Made by a program: the position numbers and the translations under genes
The notes under the pieces: model-generated
What the model was told of the DNA's origin: nothing
Databases searched by the model: none
The model's input: only the letters and a program-made list of their open reading frames with translations
In this document: piece by piece, positions 1 through 64,000 of the stretch
Position numbering within the stretch: position 1 is the first letter of the stretch
How the letters are laid out: each line of letters opens with the position of its first letter
DNA from: a virus
DNA: 64,000 bases
Virus record (IMG/VR): IMGVR_UViG_3300028608_000011
Location: 1-64,000 of that record
Reading direction: 5' to 3' (one strand)

Positions 1-60
1 CCATACCCCCCTAATACCCCCTACTAATAACCTATTAGGTATAGGTATAGAAGGGCGTTT

Positions 61-76
61 TGGCACGGGCCTTGCA
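61..76 (+). promoter_or_regulatory. sigma54 (RpoN) -24/-12 consensus site
   Basis: TGGCACG-GGCC-TTGCA exactly matches TGGCACG-N4-TTGCW. Confidence 0.6.
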
Positions 77-132
77 TGTAAATGCCCTTATCTTTCTGTT
101 TCCCTTCGGTAAACAACAGCACAGCCACACCT

Positions 133-327
133 TCATGGCTGCCCAGGCTTGTGACGGGTGGCGCCTCGCGGCGGGCTGGGGCGCTGGCGGGGCGGTCGCC
201 AGCCTTCACACCACGCCACACAGGCCACGCCGAGCAGTACCAGCGCGCAGCACACACCTACAGTGGCAAGGAAGCCCGCTGTGTGGCGCTCAAGGCCGAG
301 AGTGGCCAACCACGCTGCGAGGTTCAC
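133..327 (-). CDS. small hypothetical membrane protein (64 aa)
   Basis: GTG start overlaps the TGA of the upstream gene (GTGA); hydrophobic stretch AGFLATVGVCCALVLLGVACVAW followed by a basic tail. Confidence 0.45.
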   Translation of the reverse strand: MNLAAWLATLGLERHTAGFLATVGVCCALVLLGVACVAWCEGWRPPRQRPSPPRGATRHKPGQP

Positions 328-710
328 AGTTGCACCAACGGGGCGAAGTCGCTGAAGTCGGTGTGGGTGTCGCTCCACTGGTAGCCGGCAATCGCGCCGT
401 CATGCTGCGGGATGTTGGCCGCCACTGCCTCTGCCTGGCTGAAACGGCGGGTGTCGAGGAAGTACACGAACTCGCAGTGATCCTTGATGATCGAGTAGAC
501 GATCCCGTCACGCAGACCTTGGGTGTAGGCGCGCAGCTCGATGACGTCCTCGTCGGAGCAGGAGGCGCAGAACTGGCTGGTGATGTCGGTCTTGACCATG
601 GTGTCGAGCTGACTCCGCGTCAGGCGCAGGGTTTTGACGGCCTCGGCGATCTTGTACATAGCGCTGGCGACTTGCGAGGTGTGAACGATCGGGTGAGTGT
701 TCCGGAACAT
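324..710 (-). CDS. hypothetical early protein (128 aa)
   Basis: start re-assigned to ATG (MFRNTH) preceded by SD-like TAAGGTG; phage-like codon usage. Confidence 0.7.
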   Translation of the reverse strand: MFRNTHPIVHTSQVASAMYKIAEAVKTLRLTRSQLDTMVKTDITSQFCASCSDEDVIELRAYTQGLRDGIVYSIIKDHCEFVYFLDTRRFSQAEAVAANIPQHDGAIAGYQWSDTHTDFSDFAPLVQL

Positions 711-775
711 GATGGGCACCTTAGTGGCTGGACTCACGGCCACCTTTGCAAGTGGCCTCGGTCGTGGAATGAGGG

Positions 776-1243
776 TCAGGCCGACAGCGCGGCAATCTCG
801 CTGCTCAGGGTTTGATACAGGCGATCCGCTTCTTGCACGTTCAGCGCCGGGATCGGCACGCCGGTCTGCTCGCTGATCCACAGCGGCAGCTTGCGCAGGG
901 CAGTCACCACGTCGCTTTCGTGGTTCTCCTTGGCGAGCTGAAGCGCCGCGTCATAGGCACCGGGGCACTCAATGAGGTCGGCCATCTTCAGCCGGCGCAC
1001 CGGGGTCTTGGCGGTCGAACGCTGTGGCCGGAAGTTGTGATTGGTCACGCACCAGTTGCCCAGCTTCGCCACGGCGACCGCGGTGTGGGCGGCGGCAATG
1101 TAGCAGTGCAGGGGGTGACCACCGTCGAAGCGGTACACGCTGCAAGCGTAGATGTTGGTCAATGACTGGGGCAGGTCGAGGTCGGCGCTGAGGTCGATAC
1201 CGCGATCCTGAATCGAAACGGCGAGTTTGGACATGATCGACAT
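776..1243 (-). CDS. hypothetical early protein (155 aa)
   Basis: SD TAAGGA upstream of ATG; clean ORF. Confidence 0.75.
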   Translation of the reverse strand: MSIMSKLAVSIQDRGIDLSADLDLPQSLTNIYACSVYRFDGGHPLHCYIAAAHTAVAVAKLGNWCVTNHNFRPQRSTAKTPVRRLKMADLIECPGAYDAALQLAKENHESDVVTALRKLPLWISEQTGVPIPALNVQEADRLYQTLSSEIAALSA

Positions 1244-1613
1244 GGGGCTAATTCCTTAATGCTCAGGGGTAGGGTGGCGCCGCTAGTGGATACACCCACA
1301 GCGCCGTTCTCAATCGGTCTGGCGACGAGAAATTCGGGAGGAAAGTTGTTACAAAACAAAGAGTTGAATCTGTATCTACATAAAAGAAATGGCTCGGCGC
1401 CGCATGAGGCGGCACCTGCCGGTGGGGTCGTATTCACATGGCTGCCAATCTCCTTGGCTCGACGGTCTGGATGACGGCCGCCAGTCTTCTTCAGTTTTTG
1501 CTACAAAATCCTCGCTAATCAGTGGCTTGCAAGGAAAATTTCAGCTTCCTTTTTAGTTCAAACCGGCCTTTGTCGGCACCGATACGAACCGGCGCCCACA
1601 CTGGCGCGCGAAT

Positions 1614-1647
1614 AAAAAAGGCCAGGCACGGGTGAGTGTGCCTGGCC
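1614..1647 (-). terminator. Rho-independent terminator
   Basis: GGCCAGGCAC/GTGCCTGGCC stem followed by T6 on the - strand, downstream of the 1679-2092 gene. Confidence 0.75.
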
Positions 1648-1678
1648 AAGGGACTCCAGTCTGCGGAGTTCGGGAAAA

Positions 1679-2092
1679 TCAGTACATGAACCGCACCGGC
1701 AGCGGAACGATCGGGTTCGGCATGATGAACCGCGCTTTCGGCGGGGTCACCCCGGCGCCGCGCTGGTTGTACAGGTCGCGGTTCGACAACTCGGCCGGGG
1801 CATCGTTGCGGCTGGCCAGCGTCTTGCCGTTCAGGGCGCGCGTCGGGCCTTTCACTGGGGGCGCCGGGTAGATCGCCACGGCCGGCTCTTCTTCGGCGCG
1901 CTGCACTTCGCAGGTGGAACGCTGGCCCATCAGGGTCAGGGACTCGGCCATGTTGACGCAGTCGTCAAGTTCCTCAGCGGTCGGGCCTTCCCACCGCTGC
2001 ATAACCAGTCGGTCGCATTGGTCGTGGGGGGCGATTCCCGGCTGAGCAGGGGCAAGGGAGCAAGCAAGGGTAATCAGGGCGGCTGCAATCAT
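1679..2092 (-). CDS. hypothetical exported protein (137 aa)
   Basis: SD GGAG; N-terminal hydrophobic signal-like segment MIAAALITLACSLAPA; several Cys. Confidence 0.7.
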   Translation of the reverse strand: MIAAALITLACSLAPAQPGIAPHDQCDRLVMQRWEGPTAEELDDCVNMAESLTLMGQRSTCEVQRAEEEPAVAIYPAPPVKGPTRALNGKTLASRNDAPAELSNRDLYNQRGAGVTPPKARFIMPNPIVPLPVRFMY

Positions 2093-2155
2093 GGCGGTGA
2101 CTCCGTGTGTGAGCGTCGGCGGGCCTTCTGGCCCGCCGTGATGCAGGGGTTAAGG

Positions 2156-2941
2156 TTAGGCGGCTTTGTCGACCTTGCCACCGGCGCGCAGGGCTTTGCC
2201 AGCTTGGCCCGACTTGTGCAGTTCGTCGGCCTTGGCGACGTCGACCACGTCGGCGGCGGTGGCGGCGATCCCGCTTTCGGCCAGTTTCGCCAACTTGGCC
2301 TTTTCGGCTTCCACCAGTTGGGCGTCCAGCGCCAGAAACAGCGCTTTGGCTTTCGTCATGGCGGCCAGTAGTTCGTCCTCAGTGCCGACAAAACGTTGCG
2401 CTTTGAAACAGGCCAGCGCCTTGTCCGCTTGTTTGTTGAACGCGGCGGCGGTCATTTTCTCTTCCTGCTCTTCCTTTTCAACTTCTGGTTTAACCAGATT
2501 TTTAAAGGCCGAAAGAGTCAGCGCAAAGTCACCGTGCGCCATGTAGAACTTGTTACGATGCAGGCTGACCACTTCACTTTCTTCGGTCGCACCGACCGCG
2601 ATAAAGTGAGTCGCCAGAATGCTTTCTTTCTGCAACTTGGTCATCCCAACCGTGTTGTTTTCCTTGTTCCATACAACCCGTGGGCAGTGGGCAGCGATGT
2701 AGTTAAACACCTCTTTACCCGTCTTGCTCAGGGCGCCAGAAGCAAGGCGCATCACTGGCACATTGAACAGTTCGTCCATCCAGTTGCGATTACCGTGTAC
2801 CGCGATTTGCAGGGTAGCGGCGTTAGCCCAGACAGAGAGGACATCATCAAGGGAGCCAACACGCTTGGCGTAGGCGGCGATGATGGTGTTGTTTACTTGT
2901 TTGCCTTGTACGGTCAGGGTCAGAGATTGTTTACGGGCCAT
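2156..2941 (-). CDS. hypothetical early protein (261 aa), first gene of the leftward operon
   Basis: strong SD TAAGGA; long ORF with Lys/Ala-rich helical C-terminus. Confidence 0.8.
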   Translation of the reverse strand: MARKQSLTLTVQGKQVNNTIIAAYAKRVGSLDDVLSVWANAATLQIAVHGNRNWMDELFNVPVMRLASGALSKTGKEVFNYIAAHCPRVVWNKENNTVGMTKLQKESILATHFIAVGATEESEVVSLHRNKFYMAHGDFALTLSAFKNLVKPEVEKEEQEEKMTAAAFNKQADKALACFKAQRFVGTEDELLAAMTKAKALFLALDAQLVEAEKAKLAKLAESGIAATAADVVDVAKADELHKSGQAGKALRAGGKVDKAA

Positions 2942-3050
2942 GATTCTAATTCCTTATTACTAGTGAGTTATGGCAAGTACCCGATACAGGTACTTGATCT
3001 AAATCACTGGGGTTAGTGGGTTATCAAATTCTAAATGCTTAGTTCATCGT

Positions 3051-3106
3051 AGGGCAGGCTATGGCCTGCCCTGTTATCAGGGCAGGCTATGGCCTGCCCT
3101 GTTATC
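3051..3106. repeat. 28-bp tandem direct repeat x2, each unit containing a 9-bp hairpin
   Basis: AGGGCAGGC-TATG-GCCTGCCCT-GTTATC at 3051-3078 and 3079-3106. Confidence 0.95.
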
Positions 3107-3490
3107 AGGTATGTCTAACCGTTGTGTGTATGTCGGTGATACTGCATAGGTGAATCAAGTTATAGGTAATGCGCTAGTATCCCGTGCGTCTCGGTTAGCG
3201 TAGTTCGGTTAGTAATGTTAAAGAGTGATAACTATCAGGTTCGGTGCATGGCGTTTGGCTAACGTCTAACTGCCCTGTAGGCGAGTGAGTCGGCCCGATT
3301 AGTTGATACCGGTTAATGACTATCTATCCTCAGATATCCCTGTACGTGTCAGGGTGTCATGATTGTTAAAGTGATAACTAACAATCCCATCGTCTAGTAG
3401 TTTTACCGGTTACCCCATGGTGAAGCGGGTAGCCCGGTAGATAGTCAAGGGAATGATCTTGCGTGTGCTGGTAATCAGGTGGATACAGAT

Positions 3491-3515
3491 AACACTGATT
3501 ATCATTCTCGTTTGC
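3491..3515 (-). promoter_or_regulatory. Fur-box-like site
   Basis: - strand GCAAAC-GAGAATGATAATCAGTGTT; 15/19 match to GATAATGATAATCATTATC. Confidence 0.5.
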
Positions 3516-3588
3516 AAGACTTCCCCGTGCCTGGCTGTGGTCAGCCTGACAGGTGTTGTCGCGTAATCCGCATAGCGGTGAACCAGAT

Positions 3589-3600
3589 TGTTAAAGAGCG
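3589..3600 (-). promoter_or_regulatory. boxA antitermination element
   Basis: - strand CGCTCTTTAACA about 75 nt downstream of the predicted start site; variant copies at 3216-3227 and 3364-3373. Confidence 0.7.
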
Positions 3601-3681
3601 GGCGGCAGGGCCGAGGCCGAGCCAGTGGCAGGCGAGAGGCCTACCGGTGAAGCGTGTTCGTTGTTGCTTGGTACAGTTCAA

Positions 3682-3740
3682 ATACTAGAGGTATAAGACT
3701 ATAAGATCAAGTGAAAAGATGTAGAAAAATCAAAAAAGTT
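3682..3740 (-). promoter_or_regulatory. sigma70 early promoter (leftward) with UP-like A/T tract
   Basis: TTGATC-17-TAGTAT on the - strand (3710-3682), T-rich tract upstream. Confidence 0.7.
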
Positions 3741-3813
3741 TGACCCAACCCCGCCCCCTATTTTGTTGCACGGGAGAGACGTGCCTCACCGCCTAGGTCA
3801 GCGCTGGAAATTT

Positions 3814-3842
3814 TTTACTTTTTCAGATTCCGGCCCTATGCT
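3814..3842 (+). promoter_or_regulatory. sigma70-type promoter (rightward)
   Basis: TTTACT-17-TATGCT, divergent from the leftward promoter. Confidence 0.5.
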
Positions 3843-3935
3843 TCAGCCTCGCAGGCGCAAGACCCGTAAGCCCCTCCTGCCGTGTCACCCACACCCACAC
3901 CTACACCCCCATCCTCCACGACAGGAACCACCACC

Positions 3936-4397
3936 ATGACCTTCTACCCTACGATCACCATCCCGCCGGCCGTTGACACCATGGCCCGCGAACTAGCCGA
4001 GCAGGACGCAGCCCAGCGCTCCAACGTCGACACCGGCACCCTGCAGGACTGCGTGGATCGCCACGACCAGCAGACCCAGCCCTTCACCCTCAATCTCAGC
4101 GAGAACGGCGTGACCTGCGGCATCGGCCTGCGCATCGACCCAGACCAGGCCAAGTACGCCACGACCCGCCTGAAGATGACCCTGCACAGCGTGACCCCGC
4201 TCGAGACCAGCGCCGACGATCCGCTCACCCGGTGCACCTTCGGCGCGGTGTACTCGCCCAACCCCACCGAGGAAGACGGCGTCTATGGCAAGTACACCCC
4301 GTATGGACAGCTGACCTACAACGTGCGCAGCGACATCGCCGCCAACCTGATCCAGGGCCGCGCTTACTACATTGACATCTGCCTGGCTGACCTCTAA
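3936..4397 (+). CDS. hypothetical protein (153 aa) with beta-rich C-terminal domain
   Basis: SD AGGA then ATG at 3936; C-terminal motifs KYTPYG and GRAYYIDI. Confidence 0.75.
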   Translation: MTFYPTITIPPAVDTMARELAEQDAAQRSNVDTGTLQDCVDRHDQQTQPFTLNLSENGVTCGIGLRIDPDQAKYATTRLKMTLHSVTPLETSADDPLTRCTFGAVYSPNPTEEDGVYGKYTPYGQLTYNVRSDIAANLIQGRAYYIDICLADL

Positions 4398-4400
4398 TCT
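4372..4400 (+). promoter_or_regulatory. sigma70 promoter embedded in the 3' end of the gene
   Basis: TTGACA-17-TAATCT. Confidence 0.7.
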
Positions 4401-4406
4401 GCGCCG

Positions 4407-4486
4407 TGTGAGCTTTGGCAGGCACACAAACAGAATGCTCGACCCCGTGACCTCAAGGATTAGTCCTCCTTGAGGTCTTTTTCTTT
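4407..4486 (+). ncRNA. candidate ~80-nt small RNA
   Basis: bounded by the promoter at 4372-4400 and a terminator; GTGTG/CACAC hairpin and A-rich linker; no credible ORF. Confidence 0.4.
4449..4486 (+). terminator. Rho-independent terminator
   Basis: GACCTCAAGGA/TCCTTGAGGTC 11-bp stem followed by a T-tract. Confidence 0.8.
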
Positions 4487-4517
4487 CTGGACTATCCTCC
4501 GCTCGCCAATCAGCGAG
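4470..4517 (+). promoter_or_regulatory. sigma70-type promoter with the palindromic motif over +1
   Basis: TTGAGG-17-TATCCT followed by CTCGCCAATCAGCGAG (4502-4517). Confidence 0.45.
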
Positions 4518-4527
4518 AAATCCCTAC

Positions 4528-4689
4528 ATGGATGTCCAAGAAGCAATACTCATCGTGGCCTACGGCATCGTCGCCTGGCTGCCCACCCTCGACTACACCG
4601 ACTTTGCCGCCTTCGCCGTGTGTTTCTTCACCGGGTACTGGCTGCGAGGACGGGAAAAACGGAAGAAGACCAATGAGCCAGAGAACTGA
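4528..4689 (+). CDS. small membrane protein (53 aa; not in the ORF track)
   Basis: MDVQEAILIVAYGIVAWLPTLDYTDFAAFAVCFFTGYWLRGREKRKKTNEPEN; two hydrophobic segments, basic tail, GC3-rich codons. Confidence 0.6.
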   Translation: MDVQEAILIVAYGIVAWLPTLDYTDFAAFAVCFFTGYWLRGREKRKKTNEPEN

Positions 4690-5236
4690 TCACATGCCCG
4701 CGCAGCCGGTGGTAGGCCGAATAGTGCTGGGCACTGATACGCAGGGGCGCACCTACGCAGCCGGGCTTGGCGTAAGCCTGGAAGACTTGAAACACAGTGG
4801 TATGCAGATCGCCGCTGCCATCGCCGACACCCCGCTTGGGGGAGATCTGGCACAGTCAGTGCGCCTGTCAGACGACCAGATTGGGCCAACCCCGCCGGAG
4901 GATGTGTACCGTTTCCTCCAGGTCACCAAGCGCAAGGCCGACCAGCTGGAAGAGACTTACACCGAGCTGCTGCTCGAGTCCGGCGGCTACGATGAGGTCA
5001 ACCAGCGCCACCTCAGCCTGGCGCGCGATCACTTCGAGACGGCGCTGATGTTCTTGAAGCGGGCGCTGCACGGGATCAAGGTGGAAGAGCCGGCGATGAT
5101 CGGTGCCAATGGCCAGCTGACCGAGTACGGGCGCAAGCACGCCACCATCACCTCAGCCATGATCTGTGACGCGAAGATCGCTGACCCCGTTTCGCAGATC
5201 TCGGATCGCCAAATTGATGTTGACGATTGCAAGTAA
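4673..5236 (+). CDS. protein containing an Acb2/Tad1-like helical hairpin domain (candidate cyclic-nucleotide sponge)
   Basis: TKRKADQLEE ... RHLSLARDHFETALMFLKRAL resembles the Acb2/Tad1 hairpin signature; start re-assigned to ATG 4673. Confidence 0.55.
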   Translation: MSQRTDHMPAQPVVGRIVLGTDTQGRTYAAGLGVSLEDLKHSGMQIAAAIADTPLGGDLAQSVRLSDDQIGPTPPEDVYRFLQVTKRKADQLEETYTELLLESGGYDEVNQRHLSLARDHFETALMFLKRALHGIKVEEPAMIGANGQLTEYGRKHATITSAMICDAKIADPVSQISDRQIDVDDCK

Positions 5237-5253
5237 CCTCGCTAATCTGCGGG
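5220..5253 (+). promoter_or_regulatory. sigma70 promoter for the tRNA/sRNA transcript, overlapped by the palindromic motif
   Basis: TTGACG-17-TAATCT; CTCGCTAATCTGCGGG at 5238-5253. Confidence 0.7.
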
Positions 5254-5293
5254 CTACTCCAAGGCGGTGCGGCGAGTGAGCAGGACGGTTTCG

Positions 5294-5311
5294 TGAGACA
5301 AGGATGTCTCA
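5294..5311 (+). promoter_or_regulatory. CsrA/RsmA-binding hairpin
   Basis: TGAGACA-AGGA-TGTCTCA contains ACAAGGAUGU with GGA in the loop. Confidence 0.6.
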
Positions 5312-5320
5312 ACAGGTTTC

Positions 5321-5399
5321 AGAGGGTTCGCCAAGTCTGGCCAAAGGCATCGGGTTTTGATCCCGACATTCCAAGGTTCGAATCCTTGACCCTCTTCCA
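5321..5399 (+). tRNA. tRNA-Gln(UUG)
   Basis: acceptor AGAGGGT/ACCCTCT, D arm GCC..GGC, anticodon arm TCGGG-TTTTGAT-CCCGA, T arm CAAGG-TTCGAAT-CCTTG, encoded CCA. Confidence 0.92.
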
Positions 5400-5402
5400 G
5401 CA

Positions 5403-5482
5403 GTTCCGGGTGAAAGCGTCAGCCATTGCGCAGGGCTTAGGCCCAACAAGCCGGAGATGAAATGGCACCGGCGCCCGGACTC
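5403..5482 (+). ncRNA. candidate C4/IsrK-like structured small RNA
   Basis: closing stem TCCGGGTG/CGCCCGGA with internal hairpins GGGC-TTAG-GCCC and GCCGG-AGATGAAATGGCA-CCGGC. Confidence 0.4.
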
Positions 5483-5489
5483 GATGTAC

Positions 5490-5522
5490 AGAAAGCCCCG
5501 TCATCGCACGGGGCTTTCTTTT
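5490..5522 (+). terminator. Rho-independent terminator
   Basis: AGAAAGCCCCG/CGGGGCTTTCT stem followed by Ts. Confidence 0.85.
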
Positions 5523-5670
5523 GCCCGAAAACCCCGCTAATCTCCGAGTTAAGTCGGCCCGTGACCCAGTGTACCTCGTCCACGATAGACCCACGGATAA
5601 CGGCCAACGTGTGCTGTAACGGGGCAAGAAGCCCTCGCCGACGCCTACTTCAACGAACGGATTCCAGACC

Positions 5671-5961
5671 ATGCCAAGTGCCAACGCCAACATCCAAGAC
5701 CTGATCACGCTGGTGTCTCGCAACTGCGATATCACCAAAGCGGAGGCCAAGGTCTACATCGAAGCGACCCTGCAAGGGATTGTCCAGCTCGCCACCGACC
5801 GTGACAAACTGACCCTGCGCGAGTTCGGCCGATTCGAGATGCGCCACCACAAGGCCCGGATCAACAGCAAACCGATCCAGGGCGCGCCGGTGGTGATCCC
5901 GAGCCGCGAGCTGCTGCACTTCACCCCGTCGAAGCTGCTGGCCGTGGAGGTTGATTACTGA
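5671..5961 (+). CDS. HU/IHF family DNA-binding protein
   Basis: 96 aa; LTLREFGRFE...ARIN...IPSRELLHFTPSKLL fits the HU/IHF signature. Confidence 0.85.
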   Translation: MPSANANIQDLITLVSRNCDITKAEAKVYIEATLQGIVQLATDRDKLTLREFGRFEMRHHKARINSKPIQGAPVVIPSRELLHFTPSKLLAVEVDY

Positions 5962-6578
5962 TGGCTGCTCGAATCACACCCCCACAGCTGACTGTCGGCC
6001 CGGGCGATCCAGGCTGGGATGCACCGGAAGAAGAGATGGCGCCGGACAGCGCGCACCCGGACAACTATCGGCCGATGGCCAGGCCTATTGAGGTGACCAA
6101 CCTGGCTTCGCTGAAGTGGGCTGACCGTGAGGCGTTCGACGCCATTGAGTTGATCTGCACCCAGCTGAAATACGACATGCTGCCGGAGGAGATCCAGCTG
6201 CACATCATCGAGTCCATGTCGGCGAGCACAAAGCGCGCACTGGTCTCGCAGATGGCTGGGCTGGATGCCTCGGTGCTGGTGACGTTCAAGCAGCAGCTGG
6301 CGCTGATCGACGCGGTGTGCGCGCGCGTGGTGAGCCCAGACGGTACGCCGAAGAACAACCACGGTCTGGACATCGGCGTGAAGGACGCGCTGAATATGTC
6401 CATGAAGGTGATCAGCATGCTGGTCAAGGATCTGCCGAAGGTCATCACCCTGGCGCGCGTGCAGCGGCTGGAGATGAGCCTGATGAAGGTTGTCGAGTCG
6501 CTGCCACGCGACAAACAGGACGAGGTGCTTCTGCTCCTCGAGGAAGAAGAACGCAAGGCCGTGAGGGAAGCGAAATGA
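5961..6578 (+). CDS. putative terminase small subunit
   Basis: helical 205-aa protein upstream of TerL; function by position only. Confidence 0.45.
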   Translation: MAARITPPQLTVGPGDPGWDAPEEEMAPDSAHPDNYRPMARPIEVTNLASLKWADREAFDAIELICTQLKYDMLPEEIQLHIIESMSASTKRALVSQMAGLDASVLVTFKQQLALIDAVCARVVSPDGTPKNNHGLDIGVKDALNMSMKVISMLVKDLPKVITLARVQRLEMSLMKVVESLPRDKQDEVLLLLEEEERKAVREAK

Positions 6579-7129
6579 AAAGCCTGCGGTGGAACCCTTT
6601 TGCGATGTGGTCTGATCACTGCGCTCTGGTTGAGCGTCTGGCAAAGCTGGAAGACCAGGTTGAGCGGCTGGAGAAGGCCGCGCTCGACCACGCCACCATT
6701 ACCAGCCACGAACTGTTCAAACTGAAGAACCCATGGTACGGCTCTACTGTCGAGAAACCACTGACTCCAGAGCAGGAAGATATTGTCAAAATCTTCATGG
6801 AAAACAGAAAGTTACCCGAAGAAATTCGACGTGGTTTTGCCTCTGGTGGGTACTTCAATCGGAAGGCGGAAGGTCGGTTCGGCGAGGTGCCGTCGGAGCA
6901 GGTGCGCGCGACTGATGCGCAGTACGACGGCACGCCTTACGCGGTGTGCAACACTCCCGATGGGGAGCTGCCAGACGTCAGCTTTGAGGATTTGCGAAAG
7001 GCCATAAGTGAGATCTCGGCGCCGCGGCCGTACCCGGGGCATTCCTTCCGCCACCCTCAGCTGGAGCTGCCTCGACGCGCTAACCTATCCGGCATCCGCG
7101 ATCCCCAGCCACCGCGCCGACCACAGTAA
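6575..7129 (+). CDS. hypothetical protein (184 aa)
   Basis: ATGA overlap with the upstream gene; start MKSLRWNP. Confidence 0.65.
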   Translation: MKSLRWNPFAMWSDHCALVERLAKLEDQVERLEKAALDHATITSHELFKLKNPWYGSTVEKPLTPEQEDIVKIFMENRKLPEEIRRGFASGGYFNRKAEGRFGEVPSEQVRATDAQYDGTPYAVCNTPDGELPDVSFEDLRKAISEISAPRPYPGHSFRHPQLELPRRANLSGIRDPQPPRRPQ

Positions 7130-7139
7130 GGAGCAACAC

Positions 7140-8924
7140 TTGAGCAACCATGGATCGGTAGCAGAACGGTTCCGCATGGCCCTCAGCCGCGAAGAGGGCA
7201 TGAAGGAACTGGATCAGACCATCTTGAAGTACGGGTATGTCGAGGGAGAGCCTTTCTCCTTCGACGACCACGAATTCCAGATCGAGATCGTGCGCGATAC
7301 TTCGCAGCGCATCGACGTGCGCAAGTGCTCGCAGGTCGGGCTGACCGAGATGATGGTGCAGAAGACCCTGGCGATCCTCGCGGTGATGAAGAACATCCGG
7401 GTGATGTTCAGCCAGCCGACCAAGGAGATGGCCGGCAAGTTCTCCAAAGACCGGATCGATGGCGCGGTGGAGCAGAGCGAGTTCTACTCGGGGCTGGTGA
7501 AGGCCGGCTCCGACGCCGCGGGCATGAAAAAGATCGGCCGCAATTTCCTCTACATCATCGGCACCTACGGCGCCAACTCGGCGATTTCCGTACCGGCCGA
7601 GATGATCATCTCCGACGAAACCGACTTCTCCAACGAGGTAGTCCTCGGCAAGCTGAACTCCCGTATCCGTCACGCCAAGACCGTCGATGAGCAGGGCAAC
7701 CGAGGCTACCGCTACCGGTTCTCGACACCGACAGTGGACGGCTTCGGTATCGACGTGGGCTTCCAGGCCGGCGATCAGCGCTACTACATGTGCAAGTGCG
7801 AGCACTGCGAGACTTGGGTCAACCCAACCTTCCTAGAGGACATGATCCTGCCCGGCTGGGACAAGTCGCTGCTGGAGTTCGGCCGGGACAATCTCGACGA
7901 TGAGCGAATTGACATCCAGTCGGCATGGATGCGCTGCCCATCCTGTCACAAGGATCTGTGGCCATCGCTGGTGAACCCGGCGCGGCGCCAGTGGGTGGCG
8001 AAGAAGCCTGACAACTGGAACCACAGCTACCAGGTCAACCCGTGGGACGTGCCCAAGTACAACACGCCGCCGAACATCTTCGCGCAGTTCGAGGCCTACC
8101 CGCTCAAGTCCGACTTCTTCAACTTCGTACTGGGGCTGCCGTTCTCCGACGCCGAGAACAGCTTCATCGTCACCAACGAGCACCGGGCCAAGACCTGTGA
8201 CGTTGACCTGTGGATCTTCAACCAGTGCATCATCCCGTGCGGCACCGTCGGCGGGATGGACGTCGGCAAGATCCTGCACTTTGTGGTGAAGGTGAAAGTG
8301 CCTGGCGGTTGGCATGTGGTGTGGATGGAGAAGATCGCCAACACCAAGAGCGACCCGGCCTTCGAAAAGGTGCTTGAGCGCTACGACTTTTTCAACATGC
8401 GCAAGCTGTGCATCGACGCCGGCCCCGACATCACGCTGGTGAACATGCTGGTGATGGCGCGCAGCGGCATTCAGGCCGTGGTCTACGTCAGCAACCTGCA
8501 AGGCTTCCTGCCCATCGTCGAGAAGACCGAGGGCGAGGTGATCAACGCTGACCGGACGAAGACCCTGACCCTGCTGCTGAACCAGCACAACTCCGGGGAA
8601 TGCCACTACCCGCACCGGGATGACTTGAAGATCGAGCTGTTCAAGCACCTGGAGACCACCAAGAAAGTGCGCGAGCGCGGGATTGACGGCAACATCACCG
8701 AGAAATTCATCAAGACCGACAAGCAGGATCACTGGGTGCACGCGCTGAACTACGCGAACATCGCGGCGATCGCCTGCGAGCAGTTCGAGGATCACAGCGT
8801 GGTCGGCGTGCTGCCAGGCACTGCTGCGGTGCGGATGGGCAGCGCGGTGAAGGAAAAGACTGAGCATGTCGAGCCAAGCCCTATTCTTGTCGGGATGTTC
8901 GGGTTTGCTGGTAGACGCAGATAA
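7140..8924 (+). CDS. terL: terminase large subunit (lambda GpA-like)
   Basis: TTG start after SD AAGGAG; Walker A RKCSQVGLTE, Walker B IISDE, FSTPT motif, two CxxC pairs, GMDVG nuclease motif, DHWVHA. Confidence 0.9.
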   Translation: MSNHGSVAERFRMALSREEGMKELDQTILKYGYVEGEPFSFDDHEFQIEIVRDTSQRIDVRKCSQVGLTEMMVQKTLAILAVMKNIRVMFSQPTKEMAGKFSKDRIDGAVEQSEFYSGLVKAGSDAAGMKKIGRNFLYIIGTYGANSAISVPAEMIISDETDFSNEVVLGKLNSRIRHAKTVDEQGNRGYRYRFSTPTVDGFGIDVGFQAGDQRYYMCKCEHCETWVNPTFLEDMILPGWDKSLLEFGRDNLDDERIDIQSAWMRCPSCHKDLWPSLVNPARRQWVAKKPDNWNHSYQVNPWDVPKYNTPPNIFAQFEAYPLKSDFFNFVLGLPFSDAENSFIVTNEHRAKTCDVDLWIFNQCIIPCGTVGGMDVGKILHFVVKVKVPGGWHVVWMEKIANTKSDPAFEKVLERYDFFNMRKLCIDAGPDITLVNMLVMARSGIQAVVYVSNLQGFLPIVEKTEGEVINADRTKTLTLLLNQHNSGECHYPHRDDLKIELFKHLETTKKVRERGIDGNITEKFIKTDKQDHWVHALNYANIAAIACEQFEDHSVVGVLPGTAAVRMGSAVKEKTEHVEPSPILVGMFGFAGRRR

Positions 8925-8944
8925 CCCGCTGTTTAGCGGGTTAT
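8921..8944. promoter_or_regulatory. palindrome containing the recurrent 16-bp motif, upstream of the portal gene
   Basis: ATAACCCGCT-GTTT-AGCGGGTTAT. Confidence 0.55.
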
Positions 8945-9048
8945 CCCACAGCCCTTAAAGTAGATTCTCAAGGGCCGTGCAAAGAACCCTTGTAATTCAG
9001 GCCATTGGCCAACTAAACTCGCGCCATCTCTAGGGAAGACGATACGGC

Positions 9049-10512
9049 ATGGCTACCAAGCAGACACCGGGAAGCAAAGGATCGAGGTACGCCGCGACGG
9101 GTGCCGACGTTATCTTGCCGACCCGGAATCTCGCTGGTGCCGCCCGCGCCAAACGCCCCGGCTCCGAGCTGAAAAAGGGCGACTCCATCCAGAACACGTT
9201 GAAGACGTTCAACCAGAACGCGATCAACAACATCAGCTCCCGCACCGACGTCAACGAAATCATCCGCTTGCTCATCCGTGAAGACGGCATGTTCAGCTCG
9301 GCGGCGAACTCGATGGCGGCGATCTCCGTGGGTGCCGGTTACCGACTTGCCGGCTATGACGCCACGGGCATGATGTCCACGGAAGTCATGGGCGTGGCCT
9401 ACACGATCATGGATCGATTCTCGACACTGCATGACTACAGCAAGGGCTACAACGACAAGCCAGGAATGCAATCGCTGTTGTCGAGTATTCAAATGGACGT
9501 CGTCACAACAGGGGGTTGTGGCCTTGAGCTGGTGCTGGACAAGGAGTTCGGCGCGGAGCGTCTGGTGCCCATCGGGTACGGGACGGTGCAGTGGGAGGCG
9601 GATGGCCAGGGAGGGCGCTACCCAACTCAGGACGGCGGCGACATCAAGCTGAACATCCCGACGGTGTTCGTCGCCGAGCACAACCGCAATCCCGACGAGG
9701 CCTACTCGGTCAGCTTGCTGCGCCCGGGCCTGTCGCAGGTCATCAACTTCAACGGATTCATCGAAGACATGCACCGGGCGCTGAACCGCACCGGGCACAG
9801 CCGACTGATCGCGACCATCATCAGCGAAAAAATCAGCAAGGCGGCGGATGAGAAGACCCGCAACGACCCGAAGAAAATGGGCGCGTTGTTCGACCAGGTG
9901 CGGCAGGAAGTGATGGATGCGCTGGCAGGTCTTGAGCCGGAAGATTCGGTGGTGACCTACGACAGCGTCGTATACGACGTGAAGGACACCGGCGGCAACA
10001 AGGCCGACTACAGCTCGATGCTGACCACCCTCGGCAACATGCTCGGCGCATCGCTGAAGACCCCGGCCTCGGTATCGGGGCTTCGCGCATCGGGCGGCCA
10101 AGGCCTGTCGAACGCCGAGACCTTGATCTACCTGCAGGTCGTGCAGGGCACCCGCCCGCCGGCTGAAGAGGTGATGTCCCGGGCGCTGACTCTCGCCTGC
10201 CGACTCCAAGGGATTGACGGCTACGTCGCGTTCGAATTCAACCCGATCAACCTGCGTCCAGACATTGAGCTGGAAGCCTATCTTGGCACCCGCCAGAAGC
10301 GCGTGCTGGAACTGCTGAGCTGGGGTGTGATCAACGAGGCCCACGCATGCTGGGAACTCGGGATCCGCCCGCAAGGCCTTAAAGCGCTGCTGGCTGGCAC
10401 GCAGTTCTATACCAAGAGCGGCTCCGACGCGACCGCAACCGATCGCACATCTTCCACCGGCGCGGCACTGGCGCCAGACACCCCGGCTCAGACCGGCGGT
10501 GCAGATCAATAA
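9049..10512 (+). CDS. portal protein
   Basis: 487 aa between TerL and the head protease; size and synteny. Confidence 0.8.
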   Translation: MATKQTPGSKGSRYAATGADVILPTRNLAGAARAKRPGSELKKGDSIQNTLKTFNQNAINNISSRTDVNEIIRLLIREDGMFSSAANSMAAISVGAGYRLAGYDATGMMSTEVMGVAYTIMDRFSTLHDYSKGYNDKPGMQSLLSSIQMDVVTTGGCGLELVLDKEFGAERLVPIGYGTVQWEADGQGGRYPTQDGGDIKLNIPTVFVAEHNRNPDEAYSVSLLRPGLSQVINFNGFIEDMHRALNRTGHSRLIATIISEKISKAADEKTRNDPKKMGALFDQVRQEVMDALAGLEPEDSVVTYDSVVYDVKDTGGNKADYSSMLTTLGNMLGASLKTPASVSGLRASGGQGLSNAETLIYLQVVQGTRPPAEEVMSRALTLACRLQGIDGYVAFEFNPINLRPDIELEAYLGTRQKRVLELLSWGVINEAHACWELGIRPQGLKALLAGTQFYTKSGSDATATDRTSSTGAALAPDTPAQTGGADQ

Positions 10513-10522
10513 GGGGCCTGGC

Positions 10523-12001
10523 ATGACCGTTGAAATTTGGCTGGGCACTGAGAAGGCCTTCAACAAGTTCAGCAGCTTCGAGCTGAAGTACACCTTCGAC
10601 AAGGAGGCCTACTCCAGCTACCCGTATGACGATGATCCTGAAGAGATCTGCCCAGTATTTGGTGTAGATATCACCCGCAAGGGCTTGTATCTTCTGGAAA
10701 AAGTAGGTGAAACTCCGGTACTGAAAATTCATGGTTCGCTGGTGCCGTCGTACCGCCGCTACCACCGCTGGTTCCCGGGCGAGGTCACCAGCTACGAGGC
10801 GATCAACGACGCTCTGGCGATCCTTTCGGAAGGCGGCTACACCGACGTCGTGCTGGATCACAACAGCGGCGGTGGCGCGGTCAGCGGGCTGAACACCGTG
10901 ACCGAGTACATGGATCGGCTGCAGGGCGAAGGGATGAACTTCCGAGCGCACACCGACAGTGCATCGTTCTCGGCTAGCTACTGGATCATGTCCAGCGCCA
11001 ACCAGGTCACTGCCAGCAAGATGGCTGAAGTGGGCTCGATCGGCGTGATCGCCGTGGTGCGCACCTACGCCAACACCGAAGAAAACTTCGGCGTCAAATT
11101 CACCGTCCTCAAGGAGGGTGAGTTCAAGGCGGTTGGCAACCCGTATGAAGAGCTGAGTGAAGCCGACAAGAAGTACCTGCAGGACAACCTGAAGGAGACC
11201 AATGCGTTCTTCCTCAACCACATTTCCGTTCAGCGCGCCCTGAGTCTCGACGACTACAAGGACTGGGCTGACGGTAAAACCTTTTTCGCAGCGAAAGCCG
11301 TGAAAAATGGGCTGGTCGACAGGATTACTACTCTGAACGACCTGATCGACCGCGGCGCGTCCGCACAAACCACTGGCGATAGAAGGAAATTCGAGATGAA
11401 GATCTCCGAAGCAAAACTCGCTCAGATTGAAGCGGGCGCGGCTCCAAAAGACGTGCTCACCAAAGCTGAGTTGGTGCAGTACGAAAAGGACATGGCTGTG
11501 CTGCAGGAGGCTGCCGACAAGGAAGCTGCTGCGCAGAAGGAACTGGACGACGCTGAAGCTGAGCGCCTGGCCAAAGAAGCCAAGGAAAAAGGCACCGGCG
11601 TGCAAGACGAACCAGTAGAGACTGCTGGCTTCGACGCCAAGGCGCTGTCCAACGCTCTGAAAGAAAACGGCAAGCTGGAAGGCAAGGTTGAAGACCTGAC
11701 CGACCGCCTGGCCAAGGCTGAAACCGCGCTGACTGAAGCCAAGAACCAGACCGGCAGTTTGCTGGTGGTGGCGCAGCACGCGATCAAGAAACTGCAGGTG
11801 GCCACTGGCAGCCCGCAGGTTGAAAAGGCCAGCGCCGGTGAAATCCTGGAGCAGTTCAACGAACTGCAGACCAAGATGGCCAGCCTGTTCAAAACGGATC
11901 GGCAGTCTTCCGCAGAACCTGTGGAAGAACCGAAAACTGAGTTGTCCGCGGACTTCCGCAGCAAGGTCACTCAACTCAACGCCAGCAAACAGAAACGCTA
12001 A
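10523..12001 (+). CDS. S49 (ClpP/SppA-like) head maturation protease with C-terminal scaffold region
   Basis: NSGGG, SASYWIMS, EVGSIGV, GLVD motifs; coiled-coil C-terminus; SD AAGGGG. Confidence 0.88.
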   Translation: MTVEIWLGTEKAFNKFSSFELKYTFDKEAYSSYPYDDDPEEICPVFGVDITRKGLYLLEKVGETPVLKIHGSLVPSYRRYHRWFPGEVTSYEAINDALAILSEGGYTDVVLDHNSGGGAVSGLNTVTEYMDRLQGEGMNFRAHTDSASFSASYWIMSSANQVTASKMAEVGSIGVIAVVRTYANTEENFGVKFTVLKEGEFKAVGNPYEELSEADKKYLQDNLKETNAFFLNHISVQRALSLDDYKDWADGKTFFAAKAVKNGLVDRITTLNDLIDRGASAQTTGDRRKFEMKISEAKLAQIEAGAAPKDVLTKAELVQYEKDMAVLQEAADKEAAAQKELDDAEAERLAKEAKEKGTGVQDEPVETAGFDAKALSNALKENGKLEGKVEDLTDRLAKAETALTEAKNQTGSLLVVAQHAIKKLQVATGSPQVEKASAGEILEQFNELQTKMASLFKTDRQSSAEPVEEPKTELSADFRSKVTQLNASKQKR

Positions 12002-12013
12002 GGGGAAGCCATC

Positions 12014-12469
12014 ATGGTCGACTTCGTATACGCAGAATTGACTCAGTCCCCAGAGCGACTGAACGTCATCACCACCAAACTCGGCACTGCTGCTGGTCAG
12101 CTGTACACCGACAAGGACATCAACAAAGCCGTGAAGATGGGCGCGGTGTCGAACTACTCGCTCTGCGCCGATGGCGATGAGCTGGAAGGCTTCATCGACA
12201 ACATCGACGGCGGCCCTACTGCGGGTGGCTTCATCGTTGGCGGTGTTAAGCGCGGCGGTTCCGGCCTGCGTGTTCGTGCTACCGTGGCCGCCGGCGTGGC
12301 GACCCCGCTGGTCGTCAAGGATCAGGTTGTGGCTGGCGCTCAGCTGCCCCTCGGCACCAAGGGCCTGGCCCAGGTGAAGAAAGGCACCCCGGAGCTGTAC
12401 AAGTACCAGGTCATCCGCCTGTACGGTAACGGCTCGGCCGGCACCGACGTTCTCCTGGAACGAATCTAA
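12014..12469 (+). CDS. head decoration protein
   Basis: 151-aa Gly/Val-rich beta protein immediately before the capsid gene. Confidence 0.65.
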   Translation: MVDFVYAELTQSPERLNVITTKLGTAAGQLYTDKDINKAVKMGAVSNYSLCADGDELEGFIDNIDGGPTAGGFIVGGVKRGGSGLRVRATVAAGVATPLVVKDQVVAGAQLPLGTKGLAQVKKGTPELYKYQVIRLYGNGSAGTDVLLERI

Positions 12470-12514
12470 GGCTAAACGCCTTAGATTTCAGCCTCTTATC
12501 AAGGAATCGATAGC

Positions 12515-13693
12515 ATGAAATGCGAATTGAAATATGTAGCGAACGTCAACGGCCAGCAAGTCCAGAAGACCCTGGAGGCCGACGTCGAGCTGTACAAACA
12601 AGCCGCGGCCCAAGGCATGGATCTGCGCCAGTACATTCGTACTCGCGCTGCTGACTTCGACGTCACCATGGGTGACCCGATTGACCAGATGATGACCAAC
12701 GCCGGCATGATGGACGGCGAGAGCCGCACCGGCCCGGCGTTGACCATGGCTCAACTGGCGGGTATGACCCAGGCTGAAGGTTTCCGCCGTCCTGACGGCT
12801 CCGACGGCTCCCTCGGTGCGCGTCTGCTGTACCCTCAGCTGATCCTGGAAACCATGAACGCCAACGTCCTGCGCGACGACGGCTCGGACTTCCTGTCGAT
12901 CTGGGAAGGCATCATTGCTACCAGCCGTAACATCAACGGCCAGATGGCTCAGCAGCCAATCATCGATACTTCGGCGCCGGAAGGCAGCCGTAGCGGTCGT
13001 ATCGCTCAGCTGGCTGAACCGGAAACCATGGTTTCCATCACCACTGGCCAGCGTTCGTACAAAATCCCGACCAACTCGATCGGTCTGCTGATTGCGAACG
13101 ACGCGATGGCTGCAACCACCATCGACATCGTCCGTATCGTCATGGAAGCGCAGTCGCGCGGTGACAAGATCCGCCGTGTCGGCGAGCAGTTCAAGTCCAT
13201 GGTTCTGGGTGATGCTGACCTGGGTATGGAAGCACTGCAGATCCTCAAAGCTGGCGACTTCGACTCTGCCATCACCACTGACGGCGTGATCACCAAGAAG
13301 GCCTACATCAAGTGGCTGTTCGAGAACCAGTCGACCGCCAACATCACCCGTGTCTTCACCGACATCGACTCGGCGCTGGCAGTTGACGACGGCCTGGCGC
13401 CGAAGCACACCGGCACCGACAACTCGAAGATCGGCACTCCGTGGGGCGGCATGAATCTGGGTCTGACCCAGCCGCTGGTGACCCCGGTCAAAGCGGACGT
13501 TTTCGGCGCCGGTCTGCTGGTCGGCCTTGACCCACGCTACGCAATCCAGCGTTTCGTGAACATCTCGGCTGCTTACGACGCCATCGAAAACTTCGTGATG
13601 CGCAAAGCCACTGGCTTCCGCGTCGACTATGGCGAAATGGCAACTCGTCTGCACGACGAAGCCTGGTCGGTGCTGAGCCTGGAAGCGGCTTAA
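12515..13693 (+). CDS. major capsid protein
   Basis: 392 aa, strong SD, highly biased codons, followed by a terminator; synteny. Confidence 0.85.
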   Translation: MKCELKYVANVNGQQVQKTLEADVELYKQAAAQGMDLRQYIRTRAADFDVTMGDPIDQMMTNAGMMDGESRTGPALTMAQLAGMTQAEGFRRPDGSDGSLGARLLYPQLILETMNANVLRDDGSDFLSIWEGIIATSRNINGQMAQQPIIDTSAPEGSRSGRIAQLAEPETMVSITTGQRSYKIPTNSIGLLIANDAMAATTIDIVRIVMEAQSRGDKIRRVGEQFKSMVLGDADLGMEALQILKAGDFDSAITTDGVITKKAYIKWLFENQSTANITRVFTDIDSALAVDDGLAPKHTGTDNSKIGTPWGGMNLGLTQPLVTPVKADVFGAGLLVGLDPRYAIQRFVNISAAYDAIENFVMRKATGFRVDYGEMATRLHDEAWSVLSLEAA

Positions 13694-13702
13694 GCATCAA
13701 CT

Positions 13703-13734
13703 GAAAGGCCGCTCCGGCGGCCTTTCTTCCCTTT
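13703..13734 (+). terminator. terminator after the capsid gene
   Basis: GAAAGGCCGC-TCCG-GCGGCCTTTC followed by a pyrimidine tract. Confidence 0.75.
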
Positions 13735-13758
13735 GAACGCAGCTGGAGATTGACGATC

Positions 13759-14256
13759 ATGGCACTGAAAAAAGGCGACAACGAAAAAGAACCTACCGCT
13801 GAAGAGCTGGAAGCACAGCGCGTAGCCGACGCCAAAGCGGAAGAAGACCGCCTGGCACAAGAAAAACTCGACCAGAAAAACCGTGAAGACGAAGCCGCGC
13901 GCGTCGAAGAAGAGCGCTTGGCCAGAATCGAAGCGGACAAAAAACTGGAAGAAGAAAAGGCTCAGACCGAGCGCGACGAAAAGGAACAAGCCCGCTTGGC
14001 TCTTGAAAAAGAAGAGTCGGACAAGCGCGCTGAATCCGAGCGTCAGCGCCTGGCTCAAGAAGCTGAAGTTGCTCGTGCGGCCGGCAAGCGCCCACTGGAA
14101 AAAACCCTGGTTCTGGTTGAAAGCCTGACCTTCTCTGATCTGCGCCAGCCGTCTACCGGCACCTGGATCAAGGGCAAAGGCGAAGAGCACCTGCTGAATG
14201 ACGGCTGGCTGCAAAACCAGGTCAACTCCAAGCTGCTGAAAATCATCTCGGAGTAA
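13759..14256 (+). CDS. hypothetical protein, Glu/Lys-rich coiled coil plus small C-terminal domain
   Basis: SD GGAG; lies between the capsid and adaptor genes. Confidence 0.7.
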   Translation: MALKKGDNEKEPTAEELEAQRVADAKAEEDRLAQEKLDQKNREDEAARVEEERLARIEADKKLEEEKAQTERDEKEQARLALEKEESDKRAESERQRLAQEAEVARAAGKRPLEKTLVLVESLTFSDLRQPSTGTWIKGKGEEHLLNDGWLQNQVNSKLLKIISE

Positions 14257-14261
14257 CACCA

Positions 14262-14747
14262 ATGCCCTACTTCGACCTGACCACCACCGTGCAGATCCTA
14301 GCAGTGCTGACCGTGGATGACACGGACATCGACGCTGAGAAGCTCGAAGCGCAGGGGTTGGAAGACGACCTCGGCGCGGCGCTGGACAAGGCTCTGCCCG
14401 GTGAGTGGGAAGGTATCGCCGATGAAACAGGGGTAAAGTTCACGGCGGCCCGTAAGCGCAAGCTCAAGCTTATGGCGAAGTATTTCTGCGCTGGAGTCGT
14501 GGCCAGGATGGCTCAGGTGTTCATCCTCAAGAAGGACACCGACGGCTCCAACGAGGGGCAGCGCAGCGACAAGGACGGCTGGCTTTGGATGTCAGATCGT
14601 CTGCTGGAAACGGCGGACGGCCACCTGACTGACTTGCTCGAGGATCTGCAATTGGTTCCAGAAGCGTCTATGCCGTTTACCGTGTTCTCGCGGGTCATCC
14701 CAACTCGTGATCCGATCACTACCCCGCGCGCTGAGACTACAGGATGA
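14262..14747 (+). CDS. head-tail adaptor (putative)
   Basis: helical 161 aa; synteny. Confidence 0.6.
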   Translation: MPYFDLTTTVQILAVLTVDDTDIDAEKLEAQGLEDDLGAALDKALPGEWEGIADETGVKFTAARKRKLKLMAKYFCAGVVARMAQVFILKKDTDGSNEGQRSDKDGWLWMSDRLLETADGHLTDLLEDLQLVPEASMPFTVFSRVIPTRDPITTPRAETTG

Positions 14748-15655
14748 AACTGAAGAAGATCGCTCTCAAGTACGCCGATGAGCCGATGGAAGCCTGGGAT
14801 CCGCTGACGGAGACCTGGGTGCCTGGCGCATTCATCGGGCGCATTGATCTGACCGATCGCTTCCTCAGCAACTTCAACAAGCCGACCCGGCGCCGCATGC
14901 TGTTCACAGACAGCAACGTGGTGTTTCCGGAAAGCCTGACCTTCCGCCACCCCGGCACCAAGGACGTGTACATCCTCGGCACCACCCGGAAGGATGCCAG
15001 GCATGGCAAGGAATACCTCGGCCTGACCATTCTGCAGCTTGTCACGGATCTACCCGGCGGCAGCTCAGGATTGGCCACTATCACTCGCAAGGTCGTGCAA
15101 GGCCCACCGGAGAACCCGGGCTGGCTAGTCGACACGGTCTTCGCAAAATGCTTCATGGACACCGAGTTCCTCAGCAGTACCGATGAAGTCGAAACCACCG
15201 ATCTGCGGATCGAGCGCTACAACGCCTACCTGCCGCTGAACATCCAGCCGCAGGAGTGGGACTTCATAACCATGCACAACGTCCAGTACCGCGTGCTCGA
15301 TACCTTCGCCGACTCTGGCTTCTTTGCCCTGCGCATTGACCACGAGGGCGATTACCGCAGCGACTTCGTTTTGCATGTTGGCGGCAAGCGGGTAATGAAC
15401 AACACCACCCACCAGTGGGAGGGCGGCCAGCAGTCCTACAACGTCACAGGAGTGATGGAGCGCGCTACCGAGGCTGCCCTTTGGGCCACGGATACCCAGA
15501 CCTACCGGACAGTGTATTTTGAGCGTGAGCATTTGCCCTTTGGCATTGACTTGACGGGTAAAGACGTCTGGCTGGAACTCAATGGCCTGAAGCGGCAAGT
15601 TAAAGCTGTTTCTACTCAATCGGGCGAGCGGCAGTACACCTTGAGGGTTCTGTAA
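14744..15655 (+). CDS. head closure / neck protein (putative)
   Basis: beta-rich 303 aa; ATGA overlap; synteny. Confidence 0.55.
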   Translation: MKLKKIALKYADEPMEAWDPLTETWVPGAFIGRIDLTDRFLSNFNKPTRRRMLFTDSNVVFPESLTFRHPGTKDVYILGTTRKDARHGKEYLGLTILQLVTDLPGGSSGLATITRKVVQGPPENPGWLVDTVFAKCFMDTEFLSSTDEVETTDLRIERYNAYLPLNIQPQEWDFITMHNVQYRVLDTFADSGFFALRIDHEGDYRSDFVLHVGGKRVMNNTTHQWEGGQQSYNVTGVMERATEAALWATDTQTYRTVYFEREHLPFGIDLTGKDVWLELNGLKRQVKAVSTQSGERQYTLRVL

Positions 15656-16161
15656 TGGGCAAGTTCGCCAAGCAGGCGAACGAACTCAGCGTTGATCTCG
15701 GTGCGCTGTTCAGCCGGGCTATACGCCAGGCAGTGATGGCAGGGTTGGTGATGGCACTGCAGGTGACAAAGCACGACTCGTCGAACGCCGCAGTGCACTG
15801 GCAAGTGGCTGCAAAAGGGCGGAGTCGTCCCGCATCACGGCGCTATGGCCAGCTGCGAGATCTGCGTGAGACATCGACCCGGCCCGGTGTACCACCGGTA
15901 GGTCGAAGGAGGGATGCGGGGAAGAACGCAAAGCTGGCCGAGCGCTTTGTCCGGGACAAGGAGCTGAGAGAAGTTGTAGAGAAACTGGTGGCGGGCCGCA
16001 GTCCGGAGACCGTGTTCTACTTCTTCAACGCGATCGACCCGGGCAGTGAGTACGGCCACAATGCCAACATCGAAGATGCCGGCCGCGCCGCTGTCGAAGA
16101 GGTGCGAAGGATCTTCGAAAACAGGATGGCTGCAGGCCAGGTAAGGAAGAGCTACCGATGA
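15655..16161 (+). CDS. tail completion / neck protein (putative)
   Basis: basic protein with TKHDSSNAAVHW (TPVDTG..R.NW-like); synteny. Confidence 0.55.
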   Translation: MGKFAKQANELSVDLGALFSRAIRQAVMAGLVMALQVTKHDSSNAAVHWQVAAKGRSRPASRRYGQLRDLRETSTRPGVPPVGRRRDAGKNAKLAERFVRDKELREVVEKLVAGRSPETVFYFFNAIDPGSEYGHNANIEDAGRAAVEEVRRIFENRMAAGQVRKSYR

Positions 16162-16610
16162 GCGATTTTATGCTGAGTTCGCTGTCCGACCTGGACGTCC
16201 GGGTGCGTGACTACATCCTCACCAAGGTCACTCCGGAGATGCTCTTTGGCTACGACTTTGTTGAAGGGTTGGACGTCAGCGTAAACGACGCAGGAGTCCT
16301 GCTGGAGCAGAACGAAGACTTCTGGCTATTTGAGCTGGACGTCAGCCGCACACGGCGAGCTGGCCCCTCTCAGGTGGCTCCACGAAGGGTGACAGGCAGC
16401 CTTGATGTCTCGCTTTTTACCAAATCCCCTCGGGACAAGGTAAAGTACGGGCGCATGGTGGAGGCTGTAGCCGATTGGTTTCAGGACAAGACGGTCAACG
16501 GAATCAGATTCCGAACGTTTACCCCTACCGATCCGGTGCCGTTGCATGGATTCACCGCCTATGGTGGGGTGATCAACATTGAGTTCGAAATTTACGTCCA
16601 AAGGAGTTGA
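16158..16610 (+). CDS. tail terminator (putative)
   Basis: 150 aa immediately before the tail tube gene. Confidence 0.55.
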   Translation: MSDFMLSSLSDLDVRVRDYILTKVTPEMLFGYDFVEGLDVSVNDAGVLLEQNEDFWLFELDVSRTRRAGPSQVAPRRVTGSLDVSLFTKSPRDKVKYGRMVEAVADWFQDKTVNGIRFRTFTPTDPVPLHGFTAYGGVINIEFEIYVQRS

Positions 16611-16615
16611 CGGCT

Positions 16616-17665
16616 ATGCCACAAGTTCGCAGTTTCAACGATAGTTCCTCGGTGTCGGTGGCGTATGCCCTCAGCAACTTGGACAGCAAATCTGACTTCG
16701 TCGGCGCTACCCGCGTACCGATGAAGCTGCTCCCATTCACCACCGAAGGTTTCGCGATGCAGAAAGAGCCGAAAAGCTCGACTGCGATTCGCGGCGACCG
16801 CCGTACCTCCGGCTCGAAAAATACCAAGGGCAGCGCCAACGGTGCGATCACCGTGGAATTCGGCGCGACCAACTGGATTCTCGACCTGCTGCAGGTCGCG
16901 ATGATGAACACCTGGAAGGACGTCGACAACACCGACCCGTTGCAGGGCAAGTTCATCACCGACGGTGAGCTGAAGCAGTACATGGTGGTCGAGAAGACTG
17001 TCCGCCAAGGCACCGCATCGACTGACCGTCTGGATCACGAGTGGTACTTCGGTACGCTGATCAACGACGCGACCCTGCAGTTCGGCGACGGCGAGCTGAT
17101 CACCATGGAATGCAACACCATGTCGGCCAACGCCGATTACGGTAATGCGATCGCAGGTGTAGACGGTCTTGGCGGTTCCGTGGCCAACGCCAAAGCAGTG
17201 CCGGCCAACTACGAGATCGCCGACAGTTCGAACAACCTGGCCAACATCGAGATCCGCAACGCGGATGACGATCTTCTGGAAGTGACCTGGAGCGATGCTT
17301 CGCTGCAGATCCAGAACAACGTCCGCGAGCAGTCGGGGTTGGGCCACGAGTTCGCTGCCGGTATCGGCGTGGGCAAGGTCAACGTGCAGTTCTCTGGCGA
17401 GATCTACTATTTCGACCAGACCGTGCTTGATACGCACATGACCAACAAGCGGGTAAGCCTGAAAGCCACCGTGTCCACGGCTGAAGGCACCTTCACCATC
17501 CAGATGCCGAATCTGATGGCACAGGCGCCGACCAACAACGCCGAAGGCGAGAACGCGGACTACAAGTCTTCGATGACTCTGGTGGCTGAAGCCGGCAAAG
17601 TCACCATCGGCACCAACGTCGATGTTCCTTGCGTTCTGGCAATCAGCTACGTCCCTACCCCGTAA
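16616..17665 (+). CDS. major tail tube protein
   Basis: SD AAGGAG; beta-rich; S..IRGDR and G.I..E motifs; precedes the chaperones and tape measure. Confidence 0.8.
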   Translation: MPQVRSFNDSSSVSVAYALSNLDSKSDFVGATRVPMKLLPFTTEGFAMQKEPKSSTAIRGDRRTSGSKNTKGSANGAITVEFGATNWILDLLQVAMMNTWKDVDNTDPLQGKFITDGELKQYMVVEKTVRQGTASTDRLDHEWYFGTLINDATLQFGDGELITMECNTMSANADYGNAIAGVDGLGGSVANAKAVPANYEIADSSNNLANIEIRNADDDLLEVTWSDASLQIQNNVREQSGLGHEFAAGIGVGKVNVQFSGEIYYFDQTVLDTHMTNKRVSLKATVSTAEGTFTIQMPNLMAQAPTNNAEGENADYKSSMTLVAEAGKVTIGTNVDVPCVLAISYVPTP

Positions 17666-17746
17666 GACCTTGGGTCGTGACTTGCGGCGTTGCTCTTGAT
17701 AGAGTAACGCCGCTAGTTACCGAACATTCCTCCAAGGACGACCCAA

Positions 17747-18187
17747 ATGCTCATTCTCTCTTCTATCGCAGTTGACCCAAAACTGGCTTCCGGCGGCGTC
17801 TGGGCCAATTACCTGGGCGGCGAATTCCTGCTCGCTCGAAAAGGCCCTGGGCACCAGGCACGGCTCGGCGAGCTGTTCACCTCGAACAAAGACGTCATCG
17901 AAACCAAAGATGAAAAAGGTCTGGCGACCCCTGAAGCGGTGGCCAAGCTGCAGGAGATCTACACCATCGCGTTCTGCGAGCACGTCCTCCTCGACTGGCG
18001 CAACGTCGGTGAGAAGGGTAGCGGCGAGATCAAGTACACCCCAGAGATAGGCGTGAAGCTGCTGCTGAACCCCATGTATGCCGAGCTGGCTGCCTGGCTG
18101 GAAAACTACAGCAACAACCACTACTACTACCTGGCTGCCACCAATCATGAAGTGGCATCGACAGTAAAGGATTCTGCCGTTTCCTGA
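17747..18187 (+). CDS. tail assembly chaperone (gpG-like)
   Basis: VLLDWRNV...IKYTPE motif; position between tube and tape measure genes. Confidence 0.75.
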   Translation: MLILSSIAVDPKLASGGVWANYLGGEFLLARKGPGHQARLGELFTSNKDVIETKDEKGLATPEAVAKLQEIYTIAFCEHVLLDWRNVGEKGSGEIKYTPEIGVKLLLNPMYAELAAWLENYSNNHYYYLAATNHEVASTVKDSAVS

Positions 18188-18549
18188 TTCAGTACGGGGA
18201 GAAGGGTATCCGCGCGTTCAAGGCGCTGGAAAAGCGATTCGGTAAGCCACACCCGAAGCTCGCTGAATACAAGGAACCCCTCCCCATGCACCGGTGGCTG
18301 CCAGAGTCCTTCTTCCGCCTGCACCGCAGGCGGCAGTTTGGCGAGCACGGAATGCAGCCGCTGAATTATCAGGAAATGGCCGACTTCGCCGAGCGTGTAT
18401 TGAGGCTGCACCCATCACAGATGGATCTGTTTTACTTGACAATGGAGGAAACAGACAACGCCATCCTGTATGATCAGTTCACCAAGTCCGAGGCCCAACG
18501 AAAAGCCTTGGAAGAAACGAAGCCGAAGCCCCGCTCAAGGAAGAAATAA
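18166..18549 (+). CDS. tail assembly chaperone extension (gpT-like), reached by -1 frameshift
   Basis: the -1 frame is open from 18151 to 18549, overlaps the end of gpG and contains A-AAG at 18166-18169. Confidence 0.65.
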   Translation, partial: KGFCRFLIQYGEKGIRAFKALEKRFGKPHPKLAEYKEPLPMHRWLPESFFRLHRRRQFGEHGMQPLNYQEMADFAERVLRLHPSQMDLFYLTMEETDNAILYDQFTKSEAQRKALEETKPKPRSRKK

Positions 18550-21500
18550 ATGGCTCAGTTTGAAGTGGACTTCTCGGAATCGCTGAGCCAGCTGGCACAG
18601 TTTCAGCTACGTCTGGCGAACATGGGCAAGGCTCTCGACAACCTCGAAGCCAAGTCCGGGAAGTCCACTTCAGCATCGACCAAGCTGTTGTCGACGATGA
18701 ATGCCGAGTACGACAAGCTCGAGAAGATCCTGGTGGACGCCGGGGCCGACGCCGAGAAGCTTGGCAAAACCATGCAGGTGGTTCGCGACAACGTCAACCT
18801 GATGATGTCCGGGCTGGCCGCGAACAACCTCAAAGCCACCGTGCAGGCCAAGGCCTACAACGGAGAGCTGGCGGAGCTGGGCAGGCTGCTCAACGACACC
18901 GCCACCAAAAACACCTACACCGCCTGGCAACAGAAAACCCTGCAGCTGACCAACAAGCTGACGGCGGAGAACGGCTACCTGCGTGCTGCGATCGCAGCGA
19001 CGGATAGTGAGGTCGGCAAGACCAACGCCAACCTCAAGGTGAACCTTGCCCACAAGCAGAATCTGGCCACCGTAGATCAGCGCCTGCGCGTCACCGGTGA
19101 CAAGCTGGTGCTGACCCTCGCCAGCATGTCGAGTGAGCAGGGCAAAGCCAACGTCATGACCGAGGCGTACATCGCCCACCGGCGAAGCCAGATCACCGAA
19201 GAGTTCAAGCTAGATACCCAGCTGCGCCAGCTGCAGAAGACGCTTGCCGGGCTCACCGGCGGCCAGCAGGAAGAGATCACCAAAGTCCAGCAGCTGATCG
19301 CCGCCAGAAAGGCCGAGATCACCGAGGTCGCGCGTGAGGATCTGCAGCTCAAGAAGCTGCAGCAGACACTGAGCAGCCTGAGTGGCGGTCGGCAGGAAGA
19401 GATCGCCAAAGTTCAGGCGCAGATCTCGGCGCGCAAACGCGCGATCACTGAAGCCACGACCGAGAAGAAAGTCGTCGATGAGATGACAGCGGCGCTGAAG
19501 CGCGAAGAGGCTCAGCTGGTCAGACTGCAGGCGCAGGCGCAGCTGTCTTCTACGGCGCACGGCGCGCGAGTGGCTGCGCTCAAGACCCAGATCTCGGAGC
19601 AGGAACGCCACAACAAGCTTCTCGGCATGTCCACCACCAGCCTGCTGGGCTTTGGCGCTGCGCAGTCGCGGGTCAACTTGTCTCAGGAACTCGGCAGCCA
19701 GTCGGCGGCGATGCTGCGCGCCGGCCTCACCGGGCTGCACGCCAGTGTAGGGATGTACACCAGCGCCACCGTCATTGCCGCCACTGCGACCTACGGGATT
19801 GCCGCGGCGATGCGCGACACAGTGGTTACCGGCGCCGAGTTCTACGCGACCATGGCCCGCACCCGCGCGGTGATGTCCACGGGTGACAGCAGCGCTACCT
19901 GGCTGACCAACGCGGCGATGCAGTCCAAGGCGCTGGAGATGCAGGTCAGGGCACTGGGCCAGACCACCGTGTTCACCGCCTCTGAAGTTGGCGATGGTCT
20001 CCAGCAACTGGGTATGGCGGGCCTTTCCGCCAACCAGGCACTGGTTGCACTCAAGCCTTCCCTGCAGCTGGCCAACCTTGCGAACGTGTCGATGGCGCGT
20101 TCGGCCGATATCTCGACCAACGTCCTCATGACCTTCGGCATGCAGGCCAAGGAGCTGCAGAGCGTTGTCGACCTGATGGCGACCGCGGTCAACAACTCCA
20201 ACGCCGACATCGAGCAGCTGGCCAACTCGCTGAGCTACGCAGGCCCGGCGGCGAAGACCGCAGGCTTCTCTATTCAGGACACCACGGCGGCCATCGAGAC
20301 GATGGCGAACTCGGGCATCAAGGGTTCGCGCTCCGGCTCGGCGCTGCGCCGCATGTTCACCAGCTTGCTGAACCCTACCAAGAAGGGTGCCGAGGTCATC
20401 CAGAAATACGGCCTCGACATCCTCGACGCGGAGGGCAACACCCGCTCGCTGACCAACATCATCAATCAGATGAGCAACGCCTTCAAAGATCTGCCCGGGC
20501 CTGAGCGGCTGGCTGCGATCACCAACCTGGTTGGCGTGTACGCTTCCTCCGCGGTAACTGGTCTGGTGGACAACGCGAGCCAGTACAACCAGTTTGCCGA
20601 GCAGAACCAGAACGTGGCCGGCGCCGGCGACCGGATGGAAAAGATCATCTCGGACAACCTCAAGTTCGACTGGAAAGAGATGCTGTCCAGCCTTGAGGAA
20701 GTCCAGCTGCAGGCGTTCAGCTCTCTGGATGGGAAGCTGCGCCTGGCTACCGCGCAGATGTCCAAGTACGTGCTGGACATGATGGAGCCGTACAAGGAAG
20801 GAACCGACATCACCGGCCTGGATCGTCTGTTGGTGCAGGCGCAAACCACGGCTGAAGCGTTTGCCCGTGTCGTAGCTGGCATCGTGGCCTACAAGTTTGC
20901 CAGCGGCAGTGTCTTCGCGGCTTTCTCTGCTGACGCCAAGGGTGCGGCAGAACGGCTGACGCTGGTCTCGGATCGCCTAAAAAGCACCTCGGCGAATTAC
21001 CAGATCATGGGCATGGCCACGAGCGTGGCGCGCACCAACACCGAGATGCTCAACGCCACGATCGGCCGCTCGGTCGGCATAATGGGGGGAGTGACTGCGG
21101 CCTCGGCTACAGCAGCAGCAGGGTTGGCTCGGTTCGCCGCCGCTGCAGGCTTGGTGATGCGCGCGCTGGGCTGGGTAGGCCTGATCTACGGCATCGGCTC
21201 TGCGATCTGGGAGGTGTTCAGCACCAACACAGATGACGAAGTGTTGAAGCACCGGGATTCGGTGGACGACGTCAAGAGCAGCTATGACAAGCTGAAACAG
21301 TCGATTGAAGAGACTGGGCTGGCGCGCCAGCGTGCGGCCCTGAAAGAGCAGATCAAGGCTGATAAGCAGGGGTCTACTGACCTTTCCTCGCAGATCGCCA
21401 AGCAGGTCAACCTGATCAACAACGCGCGCGGTGCTGGCGTCTCCGAGGAGAACCTAGCGCCTCTTGAAAAGCGTCTTGAAAGTCTGCGCGGCCTGGTAGG

Positions 21501-23700
21501 CACCTACGACCAAAAGGTCAAAGATTCCGAAGAGTCGCTGTCCAAGCTCGGCACCACCACAAACGACTACTCGACCGAGGCTGATTACCAAGCGCGGCGG
21601 ATCGAGAAACTGATCGGCCTGACCAATGATCTGACCCTCGCTCAGGCGAAACTCGAGCAGAGCCAGAGCCGCAGCGGCATCGGGTTCAGCAACCTCGCGC
21701 TGGCGCAAAACGTCGGCAGGCTGACGCAGGAAAAAGCGCTGGCACAACGGCAGGTCGAACTCGGCACCGGCCAGCTGCTGCGCACCCAGAGCAACGTCCG
21801 CCCATTCTCCGAGACGATCAGCAGCCTGGAAGATGACGCCAAAAAAGCGGCCGACGCCAAGGTCTACAAAGACGTCACCTCGAATGCCCAACAGTTGCTC
21901 GACGTCGAGAACAAGATCACCGAGGCCAAGGCTGCGCAGGCCAAGCTCATTCAGCAGGACAAGGATGCGATCGCCGCAGGCAATACGGACATGCGCCCTG
22001 GTCTGCAGCTTGCTGAGGTGTCGGTAAGAACCATCGCCAAACTGGAAGCCGACCGAGCCAAAATCCAGGAGAAGGTCACCGACGAAGAAAACAAACTCGT
22101 CGAGGCGCGCCAAGCAGCGGCCGCGGTAACCCGCAGCGATACGGAGAACATGGCGGCGTACCAGAAGCAGGCTGCGGACATCGCCGCGAAGATCAAAGCG
22201 GCGGAGAACCCCGGCGACGGCAAGGCCATGGACGTCAAAGCCGTCACGGAGCTGTACAAGGATCAGGCCAAGGTTCTTGGGCAGATCAAAGGGCTGGAAT
22301 CGAAGAGCACCAAAGCCAGCGACAAGGCTGGCCGCAAGGATGACCGCCAAGCTTCCGAAGACCTGCGCACCTACACCGCGCTGGCCAAAAAATTCGATGA
22401 GGCCAGCTATGCCCAGCTTGAACTGCAGAAGGGCACCGAAGCCATGCAGCGGCTGCGCGCGGCCGGCACCATCACCATGGATCAGGAGAACAAGGCACTT
22501 GGCGAGCTGAACCTGACTCACTACAAGGCCATCCTCGCGCTGGACAAAGAGGCGACGGCGCTGGAGAAACTGCGAGACTCCTACGCCAACTCGCCATTCG
22601 GCGCCGCTGCCAACGATCTGGCTGTCCTGCAAAAAGGCCTGAATGACGGCAAGGTCAGCCTTGAAGAATTCAACCGGATCTACGGCCAGATCCGCAGTAA
22701 ACAGCTGGATCAGGCCACTTCTGGGCTGCCTGAAGCGAACCTGCAGGTTGGTGATGCCTCAAGCTCGCCGTTTACCGACTGGGTATCCACTGAGGTTGAG
22801 CGGGCCAAGGGTCTGGGTGAGTTCGACAAGCGCCAGAAAGAGCTGGAGACCAGCCTTGAAATTCAGCAGGCTGCCAACCAGCGCGAACGCGACATGCAGA
22901 TGGAGCAGCTCAACGCCAAGAAGCTGGCGGCCGAGGCTCACTCCACTGAGATGTTGCGCATCGAGCAGACCTATCAGGATCAGAAGTCGGCTATCGAGCG
23001 TACCGCGGGTGAGCAGCAGGCGGCTGTAGCAGCAAGCCAGGCCAAGTACACCGAGCAGATGGCGACCATGGCGATGATGTCGGCCATGGGCTCGCTGTCC
23101 AACATCCTCGGCACGTTCGCCAGCGCGGCAGAGGATGCCACAGCCGGCCAGAAGGCCGCGTTCATCGCACAGAAGGCGATCGCGATCGCCCAGATCATCA
23201 TGTACACCGAGCTGGCCGCTGCGCAGGCCATGGCGCTGTCGGGTAACCCGATGGTTGTTGGTATCCCTCTGGCTACCTTCATCCGCGCCACCGGTTATGC
23301 CAACGCCGGTTTGGTGGCTGCTCTGGCCATTGGTGAAGTTGCCAGCGGTGGCAAGTCCAGCAGCGGTAGCGGCACCACGATGTATGACACCGGAGGCTAT
23401 ATCCCGTATAACCGAACCGGGATCGTCGGCGAATATGGCCCTGAGCTGGTAACCGGCCCAGCGCACGTTACAGGCCGAGGGAACAGCGCCTCGAAGATCA
23501 ATCAGGCAGGCAGCGGCGGGAACGTCTACCAGATCACCTTGGCCCCGGTAATTTCCGTAGGAATGGATGGCGGTGCAGGCGATTCCAGCAAGGCCAGCCG
23601 AGAGGTTGCGGATACGGTGAAAACCGTAGTCATCCAAGTAATGCAAGAGCAGATCAGGCCTCAAGGGCTGCTGGATAACTGGATCAGATCAAGGGAATAA
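18550..23700 (+). CDS. tape measure protein
   Basis: 1716 aa, Ala/Gln/Leu-rich; TP901-like core (TTVFTASEV, GIKGSRSGSALR); C-terminal YDTGGY...GEYGPELV. Confidence 0.93.
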   Translation: MAQFEVDFSESLSQLAQFQLRLANMGKALDNLEAKSGKSTSASTKLLSTMNAEYDKLEKILVDAGADAEKLGKTMQVVRDNVNLMMSGLAANNLKATVQAKAYNGELAELGRLLNDTATKNTYTAWQQKTLQLTNKLTAENGYLRAAIAATDSEVGKTNANLKVNLAHKQNLATVDQRLRVTGDKLVLTLASMSSEQGKANVMTEAYIAHRRSQITEEFKLDTQLRQLQKTLAGLTGGQQEEITKVQQLIAARKAEITEVAREDLQLKKLQQTLSSLSGGRQEEIAKVQAQISARKRAITEATTEKKVVDEMTAALKREEAQLVRLQAQAQLSSTAHGARVAALKTQISEQERHNKLLGMSTTSLLGFGAAQSRVNLSQELGSQSAAMLRAGLTGLHASVGMYTSATVIAATATYGIAAAMRDTVVTGAEFYATMARTRAVMSTGDSSATWLTNAAMQSKALEMQVRALGQTTVFTASEVGDGLQQLGMAGLSANQALVALKPSLQLANLANVSMARSADISTNVLMTFGMQAKELQSVVDLMATAVNNSNADIEQLANSLSYAGPAAKTAGFSIQDTTAAIETMANSGIKGSRSGSALRRMFTSLLNPTKKGAEVIQKYGLDILDAEGNTRSLTNIINQMSNAFKDLPGPERLAAITNLVGVYASSAVTGLVDNASQYNQFAEQNQNVAGAGDRMEKIISDNLKFDWKEMLSSLEEVQLQAFSSLDGKLRLATAQMSKYVLDMMEPYKEGTDITGLDRLLVQAQTTAEAFARVVAGIVAYKFASGSVFAAFSADAKGAAERLTLVSDRLKSTSANYQIMGMATSVARTNTEMLNATIGRSVGIMGGVTAASATAAAGLARFAAAAGLVMRALGWVGLIYGIGSAIWEVFSTNTDDEVLKHRDSVDDVKSSYDKLKQSIEETGLARQRAALKEQIKADKQGSTDLSSQIAKQVNLINNARGAGVSEENLAPLEKRLESLRGLVGTYDQKVKDSEESLSKLGTTTNDYSTEADYQARRIEKLIGLTNDLTLAQAKLEQSQSRSGIGFSNLALAQNVGRLTQEKALAQRQVELGTGQLLRTQSNVRPFSETISSLEDDAKKAADAKVYKDVTSNAQQLLDVENKITEAKAAQAKLIQQDKDAIAAGNTDMRPGLQLAEVSVRTIAKLEADRAKIQEKVTDEENKLVEARQAAAAVTRSDTENMAAYQKQAADIAAKIKAAENPGDGKAMDVKAVTELYKDQAKVLGQIKGLESKSTKASDKAGRKDDRQASEDLRTYTALAKKFDEASYAQLELQKGTEAMQRLRAAGTITMDQENKALGELNLTHYKAILALDKEATALEKLRDSYANSPFGAAANDLAVLQKGLNDGKVSLEEFNRIYGQIRSKQLDQATSGLPEANLQVGDASSSPFTDWVSTEVERAKGLGEFDKRQKELETSLEIQQAANQRERDMQMEQLNAKKLAAEAHSTEMLRIEQTYQDQKSAIERTAGEQQAAVAASQAKYTEQMATMAMMSAMGSLSNILGTFASAAEDATAGQKAAFIAQKAIAIAQIIMYTELAAAQAMALSGNPMVVGIPLATFIRATGYANAGLVAALAIGEVASGGKSSSGSGTTMYDTGGYIPYNRTGIVGEYGPELVTGPAHVTGRGNSASKINQAGSGGNVYQITLAPVISVGMDGGAGDSSKASREVADTVKTVVIQVMQEQIRPQGLLDNWIRSRE

Positions 23701-23705
23701 TTTTT

Positions 23706-24071
23706 ATGGCAGGGACATTTCCACCGCCAAGTCAGCCAAATTTTCCGGCACCGGACTGGGGCTTTGCCCAGTCACCGGAGGCCAACGTCGACGTCCAAAA
23801 GCTGGGGGACGGATACGAGTCGAGGGAATCAGTCGGGCTGAACTCCATTCGCGAAACTTTCCCTGTCAAATACTCAACGCTGGACAAGGGGGTGGGCCAG
23901 GCGGCCTACGACTACCTCAAGCCAAAACTGAACAAGGAGAGTGTGACTTGGGTACACCCGGTCACCGGCGTGACCTACAAGGTCATACCCGAGTCCCTCA
24001 GCCTGACCTATGACACATGGAACAACGAAGTGCTGGAGATCACCTTCCGCCAAGACTTCAACCCGGGTTAA
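23706..24071 (+). CDS. distal tail protein (lambda gpM-like)
   Basis: KLGDGYESR...GLN...TFRQDF motif. Confidence 0.8.
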   Translation: MAGTFPPPSQPNFPAPDWGFAQSPEANVDVQKLGDGYESRESVGLNSIRETFPVKYSTLDKGVGQAAYDYLKPKLNKESVTWVHPVTGVTYKVIPESLSLTYDTWNNEVLEITFRQDFNPG

Positions 24072-24081
24072 GGACTGACTC

Positions 24082-24789
24082 ATGGAAATGATTGCAACGG
24101 ACGCCCAGCGGCTGGTAAAGGAACCCAAAATCGTTCTCTTCGAGATCGACGCACGGGCCTACGGCGACACAGTGCTGCGCTTCACCCCAGTGGTAGATGG
24201 GAGTAACTGGGATGTGCAGTTCGGGGGCAACATCTATCGCAGGCTGCCCATCACAGCATCCGGCTTTACATGGAATGGCACCGGGACGGCGCCGCGACCT
24301 TCGATCAGCCTGGCTGCGCAGGATCTGGTATTCCTCAGCCTGATCGTAAACGGCGATGACCTTATCGGCTGCCCTGTGCGCCGCATCCGAACCTACCGAA
24401 AATACCTCGACGACGGCGACAGCCCAAACCCTTCTGCGACTTTCCCGATCGACCATTTCGTCATTGAGAAAAAGACCAAACAGGTCAGGAAGCAGCTGTC
24501 GTTTGAACTGTCCACGCCTATCGACCAACAGGGCAGGAAGATTCCTGCTCGACAAGTAATCCGCGATACCTGCCTCAACCGGTTCCGCTACTGGGCCAAT
24601 GGCCGCTGGAACTATGACGGTGTGACCTGCCCATACGCTGGCGCAGCGATGTTCGAACCAAATGGCGATCCGACTTCAGACCCAACTAAAGCAAAGTGCG
24701 GTAAGCGACTGAGCGACTGTGAAAAACATTTCGGTGTTGGCGCTGTGCTACCAATATTTGCCTTCCCCGGTGTCGGGCGGATAAGCTAG
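24082..24789 (+). CDS. tail tip protein (lambda gpL-like)
   Basis: VRRIRTYRKYLD; C-terminal Cys cluster CGKRLSDC; FPG end. Confidence 0.88.
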   Translation: MEMIATDAQRLVKEPKIVLFEIDARAYGDTVLRFTPVVDGSNWDVQFGGNIYRRLPITASGFTWNGTGTAPRPSISLAAQDLVFLSLIVNGDDLIGCPVRRIRTYRKYLDDGDSPNPSATFPIDHFVIEKKTKQVRKQLSFELSTPIDQQGRKIPARQVIRDTCLNRFRYWANGRWNYDGVTCPYAGAAMFEPNGDPTSDPTKAKCGKRLSDCEKHFGVGAVLPIFAFPGVGRIS

Positions 24790-24809
24790 CGCAATCAGGG
24801 AGATTCAGC

Positions 24810-25547
24810 ATGCTTCAGTTCTATCCAGAACATCTCGAACAGATCCGCGCTGAGGCATTGGAAGCCTACCCAGAAGAAGGGGCTTGGCTCATCACCAAGG
24901 CCGGGTGTCGCCGAGTTCCTAACAACGCGGAAGACCCGGAGAATTTCTTCGACATCTCCCAAAGCGAGATCAAGAAAGCCCGAAAAGAAGGGCTTCTTGC
25001 CGTCGTGCATAGCCACACCAACGGCAATGAGTACCCCAGTGAAATGGACATGCAGTACCAGATCAACACGGCAGTGCCGTGGGGGCTTCTGGCCTGTGAC
25101 GGCGTCAACTCGACAGGCATCACCTGGTGGGGCGGGCGCGGCGAAGGCAACACCGAGGATCTGCTCAATCGCACGTTCTGCCACGGGGTTACCGATTGTT
25201 ACGCGCTGGTGCGTGACTACTACGACCAGAAGTTCGATATCCAGCTGCCGGAGATGCCGCGCGAGTGGAAATGGTGGGAGACCAACGAGACGTTCATGCC
25301 TGACGGTCTCGAGCAAACAGGGTTCAGCCGTGTCCGAGATGAGCCGAAGCCCGGCGATATCTGGCTGGCCAGCATCGGTGTGCGCACCGGAGCGATCACC
25401 CATTGCGGAATCCTTCTGGAAGACGGCCTCACCATCCACCACCCGGGCAGCGGCGCCCCGGTCAGCCAGCGCAAGGCTGTGATCGAACCCATCTACCGTT
25501 ACATCAGCATGATTTCAATGTGGGTAAGGCACAAGGATCGAGCATGA
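24810..25547 (+). CDS. tail assembly protein (lambda gpK-like; JAB plus NlpC/P60)
   Basis: YPEE, VHSH, PS..D, DCYALVRDYY, HCGI motifs. Confidence 0.9.
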   Translation: MLQFYPEHLEQIRAEALEAYPEEGAWLITKAGCRRVPNNAEDPENFFDISQSEIKKARKEGLLAVVHSHTNGNEYPSEMDMQYQINTAVPWGLLACDGVNSTGITWWGGRGEGNTEDLLNRTFCHGVTDCYALVRDYYDQKFDIQLPEMPREWKWWETNETFMPDGLEQTGFSRVRDEPKPGDIWLASIGVRTGAITHCGILLEDGLTIHHPGSGAPVSQRKAVIEPIYRYISMISMWVRHKDRA

Positions 25548-26113
25548 AAACCATTTACCTCCATGGATCGGCGGCGCAGTTCGGCGACAAGTTCGAGCTG
25601 GATATCAAGACCCCTCGCGAAGCCCTACACGCGCTTGCTGTGCAGATTGAGGGTTTCCGCAGCATGGTCAGGGACGGGGAGTGGTTCATGTTCCGCGGCC
25701 CTCTCGAGAATGAAGCTGACGACGATGAAGAAAGCATCGATCTAGCCCTCGGCGATGTTGACGAAATCCACCTGATGCCGGCTATCCGCGGCGCGGGCGG
25801 TGGCAACGGAGGCATGTTCTCGATCATCCTGGGGATCGTGGCTATTGTGGCTGCGCCGTTCACCGGTGGTGCCTCTCTTGCGATGTACGCGGCAGGCGCA
25901 GGTCTTATCGTGGGCGGCCTTATCCAGATGACCATGAAGGTGCCTGGCGTCAGCGACACTTCTAACTCCACGGCTGACAGCAAAGCGTCGTTCCTCTTCC
26001 AAGGGCCACGAAATCAATCCACTCAAGGGGTGGCCGTGCCGCGCGGCTATGGCCGCATCCGCACCGGCAGCATCGTGATCAGCGCAGGACTATACGCGGA
26101 GCGTATCCTTTGA
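25544..26113 (+). CDS. tail assembly protein (lambda gpI-like)
   Basis: MKTIYLHG start; QGVAVPRGYG...GSIVISAG. Confidence 0.88.
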   Translation: MKTIYLHGSAAQFGDKFELDIKTPREALHALAVQIEGFRSMVRDGEWFMFRGPLENEADDDEESIDLALGDVDEIHLMPAIRGAGGGNGGMFSIILGIVAIVAAPFTGGASLAMYAAGAGLIVGGLIQMTMKVPGVSDTSNSTADSKASFLFQGPRNQSTQGVAVPRGYGRIRTGSIVISAGLYAERIL

Positions 26114-29100
26114 CGGCTCAACAGAAAATCAGCTGGGAATCTCCGCACCAAAAGTGGCCTTCGGAGTCTTTGGCTTACCCGCAACCAGAGCTGATCAAAG
26201 GCGCTGGCGGCGGTGGCGGGGACACCGGGCAGGCCCACACCCCGGTGGAGGCCCCCAACACGCTGCAGAGCGTGATCAAGGGCCGTATCCTTGACCTGAT
26301 TGCCTACGGGCCGGTCTACGGCCTGGTGGACGGCCTGAAGTCCGTGTATCTGGACAAGACCCCGGTGATGAACGCTGACGGGTCGTACAACTTCTCCGGC
26401 TGCAAGCTGACCACACGGGAAGGCTACCCATGGCAGACGCCGATTGAAGGATTCCCCGCGGTAGAAACCACTTTCGAGATCAACTCCGAGGTGCTGTTCG
26501 CCACCCCCGTTATTCGCTCGGTCAGCAACAATAACGCGGACGCTGCCCTGGTGACCATTCAGGTCGCCGCGCTGTGGGAGCAGCAGACCAATGGTGACAC
26601 CGTCGGCTACAGGGTCGGCGTTGCGATCGACGTCAGAACCAACGGCGGTGCATGGAACACCATGGCTGCTGAGGAGATCGCGGGTAAAACTACCTCGCCA
26701 TTCCCGGTCACCTACCGCGTCCCCCTATATGGCGACGGCCCGTTTGATATCCGGGTGCGCCGCTACGCACCTGAGAGCACTGTCAACAACAAGCAGGACA
26801 AGATCACCTGGACGCTGCTGACTGAAGTGATCGACAAGCGTCTCAGCTATCCGAACATGGCCATGGTGGGGATCGAGATCGACTCCAAGCTGTTTGGGTC
26901 GTCGATCCCTGAGCGCAGCTATGACATGAAGCTGTCGATCATCAGCGTGCCAAGCAACTATGACCCCTTGACCCGGGTATACACCGGCATCTGGGATGGT
27001 ACGTTCAAGCAGGCTTGGTCAGACAACCCGGCGTGGTGCTACTACGACCTCGCCACGCATCCGGTGATCGGAGCGGGCCTTGGCGACGTTGATAAGTGGA
27101 TGATCTACCGCATCGGCCAATACTGCGACCAGCTTGTGCCGGACGGCTACGGCGGCATGGAGCCGCGATTCACCTGCAACACCGTGTTCGCTGAGCAGGA
27201 AGACGCCATTGTTGCGCTGAACACTTTCGCCAGCTGCTTCCGCGGCATGGCCTACTGGGGAACCAACACGATGGTGGCGGTGGCTGACATGCCTACCACC
27301 CCTGTGAAGATTGTCGGCCCTGCCAACGTCGTCGACGGTGACTTCGAATACACCGGCACCAGCCTGCGCGAGCGTCACTCAGTGGCTGTGGCAATGTGGA
27401 ACGACCCGGATGATGAAGGCCGGGCAATCCCGGAAGTTTACGAAGACCCGCTCAGCATCGAGATGTATGGCTGGAAGGAGACCCGGGTCACTGCGGTGGC
27501 TTGCAACTCTCGCGGCCAGGCACGCAGGCTGTGCAAGTGGATCCTCTACTCCGAGCGCCAAGAGACCCAGACGGTCAACTACAAGGCTACGCTTGACCAC
27601 GCGGATGTCCGCCCCGGCGACATCGTGGAGATCGGCGACCCCTACCATCAGGGGGCAAGGATGGTTGGCCGGGTCACGCTGCCTGGCAACAAAATCCTTC
27701 AGCTCGATGCGACTCCAGGCCCCGATATTCTGGCTATCACCCAGAACTGGTACCTCAGCGTCCAGATGCCGGATGGAACCATCCCGCGGATACCTGTCAG
27801 CTCGTTCAACGGCAATCAGGTGATTCTCAGCCTGACCTTGCCCGACACCCCCATTCCGGGCGCCATGTGGGCGCTAAGCGCCACGGCGCTGGAGCTGCCG
27901 CAGTTCCGTATTGTCAGCGTTACTGAGGACGACAGCGGTTCCTACTACAGCATCACCGCCACCGAGTACGACCCGCGCAAGTACGACATTGTCGAGCTGG
28001 ATCTGGTTCTGCCTGATCGCCCTACCAGCGCCCTTCCAACGGGGCCGATCGCGCCGCCACTGGATCTGTCCTTCCAGGCCTACACGTACTTTGCAGGGGC
28101 TACCCGTCACCAAGGGCTGATCATCAGCTGGACGCCACCGAAAGACGTCCGTGTGAACGAGTACATCCTCGATGTCATGGCACCAAATGACGGAGGGTTC
28201 CGCACGGCCTACGTCGGTTCTGGCACCTCTTTCGATTTGAAAGACGCCATGGGCGGAGAGTGGACTATTCGCGTGCGCTCTCTGGCATCGGGGATCCCGG
28301 GGCCGTGGGTGTCGAGAACTGTGCAGATCGCGATGCTGCTGATGCCTGTTCCTCCTGATTCGATCCTGGTTACCGAAGGCACGTTCTCGATCACACTGAC
28401 ACCCTCCAGTGCGTACCCTGACGCTCTGTGGGAATTCTGGCGCAGCGATGTGCCCCTGTCACAGGACATGATCGAGAGCAACGCCATCAAGTTGCCGATC
28501 GGCCAGTACCTGGTCGATACGCCGCTACGCGCCGGACGGACGTATTTCTACTATGTCCGCGGCACCAACCAGTACGGCAAGTCAGCCTGGTATGCGACTC
28601 AGGGCACCACCCTGATGGACTTCGATGACATCCTTGAGGCAGTGAAGGACGACATCCTGAACGGTGACCTCTATGAGGAGCTGAACAACATCATCGTGCC
28701 GATCGCTACCGACACTGCAACGGCCGTGGTAAACGAAGCCGTGGCTGACCTGCAGGAGCAGATCGACAACCTGCAGGACGCGCTGGCCTACGACAAGGAC
28801 AAGGACTATGTCAAAAACGCGGTAGTGCGAGAAGGCAGCGTGCTGTACCAATCCATCGCCGAGGTTCCGGCTGCCGCCGACGGCAGCAACGCCCCTCCAA
28901 ACCCGCTCTACTGGAAGTCGGTAGGCGAGATCCTCGAGGACGCCAACGGCCTGATCGTGCAGGTGCAGCAGAACACCACCGACATCATCAAGGTCGATGA
29001 CAAGCTGACCTACACGGCGTCCCAGTTGACCAGCCTGCAGGCTGCCTGGCGTGATGATGACGCGGAGGGTGACCTCGACTCTGCGATGGATGCCTACGAG

Positions 29101-30315
29101 AGCAAAGCGTTCTTCAACCAGCGCATCAAGGTGCTGGCGGAAGAAGATCTGGCCTTGGCCCAGCGCATCACTGACATGGGCGCCGAATTAACCGAGAACA
29201 TCAATGCCTCGCTGACCATCCTTGAGCAGACCATGGCTACGGCGGATGAGGCGCTGTCTCAGCGCATCATCGAGATGGAAGCTCAGTTCAACGAGGACAA
29301 TCAGGAAATCCACGCGGCCATTCAGGAAGAGCAAACCGCGCGGGCGAACGCTGACCAGGCGGAGGCTACGGCACGGCAGACGCTGACCACCGAATATAAC
29401 AACAACAAGGCGGTCGTGCAGCTGACCCTTAACGGCTTGGCCACGCAGGACGCAGCCTTTGCCAGCAGCATCAGTACGCTGCAGGCGGGGGTCGGTTCCA
29501 ACACCGCCTCGATCCAAGTGGTGCAGAATGCCCAAGCCAGCCTGAAGACCGGCCTTGAGGCGCTGTACGCGATCAAGCTACAGACCACCGTGGATGGCCG
29601 CACTTACGCTGCGGGTATGGGCATCAACATCACCACCAACGGCGGGATCACCCAGAGCCAGATCATCTTCCAGGCCGACCGGTTCGCACTGCTAAGCACC
29701 GCCAGCGGCATTGTCACGCTTCCGTTCTTTGTCGAGGGCAACAGCACCTTCATCACCAACGCCATGATCAAGGATGCTTCGATCGGCACTGCAAAAATCA
29801 CGGATGCGGCGATCACCAACGCCAAGATCCAGAACCTCGCGGTGGATGAGGCGAAGATCCAGAACCTGGCTGTGACTACCGCCAAGATCCGTGATTTGTC
29901 GGTGGAGACATTGAAGATCGCCGGTCGCGCCGTTACGCTGCCGCTGGGCTATTACGATGTAGGGACTGTTCAGGTTGGTGGTAGCTTGTCGGGGACTTAC
30001 TACGACCTGTCGGTCGTGTCGTGGAACGCATCTGGTTATGAGGTTACGGTAACCATCACCTGCCAATATGCCGCAAAAAGGGGTGAGATTGGCTGGAGGG
30101 TGCTGCTTAACGGAGGTGTTTATATAGCCGGCACTGTCGGTCAGAACACACAGGAAGACCAATATCGGGACAGCTTCTCTACCAGTTTTGTTGTTGCGCT
30201 TGGAGGGCCAGTTACAGTCCAGTTCCAGATGCGCCCGCCGTTAGTTAACGACGCCACCAACTACGGGATGGCTGTGTCCAACCGCTCGATGACCATCATG
30301 GAGACCAAACGATGA
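26110..30315 (+). CDS. central tail fibre / host specificity protein (lambda gpJ-like)
   Basis: WSDNPAWC, EPRFTCN, FN3-like region, coiled coil, FQADRFA, ITxAKI repeats. Confidence 0.93.
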   Translation: MTAQQKISWESPHQKWPSESLAYPQPELIKGAGGGGGDTGQAHTPVEAPNTLQSVIKGRILDLIAYGPVYGLVDGLKSVYLDKTPVMNADGSYNFSGCKLTTREGYPWQTPIEGFPAVETTFEINSEVLFATPVIRSVSNNNADAALVTIQVAALWEQQTNGDTVGYRVGVAIDVRTNGGAWNTMAAEEIAGKTTSPFPVTYRVPLYGDGPFDIRVRRYAPESTVNNKQDKITWTLLTEVIDKRLSYPNMAMVGIEIDSKLFGSSIPERSYDMKLSIISVPSNYDPLTRVYTGIWDGTFKQAWSDNPAWCYYDLATHPVIGAGLGDVDKWMIYRIGQYCDQLVPDGYGGMEPRFTCNTVFAEQEDAIVALNTFASCFRGMAYWGTNTMVAVADMPTTPVKIVGPANVVDGDFEYTGTSLRERHSVAVAMWNDPDDEGRAIPEVYEDPLSIEMYGWKETRVTAVACNSRGQARRLCKWILYSERQETQTVNYKATLDHADVRPGDIVEIGDPYHQGARMVGRVTLPGNKILQLDATPGPDILAITQNWYLSVQMPDGTIPRIPVSSFNGNQVILSLTLPDTPIPGAMWALSATALELPQFRIVSVTEDDSGSYYSITATEYDPRKYDIVELDLVLPDRPTSALPTGPIAPPLDLSFQAYTYFAGATRHQGLIISWTPPKDVRVNEYILDVMAPNDGGFRTAYVGSGTSFDLKDAMGGEWTIRVRSLASGIPGPWVSRTVQIAMLLMPVPPDSILVTEGTFSITLTPSSAYPDALWEFWRSDVPLSQDMIESNAIKLPIGQYLVDTPLRAGRTYFYYVRGTNQYGKSAWYATQGTTLMDFDDILEAVKDDILNGDLYEELNNIIVPIATDTATAVVNEAVADLQEQIDNLQDALAYDKDKDYVKNAVVREGSVLYQSIAEVPAAADGSNAPPNPLYWKSVGEILEDANGLIVQVQQNTTDIIKVDDKLTYTASQLTSLQAAWRDDDAEGDLDSAMDAYESKAFFNQRIKVLAEEDLALAQRITDMGAELTENINASLTILEQTMATADEALSQRIIEMEAQFNEDNQEIHAAIQEEQTARANADQAEATARQTLTTEYNNNKAVVQLTLNGLATQDAAFASSISTLQAGVGSNTASIQVVQNAQASLKTGLEALYAIKLQTTVDGRTYAAGMGINITTNGGITQSQIIFQADRFALLSTASGIVTLPFFVEGNSTFITNAMIKDASIGTAKITDAAITNAKIQNLAVDEAKIQNLAVTTAKIRDLSVETLKIAGRAVTLPLGYYDVGTVQVGGSLSGTYYDLSVVSWNASGYEVTVTITCQYAAKRGEIGWRVLLNGGVYIAGTVGQNTQEDQYRDSFSTSFVVALGGPVTVQFQMRPPLVNDATNYGMAVSNRSMTIMETKR

Positions 30316-30671
30316 TTTGTGTCAGCTACAACAAAGAAACTGGCGAGATCGGGGCAGTCGTTACTTACCCTCTTGCCGACTATGAGGAGAGATACCCCGG
30401 ATGGCTTTATCTCGGCAACACCGCTTTGGTCAACGCCAATTTCCATTATGTGGTCGATGGCAAGGTAGTCGACAGGCCTGTGCAGCCTATCGAGCTTGAA
30501 AACGGGGTTCTGCGAGGGGTAGCAAAAGGATCGAATATCTCAATCGAAGATCGCACGTACATCGCCGACGGCACCGACATTGAGCTGTCTTTCGGCCATA
30601 CCGGGCTGTTCACTATCGTGATCACCCTGTTCCCATTTCAGGAAACACGGGTCTACCACCATGAAACTTGA
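30312..30671 (+). CDS. tail-tip associated protein (hypothetical)
   Basis: ATGA overlap with J; 119 aa. Confidence 0.65.
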   Translation: MICVSYNKETGEIGAVVTYPLADYEERYPGWLYLGNTALVNANFHYVVDGKVVDRPVQPIELENGVLRGVAKGSNISIEDRTYIADGTDIELSFGHTGLFTIVITLFPFQETRVYHHET

Positions 30672-30843
30672 GCACAAATGTAACTACGACGAACGACGCG
30701 AAAAAGCGTATCCTTCCGTCACCGAGCAGCTGGACATGCTCTGGCATGGAATGAACAACGGCGAAGCCCCAAAGCTTGAGCCGTTCTACTCAGAGATCAA
30801 GGCCATCAAGGACAAGTTCCCGAAGCCGGCCGAGGAAGAGTGA
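30661..30843 (+). CDS. small tail-associated protein
   Basis: RREKAYPSVTEQLDMLWH...IKDKFPK motif typical of fibre-associated phage proteins. Confidence 0.7.
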   Translation: MKLEHKCNYDERREKAYPSVTEQLDMLWHGMNNGEAPKLEPFYSEIKAIKDKFPKPAEEE

Positions 30844-31106
30844 TGAAAGGACTTCTCGTTGTACTGGCTGCACTGGCGCTCACAGGATGTGCCTCGAACT
30901 GGAAGGACTACTCGGACGCCAACCACTGCCAAGCCACCGAGAAGACCACACGCAAAGCCGTGGCCAACAGCTTTTCCACTACCTCATACGCCGGCCCGGT
31001 GCCGATGAACGTGCCTGGCATGGATCTGCGCTACCAGCCTTACCGTCTGTACCACTGCAGCAATGGCCCGATCTGGGGGCCTATCACCACTGACTCAAAG
31101 GAATAA
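30843..31106 (+). CDS. lipoprotein, Cor-like superinfection exclusion candidate
   Basis: signal peptide with lipobox LTGC; two further Cys; between the J cluster and the side fibre gene. Confidence 0.65.
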   Translation: MKGLLVVLAALALTGCASNWKDYSDANHCQATEKTTRKAVANSFSTTSYAGPVPMNVPGMDLRYQPYRLYHCSNGPIWGPITTDSKE

Positions 31107-31109
31107 GCC

Positions 31110-33377
31110 ATGTGGTACAACGAAGGCACAGTATCGCTCGTGCAAGGCTCGGTAACCGTCATCGGCGTCGGCACTGATTTCGTTTCCAACAGCCGGTCTG
31201 CGGACATGTTCGTAGGCCCTGATGGGCGTATCTACGAAGTCGTGAACTACACCAACGAGAAGACCCTGGCCATCAAACCGGCCTACCTCGGCCCTTCTAT
31301 TTCGAACAGCCCTGATTTTTTCGTGGTACCTATTCAGGGCTACACGAAGTTGGCCGCAGACCGCCTGCACAAGATCACCTTGAGCATCGGCAACATCGAA
31401 GGCGACGTTGCAGCATCTGCGCAGAACGCCGCAGAGGCTAAGGCCGCGCGCGATGCCGCGGAAGCGTCTGAGGCCGCTGCCAAGATTTCTGAAGACAACG
31501 CCAAGGCTAGCGAGGCCGGTGTGGCGCAGTCCGCCGCATCAGCATTGAGCAGCAAGAACGCGGCTGCCAGCTCCGAATCGGTTGCCTCGACGAAGGCTGC
31601 CCAAGCCGCAGCGTCTCAGGCAGCAGCGCAAGACAGTGAAGAGGCCGCGGCAGCCTCTGCGCTCGCCGCACATAACAGCCAGGTATCCGCAGCCTCTTCT
31701 GAGGCGGTAGCAATCAGTAAAGCTACCATTGCCTCGGACAAGGCGGATATCGCCATCACCAAGGCAAACGAGGCCTCACTCTCGGCGTCTGATGCGCTGG
31801 ACAGCAAGAATGCCGCTGCCCAGTCGGAGACCAATGCCAACAATGACGCTATAGCGACATCAGCTGACCGTATTCAGGTTGCCAATGACAAGGCCGTAAC
31901 TACAGCGGCGCGTGATGAGGCGGTGGCTGCTGCAGCAACTGTTACCGGATCGGTTATCGACAAAGGCTACATCGACTTGTCCGGGGGCGCTTACCCAGCC
32001 AAGCCCGCTTTCTCAGCCTTCTGGAAAGTCACTGTTGGTGGCACCGTCGGCGGCGAGGAATACGGTATTGGCGACACGCTGGTGTACACCAAGCCACAAG
32101 ACACCTTTTACAAGATCGACAACACCGAGAGCGTCAGCTCGGTAGCCGGGTTCAAGGGCGCGGTTACCAAAGCTCAGCTCGGTATTGACCAGATCGACAA
32201 CACCCCAGATGCGGCCAAGCCTGTGAGTACACCGCAGGCTACCGCCCTGGCGCTAAAGGTAGCGATCGCTGATATCGTCGATAATCTGGCCAGCACTGCG
32301 GTAGATAAACCTCTATCCGCCAAGCAGGGCAAGGTGCTCTATGACATGGTGCAATCGAACAACACTACGATTGTTCGCTACACCTACTTCGCTACTGCGG
32401 GTCAAACCACTTTCACCGGCGCGGATGCCAATGGCAAGACGCTGTCTTACGTTCCAGGCATTCCACTTATCGTAACGCTTAACGGCGTTGATCTTGAGAT
32501 TACCGCGGATTACCTCGCTACGAGTGGATCGTCTTTGGTGCTGACAGAGGGCGCAGCGCTAGGAGAGCAGCTGACGATTACTACGTTTGGCGCTTTCTCG
32601 GTGGTAAACCACTATACAATCGCCCAAGAGGATGCCCTGTTTGCCCAGCGTTACTTGAAATCTGAAACAGACGCACTGCTAGCCAACAACTTGAACCTGG
32701 TGCCGCAAGGGTTCATTGAAGGGCTTCAATTGGTATGGAATAGTGGCACAAGTATTAGCGTCAGGGCTGGTAGTGCCTATATCCCATCTATTGGTAAGAG
32801 GGTCAGTTACGCTGGCGGAACTATAGCGCCTATCACAGTTCCCGTTATCAACACTTTCATACACCTGTATATCAATGCGGCGGGCGCCATTGTTCAATCA
32901 CTTACAGTGCCTGTGAAATATTACAACACCGCCTGGGCAATGACAGGGGATAACTCTAATCGCTATATAGGCAGTATGCTTATTTCCACCAACGCAGCGG
33001 GCGCTTATAAGTTCCGGCAGGATCTTACCAGTAACAAGCTGTGGTATATCCAAGCTAACCCTACTTCAGCTCCGTTCCGTGCCATTTCTTCACAAACAAC
33101 TCCTGCCACTGTCAGCCTGTCCTCAGTTGTTCCGGTTACGGGTGTAACAGTTTTGGGTGTTTTCCAAAACGCCGGGGCGCTCGGTAACATTGTGTACTTC
33201 ACCCCAGCTGACGCCGGAACTCCCGTGAGCGATACAGGCTGGATGATTTACTTGACGGGAGGGGCAGTGCAAAACGCAGAATGTCCGCTGTCCTCAGCCG
33301 GGGCTATTAGTATTGGGGGTAACGGAGCGTCATGGTCGGCTAACCTTTATTGCAACGGTTACCAATTCGAACGATAA
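31110..33377 (+). CDS. side tail fibre protein (Stf-like)
   Basis: MWYNEGTV N-terminus, Ala/Ser-rich repeats, DNTPDAAKPVST and LSAKQGK motifs, lower-GC C-terminal domain. Confidence 0.85.
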   Translation: MWYNEGTVSLVQGSVTVIGVGTDFVSNSRSADMFVGPDGRIYEVVNYTNEKTLAIKPAYLGPSISNSPDFFVVPIQGYTKLAADRLHKITLSIGNIEGDVAASAQNAAEAKAARDAAEASEAAAKISEDNAKASEAGVAQSAASALSSKNAAASSESVASTKAAQAAASQAAAQDSEEAAAASALAAHNSQVSAASSEAVAISKATIASDKADIAITKANEASLSASDALDSKNAAAQSETNANNDAIATSADRIQVANDKAVTTAARDEAVAAAATVTGSVIDKGYIDLSGGAYPAKPAFSAFWKVTVGGTVGGEEYGIGDTLVYTKPQDTFYKIDNTESVSSVAGFKGAVTKAQLGIDQIDNTPDAAKPVSTPQATALALKVAIADIVDNLASTAVDKPLSAKQGKVLYDMVQSNNTTIVRYTYFATAGQTTFTGADANGKTLSYVPGIPLIVTLNGVDLEITADYLATSGSSLVLTEGAALGEQLTITTFGAFSVVNHYTIAQEDALFAQRYLKSETDALLANNLNLVPQGFIEGLQLVWNSGTSISVRAGSAYIPSIGKRVSYAGGTIAPITVPVINTFIHLYINAAGAIVQSLTVPVKYYNTAWAMTGDNSNRYIGSMLISTNAAGAYKFRQDLTSNKLWYIQANPTSAPFRAISSQTTPATVSLSSVVPVTGVTVLGVFQNAGALGNIVYFTPADAGTPVSDTGWMIYLTGGAVQNAECPLSSAGAISIGGNGASWSANLYCNGYQFER

Positions 33378-33398
33378 ACAAAACGGAGAGTTACCGAG

Positions 33399-33824
33399 AT
33401 GGCTGACCAAAATAGCGATGTGAATGAAGCCGCTGAAGCCGCTGCGGAGATTACCAACGGGTACGCTGTTAATCAAAACGGCGGCTGGAGAGCAGTAACC
33501 TCTGACATGGAGCTGTTTGACGACGAGGTTTTCTACCAAGATGTCCCTCAATGGGCGTATGACAAGCAAGAGGCTGACCGCATAAAAGCGGAAAAGACCG
33601 CCGCAGAAAATTCATGGCGAGACCTTGAGATTGCCGCCATCGCTAATCAGCTGATGGCGATAGAGGAGGCGGAAGCTGCGGAGGAAGCCGGCGAAGAACC
33701 TCCGGCGGATCTACTGCCAGGCACGCGGACTCAGTGGCTGTCGTACCGCACCAAGGTTCGCGCCTGGAAGGAAGGCAATGTAAACTTCCCTGACGAAACC
33801 AAACGCCCAGTACGCCCTGAGTAA
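33399..33824 (+). CDS. tail fibre assembly chaperone
   Basis: WRD.E...WLSYRTKVRAW...FPD..KRP.RP motif. Confidence 0.75.
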   Translation: MADQNSDVNEAAEAAAEITNGYAVNQNGGWRAVTSDMELFDDEVFYQDVPQWAYDKQEADRIKAEKTAAENSWRDLEIAAIANQLMAIEEAEAAEEAGEEPPADLLPGTRTQWLSYRTKVRAWKEGNVNFPDETKRPVRPE

Positions 33825-33852
33825 GGGCGTCACCACCACCAAGGAGTAGGTA

Positions 33853-34608
33853 ATGGGATCAATCGCGCGGGCGCTTGCCAAACTCAGGAACCCCCTTACT
33901 GCCTCCATGGGTGGGGTCTCCCCTGGCTATATTGAAGGGCTGAATTACCGTTGGACAGCAGCTGAGCAAATCACTATCGATAGCGGTGCGGCTTGGTGCC
34001 CTTATACCTCTAACCCCCATGTGGTAGTGCTGGCATCACCTCTAGTTTTGAGTGTGCCAGTGGGTACCGCGTTATCTCGCACCAACCTTTGGCTTCACGA
34101 CGATAACGGCGTTCCAACAGTAGTATCTGATGATTTCAGCGTGTTAACGGACAACTATTTTGGAAGTGCTTTCCGCCACCCTACTAATAAAGGGTGGCGC
34201 TATATCGGCTCTCTTATGCGCAACAGCCTTGGAGGCCTTTTTGCCCAGGGGGCAGAGAATGGGGTGCACACCTACTACGCGCATATGGCTCAGGCGCCCT
34301 TCGAGGCGCTTAATACCACGGCACAAACAGCGGCCAGAACCGTAAACCTGAACTCGGTTATTCCAGCTTCTGCCATTTCTGTAATAGCCCAGTTAACCGC
34401 TTCTGCAGCCGTTCTTAGAGTTGCGGCCTCCAGCGCAACCGCTGCGGGTAACACAGTATCTAGCGGCTGGTATGTAGCCCTTGTGTTAAGTGGCGCATCA
34501 TCCGTAATTGACGTGCCTTTAGGCAGAGATCAGGCCATGCAGTACGCTAGCGATGCAGCTACGGGCACGCTAACAATGCGCTGCATCGGCTACCGATACA
34601 GGCGGTGA
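33853..34608 (+). CDS. second receptor-binding / fibre-tip protein, paralogue of the Stf C-terminus
   Basis: shares G(Y/F)IEGL, RYIGS, V.L.SV.P and C.GY motifs in order with 32703-33377. Confidence 0.7.
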   Translation: MGSIARALAKLRNPLTASMGGVSPGYIEGLNYRWTAAEQITIDSGAAWCPYTSNPHVVVLASPLVLSVPVGTALSRTNLWLHDDNGVPTVVSDDFSVLTDNYFGSAFRHPTNKGWRYIGSLMRNSLGGLFAQGAENGVHTYYAHMAQAPFEALNTTAQTAARTVNLNSVIPASAISVIAQLTASAAVLRVAASSATAAGNTVSSGWYVALVLSGASSVIDVPLGRDQAMQYASDAATGTLTMRCIGYRYRR

Positions 34609-34712
34609 GCAGCTTATGGATCCAACCTCCGACGGATGCCACTCTGCCTTCCTTGTGGGCACAGTGGCAAACGGCTATCCTGCGCGCACACGTTATAAGG
34701 AAATAGCCGCTG

Positions 34713-35108
34713 ATGACTACTGATCCAGCTTCGAGCACAGGATGGCTGACGGTATCTGCAGTCTACGTGTGGGCAGTTCTAGAGCAGCTGCACCCCGGCT
34801 CCGCAATGGGGGCTTCGTTCGGTTGCGTATTCTTCATTCTTCTCCCGGATCCTGTCGTTTCTTCCTGGTTCCTAAAACTTATTCGCAAAATCGGACTCAC
34901 AATCGTGTCCTGGGGTTTCGGCTACGCTGTCGGGATAGCCTTCTCCAGCAACAGTTCGATGTTGGTGGCAGTCATTGGGGCTGCGGTAGCGTCCGGGGTT
35001 CTCGGCGCCATCAATCTGATGGTCAAGAACGATGGCGATCTTCCGCAGTGGATGTCTTCACTGATTAACGCAATCCTACGGTTAAAGCGAGGCGGCGATG
35101 AGCAATGA
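34713..35108 (+). CDS. putative holin
   Basis: multiple transmembrane segments, charged C-terminus, first gene of the lysis cassette. Confidence 0.7.
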   Translation: MTTDPASSTGWLTVSAVYVWAVLEQLHPGSAMGASFGCVFFILLPDPVVSSWFLKLIRKIGLTIVSWGFGYAVGIAFSSNSSMLVAVIGAAVASGVLGAINLMVKNDGDLPQWMSSLINAILRLKRGGDEQ

Positions 35109-35415
35109 TCCTACTTACGGGGAAGTGCTTCTGAGCATTCGCATAGTTCTTCACATGATCACTTTTCTGTCGGTGATCGCTTACACCAGCGAACACCGCA
35201 CCCGGTGGTTCTCCAGCTTCCTGGCCTTCCTACTGGCCGGTACTTCTCTGGCCCTGGCCACACAGGGCTACTCCGGGTTCGCGAAGATCGCACCCAACTC
35301 CGAAATCTGGCTGGTGCTGTTCGTAGCAGTGGTCACGGTTCTGGTTGTCGCCAACGGCGGCAACGTCGCAAAAGTCTTGCACAACACCCGGAAGAGACTC
35401 CCCTATGGACGATAA
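35098..35415 (+). CDS. holin-family membrane protein
   Basis: three hydrophobic segments, GGNVA motif, basic tail. Confidence 0.7.
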   Translation: MSNDPTYGEVLLSIRIVLHMITFLSVIAYTSEHRTRWFSSFLAFLLAGTSLALATQGYSGFAKIAPNSEIWLVLFVAVVTVLVVANGGNVAKVLHNTRKRLPYGR

Positions 35416-35947
35416 AACGCTGGCGGCTGCGGCAGGCATTCCTTTGGCTCTCGCACAGAAGTGGGTAGAACCGATCAACGAGGCGTTGAAGTACGCTGAC
35501 ATCACTCTGGCCAGGTCGATCGCTTCGTTCATCGCCCAGACCGGGCATGAAAGCCTGGGCTTCTCGGTGACCAAGGAGATGGGCAGCGACAAATACCTGA
35601 GCAAGTACGACACCGGCAAGCTGGCTGCCAATCTCGGCAACACGCCAGAAGCCGACGGTGACGGTCAGCTGTACGCCGGCCGCGGCCTGATTCAGGTCAC
35701 GGGCAAGCGCAACTACGCCAAGTGTAGCCAGGCACTGTTCGGTGATGACCGCCTGCTACAGCATCCGGAGATCCTCGAGCAGCCAAAGTATGCCGCGCTG
35801 TCCGCAGCCTGGTACTGGAAGCTGAACAACCTGAACCGGCTCTCGAACGACATCATGGCCCAGACCAAGGCGATCAACGGTGGCTACAACGGCATCGAAG
35901 ACCGCAAGGAGCGGTTCGCGCGCGCGATGAAGGTGTTGGCCGCGTGA
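35405..35947 (+). CDS. endolysin, glycoside hydrolase family 19
   Basis: FIAQTGHES, GRGLIQVTGKRNY, SAAWYW, INGGYNG. Confidence 0.92.
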   Translation: MDDKTLAAAAGIPLALAQKWVEPINEALKYADITLARSIASFIAQTGHESLGFSVTKEMGSDKYLSKYDTGKLAANLGNTPEADGDGQLYAGRGLIQVTGKRNYAKCSQALFGDDRLLQHPEILEQPKYAALSAAWYWKLNNLNRLSNDIMAQTKAINGGYNGIEDRKERFARAMKVLAA

Positions 35948-36477
35948 TCGAGATCAAGGCGGTGATCATCGCCGTCGGCGCTGCTCTGGTAATCGGGGCG
36001 GGCGCCGGCGGCTACGCTGCCTGGCAGTACCGGGCAATGAAGGCTGACAACGATCTGCTCGATCTGCGCAACACGTTCGACAGCGCCACCGCCGCGGCCA
36101 AAGAGCAGTCGCTGGGCGTAGAGCGAGAGCTGCAGGCCCAGATCAACCAGGTGAGTCAGAAGGGTCGAGATGAAAACCAGAAGATCGAATCTAACGCTGC
36201 TGTGGCTGCTTCCACTACTGGCAGCCTGCTCGCGGCAGCCGATCAGCGTTTCAGTGCCACCGCCTGTGATCCCGGAGTTGCCCGCCGAGGCGCGGCAGCA
36301 ACCTCGGCCGCGTATCTGTATTCCCAGCTGCTTGGAGAATCTCAGCGCCTGGCAGAAGGGTTGGCAAAAGAAGCTGACAGCGCCCGAAGCCGAGGGCAGT
36401 CTTGTGAAGCCGCTTACGACACAGTGAGAAGGGGATTGGATTTGTTGCGGAAGGGGGCGGCTGTAACCGCTGGGTGA
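35944..36477 (+). CDS. i-spanin (Rz-like)
   Basis: N-terminal transmembrane helix, coiled coil, CEAAYD near the C-terminus. Confidence 0.8.
   Translation: MIEIKAVIIAVGAALVIGAGAGGYAAWQYRAMKADNDLLDLRNTFDSATAAAKEQSLGVERELQAQINQVSQKGRDENQKIESNAAVAASTTGSLLAAADQRFSATACDPGVARRGAAATSAAYLYSQLLGESQRLAEGLAKEADSARSRGQSCEAAYDTVRRGLDLLRKGAAVTAG
36170..36427 (+). CDS. o-spanin (Rz1-like) embedded in Rz
   Basis: +1 frame inside Rz; lipobox LAAC; Pro-rich mature part. Confidence 0.8.
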   Translation: MKTRRSNLTLLWLLPLLAACSRQPISVSVPPPVIPELPAEARQQPRPRICIPSCLENLSAWQKGWQKKLTAPEAEGSLVKPLTTQ

Positions 36478-36481
36478 TGGG

Positions 36482-36506
36482 GAGGGCAGCGATCGCTGCC
36501 CTCTTT
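36482..36506. terminator. hairpin at the convergence of the two arms
   Basis: GAGGGCAGC-GATC-GCTGCCCTC followed by TTT. Confidence 0.6.
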
Positions 36507-36510
36507 GCTG

Positions 36511-36804
36511 CTATGGATGTGTCCACCAGAACTTGCCGAACACCGTGCTGCCATCCAGCAGCCGGTACTCCATGTTGCCCTCGCGCTCCGACAGATGCCG
36601 GGTGCGGAACGCAATGACCACTTTGTCCGACTCGCTCAGCTTGGAAAGCGGAATGCCTTCCTCGTGAACTTTGGTGCCGGCTGGCAGCTTGATGTACATC
36701 CAGCTGCCTACCGGCGCCAGCTTGCCAGGGTCATTCCAGTGGGTGGTCTCATCGACGTGCCCACAGTGCGCGCAGACCGCGCCCTGAATTTTGTTCAGGC
36801 TCAT
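36511..36804 (-). CDS. hypothetical protein
   Basis: ATG just after the upstream stop; CAHC motif. Confidence 0.65.
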   Translation of the reverse strand: MSLNKIQGAVCAHCGHVDETTHWNDPGKLAPVGSWMYIKLPAGTKVHEEGIPLSKLSESDKVVIAFRTRHLSEREGNMEYRLLDGSTVFGKFWWTHP

Positions 36805-36805
36805 T

Positions 36806-37054
36806 TCAGCCCTCACATTTGACGTGGTAGATGGTTTCGTTCTTGTCCCGGTAGGCCTTGGCCTGCGCTGACAGTTCGTCCTGAATCTCTCTGCGAGTCT
36901 TTACCGAGCCGTCGGCGTTGGTGTTGAAGGGGTTGAGGGTCTGCATGAACTCCTTCGTCCGGGTGCATTTCTTGCCGCACTTTCCGCACGGCGCCGTGGT
37001 CTTGTTGGTCAGCTTGACCACTTCAAAGGTTTGTCGGGTGGTACGCATACTCAC
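36806..37054 (-). CDS. small Cys-containing hypothetical protein
   Basis: CGKCGK...QTLNPFN...H..C; GTGA overlap with the SbcC-like gene. Confidence 0.65.
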   Translation of the reverse strand: MSMRTTRQTFEVVKLTNKTTAPCGKCGKKCTRTKEFMQTLNPFNTNADGSVKTRREIQDELSAQAKAYRDKNETIYHVKCEG

Positions 37055-39315
37055 TCTCCTACGTTGACGATGTTTTCGGCCAGCGCCTGGTCTGTCTCGC
37101 GGTGGGTGATCAGCAGCACCTGCTTGGCGCTGACAGCGATCATCGCGGCGAGGGACGCAGCGTTGTGTTCACGGCACGACTCAGTCGGCTCATCGAAGAT
37201 CAGCAGGCTGTCCTTGCCGTACAGTGCACGGGCCAGGCCCACACGCAGTGACACGCCGATCATGGCCTTCTGAGCGCCGGAAGCACTGGCGGTTGGCGCC
37301 ATGATCCCGTCCTCTTCGAACAGGAACTCGCCATCCTCGTTGGTGATCTTGGTGATCAGATCCTTCGAGGCGGTGCGCACCAGGCGGCTGGACACACCCA
37401 TAACGGTGTCCCAGACTTCCTTCAGGTACTGCTGGCGGCGCTCGCGCAGGAACTGCACCAGCCGACCGTATTTCTTGGCCAGCACGGTGTGCTCCAGAGC
37501 CGCAGCGTTGCGAGCCTGCAGACCTTCGAGCTTTTCCTTCGCCAGTTTCAGCAGCTGCGATTGGTGCTTGAGGGTTTGCTCGGCGGCGGCCACTGCCGAC
37601 TGGAGTTCCTGGCGCTTCTCCTTCCACATCGTGAGGGCATCGCGGTAGGTGATCTCCAGAGCTTCAGCTGCGCTCACCTCTTCGTCGGTTGGCGGCTCAG
37701 GCATGGCCTCCAGCTGGTCGTTGAGCAGCTGCAGGGTGACCTCGTTATCAGTCAGCGCCTTCTCAGCCTTGGCCAGGGCGTCCTTGTCGGTGTTGAACAC
37801 CGAGTTGGCTTCGTTCACGCCCTTCAGCTTGGCGTTGAGATCCGCATAGGCCTCGCGGCTGGCCGTCAGTGCAGCGGTGGCTGCATCCAGCTCGGCCTGG
37901 ATCACGTCAGCCTTGCGCAGCTTGGCCAGCGCCTCGGTGTTGGCCTTGTAACCTTCGTTGGCGCTGTCCACGGCCGCTGCAGCCTTGTTGTAGGCAGCCA
38001 GCTTGTCCTGCAGCTCAGTGCGGCGGGACTTGCTGGCGGTGATGCCCTTCTGCAGCTCAGCCACGGACGTCTTGCGACCTTCCCAGTAGACGCGAGCCTC
38101 TTCAGCCTCCGCTGCCAGCTTGACCGGGTCGTGCTCTTCCTTGGCGCGGTTGCAGGTTGGGCACACGGCGCCGTCGGACAGCATGATTAGGTTGTCGTAG
38201 GCACCCTTGGCCTTGCCTACTTCTTCCTGGCGCGCTGCGAGATCTTCCTCGGCGGCAGGGATGGCCTTGTCGAGCAAGGTCACCTCAGCCATCAGCTCGT
38301 CTTCCTCGAACTCAGCCCAGTTGGCGGTGAACTCGACCTGACGGGTGTTCAGCGTGAGATCCGACTCGTCGGTGTCCTGCTGCACAGCCTTGCGGTGTGA
38401 GGCCTCGTCCTGCAGGTTCTTTTCCTTTACCGCCAGCTCTCCGCCAGCAGTCTTGGCTTTTTGCAGCTCAGCCTGCAGCGCCGCAGCGTCTTGCAGTTCG
38501 CGACCTTCAAGACGTTTCTTCGCCTCGTCGACGCGCTCCTGCATGTTTTTGACCTGAACCTCGGCCACGCCGATCTTGTTCGACAGGGTGACGACGTCGG
38601 CCAACTGCTGACGCATTGCGGAGGAGGATGCAGGCTGCTCCATGGTGAACTCGCCGTGCAGATCCAGTGCACCGTTGGCATCTTCCAGCGCAATGCAGGC
38701 CTGCTGTTCAGAGTCGCTCGCTGTCTGCAGGTCACGCTGCACCGCTTCCATGTCCTCGGCAGACACTTCTTTGGCATCGGCTTGGCTGGTGTTCATGGTG
38801 GCCTGACGCTGTGCTTCGACCTGCACCTTGTCGATCAGGTCAACGCCGGCGAACTCTTCGACCTTCTTGTTCAGCGCGGTGGCGCCGAAGTCGAGGATGC
38901 CGGCCGAGGAGCCCTGACGGGACTGCACGAACAGGTTCCAGTCCTTGGCTGCCAGCCCCAGCATTTCTTCCACAGCGGCGGTCACCGGCGTGTTGCCGTT
39001 GGCCACCAGCTCAACGGTGCCGTCGGCATTCAGGCGGCTGAGCTTGGCCGAGTTGTTGTTGCGGGACAGGGTGTAGATCCCGCCGTGCAGCTCGTACTTC
39101 AGCTCGATGGTGAACTTGGTCTGGCCCCAGGTCGGGATGTTTTCTTTCTTGCCTGGCACCACAGTCACACCGAACAGCGCGGCTTCTACAGCCTGCAGCA
39201 GGGTGGACTTGCCGCGAGCGTTGTCGCCGGCGATGACGTTCAGACCGTTGGTGAAATCCGCGGTGAAGTTGCCCAACTTCTTGAAGTGGGTGGTGACGAG
39301 TGATAACAGACGCAT
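37051..39315 (-). CDS. SbcC/Rad50-like SMC ATPase
   Basis: Walker A GDNARGKST, Q-loop, CPTC zinc hook, signature ASGAQ, Walker B LIFDEP, ITH. Confidence 0.92.
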   Translation of the reverse strand: MRLLSLVTTHFKKLGNFTADFTNGLNVIAGDNARGKSTLLQAVEAALFGVTVVPGKKENIPTWGQTKFTIELKYELHGGIYTLSRNNNSAKLSRLNADGTVELVANGNTPVTAAVEEMLGLAAKDWNLFVQSRQGSSAGILDFGATALNKKVEEFAGVDLIDKVQVEAQRQATMNTSQADAKEVSAEDMEAVQRDLQTASDSEQQACIALEDANGALDLHGEFTMEQPASSSAMRQQLADVVTLSNKIGVAEVQVKNMQERVDEAKKRLEGRELQDAAALQAELQKAKTAGGELAVKEKNLQDEASHRKAVQQDTDESDLTLNTRQVEFTANWAEFEEDELMAEVTLLDKAIPAAEEDLAARQEEVGKAKGAYDNLIMLSDGAVCPTCNRAKEEHDPVKLAAEAEEARVYWEGRKTSVAELQKGITASKSRRTELQDKLAAYNKAAAAVDSANEGYKANTEALAKLRKADVIQAELDAATAALTASREAYADLNAKLKGVNEANSVFNTDKDALAKAEKALTDNEVTLQLLNDQLEAMPEPPTDEEVSAAEALEITYRDALTMWKEKRQELQSAVAAAEQTLKHQSQLLKLAKEKLEGLQARNAAALEHTVLAKKYGRLVQFLRERRQQYLKEVWDTVMGVSSRLVRTASKDLITKITNEDGEFLFEEDGIMAPTASASGAQKAMIGVSLRVGLARALYGKDSLLIFDEPTESCREHNAASLAAMIAVSAKQVLLITHRETDQALAENIVNVGE

Positions 39316-39353
39316 GGCGCCTCCTAGTGAGGATTCTTCGCTGATTAGCGAGG

Positions 39354-39530
39354 TTACATTGATTTGATGGCGTCAGCTACAGCCAAGGAAAGGGGATGAG
39401 GGTTGCGATTGGTTCTAGTTATTGAACCAATCAGCTGCTCAAGCTTGGCCAGTTTGGCTTCAGACCACCCGCACTGTGCGAATTTATTGAACAGTGCGGG
39501 GTGATCTGTGGGCACCCAGCCCACGTTCAC
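39354..39530 (-). CDS. possible small protein (58 aa; not in the ORF track) in a highly structured segment
   Basis: GGAGG SD, GTG overlapping the upstream TGA: MNVGWVPTDHPALFNKFAQCGWSEAKLAKLEQLIGSITRTNRNPHPLSLAVADAIKSM. Confidence 0.35.
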   Translation of the reverse strand: MNVGWVPTDHPALFNKFAQCGWSEAKLAKLEQLIGSITRTNRNPHPLSLAVADAIKSM

Positions 39531-40123
39531 AGGGCCTCCATTGCAGCCATGTAATCGCCGAAGTCCTCGCCCTGGTGGTGCGTGTAGGACAACTTCTTGA
39601 TGAACGCCTTCTGGATCGCTGCGTCCGCAGCCTGCGCCACTTCGGCGTCGACTTCCACGCCTTGGCCCAGCTCCGGCAAGTCAATGTCGATCAGCATGGC
39701 AGCTGCCTTGACGTCGAACAGCTCGCGGATCAGCGCCTGGCGATTGGTCTCTTGGCTGTGGCCATACGGGCTGACGCTTTCGAAGCCGTGGCGGAGGATC
39801 TTGCCGATGACCTGCACCACCTCGCCGCACTCTTCCATCAGGATGGCCAGGCGCTCAGCCTGCGCCGGTGACAGCCCGTTGAAGTGGGCGTCGGCCAGCT
39901 GACCAATCCACGGCGCTGGCTCCTCGCTCTGCGGCCGCAGGAACAGCTCAGCCTTGCCAGCTGCCCGCTCCAGACGCTCGATGTCACCCTCCGGCAGGAT
40001 GCCTTTGCTGGACAGTGTGTCCACCTCGTCGATCAGCTCGTCGAGGATGTTGTCGACCTTGTCGACGGCGCCCGGAATGCCCTGAGCGATGTTGCAGTAA
40101 CCGTTGAATCGGAAATTATTCAT
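39527..40123 (-). CDS. MazG-like nucleotide pyrophosphohydrolase domain protein
   Basis: LMEECGEVVQVIGKILRHG...RELFDV (ExxE...ExxD). Confidence 0.7.
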   Translation of the reverse strand: MNNFRFNGYCNIAQGIPGAVDKVDNILDELIDEVDTLSSKGILPEGDIERLERAAGKAELFLRPQSEEPAPWIGQLADAHFNGLSPAQAERLAILMEECGEVVQVIGKILRHGFESVSPYGHSQETNRQALIRELFDVKAAAMLIDIDLPELGQGVEVDAEVAQAADAAIQKAFIKKLSYTHHQGEDFGDYMAAMEAL

Positions 40124-40859
40124 GAGTTTTCTCCGGTGCGGCGAGTAGTGGGTTGATGCGGCTTTCCAGCGCAAGCTTCAGGGCTTCAGGCGGCTGTCCG
40201 AAGAAGTCGTGCATACGCTGGCCGATGCCTTCGATGGACGCCTTGAACGCTGCACAGGCAGCCTCCGCTTCGGCACTCCACACGATGGTCTGCCCAGCGT
40301 GGAAGCGGTCGTTGCTGAAGTTGGTGGTGCTCAAAGTTTCCTTCTCGTGGTCATCGGCGTCTTCGACGATCTCCAGCTCGTACAGCTTGTTGTCCACCAG
40401 ATAACGGACGCCGTAGTGGAAGCCGAGCACGGGAATCTCTTGGAACGACGGCTGCCCTTTGGATACCGAACGACCATCTGCGTCACGGGCAACGTAGGCC
40501 ACGGTATAGGCGATGACCTTGACCCGCGAGGCATGCAGCACCCGCTCATAGAACTCGCGTCCAATCGCACGCAGCAACTTTTCCATGGTGTCCAGGCTGG
40601 ACTTGGTGCGGACGAAGTAGGTGCCGGTCTTTGGGTCTCGGTCGATAGGCTCCTGCCGGAACAGCGGGATGTAGCTGCCGAAGAACTTGGCGTAGTGGTC
40701 AGGCATAGCTGCCACAAACGACGTGTCGCCGCGCGGGTCGAGGTAAATCGCTGTCTTGCCCTGAATGTAGTTAGGCTCTCGACCAATGCAGTCCTCGAAG
40801 TAGCCTACGCCGACGTCCTTCAGCTTCTTGTACGGAGCTGGGAATGGCTTATGGCTCAT
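40116..40859 (-). CDS. hypothetical protein (247 aa)
   Basis: ATGA overlap with the SbcD-like gene; phage codon usage. Confidence 0.75.
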   Translation of the reverse strand: MSHKPFPAPYKKLKDVGVGYFEDCIGREPNYIQGKTAIYLDPRGDTSFVAAMPDHYAKFFGSYIPLFRQEPIDRDPKTGTYFVRTKSSLDTMEKLLRAIGREFYERVLHASRVKVIAYTVAYVARDADGRSVSKGQPSFQEIPVLGFHYGVRYLVDNKLYELEIVEDADDHEKETLSTTNFSNDRFHAGQTIVWSAEAEAACAAFKASIEGIGQRMHDFFGQPPEALKLALESRINPLLAAPEKTHE

Positions 40860-41941
40860 GCGTTCACCTTCTGTACCAGTTCAGCGAAGAGAGGGGCGAG
40901 GTCGCTGCCTTCCAGATCGCGTGCAATCCGGGTCTGCAGATCTTCGGCGACCACACCCTCGATGTCGGTGTCCACGTCCTTCAGGGAGTCGAGCAGCTCG
41001 ACCTTGTTGCGCACGGCGAACAGGTCGTTGCAAGTCTGCAGCTCAGTGCCTGCCGGGCCGCAAGCTTGGTACTCGCCGGCCTTCCAGATCTCGCGGATGA
41101 ACTCGCTGACCTCCACCGCGCTGGACACGCTCTCGGCGCCGGTGACGTCAACGAACTGTACGCCTCTGAGATCGGGGATATCGCCGCCCAGCTTGATCTC
41201 GCAGTAGCTCTGTGTCTCCGACCAGATCAGCTCTTTGGTCAGCGTGGCGGTGTCCAGCTCCAGGTGGTAGATGAACTTGTCGCCGATGTCGTGGAAGCTG
41301 GTAGGGTGAGTGTTTCCCAGCACCACGACCTGGCCGCCGAGGTCTGTCGAACCATTGTGCTCATGGCCGATGAAGATGTAATCGAACGATGCGATCAACT
41401 CTTTGGCCAGGTCACGGCTCAGGTTAAGCGTGCTGTCCTCGGTGTTAAGCTCGAAGTTGTAGTTGCAGTGCAGGAACAGGTAGCTGGCCAGGCCGTCACG
41501 GTGCGCCGCTGCGTGCTCTGCTGCCTGGCGCATCGCGACTTCGAAAGTCTCTTGGCTGGCGTGGTGCGGCACGAAGTACAGCGACTCGTGGCAATCGAAG
41601 AACGGATCTGTCAGGTTTGGCACCGCGATGATCGGTGCCCCCATGTCTCGGATCGCCCGAAGCGAGGTCACAGTGCCTTCGCGGTTGGTCTCATCGTGGT
41701 TGCCCGCCAACGTCCAGCGGCAGCCGCTGGCCACGTTGAACCCCTGCACGATGACCTCTTCGCTGTTGAACGACTTGTCGAACAGGTCGCCAACACAGAT
41801 CAGCGGGTTGGTCGCGGTGTTGACGATGGTCATCGCTTGGTCGTACAGCGCCTGCTTCAGCCTGGCCGAAGACTCCCGAGTGGTGTGCGCTGCCCGGGAA
41901 GTCCCCAGATGGGGGTCGGTGAAGATGGTGATGTTTTTCAT
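40856..41941 (-). CDS. SbcD/Mre11-like metallophosphoesterase nuclease
   Basis: DPHLG, GDLFD, GNHD, GHEH motifs. Confidence 0.9.
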   Translation of the reverse strand: MKNITIFTDPHLGTSRAAHTTRESSARLKQALYDQAMTIVNTATNPLICVGDLFDKSFNSEEVIVQGFNVASGCRWTLAGNHDETNREGTVTSLRAIRDMGAPIIAVPNLTDPFFDCHESLYFVPHHASQETFEVAMRQAAEHAAAHRDGLASYLFLHCNYNFELNTEDSTLNLSRDLAKELIASFDYIFIGHEHNGSTDLGGQVVVLGNTHPTSFHDIGDKFIYHLELDTATLTKELIWSETQSYCEIKLGGDIPDLRGVQFVDVTGAESVSSAVEVSEFIREIWKAGEYQACGPAGTELQTCNDLFAVRNKVELLDSLKDVDTDIEGVVAEDLQTRIARDLEGSDLAPLFAELVQKVNA

Positions 41942-42054
41942 TGAAACAGTCCTTTCACGAAATGGTGAAGTGCAGAAAGGAGTGGGATCGCCGTGAACAC
42001 GATGATCCCCTCGAGAATGAACAGCGCGAGTTTCTTCTTGACGTCGTTGGTCAT
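41938..42054 (-). CDS. small single-pass membrane peptide (38 aa; not in the ORF track)
   Basis: MTNDVKKKLALFILEGIIVFTAIPLLSALHHFVKGLFQ; ATGA overlap with the SbcD-like gene. Confidence 0.5.
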   Translation of the reverse strand: MTNDVKKKLALFILEGIIVFTAIPLLSALHHFVKGLFQ

Positions 42055-42103
42055 GGTTCCATCCATTCAAGGTTGGGGCAGCGCGCTGCCCCGGGCTTTA
42101 CGG

Positions 42104-43279
42104 TCAGGCGTTCTTGTCCGATTCCCAGCACTTCGATACCGGCAAGTTGGGGATGCCGTCCGGCGTGAAGCCGAAGTGGCGAACCACGTTGCGCTGGCCG
42201 ACGTAGGAGTCACGCGCTTCCCACTGTGCGTTCTTTTGGTCTTTGGTGCCGTGGGCGGTAGCCTTGAAGGTACGGCCGGTGCCGTCGCCGACGTCCATTA
42301 CCCAGACAGGGACGCGGAGGTAGCCGGTGACAACGCCGTCTTCATCGCGGATCTCGTAGGGCGTGCCTTCCTCGTAACCGGTGACGGTGTACTCGTGGTC
42401 TTCCATGTCCTTGATCTTCAGCAGGCCCGTGCTGCGTTTACCATCGAGGTAGCCGCTGTCACCGTGGCGAACGATGCTGCCCTCGTAACCCTGCTCAAGG
42501 TACTGCTGGTGCAGATGCTTGGCGCCTTCCAGGCTGTCAACGCGCACCGTCGATACCAGCTTCAACGGCGAGCTGACGGTGGAGTGGGTTACCTGGTACG
42601 GAGTCTGCCCGAGAATGGCAGCCACGCGGGCATAGCGGTCGCTGAACTGGTCACCGGCGACCATGTCGTAGATGTGGTATTCGATCACCGCGGACTCTTC
42701 GCGAGGATCCTTGATCAGGCTGCCGATCTCTTGCAGCGAGATCCCGTGGCAGTACAGCTCACCGTCAAGGTGCACGTCGCCGAGAAGCGCCAGGGCTTCA
42801 GCGATGTGAGGCAAGTTGATCGGCTTGCCGTTGCGGCTGTACATCAGGCCGTTCTTCGACAGGCAGCGGTGGCCATCCAGCTTCGGCTGCACGAAAGCGT
42901 TGCTCCAGTCCACCTTCTCCGGCTTCACCTTGTCGATGGGGTGGGCCAGCATTGGCATTTCATTGCCGCTTGCGTTGGTGGCCGGCGCGGTGGCTGCTTC
43001 CTCGGTTTCAACGTAGCCCTTGTCGAGCTGTTTTTTCCAGCGCGACTCGGCTTCAGCGATCGCTTGCTGTGCCGGAGTGGTCTCGTTGGCTTTGCCGATA
43101 TTCACTCCCTTCACCGCAGTGTTCTTCTCGACCGCCGCGCCGTCCATGGTCTTGGCGAACGTAATGTTCAGCGCTGCTTTGCCGTCTTCCAGCTCTCGGG
43201 CTTCCACCTTCCACCAGCCCGTGGATTTGCCGTGGTTCTTGTACAGCGTCTTGCTCGACAGCGTTTTGAAATCAGTCAT
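42104..43279 (-). CDS. ATP-dependent DNA ligase with N-terminal extension
   Basis: QPKLDGHR (KxDG), LDGELY, YEGSIVR, LLKIK. Confidence 0.9.
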   Translation of the reverse strand: MTDFKTLSSKTLYKNHGKSTGWWKVEARELEDGKAALNITFAKTMDGAAVEKNTAVKGVNIGKANETTPAQQAIAEAESRWKKQLDKGYVETEEAATAPATNASGNEMPMLAHPIDKVKPEKVDWSNAFVQPKLDGHRCLSKNGLMYSRNGKPINLPHIAEALALLGDVHLDGELYCHGISLQEIGSLIKDPREESAVIEYHIYDMVAGDQFSDRYARVAAILGQTPYQVTHSTVSSPLKLVSTVRVDSLEGAKHLHQQYLEQGYEGSIVRHGDSGYLDGKRSTGLLKIKDMEDHEYTVTGYEEGTPYEIRDEDGVVTGYLRVPVWVMDVGDGTGRTFKATAHGTKDQKNAQWEARDSYVGQRNVVRHFGFTPDGIPNLPVSKCWESDKNA

Positions 43280-43313
43280 CAGTCCATACCCCAAAAATTA
43301 GAAACCCCGCTAC

Positions 43314-43835
43314 TTAGCGGGATTTGTTCAGTGTATCCGCATGTGAAGGTATGCGGAAGTAGTCAGAGATCAGATCAACCACACGCTGCCTTTGCAGCTT
43401 GTTGATGACCCCCACATTTGCCCAGGTGGCGAGCAGGTGGCGTTTGTCGATCCGCGCTGTGTCGTGTACGGCGATGCCGTCCCACAGCTGGATCACGCCG
43501 TTCTGCGCGTCCCAGAACAGGATGTAGTAGGGAATGCCCAGCAGGAACCTGAACCGGGCGATCGCTCCACGCTGCGCCGGCCGAACCGCGGCCTTGGGCA
43601 TCGTGCTGTGTTCCTCACTGGCTTTCACCTCGAGGAAACACAGCCTCTGGCCGTCCTGCAGGTTCTGACACCCTGCAGGCAGGCCGAGGAGGTAATCGCT
43701 GGGCTGCTCAGCAACGATGGAGCCGGCGGCCCCGGAGTCCGAGAGGCGGTGGTAGCTGACAAGGCGCTGATCAAACAGCATCTTGAACACCTGCACCATT
43801 TCCTTCTCGAACACCTTCCCGATGCTTGCAGCCAT
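43314..43835 (-). CDS. RecU-like Holliday junction resolvase (PD-(D/E)xK)
   Basis: GKVFE...PSDY...LEVK...Q pattern. Confidence 0.7.
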   Translation of the reverse strand: MAASIGKVFEKEMVQVFKMLFDQRLVSYHRLSDSGAAGSIVAEQPSDYLLGLPAGCQNLQDGQRLCFLEVKASEEHSTMPKAAVRPAQRGAIARFRFLLGIPYYILFWDAQNGVIQLWDGIAVHDTARIDKRHLLATWANVGVINKLQRQRVVDLISDYFRIPSHADTLNKSR

Positions 43836-43837
43836 GG

Positions 43838-44404
43838 TCAGCCTTCCTTGAGCTGGTCGATCAACCCCATCAGGCTGATGTCGAAGTCGGTCAGCGACCC
43901 GTCGTTGACGATGGTGTGGGTGATGTAGGAGCGAGCAATACCCTTCTCGCTGACATGCCCCTCAAGGCCTACGGCGGTCTTCACCTTCTCCACCAGGCTG
44001 TGGTGCTCCGGCCGGACGATCTCGATGATCACCCCGCCATTGAGCGTGATCCACTCCGCCTCGGAGTCGAATCGCACATCGCTGAGCACCATGCCGTCGA
44101 TAGCCGGTAGGCTGTTGATCTCCTTCCAGCGCCTGGCCACCAGATTCACCCAGATCTGTGGGTTCATCAGCTCCCGGCCCCACTCGGTGCCGAGCGTCTG
44201 CATCATCACCCGGTACGACTTGCAGGTTTCAGGGCAGATGTCCGAGCGATCGCCTTCGTGAAAGTGATCGCCGAAGACCGACTTCAGCATGGTCTTCAGC
44301 GGCTCCGCGAAAGCGTACTGACTGAGCGCCAGGTGTCGGGCCAGATAGCGCGCTGCGTGATCTTTACCCGACCTGGCCAGGCCGGTCACGCCGAGCAGCA
44401 TCAC
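43838..44404 (-). CDS. deoxynucleoside monophosphate kinase
   Basis: GLARSGKD, FAEPLK, R..MQTLGTEWGR, SDVRF..E, H.SE. Confidence 0.9.
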   Translation of the reverse strand: MMLLGVTGLARSGKDHAARYLARHLALSQYAFAEPLKTMLKSVFGDHFHEGDRSDICPETCKSYRVMMQTLGTEWGRELMNPQIWVNLVARRWKEINSLPAIDGMVLSDVRFDSEAEWITLNGGVIIEIVRPEHHSLVEKVKTAVGLEGHVSEKGIARSYITHTIVNDGSLTDFDISLMGLIDQLKEG

Positions 44405-45147
44405 AGCGGCTGCTCAACGCGGAGTTTCAGGGCCTGTGTCAGCTCATCGCTGAACAGCATTTCGCACTTGTCGCTGAGCAGCCACTTGCAATAGTCACGG
44501 CCGAGGTTCTTCACCTTGCTGCCCTTGTGCTGGCCGAAGCCGATCTTCATTTCCAGCGTGCCGTCGTCACCCTGCATCCAGGCCATCAGCTGGTCGAGGT
44601 TCTCGACCTTTGCCCAGCCGAACAGCGGCTTGATGCAGATCAGGGTGCCTTCAACGTCGGCGAAGGCGTCATGCGCCTTGCCCAGCGGTTCGCCCACCAG
44701 GTGCTCGTAGAAGTGAACCAGCTTGGCGCTCGGCCACTTGTGTTCGCTCTTGAGCTTTCGTGCAGCCTTCATCAGGTCGATGGACTTCGGTGCACGAAGG
44801 CCGACCCGCGCTGCAATCCGGTTGTCGAACGAGCCGCTGTTGTAGCCGATCACGGCATCCAGCTTCATCTCGTTGACGGTTTCCATCTGCTCGCGCAGAT
44901 ACTCTTCCCACGGCTTTTCATCGATCAGGTCGTGGGCGTAATAGCCGTGAACTTTCGAGGCTTCCGGGTGGATCTCCTGCCCGGGGTTCAACAAGGTCAC
45001 GTCCTTGTCGTGGATTTCAAACTCACCATTCTGGTGAACGGTCACGATACACAGGGCTGACTGCAGAACGCCGCAGGTTGCGGCATCCACCCCCGTGGTT
45101 TCGTAGTCGTGCGCTAATGCCTTGACGCTCTGTCCATTGAAGCTCAT
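44401..45147 (-). CDS. DEDDh 3'-5' exonuclease (ExoX/DnaQ-like)
   Basis: DYETTG, YN..FD, HDAFADV; C-terminal FGQHKG...Y..WL domain. Confidence 0.85.
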   Translation of the reverse strand: MSFNGQSVKALAHDYETTGVDAATCGVLQSALCIVTVHQNGEFEIHDKDVTLLNPGQEIHPEASKVHGYYAHDLIDEKPWEEYLREQMETVNEMKLDAVIGYNSGSFDNRIAARVGLRAPKSIDLMKAARKLKSEHKWPSAKLVHFYEHLVGEPLGKAHDAFADVEGTLICIKPLFGWAKVENLDQLMAWMQGDDGTLEMKIGFGQHKGSKVKNLGRDYCKWLLSDKCEMLFSDELTQALKLRVEQPL

Positions 45148-45443
45148 TTGGCTTTCCTTTCTGCTGTGAAGAAGTCTTTGTGGATGGCCGGCCATTTACG
45201 GCGGAACGCCTCAATCCGCCTAGCCATGAGTGACTCGTTGTGCTGGGAGTCAGCGAGCTGCTTGCGCAGCTCACGGACTTTTGCAGCGGTTTCCCGCAGG
45301 CGCTGGTTCTCCACCAGCAGTCGGGTGTTGTCGGCGAGCAGCTGATCAACATCAATCGGCTTGGCTGGTGCGGGATCCGGGAGGTTGAGAACAGCCTCCC
45401 GAAATTTTTCCCACCAGCCGCCCTTAGTCGGCGATGTTTTCAA
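45144..45443 (-). CDS. hypothetical coiled-coil protein
   Basis: probable TTG start overlapping the end of the polymerase gene; ATGA overlap downstream. Confidence 0.55.
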   Translation of the reverse strand: MKTSPTKGGWWEKFREAVLNLPDPAPAKPIDVDQLLADNTRLLVENQRLRETAAKVRELRKQLADSQHNESLMARRIEAFRRKWPAIHKDFFTAERKAK

Positions 45444-48400
45444 CCTCCACCTCTTCGTCTTCGTCGGCTTCGATGTAGGTGGCCTTGCGGATCGGATCGA
45501 ACGGTTCCAGCACGTCCTTCTCCCAGATGTCGCGGCCTTCTTCCAGCGCCTCTGCGACAAATTTGGCCACGTTCTCTGGGCTGATGTCACGGCCCAGCTC
45601 CTGCACTCTACCCCAGTCACAGCCGATAGAAAACTCCGGTACTTGTCGAACTTTGTGCCCCGGAGGGGTTGACTCTTCCATGAACCGTCCGACCTCTTGG
45701 CAATACGCCAGAACGTCGTCCTTGTGTACCCACGACACGACTTCATCGTAGATCGGCGCGAAGAACACCATCCGCAGGCGATCCATGATCCCGCTGTCGG
45801 CGATCCGGGTCAGCACGATGCGCAACATCTGCGCGGCGCTGCCCTGGATGGTGGCGTTGGTGCCTTGGCGATGCTGCCGAGCGACCTTGCCGCCGTCGTT
45901 GCTGAAAATGTCCGGCGTAGCGTGACGCTTGGTGCCGAACGCTGTCAGCGTGAAGCCGTTCTTCTCCATGAAGCGGGCTGTCTCTTCCTGCCACGGGCGG
46001 ATCCGCCAGTACAGGGCCATGGTCTGCTCCAGCAGCTGTTTCGCTTCCTCGAATGGTGCGATGAGGTTGCGAGACAGGGTGCCAGCCCCGGCGCCGTAAG
46101 CCATGCCGAAGTTGATCGTCTTGGCCTTGCCGCGAATCGCCACCGCCAGCTTGTGCAGAGGGTGATCCTTGGTGTCCTTGGCCAGGCAGAACTCCATGTA
46201 GTCCATCTTCGCGATACCGGCGCCAGTCATACTGTGCAGGTCTTTCTCGTTGCCTGGTTCATACACCGACAGCATCACCGGGTCGTTGGCGAGGTTAGCC
46301 ATGAGACGGATCTCTTGGCCGTTGAAGTCGATCGCCACACACAAGTAGTCCTTGTTGGGTGGAATGTAGATCGACCGCATGACCTTGCCTTCGCCTTTCT
46401 TCGGCACCTGCAGGCTGTTCGGCGCGCTCGCCGTTGGCCGGGTGGTGTCGGTGCCCGCGTCGGTAACGATCGGGTGAACGTTGCCGTCTCGGTGACGCCA
46501 CATCGGGTACTTGTCGTGGAACAGGCTGCAGCGTGTGCTGGCCGACTTCACCACTCGCAGTACCTGCAGCGCTTCCCGTTGCCAGCAGTCGTTCGGCACA
46601 TCGTTAGCCAGCGCGGTGAGGATCGCTTGCTCATCGGTGGATGGGCCTGCTTCCTTGATGCCGATGGACAGCCGACCTTTGCCTGGCGACTTGCCACGCA
46701 GCCGCACCGGCACGCCAATCTTGCAATACAGCAGTTGCTGCATCTGTGCCGGGCTGCCCACGTTCAGTGGATCGCCGAACTGCACAGTCCGCGGCTCAAC
46801 CCCGGCCAACCGCTGAATCAGCTCAGCCAGCTTGTCAAAAGTCTTTTCCGCGGCTTCCAGCTTGGCACCGTCGGTGTCTTCTGCCGACTCCGACTCTTCT
46901 GCTTTGCGACGTAGGTCACCCATTTTCAGGCAGCCGGCGTTCACCGCCGCGGCGATCATATCGACAACTTCGGCCTGCTCCTTGGTGAGTTTCCACTCAT
47001 CGCGGAAGCCTGCCGCGCCCGCCGCGTCGAACCACTCGGTGATTGCTTTGAGCGTTACCTTCTCGATCTCAGGCAACCCCACCGCCTTGAAGGCCGGATT
47101 CAACTGCAGAGGCGTGAAGGCAAACGTCGGCATCACCGACTCTTCGCGGTACGGCGTGTACTGGCAGGCTGCTTCGACCTTCTTGCGCCACTCTGCGACC
47201 TTGGCCCCGGCCTGATCCACGTCACCATCAGCTTTCTTCTTGGCCGAGCGGAACATGTAGTCCTTCTCGGCTTCGATCAGCGACTTGGCGCCTTCCGTGA
47301 TGTTGCCGGTGACGTTCTTCTCAAGGATCTCGCGAAGCTCGATCATGCCGACGCGGATGGTTTCCAGATCCTTGGTATGGATGCGCTTCTGCAGTGCCCA
47401 GTTCATGTTCGAACCAGCCACGTAGGCACGCTGCAGCACTTCGGTTGGGCGCACTGCCCACTGCTGGTAGAAGTCCCACTGCCCATCCAGTTGCAGCAAC
47501 AGCTGCAGCAGGTCGTGCAGGTGGCCGGTCACCAGGCTGTCATCGGTGCCGTAGGTGAAGGTTTCATCGGCGGTCAGCTCGCACATCATCCGCACGCCTT
47601 GCCCACCGTTACCGGCGGCCAGCGTGTCGGCGAAGGAGGTCTGCTCGTAAGCCAGGTAGTTCAGCGAGATCGCCTTCAGGCCCGCTTCCATGTTTTCGTC
47701 GTAGAACCGCTGCATCATCCGGGTGTCTTGGATGTTTTTCAGCCAGACACCGAGGTTGGTGTGCGAGACCACGCCTTCAAACAAGGCGTTGTGGGCGATC
47801 CGGGTAGTGTGCTCGCCGGCGAATTCCAGAATTTCCAGAATCACCGAGTTGTTCACGTTGGCGCTATCGCGGTGATCCACTGGAATGTAGATCACGTTCT
47901 CCAGATGTCGGCCGAACTGGAACGAGGCACCTGCCAGCTCCTGGCTGAGCATGTCGACGAAGTTGTTGCCCGCCTGAGACGCGCGGCGGAAGTCAGCGAT
48001 CGGGTTCTTGTCCGAGGACTCATAGTCGAACGCGGTCTTGTCGCCTGCTTTGATCTCCTCGAAGATCGCCTCGCGCATCTCGGGCCAGTTGCTGGCGTCG
48101 ACGATCATCGGCACCGGCATCAGGTGGCTGTACTCAGCCTCCCACATATCCTCGCAGCCAACTTCCTTGAGGCAGTTGTACAGCTCGGTGGCGTTCGGCA
48201 CGCGCTTGTGGATCTTCGGCTTGGTCAGCTTGCGCTGGCGAGGTTTCCAGCACAGGTCTGGCTTCAGGTTGGCCAGGCGCCAGCCCATCTTCCAGTCCGC
48301 GAAGTTCTCCTTCAACTTGATCAGGATCTTGTCGCCGGAGGCTTCAATGGTCTCGTCGAGCAGGTCGGTGTTGCCACTTTCGACGATCTCGCACAGCTGC

Positions 48401-49080
48401 TCCAGGCCGTCCACGTCGTACAGCTCCAGCAGCTTCAAGACTTTTGCCGGGCCGAGACCCGTCACGCCTTTATAGTTGTCGGAGTCGTCGCCCATGATTG
48501 ACTTGGCGAAGCTGGTGAAGCGGTATGGCAGGCCCGCCAGCTTGTGCCCTTCGGGGTACACGCCGTCGGCGCCGTAGTGAGCCACGTTCTTCAGGGTGAC
48601 GATGGTGTCACCGTCCACCAGCTGCAGCATGTCTTCGTCGACGGTGTGGATGTCCTTGGCACCCTTCACCATCTGGCAAACCCAGGCAATCAGGTCATCC
48701 GCTTCAACGCCTTCAACGAACATCTGGGTCGCGCCCAGCGCCGAGAAGAAACGCTTGGCCCACGCCATCAGCAGTTTGTACTGCTCGATCTCGATGGGGC
48801 TTTTGTTCTCGTCCTTCTTTTCCTTCTGGCCTTTGTAGGCCGGGTAGAGCCCGAGTCGATAGGCTTTGCCTGCGTCGTGGGCAACCAGCATTTCACGCGG
48901 TGACGCGCCCTGTTCCAGCATTGGGCGGATGTAGCGGGTGAGGAAGTCGGCAGCCGCCGCTTCCCATTCCGCGAACTTGCGATCCAGCTTCACGCAGTGC
49001 AGGGTCTTGTCGCTGACCCCGTAATAAGCGTGTTTAACTGTGGCTCGGAAGTCGATGATTTGTAGAGGGTATTTGTTCAT
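45424..49080 (-). CDS. DNA polymerase family A with 5'-3' exonuclease, 3'-5' exonuclease and polymerase domains
   Basis: EADD, GDDSDNYKGVTGLG (flap endonuclease); FDYE, HNALFE, Y...D (proofreading); DFNGQEIR, RGKAKTINFGMAYG, IQGSAA, YDE. Confidence 0.95.
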   Translation of the reverse strand: MNKYPLQIIDFRATVKHAYYGVSDKTLHCVKLDRKFAEWEAAAADFLTRYIRPMLEQGASPREMLVAHDAGKAYRLGLYPAYKGQKEKKDENKSPIEIEQYKLLMAWAKRFFSALGATQMFVEGVEADDLIAWVCQMVKGAKDIHTVDEDMLQLVDGDTIVTLKNVAHYGADGVYPEGHKLAGLPYRFTSFAKSIMGDDSDNYKGVTGLGPAKVLKLLELYDVDGLEQLCEIVESGNTDLLDETIEASGDKILIKLKENFADWKMGWRLANLKPDLCWKPRQRKLTKPKIHKRVPNATELYNCLKEVGCEDMWEAEYSHLMPVPMIVDASNWPEMREAIFEEIKAGDKTAFDYESSDKNPIADFRRASQAGNNFVDMLSQELAGASFQFGRHLENVIYIPVDHRDSANVNNSVILEILEFAGEHTTRIAHNALFEGVVSHTNLGVWLKNIQDTRMMQRFYDENMEAGLKAISLNYLAYEQTSFADTLAAGNGGQGVRMMCELTADETFTYGTDDSLVTGHLHDLLQLLLQLDGQWDFYQQWAVRPTEVLQRAYVAGSNMNWALQKRIHTKDLETIRVGMIELREILEKNVTGNITEGAKSLIEAEKDYMFRSAKKKADGDVDQAGAKVAEWRKKVEAACQYTPYREESVMPTFAFTPLQLNPAFKAVGLPEIEKVTLKAITEWFDAAGAAGFRDEWKLTKEQAEVVDMIAAAVNAGCLKMGDLRRKAEESESAEDTDGAKLEAAEKTFDKLAELIQRLAGVEPRTVQFGDPLNVGSPAQMQQLLYCKIGVPVRLRGKSPGKGRLSIGIKEAGPSTDEQAILTALANDVPNDCWQREALQVLRVVKSASTRCSLFHDKYPMWRHRDGNVHPIVTDAGTDTTRPTASAPNSLQVPKKGEGKVMRSIYIPPNKDYLCVAIDFNGQEIRLMANLANDPVMLSVYEPGNEKDLHSMTGAGIAKMDYMEFCLAKDTKDHPLHKLAVAIRGKAKTINFGMAYGAGAGTLSRNLIAPFEEAKQLLEQTMALYWRIRPWQEETARFMEKNGFTLTAFGTKRHATPDIFSNDGGKVARQHRQGTNATIQGSAAQMLRIVLTRIADSGIMDRLRMVFFAPIYDEVVSWVHKDDVLAYCQEVGRFMEESTPPGHKVRQVPEFSIGCDWGRVQELGRDISPENVAKFVAEALEEGRDIWEKDVLEPFDPIRKATYIEADEDEEVEVENIAD

Positions 49081-49082
49081 GG

Positions 49083-49358
49083 TCACTCCTGAATGAAGAG
49101 GGCGTGCAGTACGGACCCTCCCCCTTGGAGCTGGCACGTACCCAGGTTGCAGTAGTTCTTGCTTGGGTCGAGGTCTTCGCCGGTTACCGCGACATAGATT
49201 TCGGCTGGGACAGTGCGCTGTGTATCGTCTACCAGTGTCCACAGCTGCAACGGCTCCACTTGCCCTGCCTGATGCTGAACTGTGGTATCAGCCGACAGGC
49301 CGCCGGGGACGTGGATAACATTCATGCCTACATTCAGACCGTACTTGAGCATCTTCAT
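49083..49358 (-). CDS. hypothetical protein (91 aa)
   Basis: SD GGAGG; QLWTLVD...TG...LGT.Q...HA motif common in small phage proteins. Confidence 0.7.
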   Translation of the reverse strand: MKMLKYGLNVGMNVIHVPGGLSADTTVQHQAGQVEPLQLWTLVDDTQRTVPAEIYVAVTGEDLDPSKNYCNLGTCQLQGGGSVLHALFIQE

Positions 49359-49360
49359 GG

Positions 49361-49969
49361 TCAAACCTCCGGGAACGCTTTGAAAATAATCTGCAGGCAC
49401 TGCGCCTGATAGCGGGCATCATCCAGCGCATCATGGGCGACACCGCCTTCCCGATCCGGCATGTACAGCCCGCGGGACTCTGCGAACTCCACAAGCGTGC
49501 GCTGGTCACGAACTTTACGAAACGAGTAGGGGACAGCGATACCCTCTCGCTTGTGTGCCTCTTCCAGCCACACGCTGTCACGGTCACCTCGTATCCACAG
49601 CTCACCGGTGAAGTTTGAGTTTCGGCCAATCGGCGTGGTGTCAGCCTGCAGCCATTGCCAGAGGGCGCGAAGGGCGTTGCCGAGGCTGATCCCGCCCTTT
49701 CCTTCCAGCGCAACTTGCTGCGTATTCCGGCTCTGTTCCAGCCACCAGTAGAAAGTGCTTGGGTCTATCGGTGCCTGGCCTTCCAGATTCACCGCGACAT
49801 GGAACTCGTTGCTCACTCCCGCAGGCGGCCCAGCCAGTACCTGATTGGAGGGGTTGGGCGAGAAGCGCACCGCGCCGATCGCAATGATCGGCGCGGCAGG
49901 CCCGAGGCCCGCAGTTTCCAGGTCAATCGACACCGGGTATTCAGCGATGCTCTCGTAGTACATCGTCAC
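49361..49969 (-). CDS. DEDD 3'-5' exonuclease (exoribonuclease-like)
   Basis: IDLET, IIAIGAV, TFYWW..Q, RDQRT, HDALDDA. Confidence 0.85.
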   Translation of the reverse strand: MTMYYESIAEYPVSIDLETAGLGPAAPIIAIGAVRFSPNPSNQVLAGPPAGVSNEFHVAVNLEGQAPIDPSTFYWWLEQSRNTQQVALEGKGGISLGNALRALWQWLQADTTPIGRNSNFTGELWIRGDRDSVWLEEAHKREGIAVPYSFRKVRDQRTLVEFAESRGLYMPDREGGVAHDALDDARYQAQCLQIIFKAFPEV

Positions 49970-50655
49970 TCTCCTGTCAGGGCGTTCCAGCTGTACGGGA
50001 AGAGGCTCTGCATGATCGGGCCGATCTCGCTGAACAGATCGTTCACTTCGCCCTGAGCGTGAGAGTCGGTGCGTTTGGCGTAGGCCGCGGCGTAGGCGTA
50101 AAGGCTGCCAGTCCAGTACCAGTTCACTTCGCAGCCCTGCGGAAGGGCGAAGCGGGCCTGCTCAGGCGCCACGCCCTGCTTCACCAGATCCTCGTAGAAC
50201 TTGATCATGTCCTCGCAGCGTTGTTTGTACGCCAGAAGCAGGGCAGTGCTGTCAGGGTGAGGCCCAGCACTGCCCTGTTTGACCTTGTCACCATCGGGAG
50301 CCAGGCGGAACTCTTTTGGCACAAACAACACCGGGCGATCGCTGATGTAGCGGCGGCTTTCTTCGTTCTCGACGAAGCCGACCTTGTGCTTGAAGCACTG
50401 GGTACGGATCGGCACCGGCGCCGACATTTTCAGGGTGATCGAGGTGTGCGCGAATGGCGTCCAGTGGCCGTGCTTGGCTAGGTAGTTGATCAGCGCCTCG
50501 TGGGAGCGAACTTTCACGCCCTGCTCAACCGACAAAGCTTCTGCTACCGCTTCGGTCAGGAACATCTGCACCGAATCGTCGTTGGCGAAGCTGACCTTGG
50601 CAGCGCGGACAACCGACAGGTCGTTGCCCATGTGGTCGATATATTCTGCTTTCAT
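49966..50655 (-). CDS. thyX: FAD-dependent thymidylate synthase
   Basis: VRAAKVS, HGHWTPF, KHK...NEESRRY, EQARFALP, HAQGE. Confidence 0.93.
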   Translation of the reverse strand: MKAEYIDHMGNDLSVVRAAKVSFANDDSVQMFLTEAVAEALSVEQGVKVRSHEALINYLAKHGHWTPFAHTSITLKMSAPVPIRTQCFKHKVGFVENEESRRYISDRPVLFVPKEFRLAPDGDKVKQGSAGPHPDSTALLLAYKQRCEDMIKFYEDLVKQGVAPEQARFALPQGCEVNWYWTGSLYAYAAAYAKRTDSHAQGEVNDLFSEIGPIMQSLFPYSWNALTGE

Positions 50656-50966
50656 TGTCCGAGCCCCTTGCGGTTGCCAAAAGTGTTTACCGAACCGTCA
50701 TCGTTCCAGATCGGGACGCCGCCTACCGCCACCATGGCCCGGTTCATCTGGTCTCGATCCAGAACCTCACCCTTCAGCTCACTGTTTGGGTGGCTGCACA
50801 GAATAAGGCTGCGTTTTGGGTTGGCCGTGCCGGGAGTTCGGCTTCGAAGGAGTTCGCCGTCGTCGAAAACCCGGTCACAGTTGAAGTGCTTCTTCAGCGC
50901 TTCCTTGAAATGCGTCTTGCCGGTCGCAGCCGGCGAGCAAAAGATGATGTTCATTCCGTGCTCCAT
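50652..50966 (-). CDS. hypothetical protein with P-loop-like N-terminus
   Basis: SPAATGKT; ATGA overlap with thyX. Confidence 0.6.
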   Translation of the reverse strand: MEHGMNIIFCSPAATGKTHFKEALKKHFNCDRVFDDGELLRSRTPGTANPKRSLILCSHPNSELKGEVLDRDQMNRAMVAVGGVPIWNDDGSVNTFGNRKGLGQ

Positions 50967-50974
50967 GTTCCAAT

Positions 50975-51000
50975 AAAAAGCCCCCGCCTATGGCAGGGGC
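50975..51000 (-). terminator. Rho-independent terminator
   Basis: GCCCCTGCC/GGCGGGGGC stem followed by T5 on the - strand. Confidence 0.6.
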
Positions 51001-51012
51001 GCGGCGGACTTT

Positions 51013-51279
51013 TTAGCCCCGCGGGGCGTCACGGCTTGGGCCACCGTTCTTGTCGCCCTGCACGGACTTACCGGTGATACCGTCACCAACGATATCGACG
51101 CGGCCGGTGTCGAACCACTGGGTAGGCTCAATCTTGCCCTCGGCGTTCACCTTGGGGGCCAGGCCGTACTGATCGCAGCCGGTGATGTAGCTGCAGCAGG
51201 CCGTGATGATGCCGGTGAAACCGGTGATCTTGTCCTGGCCTTCTTTGCCCAGGTTTTCGCGTGGGTTGGCGGTGCTCAT
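51013..51279 (-). CDS. hypothetical protein (88 aa)
   Basis: SD GGAGG; D.ITGFTG...YITGC.QY...WFD motif common in phages. Confidence 0.75.
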   Translation of the reverse strand: MSTANPRENLGKEGQDKITGFTGIITACCSYITGCDQYGLAPKVNAEGKIEPTQWFDTGRVDIVGDGITGKSVQGDKNGGPSRDAPRG

Positions 51280-51281
51280 GA

Positions 51282-51926
51282 TTACTGACCCTCCGATTTG
51301 TCAGCGCGAGCCTGCGCGGCTTCGTCGCTGTAGCCGTTCTTGTAGCGCTTGCCCAGCAGCTTCACCTTGTTGGCCAGCTGCGCTTCGCCCAGGCTGGTTT
51401 GAATGCCGTTCAGCAGGCCCACGATGTAGAAAGTAGCATCGCCCGCTTCCTCGCGGACGTTCTCGCCGTCCAGCTCAGCGCCGAGGACGTGGCTGACCAC
51501 CTGCTCGAGCATTTCAGCAGCTTCACCGGCCAGGCCTACCGCCATATGCAGCATGTGCATTTTTTCCGGGGTCAGGCCTTCGAAGGCTTCGCCCAGGCCT
51601 TGGCTACTCGGCAACTTGAACGATTCAGGGTCTGCGCCATCGACCGGAGGTTTGTTGTAGACGATGACTTTCTTGGCGGCGTCGAGCTGATTGCCCTTGT
51701 TGACGATGGCGGTACACAGGGTCAACAGCTGCAGAAAACCGGTGAACTTCAGGGTGTCCAGCATCGCTTGGCCGGGCTTTGCCAGCTCTCGCACCATGCC
51801 AGAGAAGCTGTGTTCAGCGATGCGCTGGCGGTTCTCTTCCGGGATATCGGAAAGGATCGCCGCGTTGCGCTCTTGAGAGAGTTGTTCGAAGGTTGAGGCC
51901 AAAGCTTGGTTGACTGGCTGGTTCAT
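51282..51926 (-). CDS. MazG-like nucleotide pyrophosphohydrolase
   Basis: GLAGEAAE...EEAGD..FY...N..KL..RY...YSD..A..RADK. Confidence 0.8.
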   Translation of the reverse strand: MNQPVNQALASTFEQLSQERNAAILSDIPEENRQRIAEHSFSGMVRELAKPGQAMLDTLKFTGFLQLLTLCTAIVNKGNQLDAAKKVIVYNKPPVDGADPESFKLPSSQGLGEAFEGLTPEKMHMLHMAVGLAGEAAEMLEQVVSHVLGAELDGENVREEAGDATFYIVGLLNGIQTSLGEAQLANKVKLLGKRYKNGYSDEAAQARADKSEGQ

Positions 51927-51951
51927 AGGTCTGTCTCGAAAATTTTTGAAT

Positions 51952-51982
51952 AAAAAGCCCGGCAGGATCACCGGCCGGGCTT
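51952..51982 (-). terminator. Rho-independent terminator
   Basis: AAGCCCGGC/GCCGGGCTT stem followed by Ts on the - strand. Confidence 0.7.
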
Positions 51983-51999
51983 CAGTTCAGAGCGCGGTG

Positions 52000-52923
52000 T
52001 TACTCAACCTTGCCGATGGCCTTGAAGTTCCACGGGCGGAAAGCTTCTTCGCCGGTGCCGATCTTCTTGCCCACGGTGCAGTTGATGAGCAGTTCACCCG
52101 GAGTGCAGCCGAACTTGCGGATACCCACTGCGAACGCACCGGAGAGGCGATCCTTCGACGCCGGTGGAATCGACAGCGAGACCATCTGGTCATCGAACTC
52201 GTCGTCACGGTTCTTGATCTGAGCCATGCCTTCGATATAGGTCTTGATTTCCAGAGGGTGGCCTTCCACGCCGTAACCGTCACCGCGCCACTCGGCCAGA
52301 GTTTCTTCGGCGCTGGTGCCGTCGGTGAAGGTCAGACCTTTAGGGTCGTAGCTGTAGAACATTTCAGCGCCGTTGCCCGGGAACTGGCGGACGATGTAGA
52401 TCGAGCGGGTGCTGAAGATCTGCACGTCTACCGAATCACCCAGGTTGGTTTCTTCGCTGCCCAGCTGGAACTGACCTTCGGCCAGCTTCATGCGGTCAAA
52501 CGACATACCGGTGAGGTTCAGGCCTTCAAAGCCTTGCGCGGCCATTTCTTCCTGGAACTGCTTGGCTGCGCCCGCTTGGCGTTCAGTGTTCGACAGAGCC
52601 ACGCCGCTTTCAGTTTTCACTGCCACTTCCTGCGGCTTGATCTGCTCCGGCTCGATTTCTGCTTCCGGCTCTGCGGCGGCGGTGGTGGCGGTGGCTTCAG
52701 GTTCCACTACCTGAGCGTCATCGGCTTCAGCATCCTTGTCTGCGCCTTCATTGGCCAGCGCCTGGTCGTTTTCTTTTTCCAGCAGTTCGCCTTCCTTGAC
52801 CTGCGAATCCTTCGCAGTTTCGACTACCGCTTCCTTGACGGTTTCGGTTTCCTTCACCGCGGTCTGTGCGGTGGTTTGTACTTCGGTGGTTTCTGCCGGT
52901 GCTGCTGCGCGTTTCAGTGCCAT
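52000..52923 (-). CDS. highly expressed acidic protein, possible ssDNA-binding protein
   Basis: about 110-aa Glu/Ala/Thr low-complexity N-terminus, aromatic beta-rich C-terminus, own terminator, position in the replication block. Confidence 0.5.
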   Translation of the reverse strand: MALKRAAAPAETTEVQTTAQTAVKETETVKEAVVETAKDSQVKEGELLEKENDQALANEGADKDAEADDAQVVEPEATATTAAAEPEAEIEPEQIKPQEVAVKTESGVALSNTERQAGAAKQFQEEMAAQGFEGLNLTGMSFDRMKLAEGQFQLGSEETNLGDSVDVQIFSTRSIYIVRQFPGNGAEMFYSYDPKGLTFTDGTSAEETLAEWRGDGYGVEGHPLEIKTYIEGMAQIKNRDDEFDDQMVSLSIPPASKDRLSGAFAVGIRKFGCTPGELLINCTVGKKIGTGEEAFRPWNFKAIGKVE

Positions 52924-53034
52924 GATCGTTGTCTCTCTAAGTTAATTAGGTTTCGGTTCATCATCATTTTCATCGGCAACTAGCGAGGAATCCGCTAGCG
53001 CAGGCTGATTTATACAGAGACGCCCAACCCTCTG

Positions 53035-54726
53035 TCAACCGAGTAATTCGTGGAGCAAGTCGTGCTTGTCCTTGATCGCTCGGTTGTTGCTTTCCTCGTT
53101 CGCCAACAACGACTTGAAGTTCTTGTCGGACAGTGTCCGCAATACCCTCATGAAGTACACGTTGACGATGTTGATCTGCCCCTTGCGGTCAGCCCTTGCG
53201 ATTGCCTGCTTCGCCGCTTTTGGCGACGTCGGGCACTCGTAAAAGATGATGTAGCCGGCGACCTGCAGGTTCAGCCCTGCGCCGCCGGATACCCACTGGA
53301 TGATTATTGTGTCGCACTCATCATCGCTTTGGAACTTGTCCAGCTGCTCCTGTCTGTTGTCGATCCCGCCGTAGATGATCGCCACCTTACGGTGAGCAAA
53401 CTGCATGGCGAGCCCTTCAATAGCCTGCCTGTAAAACGCGAAGATGATCAGCTTGCGGCCTGGGCCGGGGTTGATCGTCTCCACCAGCTGTCCAGTTGCC
53501 TTTGCCAGTTCGTCACACTCTGTAAGGGTGGGGTCGAATTTGGTTGGGCAGCTGATCAGCTGCAAGGCCAGGTGCCGCAAAGCGCTGGCGCTGTCCGGCG
53601 CCAGAACCCGGTCGCCGAGGACTGCAAAGCGATCGCGGATCACCTGCTGATAGAGCTTCAAGTGGCGTCCGGACAGCCTCACCGGCACCTCGCTGATGAT
53701 CGGCTCAGGCATCTGGATGACGTCACGCTTCTGCACCCGGTGAGCATTTTTCCAGAGCGAGTCGTAGATCTTTTCGACGTCCTTGTAGCCGACGATGTTC
53801 TTGATCTTCTTGCTCTTGCCATTCGGCAGCGGGACTTTGAACTCCTCGATCTCGCAGTGCTGCCGGATGAACGACGCCTTATTCAGGTAGGCGCCGGGGT
53901 TGATCAGCCTGATCAGGCCATAGGCATTGTGCAGGTGAGTCGGGATCGGCGTGCCGGTGAGGACGTACAGCGCGACCTCGTCCTTCAGCCTCATGCTCAT
54001 CTCGTACACCGACTCGGAAAGGATTGAGTCCATCCCGCATAGCGCATCGCCCTCATCAAAGAACTGCACATGGTAGTTCTGATGGTAGAGCAGCATCTGC
54101 TTGGGATTCGGCGCGGTGCCATTCTTCGGATTGATCATCCGGCCGTCCTTGGTGTACGGCTGGGCGCCGGGGAAGCGCGGATCGCCCTTGTTGTCCCCTT
54201 CTTCAATGAAATAGCTGGTAGCGAATTCTTTTTTCGTACCTATCTCTTTGATATTCCTTATTTTCCACAGATTATTTCCGATGTTTTTCCGTGGGTGCTT
54301 GGCGTTGTACATGCGGTAGATGTCGTAGGACATGACCAGAATATCTGGCCAGCCTTCGACGTCCCAGCGGGCTTCCTTTTTCTTTTTCTTGTCCGCGCTG
54401 CAGTCCAGATCCTCGATCTTCAGGTGCTTGCTGACACCGGGAAAGAACACCTCGAACTCAGCCATGAACTGCGGGATCAGCCCGGGCAGAGTGGTGAACA
54501 CCACCCGGTTGCCCATGGCTGCCATGAAAATTGCGTGAACCTGAGCTGGGTAGGTCTTGCCTGCGCCTGGCTCAGAAAAATCCCCGTAACGATCGTTCCA
54601 GGGGTAGATCTTGATCATGTCGAGTTGATGCGGCATGGGCCAGTTGGGTAGCTCTATCTGGCTGAACCAGTCGGGGTGGTTGCCCACCCCGACCTCGAGC
54701 ATCAAGTCGTGAAGACTTCTGCTCAT
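53035..54726 (-). CDS. SNF2-like superfamily 2 helicase
   Basis: EPGAGKT, FFDEGD, LTGTP, GAGLNLQ, QAIARADRKGQ. Confidence 0.88.
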   Translation of the reverse strand: MSRSLHDLMLEVGVGNHPDWFSQIELPNWPMPHQLDMIKIYPWNDRYGDFSEPGAGKTYPAQVHAIFMAAMGNRVVFTTLPGLIPQFMAEFEVFFPGVSKHLKIEDLDCSADKKKKKEARWDVEGWPDILVMSYDIYRMYNAKHPRKNIGNNLWKIRNIKEIGTKKEFATSYFIEEGDNKGDPRFPGAQPYTKDGRMINPKNGTAPNPKQMLLYHQNYHVQFFDEGDALCGMDSILSESVYEMSMRLKDEVALYVLTGTPIPTHLHNAYGLIRLINPGAYLNKASFIRQHCEIEEFKVPLPNGKSKKIKNIVGYKDVEKIYDSLWKNAHRVQKRDVIQMPEPIISEVPVRLSGRHLKLYQQVIRDRFAVLGDRVLAPDSASALRHLALQLISCPTKFDPTLTECDELAKATGQLVETINPGPGRKLIIFAFYRQAIEGLAMQFAHRKVAIIYGGIDNRQEQLDKFQSDDECDTIIIQWVSGGAGLNLQVAGYIIFYECPTSPKAAKQAIARADRKGQINIVNVYFMRVLRTLSDKNFKSLLANEESNNRAIKDKHDLLHELLG

Positions 54727-54950
54727 CAGTAGATCCTCTGTGACCTGCTTCGAAGGATTTTTTCGTGGTCGTCGCGACAGTCCGAATCACAGAAGCGCTG
54801 AGGCTCCGGGAGCGGCTCGTCGCAGTTGTAGCAGCTGCCTTTATAAGCCAGTGTCGCCACCGGCTTACGGGCCAAGCGCAGCTGCTCCTGCAGAATGTTC
54901 TCCTGCTCAACCCCTGCTCTATCAACCGGGTCTGCGTAATTCTCGGTCAT
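54726..54950 (-). CDS. TraR/DksA-like C4 zinc-finger protein
   Basis: ADPVDRA (DxxDxA) coiled-coil tip followed by CYNC...CDSDC. Confidence 0.75.
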   Translation of the reverse strand: MTENYADPVDRAGVEQENILQEQLRLARKPVATLAYKGSCYNCDEPLPEPQRFCDSDCRDDHEKILRSRSQRIY

Positions 54951-57835
54951 TCCTCAGCCTCCGTGTCCTTGATGAAGTTGTTCAACAGCGTCCCTTTTTC
55001 GGTGAGCTTCTGCACACTGATCACGTAGACGTCGATTTCTGGGTTGTGTGGGTGGGGTTCGATGCGCAGGAAGTAAACTTCGCCCTCGATCAACTCGGCG
55101 AGCTGATTGAAGTTTCGGATTACCGCCAGCTCGCCGACGTTTTTGGTGTGGGCTTGATAACGCGGCAGGCAGGATTGCAGCACCAGGTACAGCGAATCGC
55201 CTTGGCGCCAGTAATGCTTGCCTGCCACCAGACGCAGCCGCTCATCGAACGTAGCGTCAGCCAGGGTGTTCATCGTGCTCAGGACGCGGTCAACTTCCGA
55301 GGAAGACTTGCCGCGCTCGACCTCGGTGACTCGGCCGCCGTAGTAGGTGATCAACTCACTTTCCAGCATGCGGACGCTTTCCACGCCGTCGACCTTGAAC
55401 TCTTCCATGGTGTGGATGAGCATGTGCAGTCCAGTCAGGCAGCACATCATTCCCCAGCGCGGCCGCTCCTCGACGCCCTTGTGGATCATGCTCGACTTGC
55501 TGTGCAGGATCTTCAGCAGCGCGCTCGGCGACGTGCCCAGTGCCACAGTGACCAATGCCCGAGCCATCCTCAGCAGAGCTGACCGGTTCTTCACCGCGAT
55601 GCGGTAATTGTCCCGGTAGGTTTGGTTCTGCAGCGCCTTGGCCTGAAGCCGGACTTCTACCGAACGGCTGCGCAGCGCTGGCACCGATGCCGACTGCTCA
55701 CTGGTGTACACCAGCGGCGCCGATACCCGATCTTCGGTCACAGTCAGCTCGCGCTGGCTGTTGATGTTGCCCCGTTGGATCGGCGCGTGGCTCCAAGCTG
55801 CCTTCAGGATGCCGACGATCTGGCCGTAGCGAGTGTTGCCCAGTTGCACCGGGTTCACCTCTTCGATCAGCCGTGGCACCGTCGTGCTGCTGCTCACATA
55901 GCGGGTCAGCGGGAACAGCGTGCCGACCTCCACGTTCTGCAGCTCAGCCTTGTTGTAGTCGATCCCGTTGATCATCGCCATCAGCGTGGCCAGGCAGGAT
56001 TTGCCCGCCCCGGCGTTGCCGAAGATGTTGAGCAGCGGGAATTGAGGCTCTTCGAACTGGATGTGCTGGCGGAAGTGGCACGAGACAAACCACCCCAGCA
56101 TCTGCGCGACCTGAACCGGTTCGTTCACTTCGCACAGGGCGCGGATGGCCTCGGCCAGCTGCTCATCATCCTCCAGCGGATTGCTGCCGCCGATCAATGC
56201 GGGGGACTGCCGAGCATTGCCGTCGAAGCGGAAAGGGCTGCGCCCACCAAGACCGGTGATGGCTGCCCCAGCTTCAACATAGTGCGCGACCGTGCCCCGC
56301 TCGCTGCGATCTAAAACGATCCCGCAGACGTTCGCACGAATCATCTTGTCCAACTCTTTATCCTCAGCCTTTTCCCTGGAAAATTTCAGCAGGGCCACCA
56401 GCATCTTCTGGATTTCTCCGTCGCCGGCGTACACCGCCGCGTCCCGGCCTTTCACCGCCGAGATCAGGTCACGCTTGGAACTCCACGAACGCTCGGACAA
56501 GGCGATCTCGCTGACCGTCTCGCTGCCCGACACCTTGAGGGTGCCGACCAGTTCCTTGCGCTCACTGTTACGCCAGCTGGTATGGCCACTGGCGTTGGTG
56601 TAGGACTCCAGCTCAAACACTTCCAGCGTGGGCCAGAACGTGAAGTTGGTCAGCTGCCGGCTGTTCTCCTCGCCGACCAGGTGATAGCCGCTCTCGTCAT
56701 AGCGGATCCGCACCTCGGAGTTGTAGTTGCCCACGTTCTCCTGAGTGGTTTCGCCACTGGCAACGTCAGATCGGCAGATCGGGCACTGGCGGCAGGGGGT
56801 GCCGATGGTGGCGATCAGCGCGCCGGGAGCGAACTTGATGGAGCCGTTGAAGGTTCGGTGCAGCTGCCCTTGGACATGCTTGAGTCGCTCGACTTCAGAA
56901 GGCCGGCTGCTCGATTCGACATTCTTCACGAATGGCCGAACCAGCGTCTCCATGTACTCCTTCTCTTCCGACTTCTCGTAGCGGGCAGCGATGTACGCTG
57001 CCAGCTGCATGGCCGCTTGGTTCCAGTTTGAGTTGCCTGAATCACCATCGGTGATCAGCTTCTGGATGCAGCCCGGAATACCTTCCCACTCCCGCATCGC
57101 TTCTTTCGGCACGACACAGGCCGCGCTCATGGCCTTCACTTTGCGGGACGCCGCAACGCGGGCAGCCTTCAGCAACTGCTCGGCTTTCGCGTAAGTGACG
57201 TTCTTGCCTGGCTGTGGAGTTGCCAGCGCCGGCCGAGGGGAAGCCACGATGGCGTGGTACTCCTCGCTGTTCATATCGGCCAGCTCGTTCGGCGTGGTGC
57301 CAACCTTGTAGGTGCCGCTGCCCGGGCGAGGAACACCCTCACAACGCCACATCCGGCCACGGCCGCAGGAGTACACCGATTCATCCAGGCTGCACGGCGA
57401 TTGAAGGCCAGCACCTTTGAGGATGGTCAGCATGATCTCGCGGTAGATCATCGGCAGGAACTTTGTAGGCTTCTTGACGCCAAACACCTGAGCCGGGATG
57501 GTGATGTGCACACCCTTGCCGCCGGACAGCCAGCAGTGGATGAACTCAGACGGGATGTCCAGCTTGTTCATCAGGTAGTCAATCACAGCGTTGACGTCAG
57601 CGAGCACCTGATCAATGTCATCGGCGTCGTCGAAGTCCAGGTACATCGGGCCCATGTACAAAACGGTCTCTACAGCGTTGAGACCGTTTTCAGTAACGTC
57701 TTCCGGGTTTTGATCGACCATCAGGACAGTTTTGAACGCAGGCGGGCCTGGAAGCTCAGCTCTCTCAAGCTGCTCTTCTGTGTAAAGCCGCCATGGTTCC
57801 TTCTTGTCCGGTTTGAACTGAAGGAAATAATACAT
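54947..57835 (-). CDS. primase-helicase (AEP-type primase fused to a P-loop helicase)
   Basis: YLDFD and SGGKGVH primase motifs; CxxCxxC; GNAGAGKS Walker A. Confidence 0.85.
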   Translation of the reverse strand: MYYFLQFKPDKKEPWRLYTEEQLERAELPGPPAFKTVLMVDQNPEDVTENGLNAVETVLYMGPMYLDFDDADDIDQVLADVNAVIDYLMNKLDIPSEFIHCWLSGGKGVHITIPAQVFGVKKPTKFLPMIYREIMLTILKGAGLQSPCSLDESVYSCGRGRMWRCEGVPRPGSGTYKVGTTPNELADMNSEEYHAIVASPRPALATPQPGKNVTYAKAEQLLKAARVAASRKVKAMSAACVVPKEAMREWEGIPGCIQKLITDGDSGNSNWNQAAMQLAAYIAARYEKSEEKEYMETLVRPFVKNVESSSRPSEVERLKHVQGQLHRTFNGSIKFAPGALIATIGTPCRQCPICRSDVASGETTQENVGNYNSEVRIRYDESGYHLVGEENSRQLTNFTFWPTLEVFELESYTNASGHTSWRNSERKELVGTLKVSGSETVSEIALSERSWSSKRDLISAVKGRDAAVYAGDGEIQKMLVALLKFSREKAEDKELDKMIRANVCGIVLDRSERGTVAHYVEAGAAITGLGGRSPFRFDGNARQSPALIGGSNPLEDDEQLAEAIRALCEVNEPVQVAQMLGWFVSCHFRQHIQFEEPQFPLLNIFGNAGAGKSCLATLMAMINGIDYNKAELQNVEVGTLFPLTRYVSSSTTVPRLIEEVNPVQLGNTRYGQIVGILKAAWSHAPIQRGNINSQRELTVTEDRVSAPLVYTSEQSASVPALRSRSVEVRLQAKALQNQTYRDNYRIAVKNRSALLRMARALVTVALGTSPSALLKILHSKSSMIHKGVEERPRWGMMCCLTGLHMLIHTMEEFKVDGVESVRMLESELITYYGGRVTEVERGKSSSEVDRVLSTMNTLADATFDERLRLVAGKHYWRQGDSLYLVLQSCLPRYQAHTKNVGELAVIRNFNQLAELIEGEVYFLRIEPHPHNPEIDVYVISVQKLTEKGTLLNNFIKDTEAEE

Positions 57836-57839
57836 GGCG

Positions 57840-58085
57840 TCAATCCTTGTTCATCGGGGCCTGTGACTCACGCTTGACGATGGTTTTGCCATCGCGATTG
57901 AATGCCAGAAAGTCGACCTCACGGCGAATGCCGCGGCGCTCGACCGCTTCTTTGAACAGGGTGATGTTGTAGACCTGATCCATCTCGACCGCGCCACCGA
58001 TCTCCAGACGGTTGTAATAATCAGCCAGCTTGTTGTAGTCGATAGGCGTGTTAGGGGTACGCTCTTCGTGTTCCACGACTTTCAT
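57840..58085 (-). CDS. hypothetical protein (81 aa)
   Basis: SD AGGAG; clean ORF. Confidence 0.7.
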   Translation of the reverse strand: MKVVEHEERTPNTPIDYNKLADYYNRLEIGGAVEMDQVYNITLFKEAVERRGIRREVDFLAFNRDGKTIVKRESQAPMNKD

Positions 58086-58109
58086 GTAAGGCTCCTGTGT
58101 CCGGGCCGC

Positions 58110-59438
58110 CTACGCGGTGAACCCGAACTTGTTGATGATCAATTCCTCTTGTGGCCGACTGAACGCCACGTACAAAAGCCGCTGCCGTTCACTGCGGACT
58201 GGGTTGTCCAGCAGATCCTTGACATCGACCATGACACGCTTGAAGGTGCTGCCCTGGCTGCGGTGGACGGTGATGCAGTAGCAGTATTTCAGATCCGCAA
58301 ACAGGTCTTTGAACTGGTGAAGCGTCTTCCAATGATAGCCTGCGTTTCCGCCGCTCTTGCTGGCCTTCTTGGCTTTTTCAGCCAGCTCATTGGTGTAGCG
58401 CTGGTAACGCTCGTATTCGTCCTCGTGAAGGACATGAGCGAAGACCTGGCGTGCATCAGCATACACAGGATTCAGGGTTACCAGCCACGTCTTCCACTTC
58501 TCGCTGGTCTGCTCATCGAACATGGTGCTCTCGCGCACCGAGGCGACCAGCGACTCTTCGTCAGTGGACAGCTCGACTTCGCCGCCCTTGGTGATCGGGC
58601 TGCCGGTTACCAGCCGCTCGCCGATCTCAAATCGCGCGGCCTTATCGCCGTAAATCTTGGCGCGAATGGCCTTGTTGATGTCGTCAACGCGGTAGTTACG
58701 CCAGGCCAGCACCCGGACATCTTCCAGATCGGTGTTCAGGTCGAACTCGGCGACCACCGCCTGCAGGAAGTCGGCAGCCTTGAGCACACGCACGTTGTGA
58801 TCCGGGATCACGTCGAACTTGAACGCGCGGTTTTCCTTGATCGCCTCGCGCAGCGGGTGGGTCAGCTGCAGGATCCCGTTGGCGGTGCCGTCAGGGTTGT
58901 TCTTCTGGCGCTCAACTTGGGTCAGCTCGCTGGTAGGGTAAAGCCCGAAAGCCTTGGAGTCCTTCTCCTTGACCGGAGGCAGCTGCATGTTGTCGCCCAT
59001 CAGCAGGCAGAACACGCCGCAGTTTTCCAGCTCTGGCACCATGTAATCGAACAGGAAGGTCTCGCCGAGCATCGACGCTTCGTCGCAGACCACCATGTTG
59101 TAATCGCCGATGACGCTGTCACGCACCTGAGCGGCGTACTTGCGTTCATCGGTCGGCATCAGCGACAAGCCCAGCGCGCTGTGCGCGGTCTTGAAGCCGA
59201 TCTTGTCCATCGGTAGGCCGTACTTGCGGGCTGCTTTCTCAAGCTGCTTCACCGCCTTGTTGGTCGGCGCTACGAAAAGAATCTTCAGTCCCCCGTCGAG
59301 GAGGATCACTGCGACTTCCATCACAGAAAACGTCTTGCCGGTGCCGCCTTCGCCGATGATGGTGTAGCCCTTGCCGCCATTCTCATAAGCGTCAAGAGCT
59401 TTGTTTACGGCAATGGCTTGGCCACTGTTCAGCTGCAT
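58110..59438 (-). CDS. Dda/RecD-like SF1B helicase
   Basis: GEGGTGKT, APTNKA, DEASM, GD..QLPPV, TVHRSQGSTF, LYVAFSR. Confidence 0.92.
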   Translation of the reverse strand: MQLNSGQAIAVNKALDAYENGGKGYTIIGEGGTGKTFSVMEVAVILLDGGLKILFVAPTNKAVKQLEKAARKYGLPMDKIGFKTAHSALGLSLMPTDERKYAAQVRDSVIGDYNMVVCDEASMLGETFLFDYMVPELENCGVFCLLMGDNMQLPPVKEKDSKAFGLYPTSELTQVERQKNNPDGTANGILQLTHPLREAIKENRAFKFDVIPDHNVRVLKAADFLQAVVAEFDLNTDLEDVRVLAWRNYRVDDINKAIRAKIYGDKAARFEIGERLVTGSPITKGGEVELSTDEESLVASVRESTMFDEQTSEKWKTWLVTLNPVYADARQVFAHVLHEDEYERYQRYTNELAEKAKKASKSGGNAGYHWKTLHQFKDLFADLKYCYCITVHRSQGSTFKRVMVDVKDLLDNPVRSERQRLLYVAFSRPQEELIINKFGFTA

Positions 59439-59478
59439 GGGTTATCCCCTTATAAATTTATACACTTATAGGGTGGGC

Positions 59479-59507
59479 ACGATAATGAACCGTGCCCTCC
59501 CGGTCAA
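59479..59507 (-). promoter_or_regulatory. sigma70 promoter for the replication operon
   Basis: TTGACC-17-TATCGT on the - strand followed by an AT-rich leader. Confidence 0.6.
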
Positions 59508-59830
59508 GCGTTCTTTTTGAAGATGCTCACCACGTTGGGTGAATCCGGTAACGCCTGCTTGATGATCGGCCGTGAAGTGCCGAGGGGATGGAACAGGTAG
59601 ATCACCTGCTCCAGGCTGTCAGCCAGACTAAGGCCTTCGCTGTAGCCCTGGATGAACGCGACATACGCCGGCCGGAGCTGCTCAGCGCTGAAAGAGTTGA
59701 TGCCCTGCTCCGTGAGGCTGTACTTCAGCCCCTCGAAGAATTTATCAATCCAGCGCGTCTGCTGCTCCGTTGTGCCTATGTCGCCGAGCCCCTTGCCGAT
59801 CATCAACAGCTCAGTCTTCAGTTGTTCCAC
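59504..59830 (-). CDS. hypothetical protein
   Basis: SD AAGGAG before GTG. Confidence 0.65.
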   Translation of the reverse strand: MEQLKTELLMIGKGLGDIGTTEQQTRWIDKFFEGLKYSLTEQGINSFSAEQLRPAYVAFIQGYSEGLSLADSLEQVIYLFHPLGTSRPIIKQALPDSPNVVSIFKKNA

Positions 59831-59867
59831 GCCTTCTCCTTCCTGGCCTGTGGCCAAGTGTTTCTGG

Positions 59868-60677
59868 TTAGTCAGGGATGCCTGTCAGCAGTAGGGCACT
59901 GGCACGCTGCACCAGCTTTGGATCCGCCAGCTGCTTGACGTTGGGCTTGCGCTCGAGGAACTCAGCCGGCAGGTATTGCACCGCGTCAGGGAACTGGGCT
60001 TCCAGGTGCTTCAGGGTGCGAATCGGTGCGAGGATCTTGGTCAGGTCTTCGTACAGTTCGCCGGCAGCGGTGATCACCGCGAAGTACGCCTGCATCAGCC
60101 GGTCTGCCTGAACGCTAAGGGAATAGGCTTCAACGGAGTAGGGCAGGCGGTACTGATCGTCCTTCTTCACCTCGACTTCTGGGTGAAATATTTTGCCCAG
60201 GCCCGGGATGCTGGGGAGATCCGCGTGGCTGCACTTCCAGCTGTAGTGGAAGTCGTAGCTACCGGTGTACTTGTTTGTGAAGTTGAGGAAGCTGCTCCAC
60301 TCCTGCTCCACGGCTTCACGCACCAGCTGCCATTTCTGCATATCTTTTTCGCGTATTTTGCAGACTCCCCGGCCTTCGTAACTGAGGCCGACCTTGCCCA
60401 CCGCCGTGCTCTCGGTGGTGTTGAACTTGTCGTTCGGCTTGACCGTTATGACGTCGATGTTGCCCTTCAGGCTGCTGAAGATGCCGTCCTGAATCAACGG
60501 GGCCCAGCGGCTCTGTGGCACCTCGGGGATCTTCAGCGAGATCTGCTTGGCGAACAGCTGGCGCCAGAGTTTGTCCAGCGCTCGAGCGGCCTTGGTGGTG
60601 CTGGCTGCCTGGCGCTTGGAGGCTTGACGCAGCAATGACACGATCAGGTCGCGTTTGACTTCGTTGGTGATGTTCAT
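59868..60677 (-). CDS. Nmad5-like protein (nucleotide-modification-associated domain 5)
   Basis: MNITNEVKRDL N-terminus and RTLKHLEAQFPDAVQYLP C-terminal motif. Confidence 0.6.
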   Translation of the reverse strand: MNITNEVKRDLIVSLLRQASKRQAASTTKAARALDKLWRQLFAKQISLKIPEVPQSRWAPLIQDGIFSSLKGNIDVITVKPNDKFNTTESTAVGKVGLSYEGRGVCKIREKDMQKWQLVREAVEQEWSSFLNFTNKYTGSYDFHYSWKCSHADLPSIPGLGKIFHPEVEVKKDDQYRLPYSVEAYSLSVQADRLMQAYFAVITAAGELYEDLTKILAPIRTLKHLEAQFPDAVQYLPAEFLERKPNVKQLADPKLVQRASALLLTGIPD

Positions 60678-61039
60678 GCTTTACCGCCGTAAATGTTGTT
60701 GAAGTGTTTGAGGATGAGCGGGTACAGCGCTCCGGGTTCTTCGATCTCCAGATCCTTGCGAATCTGTTCGCACTCGGCCTCTGTCCAGATGGCCATGAGT
60801 GCGGCCTCGCTCGGCACCTCCCACATGGCGCCGGGCGTGTAGAGCATCGTGAAGTTCAACGTCTTCCCTACGTTGCTGCGCTGTCGCTTGCAGACCTTGC
60901 TGTAGGGTAGGCCGAGGATCACAGCCGCCGTGATGGTGTGGATGTCCAGCAGCTTTGACGATTTGTACAGCTCCCCGGAGCTGGCCAGCCGCCGCTCGAT
61001 AGCGGCGTAATCGACTTCGTGTTGGATCGGCTTGATCAT
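60674..61039 (-). CDS. stand-alone family A polymerase fragment (motif A plus fingers/O-helix), 121 aa
   Basis: DYAAIERRL, DIHTITAAVILG, R....KTLNFTMLY; no motif C; ATGA-coupled to both neighbours. Confidence 0.75.
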   Translation of the reverse strand: MIKPIQHEVDYAAIERRLASSGELYKSSKLLDIHTITAAVILGLPYSKVCKRQRSNVGKTLNFTMLYTPGAMWEVPSEAALMAIWTEAECEQIRKDLEIEEPGALYPLILKHFNNIYGGKA

Positions 61040-61467
61040 TTATGGGCCTCGGGGTCTTTGATGTGCTTGTCGAACAATTTCTTGTGACGACGAGCAAAGC
61101 GGGCGGTGTGGGCGATGGCATACAACAGGGCCAGCGACAGCACGATAGGGTAAAAATTTACGGTGACGCAGATAGCCATCGGAATAGCCCCGACAACTAC
61201 ACACGATCGCGCAAGCAGGTCGGCGCCGCGAATATCCTCCTTGCCTTCCTTCTGGAATCGCTCGTAGGAGTCGCTGTACTCGTAGCCGCACAGCGTGCCG
61301 ATCAACGTCATCATCGGCCATGGGCCTTCAGGCTTGCGGTCATCTACCCATAACAGCGCGGTTTTCACCGCCTCTGTGGCTGCCGAGAGGGTGAAGAACA
61401 GCGCGGCCATTGCCACGCCCATCAGGATCATGGCGAGGAACATTCTTTCCGGTGGTAGATCAGTCAC
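61036..61467 (-). CDS. hypothetical membrane protein
   Basis: SD AAGGAG then GTG; three hydrophobic segments, basic C-terminus. Confidence 0.7.
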   Translation of the reverse strand: MTDLPPERMFLAMILMGVAMAALFFTLSAATEAVKTALLWVDDRKPEGPWPMMTLIGTLCGYEYSDSYERFQKEGKEDIRGADLLARSCVVVGAIPMAICVTVNFYPIVLSLALLYAIAHTARFARRHKKLFDKHIKDPEAHK

Positions 61468-61886
61468 TTTAGGTACTCCTTTCTGATTCGCCGAAGCGAG
61501 GTTGCATGGCTCAAGCCCTTCCAGGCGTAGAGCCTGGCCGAGCCGTCTGCCAAGAAGTGGATCTGCTCCGTCCAGCTGTAGGTGTAGGCACCTGACAGGC
61601 TCAGCGACTGGTCGGCACGTTTGGCCAGCGCCAGACGAGTTTCTTCGCCGGTGCCGGCCGCAAACAGTTCGAATATTCCGCGCTGCGCCGCGGGGGTCAG
61701 CATCACGGAGCAAAAGCGCGGGTCTTTGGCAAATTCAAGCAGCTGGTCGTAGGGGATGAACTTCTCCTTTTCCCAGCGCTTTATGAATTTTTCCAATGCC
61801 TTGCGTGAACTTCTTGTAGCTGTTTCAAGCAGCGACTGGCCCGGACGTGCCGGCCAGGTAGGCTGCAATATCGTGTTGACGTCCAC
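61464..61886 (-). CDS. hypothetical protein
   Basis: SD GAGGAG before GTG; start uncertain. Confidence 0.55.
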   Translation of the reverse strand: MDVNTILQPTWPARPGQSLLETATRSSRKALEKFIKRWEKEKFIPYDQLLEFAKDPRFCSVMLTPAAQRGIFELFAAGTGEETRLALAKRADQSLSLSGAYTYSWTEQIHFLADGSARLYAWKGLSHATSLRRIRKEYLK

Positions 61887-62415
61887 GCTCTTGCTCCTCG
61901 GTGCGGTTCGGTACGAAGACCCAGGCCTGCACAAAGCAGCCCTGTTCGATCGGCATGACTTCAGGGTTGGCGTCCAGCACCACGATGTCGGAAGCCGCTT
62001 TGGCAATTTCCTTGGCCCGCTCCCTCGCATCCGCCATCTTCAGCCGGTTGCGCATCACTTCAGCGTTGACCTTGAGCAGTTTGCTGAGAGGGTATTGCTG
62101 GCCGATGACCAGCAGCAGTTCAAGATCTTGCTCGCTCAAGCCCTCCATCGGCTTGGTGCCCTTCTCGAAGAAGCGGATCAGCTCGGCCCGCCAGTATTTA
62201 GGCGACAGCTGCATGCACTTCATCAGCACCAGACACTGCTCCACTGACAGCTCGCCGTGCTTCGTCAACGGGACGACTCGAAAACCGGCGTCCTTGTCGG
62301 TGTTTACGCGCAGCTCTGCGTAGAGCTGCGCCTCTTCCTCGGAGCTGAACTTGCCGCCCGGAGACCAGTAGCCTTTACGGCGCCACTGGATTTGATGGGT
62401 GAAAGCACAGCTCAT
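61825..62415 (-). CDS. hypothetical protein (196 aa)
   Basis: ATGA overlap; phage codon usage. Confidence 0.7.
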   Translation of the reverse strand: MSCAFTHQIQWRRKGYWSPGGKFSSEEEAQLYAELRVNTDKDAGFRVVPLTKHGELSVEQCLVLMKCMQLSPKYWRAELIRFFEKGTKPMEGLSEQDLELLLVIGQQYPLSKLLKVNAEVMRNRLKMADARERAKEIAKAASDIVVLDANPEVMPIEQGCFVQAWVFVPNRTEEQERGRQHDIAAYLAGTSGPVAA

Positions 62416-62810
62416 GGTTCAACCCCAAATATCGCTTCCAGATTGTCCAGCAGTGGATAAATATCCACTCCACCGAGGAACGCCGCATCCGCTCCGACGT
62501 TTTTCACTTTCTGCAGGGCAAACAGCAGGCTGCGAAGCGGTGCTTCATGTTCCTTGCCTATACCCTTCGGCGTTTTGGAATCGAGCAGCGCTTGAGCCTT
62601 GGCACGGTCGAGCCAGACGATGAAAGCCATCTTCTGCATCTTCATCTGGCCTAGCAGCGCGCCCATGTCATCGAGCTTTTCTTCCGTGACGAAGGTCACG
62701 TCTGCATTCGCCCCCTTGTTGCGGCTCTGGTACTTGAGCATGCACTGATCAAGTGCCTGAATGCCGCTGTCATGATCCATCAGCACCATGTTTTGAATTG
62801 ATACACCCAT
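62412..62810 (-). CDS. hypothetical protein (132 aa)
   Basis: SD GAGGTG; clean ORF. Confidence 0.7.
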   Translation of the reverse strand: MGVSIQNMVLMDHDSGIQALDQCMLKYQSRNKGANADVTFVTEEKLDDMGALLGQMKMQKMAFIVWLDRAKAQALLDSKTPKGIGKEHEAPLRSLLFALQKVKNVGADAAFLGGVDIYPLLDNLEAIFGVEP

Positions 62811-62818
62811 GATTCACC

Positions 62819-63298
62819 TCAGATAACGAGAGCAGGTTGAGCGGTGGTTTCATCGAAGCCGGCGTTGAGGGCCAGCACCAGGTCAATGGCACGTTCGCAG
62901 GCGTCTTCGTCGGTCAAGGGCTCGGCCGATTCGATGACGACGTAGTGGTTCAAGCTGTGGTATCCCTCGCGCGGCGGCCGCGGGTTCAGGAACTTCACCA
63001 CCTTGGTCACCACGGGTTCTTCGAAGTCCCAGCAGACGATCTTGTGGAAATGGCCACCGTAGTGGTGGTTGTCGGCGTGCAGCTTGTAATCAGCTGGGTT
63101 GAAGTCCGGCATCTCTACCTGCCGCCAGTCCTCGCCGGTTTCATCCGACGGGTGAGCGTGGGCCAGGTGAGGCTTACCGTCGGTGTAATGCACGCCTTCG
63201 TTCATCCACACCGTGCGGTAGTCAACGCCCTTGGGGGTGCCGCGGTAAACATGCAGGTGCTCGGCAACGAGCGCTTTGATCTGGTCAATCTGCAGCAT
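62819..63298 (-). CDS. hypothetical protein (His-rich)
   Basis: SD GGAG; start MLQIDQ. Confidence 0.7.
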   Translation of the reverse strand: MLQIDQIKALVAEHLHVYRGTPKGVDYRTVWMNEGVHYTDGKPHLAHAHPSDETGEDWRQVEMPDFNPADYKLHADNHHYGGHFHKIVCWDFEEPVVTKVVKFLNPRPPREGYHSLNHYVVIESAEPLTDEDACERAIDLVLALNAGFDETTAQPALVI

Positions 63299-63746
63299 TT
63301 TCGGAACTCCGCAGGTCAACAATCAGTTGGTCGATGGGGTTGCGTGGCTCGCTGTCGGCTGTGGGCAGCCCGCGGGTCACCTGTATCTCACGGATCAGGT
63401 GAGGCTGTTCTGGTGTGGACAAGGCCTTGAGCAACTTGTCCAGCGCGCTGCGATCGACCACACAAGTGGTCTGGAAGTAGCCATACTTGCGGAGAGCGTG
63501 GAACAGAGCCAAGACATCTGCATCACTAAGCGGCTCATTCTCGGCCTCTACGCACTTCAGCAGCTCCCGCATCAGGGCATTTGCCGTGGTTTTCCCAAGG
63601 TCTACAGCCTGGTGCTGGCCCTCATGGATCCGTCGCTCCTGCAGTTCATCGCACAGCAGGATTACGTCGCCGAAGCCATACGTTTGGTCGTTGTCTTCGG
63701 CAGCCGCGCGGATCGCGGCGATGTGTTTGTCACTCAGTCGTGGCAT
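63285..63746 (-). CDS. hypothetical protein (153 aa)
   Basis: SD GGAG; clean ORF. Confidence 0.7.
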   Translation of the reverse strand: MPRLSDKHIAAIRAAAEDNDQTYGFGDVILLCDELQERRIHEGQHQAVDLGKTTANALMRELLKCVEAENEPLSDADVLALFHALRKYGYFQTTCVVDRSALDKLLKALSTPEQPHLIREIQVTRGLPTADSEPRNPIDQLIVDLRSSENAAD

Positions 63747-64000
63747 GTTGGTGCTCCGGGTGTCGGCTGCACTTGCAGCTGGCCAGGTATTTTTTCACCG
63801 CGGTCTTCGCTGAGACCTTGGCGGGCTGTTTCGGGATCTTGCAATCGAGGATGCACAGGCAGCCGCTCTCGAAGTAATCCCGGGTCAGTTCGTCGTCCGA
63901 CTTGCGAACCGCGAAGGCCCGTTGCACGCTGTCCAGCTCTGCTTCGCGGCCGGCGCGGTCAGTGGCACCGAACCAGCCAACCTCGCCGCTGGCCGTGAAC
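63730..64000 (-). CDS. hypothetical protein, 5' end outside the window
   Basis: reading frame stays open to the window edge (FTASGEVGWFGATDRAG...). Confidence 0.55.
   Translation of the reverse strand, partial: FTASGEVGWFGATDRAGREAELDSVQRAFAVRKSDDELTRDYFESGCLCILDCKIPKQPAKVSAKTAVKKYLASCKCSRHPEHQHATTE

Follow-up and report, generated by a model that had tools for sequence, protein, structure and literature searches.

Acb2 and Tad1 are phage sponges that soak up bacterial alarm molecules, and each assembles into a homo-hexamer, a trimer of dimers, that makes the ligand pockets. Such proteins are well known: they number in the thousands, and structures have been solved. As examples of Acb2 (anti-CBASS 2) we take PaMx33 gp24, JBD67 gp34 and T4 Vs.4, and as examples of Tad1 (Thoeris anti-defence 1) CbTad1 (7UAV/7UAW) and CmTad1. 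In PaMx33 Acb2, cyclic dinucleotides are bound by Y11, which stacks on the base, and by K26 of helix 1, which forms a salt bridge to the cyclic dinucleotide, and cA3 is bound by R67 and T74 in a threefold pocket (PMC10312549). CmTad1 uses R88 and T95 for cA3 binding in the same way as Acb2 uses R67 and T74, and its hexamer is held together by Q98, E99, M102, W103 and K106 (bioRxiv 10.1101/2023.11.15.567273). The window analysed here, a 64,000-nucleotide stretch of viral DNA, contains a gene whose product, P0001, carries a predicted helical hairpin in the middle of a larger protein. How closely does this hairpin resemble that of Acb2 and Tad1, and what might it bind?

The hairpin gene, its family and its locus

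The virus record of the window is 84,007 bp long and 96% complete (CheckV), and identical DNA is also present in soil metagenomes, with no RNA data set among the samples listed for it. Its DNA relatives are the Pseudomonas phages Lana (Lanavirus) and PMBT3, which share 72-75% identity with the window over parts of positions 3800-7200. The features of the hairpin gene and its surroundings are as follows.

3882-4397, + strand: conserved 171-residue gene, function not known (phrog_6978), upstream of the hairpin gene
4528-4689, + strand: hydrophobic 53-residue ORF (ORF list; small ORFs at the same position in Lana and PMBT3)
4673-5236, + strand: hairpin gene, encoding the 187-residue P0001, stop included (translation; nine-member family)
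4673-4852, + strand: N-terminal extension, residues 1-60 (alignments; pLDDT 38-59)
4862-4897, + strand: pre-helix segment R64-P75, RL[PS]D[HD][LQ]IG.TPP (invariant columns R64 and I70)
4895-4981, + strand: predicted helix alpha-1, residues 75-103 (AlphaFold2 pLDDT about 79-93; invariant D77, R80, F81 and L99)
4928-5065, + strand: match to PF24729 (Acb2_Tad1_hairpin), residues 86-131, model positions 17-55 of 58 (HMM)
4982-5002, + strand: loop at the tip of the hairpin, residues 104-110, Y106 invariant (alignments and AlphaFold2)
5003-5071, + strand: predicted helix alpha-2, residues 111-133 (AlphaFold2 pLDDT 92-94; hhalign to PaMx33 Acb2)
5072-5233, + strand: C-terminal extension, residues 134-187 (common to P0005 and P0136; pLDDT 36-78)
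5220-5248, + strand: promoter-like TTGACG-17 nt-TAATCT, overlapping the end of the hairpin gene (final codons, for VDDCK, and stop)
5321-5399, + strand: tRNA-Gln, anticodon TTG (ARAGORN), the next gene downstream

The gene at 4673-5236 is real and conserved, given that eight relatives share a common conserved core with it and that two of these also share its C-terminal extension with conservative substitutions. The open frame covers 4532-5236 on the + strand, and the ATG at 4673 yields the 187 residues of P0001. Public gene callers start the protein at M8 to give 180 residues, and an identical protein is present in a public collection with a precomputed PF24729.3 assignment. The ATG at 4673 is the better start because all nine family proteins start with MS(Q/E/N) and because the Lana homologue has an identical 17-nt overlap with the small ORF upstream.

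The family is small. phmmer, run exhaustively over 1.84 billion representatives, returned only eight true relatives; a profile word-index search accounted for one added member, P0136, with nine proteins in total counting P0001, and it recovered no sequences that bridge the family to other proteins. A search of IMG/VR loci with P0001 or P0008 gave no relatives, and tblastn against 50,697 phage records identified Lana gp130 as the only homologue. The family proteins range from 98 to 263 residues. Their contigs are 84-89 kb long, except for that of P0007 (44 kb) and two others (22.5 and 5.4 kb) that are too short to judge. Where contigs are long enough to judge, the family is restricted to the lineage of Lana-like Pseudomonas phages.

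The core of P0001 spans approximately residues 64-135 and consists of a predicted hairpin that follows the conserved RLxDxxIG-TPP segment. The family consensus reads R-L-P-D-H-L-I-G-x-T-P-P-x-D-x-R-R-F-L-A-V-T-x-R-K over the pre-helix segment and helix 1 and D-Q-R-H-L-x-I-A-R-x-H-x-E-x-G-L-M-F-L-x-K-A-L over helix 2, and seven residues are invariant (R64, I70, D77, R80, F81, L99 and Y106 in P0001 numbering). With the family alignment as input, AlphaFold2 predicts antiparallel helices at residues 75-103 and 111-133 (block pLDDT 90-94), and it predicts a matching hairpin in Lana gp130 (helices 76-105 and 112-134, pLDDT >90), where nothing confident is modelled N-terminal to it (pLDDT <60). These models bear out the original prediction, which had read two helices from the letters. 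The hairpin peptide that it had placed at 4895-5075 corresponds to V78-L132 of P0001 at 4904-5068, so that its left limit lies three codons too far out and its right limit about two. Its R-x-L-S-L-A-x4-E-x-A-x-M-x3-R-A pattern is found as R112 to A131, and its estimate of about 75 additional N-terminal and 50 additional C-terminal residues agrees with the 77 residues that precede the peptide and the 55 that follow it in the larger protein.

The regions outside the core are lineage-specific add-ons. N-terminal extensions vary among family members, and the type found in P0001 (GRIVLGT..G.T.A.G...SLEDVK...IAAAI.DTPLGGDL) is common only to P0001, P0005 and P0136. No confidently known domain matches this extension, which AlphaFold2 models as a low-confidence beta-hairpin (residues 18-21 and 27-30) and two helices with pLDDT <60. 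A C-terminal extension of 50-80 residues that ends in (V/I)DDCK is found only in the same three proteins; in P0001, it contains a motif of the I-T-S-A-x-I-x-D-x-x-I type and its VDDCK end is akin to the DDGK tail of the short members, six of which finish with V-E-I-x-D-D-G-K. A core that is conserved while its extensions vary is what an accessory gene caught in an arms race might show.

A link of the N-terminal extension to Ig-like repeats is no more than a lead. Residues 18-73 of P0001 (4724-4891) show repeated 25-32% identity to the second half of the Ig-like repeat of P0006, a 4,142-residue Big_3_3/Big_6 protein. The phmmer E-value of 8e-20 is the sum of 12 near-identical copies of about 30 bits each, and a single copy would miss significance against the library.

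A motif of the form I-(T/S)-x-A-x-I-x-D-G-x-I-(T/S), which we take to resemble repeats in phage fibre proteins, occurs at residues 153-182 of P0001 (5129-5218). In the short members P0003, P0007, P0008, P0009 and P0011, the motif lies N-terminal to the hairpin, and in the three long members it is part of the C-terminal extension. The regions that bear it give weak and non-significant matches to Pfam Phage_Tail_Tip (E 0.03 and 0.48).

Several further elements lie around the gene. In the product of the upstream gene at 3882-4397, the N-terminus is rich in Pro and Thr and varies between the window phage, Lana and PMBT3, and the C-terminal half is near-invariant in these three phages. A TTGACA-17 nt-TAATCT element at 4372-4400 is located inside the final codons of this gene, and about 50 nt past it is a strong terminator-like hairpin, GACCTCAAGG...CTCCTTGAGGTC followed by a T-run, at 4449-4485 (stem 4449-4477). 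The stem is kept base for base in Lana (L001, about 2108-2145). Together, the element and the hairpin could delimit a small non-coding RNA about 80-110 nt long. At 4502-4517, approximately 10 nt before the start of the 53-residue ORF, is a second, smaller hairpin, CTCGC-CAATCA-GCGAG. It is conserved, with a Lana counterpart, CCTCGCCAAACAGCGAGG, in the same place (L001, about 2190-2207), and may serve as a signal for translation or processing.

The 53-residue ORF gives no match in Pfam and PHROG searches and probably encodes a membrane peptide. Its counterpart in Lana is 38% identical and that in PMBT3 is 15% identical. The 17-nt overlap of this ORF with the start of the hairpin gene suggests translational coupling.

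The promoter-like element at 5220-5248 precedes the tRNA-Gln gene by about 70 nt. Lana has a matching element, TTGACA-17 nt-TAACTT, about 30 nt past the stop of its homologue (L001, 2803-2831), and the context cctcgcTAAyyTgcgg around the -10 box is conserved in both. The element is conserved, but it lies inside the coding sequence only in the window phage. A generic sigma-70 consensus scan did not report the 5220-5248 element. Further downstream follow, in order, an HU/IHF-like protein (PF00216), a 205-residue protein, the large terminase and the portal. Gene order around the hairpin gene in Lana is the same as in the window. In PMBT3, the flanking genes are kept and the slot after the small overlapping ORF contains an unrelated 309-residue protein (L002, 2021-2950) that has no Pfam match. 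With this swap between conserved flanks, the locus behaves as a variable accessory slot.

Borderline match of the core to the Acb2/Tad1 hairpin

PF24729 is the top Pfam match of P0001, with an E-value of 9.7e-6 and 26.1 bits against a curated gathering cut-off of 27 bits, and it covers only positions 17-55 of the 58-column model. In a six-frame search of the 84-kb record, the region at 4928-5065 scores 27.4 bits, above the cut-off, and a parallel search of 14 control genomes gives weak matches in 11 and none above the cut-off. PF24729 is also the top match, in the same region, of P0008, P0011 and P0007 (E 1e-4, 0.053 and 0.07; 22.9, 14.2 and 13.8 bits), and it gives no match in five of the nine family members. 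At the sequence level, the match of P0001 to the Acb2/Tad1 family is borderline but repeatable. The HMM search with Acb2/Tad1 profiles that the original prediction had put forward as its check thus returns a borderline positive, with scores on either side of the cut-off; weaker signals in three relatives, a profile-profile alignment over helix 2 and protein language-model neighbours back it up.

The profile-profile alignment was obtained with hhalign between the family and an Acb2 alignment of our own, made from 12 diverse proteins in phage records (among them those of PaMx33, JBD67, VP882 and jumbo phages). It has an E-value of 2.4e-4 and a probability of 44% over 23 columns, confined to helix 2, and pairs Q111-H133 of P0001 with G66-A88 of PaMx33 Acb2, which equates R112 with R67, D119 with T74, M126 with M81 and R130 with R85. 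Against a narrow Acb2 clade, the probability is only 3%. An HMM built from our Acb2 alignment gives P0008 11.9 bits, a score that none of 2000 shuffles reaches, and P0001 4.1 bits, matched by 12 of 2000 shuffles; the remaining family members are indistinguishable from shuffles. In a protein language-model comparison, the neighbours of the core are PF24729 clusters, with scores of 0.87-0.88 and 198-202 of 256 features in common, and the whole of P0001 scores 0.81, with all ten best annotated neighbours belonging to the PF24729 family; scores <0.9 count as a lead only by the tool's own rating. Other searches gave no such link: BLASTP against JBD67 Acb2 produced no alignment, phmmer against PDB sequences found neither Acb2 nor Tad1, the family profile against PDB sequences likewise found no Acb2 or Tad1 and had the Cbl UBA domain as its best match (E 0.013), and PHROGs gave no match for P0001.

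The models predict for P0001 two long antiparallel helices, as in the protomer core of Acb2 and Tad1. Fold searches cannot discriminate further, because a bare two-helix hairpin resembles thousands of chains. Foldseek with the P0001 and Lana models returned no PDB entry at E <= 0.001 and, from BFVD, only the Lana homologue. A wide VIA-align search returned 1,207 chains at Z >= 5, all of them generic helical hairpins; the best 50 include neither Acb2 nor Tad1, and no Tad1 chain is among the matches listed by either tool.

Could the core be an unrelated helical hairpin, specific to Lana-like phages, with amphipathic helices that fit the 58-column PF24729 model by chance? Amphipathic helical hairpins readily give spurious profile matches, and a chance match would account for a protein score below the cut-off, for the majority of relatives without a PF24729 match, for the missing PDB sequence match to Acb2 or Tad1 with generic results in the fold searches, for an Acb2 HMM that separates only P0008 and P0001 from shuffles, and for language-model scores that stay <0.9. 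However, four members that are about 45% identical in the core independently have PF24729 as their top or near-top match in the same columns, and the 84-kb phage passes the cut-off that 0 of 14 control genomes pass. Furthermore, hhalign puts the conserved Arg, Met and Arg/Lys residues in the Acb2 register, and the ten best annotated language-model neighbours all point to one family. We consider a chance match unlikely, although it deserves serious weight, and regard homology of the core to the Acb2/Tad1 hairpin as fairly probable.

Pocket residues and possible function

The ligand-binding residues of Acb2 are only partly recognisable in the family. In canonical Acb2, G10-Y11-R12 occupies positions 1-3 of the Pfam model and is invariant in the Acb2 alignment. 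This segment is unmatched in P0001, whose alignment starts at model position 17, and the family has I70-G71-x-T-P-P there, without an aromatic residue; the original prediction was right that a GYR motif is not obvious. The register of helix 1 is ambiguous, since P0001 K86 falls at PF24729 position 17 and the ungapped alignment of P0007 would put this model position seven residues later. hhalign leaves helix 1, and with it the K26 region, unaligned, and a conserved R87-K88 pair is located nearby. In helix 2, Arg is present at the R112 column, equivalent to Acb2 R67, in seven of the nine family members. The equivalent of T74 is D119, and this column reads D, N, N, N, N, H, T, T and I across the family, with Thr in two of nine. 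In the Acb2 protein of the Serratia phage CHI14, listed with the homologues that retain just one of the two cA3 residues, the Arg is likewise kept and the Thr is not, and its authors made an E76T mutant (PMC10312549). Judged by CHI14, cA3 binding of the canonical kind is disfavoured when the Thr position holds an acidic residue. Among the four Acb2 ligand residues checked, R67 is kept, Y11 and T74 are not, and the equivalent of K26 is not placeable. Because the stacking Tyr of GYR is absent and the Thr of the cA3 pocket is Asp, P0001 would probably bind a ligand in another way than PaMx33 Acb2 does.

The spacing of helix 2 residues can also be compared with that of Tad1. P0001 has R112, D119, E122, M126, F127 and R130, that is, an Arg followed by residues at +7, +10, +14, +15 and +18, which mirrors R88, T95, Q98, M102, W103 and K106 of CmTad1 in spacing only. 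The residues invariant in the family are grouped in three places: ahead of helix 1, in the tip of the hairpin and where helix 2 begins. The pockets of Acb2 and Tad1 are formed by these regions (PMC10312549; bioRxiv 10.1101/2023.11.15.567273). On the basis of conservation in the alignment, R64, I70, D77, R80, F81 and Y106 are candidates for a remodelled pocket.

We propose, as a reading with about an even chance of being correct, that P0001 is a divergent relative of Acb2 and Tad1 that soaks up a signal as an oligomer and differs from them in ligand specificity. By analogy with Acb2 and Tad1, which form hexamers where this is known, the hairpins of P0001 would assemble into a homo-oligomer. Pockets between protomers would trap the nucleotide alarm signal of a Pseudomonas defence of the CBASS, Thoeris or Pycsar type, such that the defence effector would never be switched on. 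The conserved pre-helix segment and the loop Tyr may replace the role of the missing GYR Tyr. Oligomerisation, ligand binding and anti-defence activity of P0001 are inferred from this analogy. The original prediction of a divergent or fused sponge, possibly with a different ligand, is partly supported. A divergent hairpin relative is what the borderline matches point to; the word fused is only partly apt because the N-terminal extension varies and contains no known domain and because the C-terminal extension is present in just three members.

P0001 may instead be a true homologue of Acb2 and Tad1 that has been put to another use, binding a host or phage protein or serving as an assembly or regulatory factor, with the extensions providing specificity. 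The loss of Acb2 Y11 and the Asp in place of T74 would be expected of such a protein, more than half of P0001 lies outside the hairpin in member-specific extensions that carry the I-T-x-A-x-I-x-D-G-x-I motif and the weak Phage_Tail_Tip matches (E 0.03 and 0.48), and the gene stands just before the packaging and structural module. The strongest conservation, however, falls on the pre-helix segment, the hairpin tip and the first part of helix 2, where Acb2 and Tad1 have their ligand sites; moreover, the minimal family member has the size of Acb2 and the tail-tip matches are not significant. We hold this other use to be unlikely, and slightly less likely than a chance match.

A more far-reaching version of the sponge reading is less probable again. 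The family could form a separate branch of Acb2/Tad1 sponges, with a pocket built around R64, I70, D77, R80, F81 and Y106, a new signal or messenger as the ligand, and swappable extensions that tune binding or add a second binding function. The ligand would then be an immune signal for which no sponge of this fold is known so far, or an uncharacterised messenger of Pseudomonas defence. A UBA-like three-helix domain in the central region is highly improbable, as the best PDB sequence matches of the family profile, the Cbl and Cbl-b UBA domains (positions 91-131), have marginal E-values of 0.013-0.5, Pfam gives no UBA match, and a three-helix bundle of about 40 residues is rejected by the continuous 23-residue helix at 111-133, predicted with pLDDT >90 in two models.

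Sponges reveal which small-molecule alarm signals count in conflicts between phages and bacteria. If the family is a sponge, it may report a different ligand or binding mode, because the stacking Tyr is gone, Thr is found in only two of nine members and the family has invariant residues of its own. Study of divergent members of the Acb2, Tad1 and Tad2 families has already brought new specificities to light, for 3'cADPR, cUMP and N7-cADPR (bioRxiv 10.1101/2025.08.24.671296). The sponge survey took only clusters of at least 20 members, a threshold by which a nine-member family would be missed (bioRxiv 10.1101/2025.08.24.671296). If the family is not a sponge, it calls for caution with borderline PF24729 annotations of helical hairpins. 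The presence of gp130 in the cultured phage Lana makes the sponge idea directly testable.

Comparison with Acb2, Tad1 and Lana gp130

P0001 resembles Acb2 in being phage-encoded and in having, at its centre, two long helices predicted to run antiparallel as a hairpin. Helix 2 follows the shared motif R-x-x-x-[IL]-A-[KR]-x-x-[IL]-[QE]-x-G-[LVI]-M-x-x-x-[KR]-A, in which Acb2 R67 is kept as R112, and the minimal family member, at 98 residues, has the size of an Acb2 protein. However, canonical Acb2 proteins score 51-72 bits over the entire Pfam model, whereas P0001 scores 26 bits over positions 17-55. The GYR segment with its stacking Tyr is replaced by RLxDxxIG-TPP in the family, T74 is Asp in P0001, and the Tyr in the hairpin loop of the family is invariant. 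Acb2 is a single domain of about 70-110 residues, whereas P0001 is roughly double the length at 187 residues, with about 60 additional residues at the N-terminus and about 54 at the C-terminus. Terminal additions have a precedent in some Acb2 proteins (Acb2_43), in which extra terminal strands reshape the pocket (bioRxiv 10.1101/2025.08.24.671296).

The likeness to Tad1 lies primarily in domain order and in helix 2. In the short members of 132-183 residues, as in Tad1, the two-helix hairpin stands at the C-terminal end and the part before it is variable, and helix 2 of P0001 carries the Arg, +7, +10, +14, +15, +18 spacing of CmTad1. In contrast to Tad1, an N-terminal antiparallel beta-sheet is not seen in the models, in which the N-terminal pLDDT is <60, and P0001 has a C-terminal extension that is absent in Tad1.

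The closest homologue from a cultured phage is Lana gp130 (YP_009820460.1, hypothetical protein), which is 43% identical to P0001 over residues 61-137 (E 3e-21). It has no Pfam match of its own, and a literature search turned up three papers that mention Lanavirus, none of them known to deal with gp130. The two genes occupy the same setting, after a small overlapping ORF and before tRNA and HU-like genes, and their products share the same predicted hairpin. Lana gp130 differs in its length of 143 residues, in an unrelated N-terminal extension and in the lack of a C-terminal one, with the DDGK tail placed directly after helix 2. Relative to the described Acb2 and Tad1 proteins, what appears new here, judged from sequence, is a small branch, confined to one phage lineage and far diverged, in which terminal regions have been added and the pocket residues are not the canonical ones.

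Follow-up and report, generated by a model that had tools for sequence, protein, structure and literature searches.

Does the short leader in front of a phage tRNA gene have a role of its own? The question is raised by a locus of an uncultured soil phage, in which the stretch between a promoter and a tRNA-Gln gene contains a hairpin that presents GGA in its loop, in the manner of a binding site for host proteins of the Csr/Rsm family. These proteins govern a large share of the Pseudomonas translational programme, including secondary metabolism, motility and biofilm, and in some genera CRISPR-Cas. In the open literature we found no phage-encoded RNA decoy of Csr/Rsm proteins and no phage RNA targeting them. 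We ask here whether the hairpin is a conserved RNA element, how closely it follows the rules for Rsm sites, and whether the leader might act as a decoy. The DNA analyzed, referred to as the window, is the first 64 kb of the 84-kb IMG/VR virus record IMGVR_UViG_3300028608_000011, which has a completeness of 96%.

The tRNA-Gln operon and its phage relatives

By its sequence, the window comes from an uncultured phage of soil that groups with Lana, PMBT3 and UAntarctica among the Pseudomonas phages, and these three are the cultured relatives returned by DNA and protein searches. Additional uncultured contigs were recovered with a profile of the conserved 205-aa neighbor gene. The comparison set consists of ten tRNA-bearing loci: the window, Lana (L014), PMBT3 (L017), UAntarctica and six uncultured contigs. 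Covariation was computed on these ten, with about 35 further relatives, known as proteins, left aside. The ten operons carry from one to four tRNAs at this position, and one neighboring protein is 46-82% identical among the loci. The Lana (NC_048166) tRNA-Gln(UUG) gene is unannotated in its record and is identified by ARAGORN and Rfam (55.8 bits) at L002:2276-2349, which corresponds to L014:2310-2383. The window sequence is also present in soil metagenome runs, and contigs from four of them carry the leader hairpin unchanged; the two small differences, at 5263 and 5270, fall elsewhere. Searching metagenomes with the HU-like protein brought up distant HU/IHF genes only (~30% identity) and no relatives. 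Most genes in this phage group have no known function. A CsrA-family gene (PF02599) is absent from the phage, and a search for a T4 RegB-like nuclease (PF10715), run without a positive control, gave no match in it. The components of the operon are listed in Table 1.

Table 1. Features of the tRNA-Gln operon and of the genes downstream, in window coordinates.
Feature	Coordinates	Strand	Basis or remark
sigma-70-type promoter TTGACG-17-TAATCT	-35, 5220-5225; 17-nt spacer; -10, 5243-5248	+	read directly; conserved in relatives
predicted 5' leader, ~65 nt	5256-5320	+	transcription predicted to start 7-8 nt past the -10; leader ends at the RNase P cut that would form the tRNA 5' end
CAGGACG, possible weak second GGA site	5281-5287	+	read directly
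hairpin TGAGACA-AGGA-TGTCTCA	5294-5311	+	read directly; fold prediction, covariation, rarity and position
tRNA-Gln, anticodon UUG, CCA encoded	5321-5399	+	ARAGORN; Rfam RF00005, 55 bits
3' trailer, 94 nt	5400-5493	+	two further GGA, both predicted mostly paired
likely intrinsic terminator, G+C-rich stem AAAGCCCCG...CGGGGCTTT then T run	~5494-5523	+	read directly
HU/IHF-like DNA-binding protein gene	5671-5961		next gene after the tRNA unit; PF00216, 58 bits
large terminase gene	7008-8924		downstream of the HU-like gene

The promoter that the original prediction placed at 5220-5248 is present, and the same element, TTGACN-17-TAAnnT, lies ahead of the first tRNA in all ten loci, with a spacer of 18 nt in UAntarctica. 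In the window, the stop codon of the upstream ORF (4532-5236) falls within the promoter, and the G+C-rich discriminator behind it, GCGGGCT, appears to resemble that of stable-RNA promoters. A generic promoter scan did not call the 5220-5248 promoter because TAATCT matches the consensus at only three of six positions; we regard the promoter as supported because it is conserved across all ten loci. It is reasonable to infer that the leader is transcribed from this promoter and cut off by RNase P. A stem equivalent to the terminator, together with TTTCTTTT, is found in all of the relatives, and the stem at ~5494-5523 was not listed by a generic terminator scan. The conserved promoter and terminator suggest that the leader is co-transcribed with the tRNA. 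Directly after tRNA-Gln, the window has a module of ~38 nt (5400-5437), CAGAGTTCCAGGTTGAAAGCGCAAGCCAGTGCGCAGGG-like and common to L013, PMBT3 and L023, which includes a small hairpin, GCGCA-AGCCAG-TGCGC.

Across the 84-kb genome the promoter pattern occurs only at 4372 and 5220, each time with a G+C-rich discriminator after it. The former, TTGACA-17-TAATCT followed by GCGCCG (window 4372-4487), is the one further promoter of this kind in the genome, and a strong terminator (4449-4477 plus a T run) lies ~80 nt after it. This 4372-4487 unit may be a small RNA or the attenuated leader of the ORF that starts at 4532. We note that the same ORF, which contains the tRNA promoter at its 3' end, weakly matches the Acb2/Tad1 hairpin domain (PF24729, residues 133-178, 25.5 bits against a cut-off of 27).

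There are further structured RNAs nearby. The 5' UTR of the HU-like gene (5544-5673) is a conserved multi-helix RNA with an outer helix, GUCGGC/GCCGAC, and three inner hairpins, some of them covarying; an invariant single-stranded A(C/U)GGAUUC (5657-5664) lies 9 nt before the AUG, and the UTR is preceded by CCCCGCTAATCT, which has the same -10 block as the tRNA promoter and no -35 element. In the tRNA-less relatives L019 (4528-4553) and L020 (4197-4222), a hairpin, GUAAC-AAGGA(A/U)-GUUAC, places a gene's Shine-Dalgarno sequence in an ANGGAX loop, and its layout, with the start codon 7-8 nt after GGA, is that of classical Rsm-repressed mRNAs. The HU-gene leaders of L019 and L020 also contain a hairpin, GGCAGC-AAGGAUC-GCUGCC.

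A hairpin conserved ahead of the tRNA

The perfect 7-bp hairpin described in the original prediction is found in the leader as TGAGACA (5294-5300), AGGA (5301-5304) and TGTCTCA (5305-5311), and both the upstream CAGGACG and the tRNA-Gln after the leader are likewise where they had been placed. The loop GGA has a predicted unpaired probability of 1.0. The structure can also be read as a hexaloop, A5300-A-G-G-A-U5305, closed by C5299-G5306 and standing on five more pairs. As a whole, the leader folds no more stably than its shuffles (z = -0.19).

The minimum-energy fold of each leader has a hairpin shortly before the tRNA, and in eight of the nine relatives it keeps a GGA loop on a stem that is mostly different. 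L013 has the same hairpin as the window; the others are GGGCCA-AGGA-TGGCCC in Lana, GACCC-AAGGAA-GGGTC in L015, GAGCA-AGGA-TGCTC in L016, GGGAC-ACGGAA-GTCCC in PMBT3, GGTGTTTCA-AGGA-TGAGACACC in L018, GTCCA-AGGA-TGGAC in L023 and GGAGA-TGGA-TCTCC in UAntarctica. In the ninth, L021, the leader hairpin reads GAGAGC-AAGGG-GCTCTC, and a consensus hairpin, GACCA-AGGA-TGGTC, lies 9 nt ahead of tRNA-Met. The PMBT3 trailer contains a second copy, and a strict ANGGAN hairpin is present inside the tRNA operon of every tRNA-bearing relative.

Strict S-[ANGGAN]-S hairpins with a stem of at least 4 bp number four on both strands of the 84-kb genome, against 6.7 +/- 2.6 in shuffles, so one such hairpin somewhere in the window is unremarkable. 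What is not explained by chance is the placement of the hairpin and its conservation. The leader copy has the longest stem of the four. An alignment-free scan for GGA loops of 4-6 nt on stems of at least 5 bp finds hairpins in nine of the ten leaders (603 nt in total), against a background in the same loci of 0.57 per kb, an enrichment of ~26-fold. When the window is searched with a covariance model built from the hairpin, the leader copy ranks first at 28 bits and the next match scores 13.3 bits; outside the training set the model also matches the PMBT3 trailer copy (20.5 bits), the L021 spacer copy (18.5 bits) and the hairpin in L019 and L020.

In an alignment anchored on the hairpins, 80% of cells are paired, as against 56% in shuffles, and four stem pairs show changes on both sides (14 cells, against 4.7 in shuffles). 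The covariation score is 0.60, against 0.16 in shuffles; none of 500 shuffles reached it, and registers slid along the alignment gave at most 0.23. These pair counts rest on hairpins picked by eye before the alignment was made, and for this reason the unbiased support comes from the alignment-free scans and not from the pair counts alone. Whole-leader alignment of the ten loci with MAFFT followed by RNAalifold aligned poorly and gave no consensus structure. Stem covariation in relatives with the loop GGA retained had been put forward as a check on the original prediction, and this is the pattern observed, with the loop A and the closing C-G pair also kept. Taken together, the comparisons support the hairpin as a conserved RNA element.

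Across the ten hairpins, the first A and the GG of the loop are invariant, the third position of GGA is A in nine, N is A, C or U, and X is U or A; the closing pair below the loop is C-G in eight and G-C in one. The functional loop is an A-N-G-G-A-X hexaloop and not an AGGA tetraloop, because the flanking A.A cannot pair in L015 and PMBT3. From RsmE-RNA structures, Duss et al. derived the rule that affinity is highest when an ANGGAX hexaloop sits immediately on top of a stem; recognition is specific for both adenines and for GG, N and X are looped out and not constrained in sequence, and the loop adenines stack on a C-G closing pair (PMC4005645). The consensus Rsm/CsrA site claimed for the window holds up against this rule: ACAAGGAUGU is an ANGGAX hexaloop placed directly on its stem, with GGA predicted to be unpaired (PMC4005645). 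The pattern of conservation also agrees with it, in that A, GGA and the closing pair are kept and N, X and the lower stem are free. Binding of the leader hairpin by an Rsm-family protein in vivo is, on this match, a realistic prospect at a little under even odds.

The distance from the hairpin to the tRNA 5' end is 3-29 nt in all ten loci, counting the L021 copy before tRNA-Met, and the distance from the predicted 5' end of the transcript varies from 10 to 40 nt. Because this latter distance varies and copies occur in spacer and trailer, the hairpin is not a 5'-terminal protective stem. Nor is it a general feature of phage tRNA-Gln genes: four unrelated phages with a similar tRNA-Gln (CRC2, Pokken, Zuri and TPWB-08) have no comparable hairpin just before the tRNA, and tRNA-Gln processing therefore does not require one. 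A DNA-level operator is rejected because the arms covary instead of keeping their sequence. A small ORF from the ATG at 5304 was also discarded, since its AUG abuts GGA and is missing from L015 and PMBT3, and its frame enters the tRNA. Pairing of the loop with the T-arm of the tRNA, which in the window would join CAAGGAU and AUCCUUG, was rejected because L016 and Lana do not keep it.

GGA content of the operon

The leader was originally proposed to be a two-site mimic of RsmY/Z, with CAGGACG as the second site, and this part of the prediction was not supported. CAGGACG is shared only with the closest relative, L013, and in the free leader its GGA is predicted to be mostly paired (unpaired probabilities of 0.07, 0.98 and 0.02). 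Occlusion of a GGA site by pairing lowers affinity the most (PMC4005645). CAGGACG lies 19 nt upstream of the loop GGA, the spacing for dimer bridging being 10-63 nt. Other relatives have a second GGA at different positions. In Lana, L015 and L018 it is inside an outer helix, UCCGG/CCGGA; in L016 the outer helix is UUCGG/CCGAA, such that the helix is kept and the GGA is not. Counts of GGA are also close to expectation. The non-tRNA RNA of the window operon (195 nt) has four, against 4.2 in dinucleotide shuffles, and the ten loci together have 77, against 66 +/- 5 in shuffles, a modest excess (P about 0.02). Sponge sRNAs have about five or more GGA, mostly in loops or single-stranded, and the window leader has two, of which one is in a loop. 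There are no matches to the Rsm/Csr Rfam families in 4800-6000 at E <= 10, and the best site for a GacA/UvrY box (TGTAAG-N6-CTTACA) within ~300 nt upstream has four mismatches. We read the window as probably having one high-affinity site of Rsm type, located in a tRNA leader that would be processed, and not an RsmY/Z-like array.

Some relatives have additional GGA-rich sequence. Lana (L014:2439-2530), L016 (2367-2460) and L023 (2296-2390), otherwise diverged phages, share a nearly identical trailer module of ~90 nt with five GGA: AUGGAAG, AUAGGAAG, CGCC-AGGAU-GGCG, GGCGGAAAA and AAUGGAAC. A terminator follows the module within ~20 nt in Lana and L016, and ~110 nt further on in L023. The module is absent from the window. 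In Lana it has a weak full-length match to RsmY (22 bits, E 0.19, gathering score 57); about half of this score comes from the terminator, and L016, which has the same module, did not score. Across seven loci and 4227 families, only two non-tRNA Rfam matches have E <= 1, the other being a weak ribosomal-leader match elsewhere in L021. We take the Lana match as a hint and not as membership of the RsmY family. In the unrelated phage TPWB-08 (L041:151-400), 11 GGA are present upstream of tRNA-Gln in 270 nt scanned, comprising the 255-nt spacer from tRNA-Asp to tRNA-Gln and the first part of tRNA-Gln; a further structured RNA may lie there.

A possible decoy, rival readings and known systems

The scenario under consideration is that the conserved host-type promoter would drive a short non-coding operon consisting of the ~65-nt leader, tRNA-Gln, the trailer and the terminator. 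The leader hairpin, with its AAGGAU loop closed by C-G, would present a consensus site for the host proteins RsmA, RsmE and RsmI, and selection would keep it because an Rsm dimer binds there. RNase P cleavage at 5320/5321 would then free the leader as a small RNA carrying the site, and the bound Rsm protein could stabilize it. With many phage genome copies and a stable-RNA-type promoter, the leader could become abundant enough to lower the amount of free Rsm protein, and a possible benefit is that Rsm would be relieved from GGA-type ribosome-binding sites on phage mRNAs, such as the ACGGAU before the HU-like gene. It counts against the decoy that tRNA 5' leaders are usually short-lived. Overall, we would put a physiologically relevant sponge effect of the leader at roughly one chance in four. 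The wider reading, in which the non-tRNA parts of these operons throughout the Lana/PMBT3/UAntarctica clade and its soil relatives (leader hairpin, spacer and trailer copies, RsmY-like module) would be RNA antagonists of RsmA and RsmE, is to our mind about as probable.

The main rival to the decoy is action in cis, given that all ten loci place the hairpin 3-29 nt ahead of a tRNA. Here Rsm would bind the same hairpin and govern access of RNase P or RNase E, or precursor stability, so that tRNA supply follows the Gac/Rsm state. A lone strong site in each leader would make a poor sponge and is compatible with cis control, and protection from RNase E by CsrA is known for some transcripts, as in the flhDC case. 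However, the distance to the tRNA varies over that range, the extra PMBT3 copy in the trailer has no tRNA after it, and control of tRNA maturation by CsrA has no precedent known to us, and on balance we consider cis control unlikely. The hairpin could instead be a processing or folding element unrelated to Rsm, which would prevent mispairing between leader and tRNA or mark an endonuclease site. Its conservation near tRNA 5' ends is consistent with such a role, and the outer helix that encloses it in several relatives (UCCGG/CCGGA; UUCGG/CCGAA in L016) suggests a structured leader domain. This explanation nonetheless leaves the invariant A and GG, the free N and X, and the near-invariant C-G pair on changing stems unaccounted for; other phages with a similar tRNA-Gln lack the hairpin, and it is not situated at the 5' end. 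We regard a processing element as doubtful.

The ANGGA loop is also a plain Shine-Dalgarno sequence, and its AAGGA form pairs with UCCUU of the 16S 3' end. The hairpin might thus bind 30S subunits as a STAB-SD-like stabilizer, or be a remnant or mimic of a ribosome-binding site, and in L019 and L020 a hairpin of this shape does serve as a ribosome-binding site, with an ATG 7-8 nt after GGA. Complementarity beyond GGA is, however, not kept (ACGGAA in PMBT3, AUGGAU in UAntarctica), the AUG of the AAGGAUG loops abuts GGA directly and is missing in L015 and PMBT3, and what comes directly after is a tRNA with no conserved ORF; a Shine-Dalgarno look-alike seems improbable. There is a similarly slim chance that the hairpin is the operator of an uncharacterized phage RNA-binding protein, or of another host protein, that prefers a GGA loop. 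Most genes of the phage group lack a known function, and clade-specific conservation would fit a clade-specific partner, but the phage has neither a CsrA-family gene nor a RegB-like nuclease match (the latter search having no positive control), and the match to every Rsm rule would have to be a coincidence.

The decoy reading and its cis counterpart would each be of consequence. If the clade-wide antagonist reading is true, this would be the first virus-encoded RNA decoy of Csr/Rsm made by tRNA processing, and the leaders and spacers of phage tRNA clusters, which usually receive little attention, would gain a function. If Rsm acts in cis instead, phage tRNA supply would be tied to the Gac/Rsm state of the host, which would also be new. 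The presence of a consensus Rsm site in a covarying hairpin of cultured phages (Lana, PMBT3 and UAntarctica) means that simple assays could put the question to a direct test. RsmA is a repressor of CRISPR-Cas in Serratia (PMC8450108). The phages known to manipulate the Rsm network carry rsmA genes (PMC8450108, PMC7366521). A decoy would push in the direction opposite to phage-borne rsmA, which counts against it.

Among known systems, the closest likeness at the level of the site is to the high-affinity target hairpins of RsmE and CsrA, such as the 20-nt ribosome-binding site of hcnA and SL2 of RsmZ, for which the SELEX consensus is RUACARGGAUGU. These have in common with the window an ANGGAX hexaloop on a C-G-closed stem, and the hcnA hairpin, UCACGGAUGA, matches ACAAGGAUGU except for the free N and the next base pair. 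The known targets are located at a ribosome-binding site or in a multi-hairpin sRNA, whereas the site in the window is in a phage tRNA leader. In its manner of working, the leader would be like RsmX, RsmY and RsmZ or CsrB and CsrC, in that a non-coding RNA offers GGA loops to dimers of the CsrA family. These sponges carry from five to eight or more sites, compared with one loop site and two GGA in 65 nt for the window; unlike them, the leader has no Rfam match, no GacA box and no terminator of its own, and would arise by tRNA processing.

A by-product of tRNA-precursor processing acting as a sponge has a precedent in 3'ETS-leuZ of Escherichia coli, which pairs with sRNAs by way of Hfq; the partner proposed in the present case is instead a protein, and the fragment is the 5' leader of a phage tRNA. 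Species 1 and 2 of phage T4 are non-tRNA RNAs that are co-transcribed with phage tRNAs and released by processing. In this they would be like the window leader; their sequences are unrelated to it, and we know of no partner or GGA rule for them. Finally, homologues of CsrA/RsmA are encoded by 30 of 2517 phages, nine of them Pseudomonas phages (PMC7366521). Phages with csrA or rsmA genes add protein to the cell (PMC7366521, PMC8450108), whereas the window phage, which has no csrA, would remove free protein.

Follow-up and report, generated by a model that had tools for sequence, protein, structure and literature searches.

The analysed window is a stretch of 64,000 nucleotides, i.e., positions 1 to 64,000 of the IMG/VR virus record IMGVR_UViG_3300028608_000011. 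The source phage was a soil Pseudomonas-type phage, the DNA datasets containing the stretch were soil metagenomes, and no RNA dataset was listed for it. A small gene, mini-PolA, was located on the minus strand at 60674..61039. It was assigned to a stand-alone fingers-subdomain protein of 121 aa by the ORF list, Pfam, homologues, the match to the Klenow fragment, hhalign, and the AlphaFold (AF2) model. The ORF begins with ATG and has no internal stops, and a GAGG is placed 7 nt 5' of the ATG. The gene belongs to a block of replication genes on the minus strand. The gene order, in the direction of transcription, was a conserved protein, a small membrane protein, mini-PolA, an Nmad5-like protein, a 117-aa protein, a Dda-like helicase, a small ORF, and a 962-aa protein. 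A promoter and terminator scan gave no informative signal.

The plus strand reads TCAT at both ends of the mini-PolA gene, i.e., at 60674-60677 and at 61036-61039, and thus both ends are ATGA overlaps. In the first (60674..60677, minus strand), the stop of mini-PolA overlaps the start of the Nmad5-like gene, and in the second (61036..61039, minus strand), the TGA stop of the upstream membrane-protein gene overlaps the ATG of mini-PolA. The coupling to both neighbours, which had been claimed in the preliminary description of this DNA, was therefore found as described. The same 4-nt overlap with the Nmad5-like gene was present in 6/6 related loci, in each of which mini-PolA ends 3 nt beyond the Nmad5-like start. 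The protein would be made within the replication-gene block through translational coupling with its neighbours.

The upstream gene (61036..61443, minus strand) was predicted from translations and hydrophobic segments to encode a small membrane protein of ~135 aa, the start of which is uncertain. Its C-terminal tail is common to a protein of phage PMBT3, and the gene is present in PMBT3 and absent in phage Lana. The downstream gene (59868..60677, minus strand) encodes the Nmad5-like protein of 269 aa, which was recognized by phrog_15487 (E 7e-53) and through homologues matching Pfam Nmad5. Three of these homologues, i.e., P0043, P0056, and P0058, scored 27.1-28 bits against a cut-off of 27 for Pfam Nmad5 (PF18757); the copy in the window had no Pfam match at E up to 10. 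Nmad5 is said to have been defined by Iyer et al. in 2013. The window also encodes ThyX, dNMP kinase, and an RNase T-like exonuclease. In Lana and PMBT3, MazG was found nearby.

The similarity of mini-PolA to family A DNA polymerase was searched at the profile, sequence, and structure levels. The Pfam DNA_pol_A profile (PF00476) matched the protein with E 2e-5, residues 9-70 corresponding to profile positions 157-222 of 381, with a score of 24.1 bits (21.8 in the genome search) that lies below the 34.3-bit gathering cut-off. In a PDB search using a profile of 27 homologues, the top match was the E. coli Klenow fragment (E 1.2e-7), spanning chain residues 377-444, i.e., 701-768 in Pol I numbering, followed by the Bst, Taq, and apicoplast polymerases. 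The hhalign comparison of the 48-member family profile with full-length Pol I gave a probability of 98% and E 1.7e-13 over 67 columns. The relationship to DNA_pol_A proposed in the preliminary description was thus recovered by both Pfam and hhalign. Mini-PolA showed 49% identity over 68 aa by BLASTP (E 5e-13) to the same cellular-type Pol I, and only 26% identity over 61 aa, with a 13-residue gap, to the polymerase of the phage itself. The earlier judgement by eye that the protein resembles bacterial Pol I more than it does the resident polymerase was borne out by these values.

The AF2 model was all-helical with a mean pLDDT of 81.4, exceeding 90 at about residues 31-60 and 81-90. Residues 26-68 of the model, comprising the hairpin of helices N and O, were superposed on residues 728-767 of E. 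coli Pol I; the fit was 1.4 A for 40 residues, which were 42% identical. For the whole model, polymerases dominated the list of matches, with VIA-align Z of at most 3.1 and Foldseek (PDB) E of at least 0.35. This fold match is weak because the three C-terminal helices are family-specific.

The conserved motifs were assigned by alignment to the Klenow fragment, conservation, model superposition, and column comparison. The motif A remnant and the start of helix L cover residues 10-17 (60989..61012, minus strand). The motif A string is D10-Y-A-A-I-E15, in which D10 corresponds to D705 of Pol I, E15 to the steric gate E710, and R17 to R712. D10 and E15 were invariant in the Lana-type group, and their frequencies in distant members were 0.89 and 0.84, respectively. 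The helix N segment, D-I-H-T-I-T-A-A, covers residues 32-39 (60923..60946, minus strand), and its D32 and H34 correspond to D732 and H734 of Pol I. D32 and A39 were invariant in the 48 family members, and H34 was at least 90% conserved. The O-helix, i.e., motif B, covers residues 53-67 (60839..60883, minus strand) with Q53, R54, K59, N62, F63, and Y67. It reads R54...K59-x3-F63-x3-Y67, matching R754, K758, F762, and Y766 of Pol I, and R54, K59, and Y67 were invariant in 48/48 members. In the Lana-type subgroup, to which the window belongs, there is one residue more between R54 and K59 than in polymerases. The quoted motifs of the preliminary description, i.e., motif A, the D-I-H segment, and motif B in a 121-aa ORF, were all found, and so was the stated lack of motif C.

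The motif A Asp and the motif B Arg, Lys, Phe, and Tyr of catalytic family A polymerases are both present in mini-PolA. No equivalent of motif C in the palm (D882) was found, as the match ends at position 222 of the 381 profile positions and the protein ends at residue 121. Neither the thumb nor the N-terminal palm is present, the protein beginning nine residues before the motif A Asp. Because it has neither the palm motif C nor the thumb, mini-PolA is unable to polymerise. The region homologous to the Pol I fingers (Klenow ~701-797, the Bst and Taq large fragments, and PF00476 ~157-222) begins at the motif A Asp and takes in helices L, N, and O. In contrast to Pol I, mini-PolA is a free-standing protein of 121 aa that lacks palm motif C, the thumb, and any exonuclease, and its O-helix is one residue longer. 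The region following motif B also differs from Pol I, being a three-helix segment that polymerase profiles do not match. This family-specific C-terminal part, recognized by family profile search and AF2, covers residues 73-117 (60689..60823, minus strand), with helices predicted at 78-84, 87-96, and 105-117. Its motif is W-E-V-P-x-E-x2-L-M-x-I-W-T, with invariant W73, P76, L81, I84, W85, and E89, and no match to it was detected in full-length polymerases by profile searches. As judged from its sequence, mini-PolA is descended from a family A DNA polymerase of the cellular type, namely from the fingers subdomain.

A complete family A polymerase (PolA) is encoded elsewhere in the window at 45424..49080 on the minus strand (translation; Pfam DNA_pol_A E 2.2e-50, positions 11-380 of 381). 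The enzyme combines 5'-3' and 3'-5' exonuclease domains with a polymerase domain in which motifs A, B, and C are all intact. As mini-PolA shares only 26% identity with the fingers region of this enzyme, it did not arise by recent copying of the resident gene. The idea that mini-PolA complements a faulty O-helix of the resident PolA in trans was considered and dropped, the R, K, F, and Y of PolA all being present.

Many phages have PolA split just before motif A, and mini-PolA could in principle be one half of such an enzyme or a functionless relic of a second polymerase gene. The C-terminal halves of split phage PolA (phrog_2573, phrog_6982, and phrog_10285) and a small 'DNA polymerase' cluster (phrog_30466) are like mini-PolA in that their ORFs start near motif A or D-I-H. 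Members of the mini-PolA family matched these PHROGs weakly (E 1e-7 to 3e-3; the window protein against phrog_30466, E 0.1), and the matches to the three C-terminal-half clusters speak for this explanation. Both PHROGs and the ESM Atlas contain automatically built clusters in which small viral proteins are named 'DNA polymerase family A'. However, the split halves are 270-340 aa long with motif C, and they pair with an N-terminal half to form an active enzyme, whereas mini-PolA ends after the fingers and has no other half. When all 84,007 bp of the virus record (96% complete by CheckV) were searched with PF00476 at E up to 10, only two matches were obtained, i.e., the complete PolA and mini-PolA. 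No complementary ORF or C-terminal polymerase half was found in that search. Since there is no other polymerase fragment in the genome, mini-PolA is not part of a split polymerase. The possibility raised in the preliminary description, that the missing half is encoded elsewhere as a split gene, thus failed.

The distribution of the gene also speaks against the relic explanation. Close homologues were found in 27 clusters of a large protein collection, with 43-82% identity and lengths of 119-129 aa, and 28 columns of their alignment were invariant. Many of them were on contigs of 85-89 kb, including phages Lana and PMBT3. By exhaustive profile search, about 25 further clusters at 50% identity were obtained (88-155 aa), mostly from 80-90 kb contigs; these distant members come from the Logan and ENA collections. 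These matched the whole profile (positions 1-118), whereas polymerases matched it at positions ~6-75 only. The family totals ~45 clusters of 88-155 aa, diverged down to 25-30% identity. The window protein matched the full profile, including the C-terminal W...P.E..L..I[WYF]T..E. In a tree of 63 shared columns, 46 short proteins, the window protein among them, formed one clade apart from 104 full-length polymerases. This clade had a support of only 0.65, owing to the shortness of the alignment; none of the polymerase lineages stood out as its sister in this tree.

Searches in other collections added few loci. When IMG/VR was scanned with alignments of three distant subfamilies, L013 was the only locus obtained. 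The metagenome scan returned mostly ordinary bacterial PolA genes, and its sole long match (L033) was a full-length Pol I. By tblastn of distant members against isolated phages, only Lana, PMBT3, and full-length polymerases were obtained; the match in Ralstonia phage C22 was a 672-aa gene.

At the DNA level, the gene was intact in the window and six related loci from five distinct phage genomes. No stops or frameshifts were found in the seven DNA copies, at dS 0.5-1.4. The median Nei-Gojobori dN/dS was 0.49 over the full length of the gene and fell to 0.35 within residues 30-90, compared with 0.52 for the Nmad5-like gene and 0.24 for the Dda-like helicase; these ratios are rough and probably overestimates, as dS is compressed by codon bias. 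A conserved length and dN/dS below 1, which the preliminary description had named as marks of a maintained gene, were hence both observed. Its view of mini-PolA as a maintained, non-catalytic fingers module is in agreement with the 27 clusters of close homologues, the invariant motif residues, and the intact related loci. Mini-PolA is an old gene of single origin under purifying selection in one group of 80-90 kb phages. A relic or a split-polymerase half is accordingly extremely improbable and largely refuted, considering the conservation of length and motifs over ~45 clusters, the intact reading frames, the lack of a further DNA_pol_A match, and the complete polymerase that the phage already has.

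The residue constraints were compared column by column between the mini-PolA family and 104 full-length polymerases. Columns that are invariant or nearly so in polymerases and kept in the short proteins were D705, E710, R712, D732, H734, R754, K758, N761, F762, and Y766. The equivalents of R754, K758, and Y766 had a frequency of 1.00 in both the close group and the distant members. Other polymerase-conserved columns were relaxed, i.e., Q708, L711, and the Ala seven columns after E710. Newly fixed positions in the family were Y46, A39, and the block formed by W73...W85 and E89. The motif A Asp, or the entire N-terminal segment, was lost in some distant members.

Established biochemical and structural work on the Klenow and Taq enzymes shows that the kept residues are, in essence, those of the fingers and motif A that contact the incoming dNTP-Mg. 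As these contact positions were kept almost exactly, nucleotide binding is inferred to be the most likely role. We tentatively regard mini-PolA as a putative nucleotide or triphosphate-binding accessory module, conserved and non-catalytic. The kept side chains, which hold the incoming dNTP-Mg in polymerases, would make it a small binding module that serves as a sensor or buffer rather than an enzyme. The dNTP binder suggested in the preliminary description would be compatible with this pattern of conservation. Several observations weigh against this explanation. The one-residue insertion between R54 and K59 disrupts the i/i+4 spacing, which in polymerases brings the two side chains to the triphosphate. 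The loss of the motif A Asp or the N-terminal segment in some distant members means that a complete dNTP-Mg half-site is not universal. The weak fold match of the whole predicted model to polymerases also counts against it. The kept residues could serve the folding of the N/O hairpin rather than ligand contact, and a lone fingers domain would be expected to bind dNTP only weakly.

The family-specific block suggests another use of the protein. The fingers fold may have been reused to bind a replisome component or a defence sensor that recognizes polymerases, i.e., as a protein-binding module or decoy with no nucleotide role. The most conserved family-specific block (W73...W85 and E89) has no polymerase counterpart and could be an interface. 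Mini-PolA is also an accessory gene among small uncharacterised genes, and many counter-defence genes sit in such surroundings. Yet this explanation is unlikely. It leaves unexplained why the dNTP-contact residues were kept while other polymerase columns drifted, and no partner or defence system was indicated by any result. With 26% identity to the phage's own fingers, the protein would be a poor mimic of the resident PolA. Nor is it a DNA mimic, as its net charge is 0 and its pI 6.8, and this candidate was dropped; across the family, the pI runs from 5.2 to 9.9, which speaks against both a DNA mimic and a protein that binds nucleic acids in general. The decoy for polymerase-sensing immunity and the competition with host Pol I, both suggested in the preliminary description, gained no support from the analysis, and the protein showed no special likeness to a Pseudomonas-type Pol I.

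The conserved junction with the Nmad5-like gene bears on a further explanation. Mini-PolA might form a two-protein unit with the Nmad5-like protein, in which it would be the subunit that binds nucleotides; the two would be produced in a fixed ratio through the ATGA overlap and would act on nucleotides or DNA. The overlap in the window and all related loci agrees with this. In M6-like phages, Nmad5 genes were reported in thymidine-hypermodification cassettes beside a polymerase gene (PMC9476957). In a Dhillonvirus, escape from the Tmn defence occurred by a point mutation in the Nmad5 gene (PMC11846954). A polymerase fragment was mentioned in neither paper. In contrast to the Nmad5 genes of M6-like phages, which have hypermodification genes alongside, the neighbour in the window is placed in a replication block without them. 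The window has ThyX and dNMP kinase, but no thymidine-hypermodification genes were found among its scanned proteins. Moreover, the two genes were found apart. The complete 91,595-bp (91.6-kb) genome that carries locus L013 has mini-PolA, and the Nmad5-like gene was absent in it at E up to 1. Conversely, the Nmad5-like gene is present in the complete genome of UAntarctica, where the mini-PolA profile matched solely within the full-length polymerase of that phage. In KPP25 and phCDa, a distant Nmad5-like gene occurs, and mini-PolA was absent. As each gene occurs without the other, mini-PolA is an accessory gene of the phage group, and a two-protein unit is decidedly unlikely. The identity of the neighbour in the preliminary description, an Nmad5-like gene, was confirmed through its homologues, but the functional tie to it proved weak, the genes being separable.

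A fusion was found in one subclade, consisting of P0063, P0064, and L013. In these, mini-PolA forms an in-frame fusion, 237 aa long, with an N-terminal domain of ~118 aa that showed a weak HTH_38 match (E 0.005) and weak likeness to a DtxR-type repressor. The fusion favours an explanation in which mini-PolA would be the ligand-sensing half of a regulator, controlling a DNA-binding partner by nucleotide levels, which is a special case of the nucleotide-binding role. We consider it very unlikely. The HTH assignment of the P0063/P0064 extension was non-significant in the PDB search (E 0.52), and no homologue of the ~118-aa N-terminal domain was found in the window. In L013, a strong Shine-Dalgarno sequence and ATG were kept directly before the mini-PolA part, so the protein may still be produced separately there. 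A broader proposal is that the fingers, freed from catalysis, became in the phage lineage a stand-alone sensor of dNTP or alarm-nucleotide levels that signals to a partner. The partner would be the fused DNA-binding domain in the L013-type subclade, and elsewhere maybe a replication or anti-defence component. This proposal is speculative and rather improbable.

No papers on stand-alone polymerase fingers proteins were found in a full-text literature search. To our knowledge, the polymerase fingers have normally been studied only within the whole enzyme. The natural family described here keeps the fingers alone, with the nucleotide contacts and through deep divergence, which shows that this subdomain is capable of folding and of being useful on its own. 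If the nucleotide-binding role is true, mini-PolA would represent a natural dNTP-binding module of minimal size, and would be useful as a scaffold for biosensors. It would also offer a view of the first step in nucleotide selection, in the open state, and would point to an unrecognised means by which phages monitor or buffer nucleotide pools. If the sensor proposal is true, the family would represent a polymerase-derived, small ligand-sensing module of a new class.

An annotation of the locus was also corrected by the analysis. Both PHROGs (phrog_15487) and RefSeq (Lana, PMBT3, and KPP25) carry the Nmad5-like gene under the label 'DNA polymerase'. No polymerase similarity was detected when its profile was compared with Pol I by hhalign (probability 0.1%), and a fold search with its model gave generic helical-bundle matches only, with Z of at most 5.4.

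The O-helix of the 121-aa stand-alone polymerase fingers protein (mini; window 60674-61039, minus strand) carries an extra residue within the segment at 60865-60882 (minus strand; mini residues 53-58). In the Lana-type subgroup, i.e., the close homologs of mini including the window copy, the distance from the invariant O-helix Arg to Lys is one residue longer (Q-R-x-x-V-G-K), whereas the polymerases and the distant minis show the canonical Q-R-x-x-x-K.

One subclade, including the related locus L013 and the distant proteins P0063 and P0064, has a domain of ~118 aa joined in frame to mini. The likeness of this fused domain to a helix-turn-helix is weak. The fusion ORF of L013 is placed at 5617-6330 of an IMG/VR contig of 91,595 bp, and a GAGGAG Shine-Dalgarno and an ATG are retained immediately 5' of the mini part. 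Because of this retention, it is possible that the ORF yields two products. The Nmad5-like gene was absent from the L013 genome (91,595 bp).

In the window, the Nmad5-like protein is encoded at 59868-60677 (minus strand), with counterparts in the comparison phages Lana (gp57), PMBT3 (AUM59662), and KPP25 (gp61). RefSeq records and phrog_15487 label it "DNA polymerase" or "DNA polymerase A". The hhalign probability of its profile against full-length Pol I was 0.1%, and the label looks like a propagated misannotation.

Upstream, mini is translationally coupled to a small membrane protein of ~135 aa (61036-61443, minus strand). This protein and its PMBT3 counterpart have nearly identical C-terminal tails. 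Lana lacks this gene, and its preceding conserved gene directly adjoins mini. The conserved protein at 61464-62030 (minus strand) shares an ...S-L-S-L... segment with UAntarctica uan_103 and L013 5189-5620. It sits ahead of the mini or Nmad5-like position in all these phages, mini present or not.

ThyX (49966-50655; E 2.4e-38), dNMP kinase (43838-44404), and RNase T-like exonuclease (44401-45195) genes were found in one minus-strand block. This gene set points toward ordinary synthesis of dTMP and away from hydroxymethyl-dU chemistry.

The 962-aa protein (54947-57835, minus strand) is kept in Lana, PMBT3, UAntarctica, and L013. It matched no Pfam family at E ≤ 0.001, and its PMBT3 label is "RNA polymerase-binding transcription factor". 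Its gene adjoins helicases, and this position suggests a primase-like replication protein.

The resident three-domain Pol I-like polymerase (~1218 aa; 45424-49080, minus strand) has Y-D-E as motif C instead of the usual H-D-E, a long insertion ahead of the polymerase core, and an acidic C-terminus.
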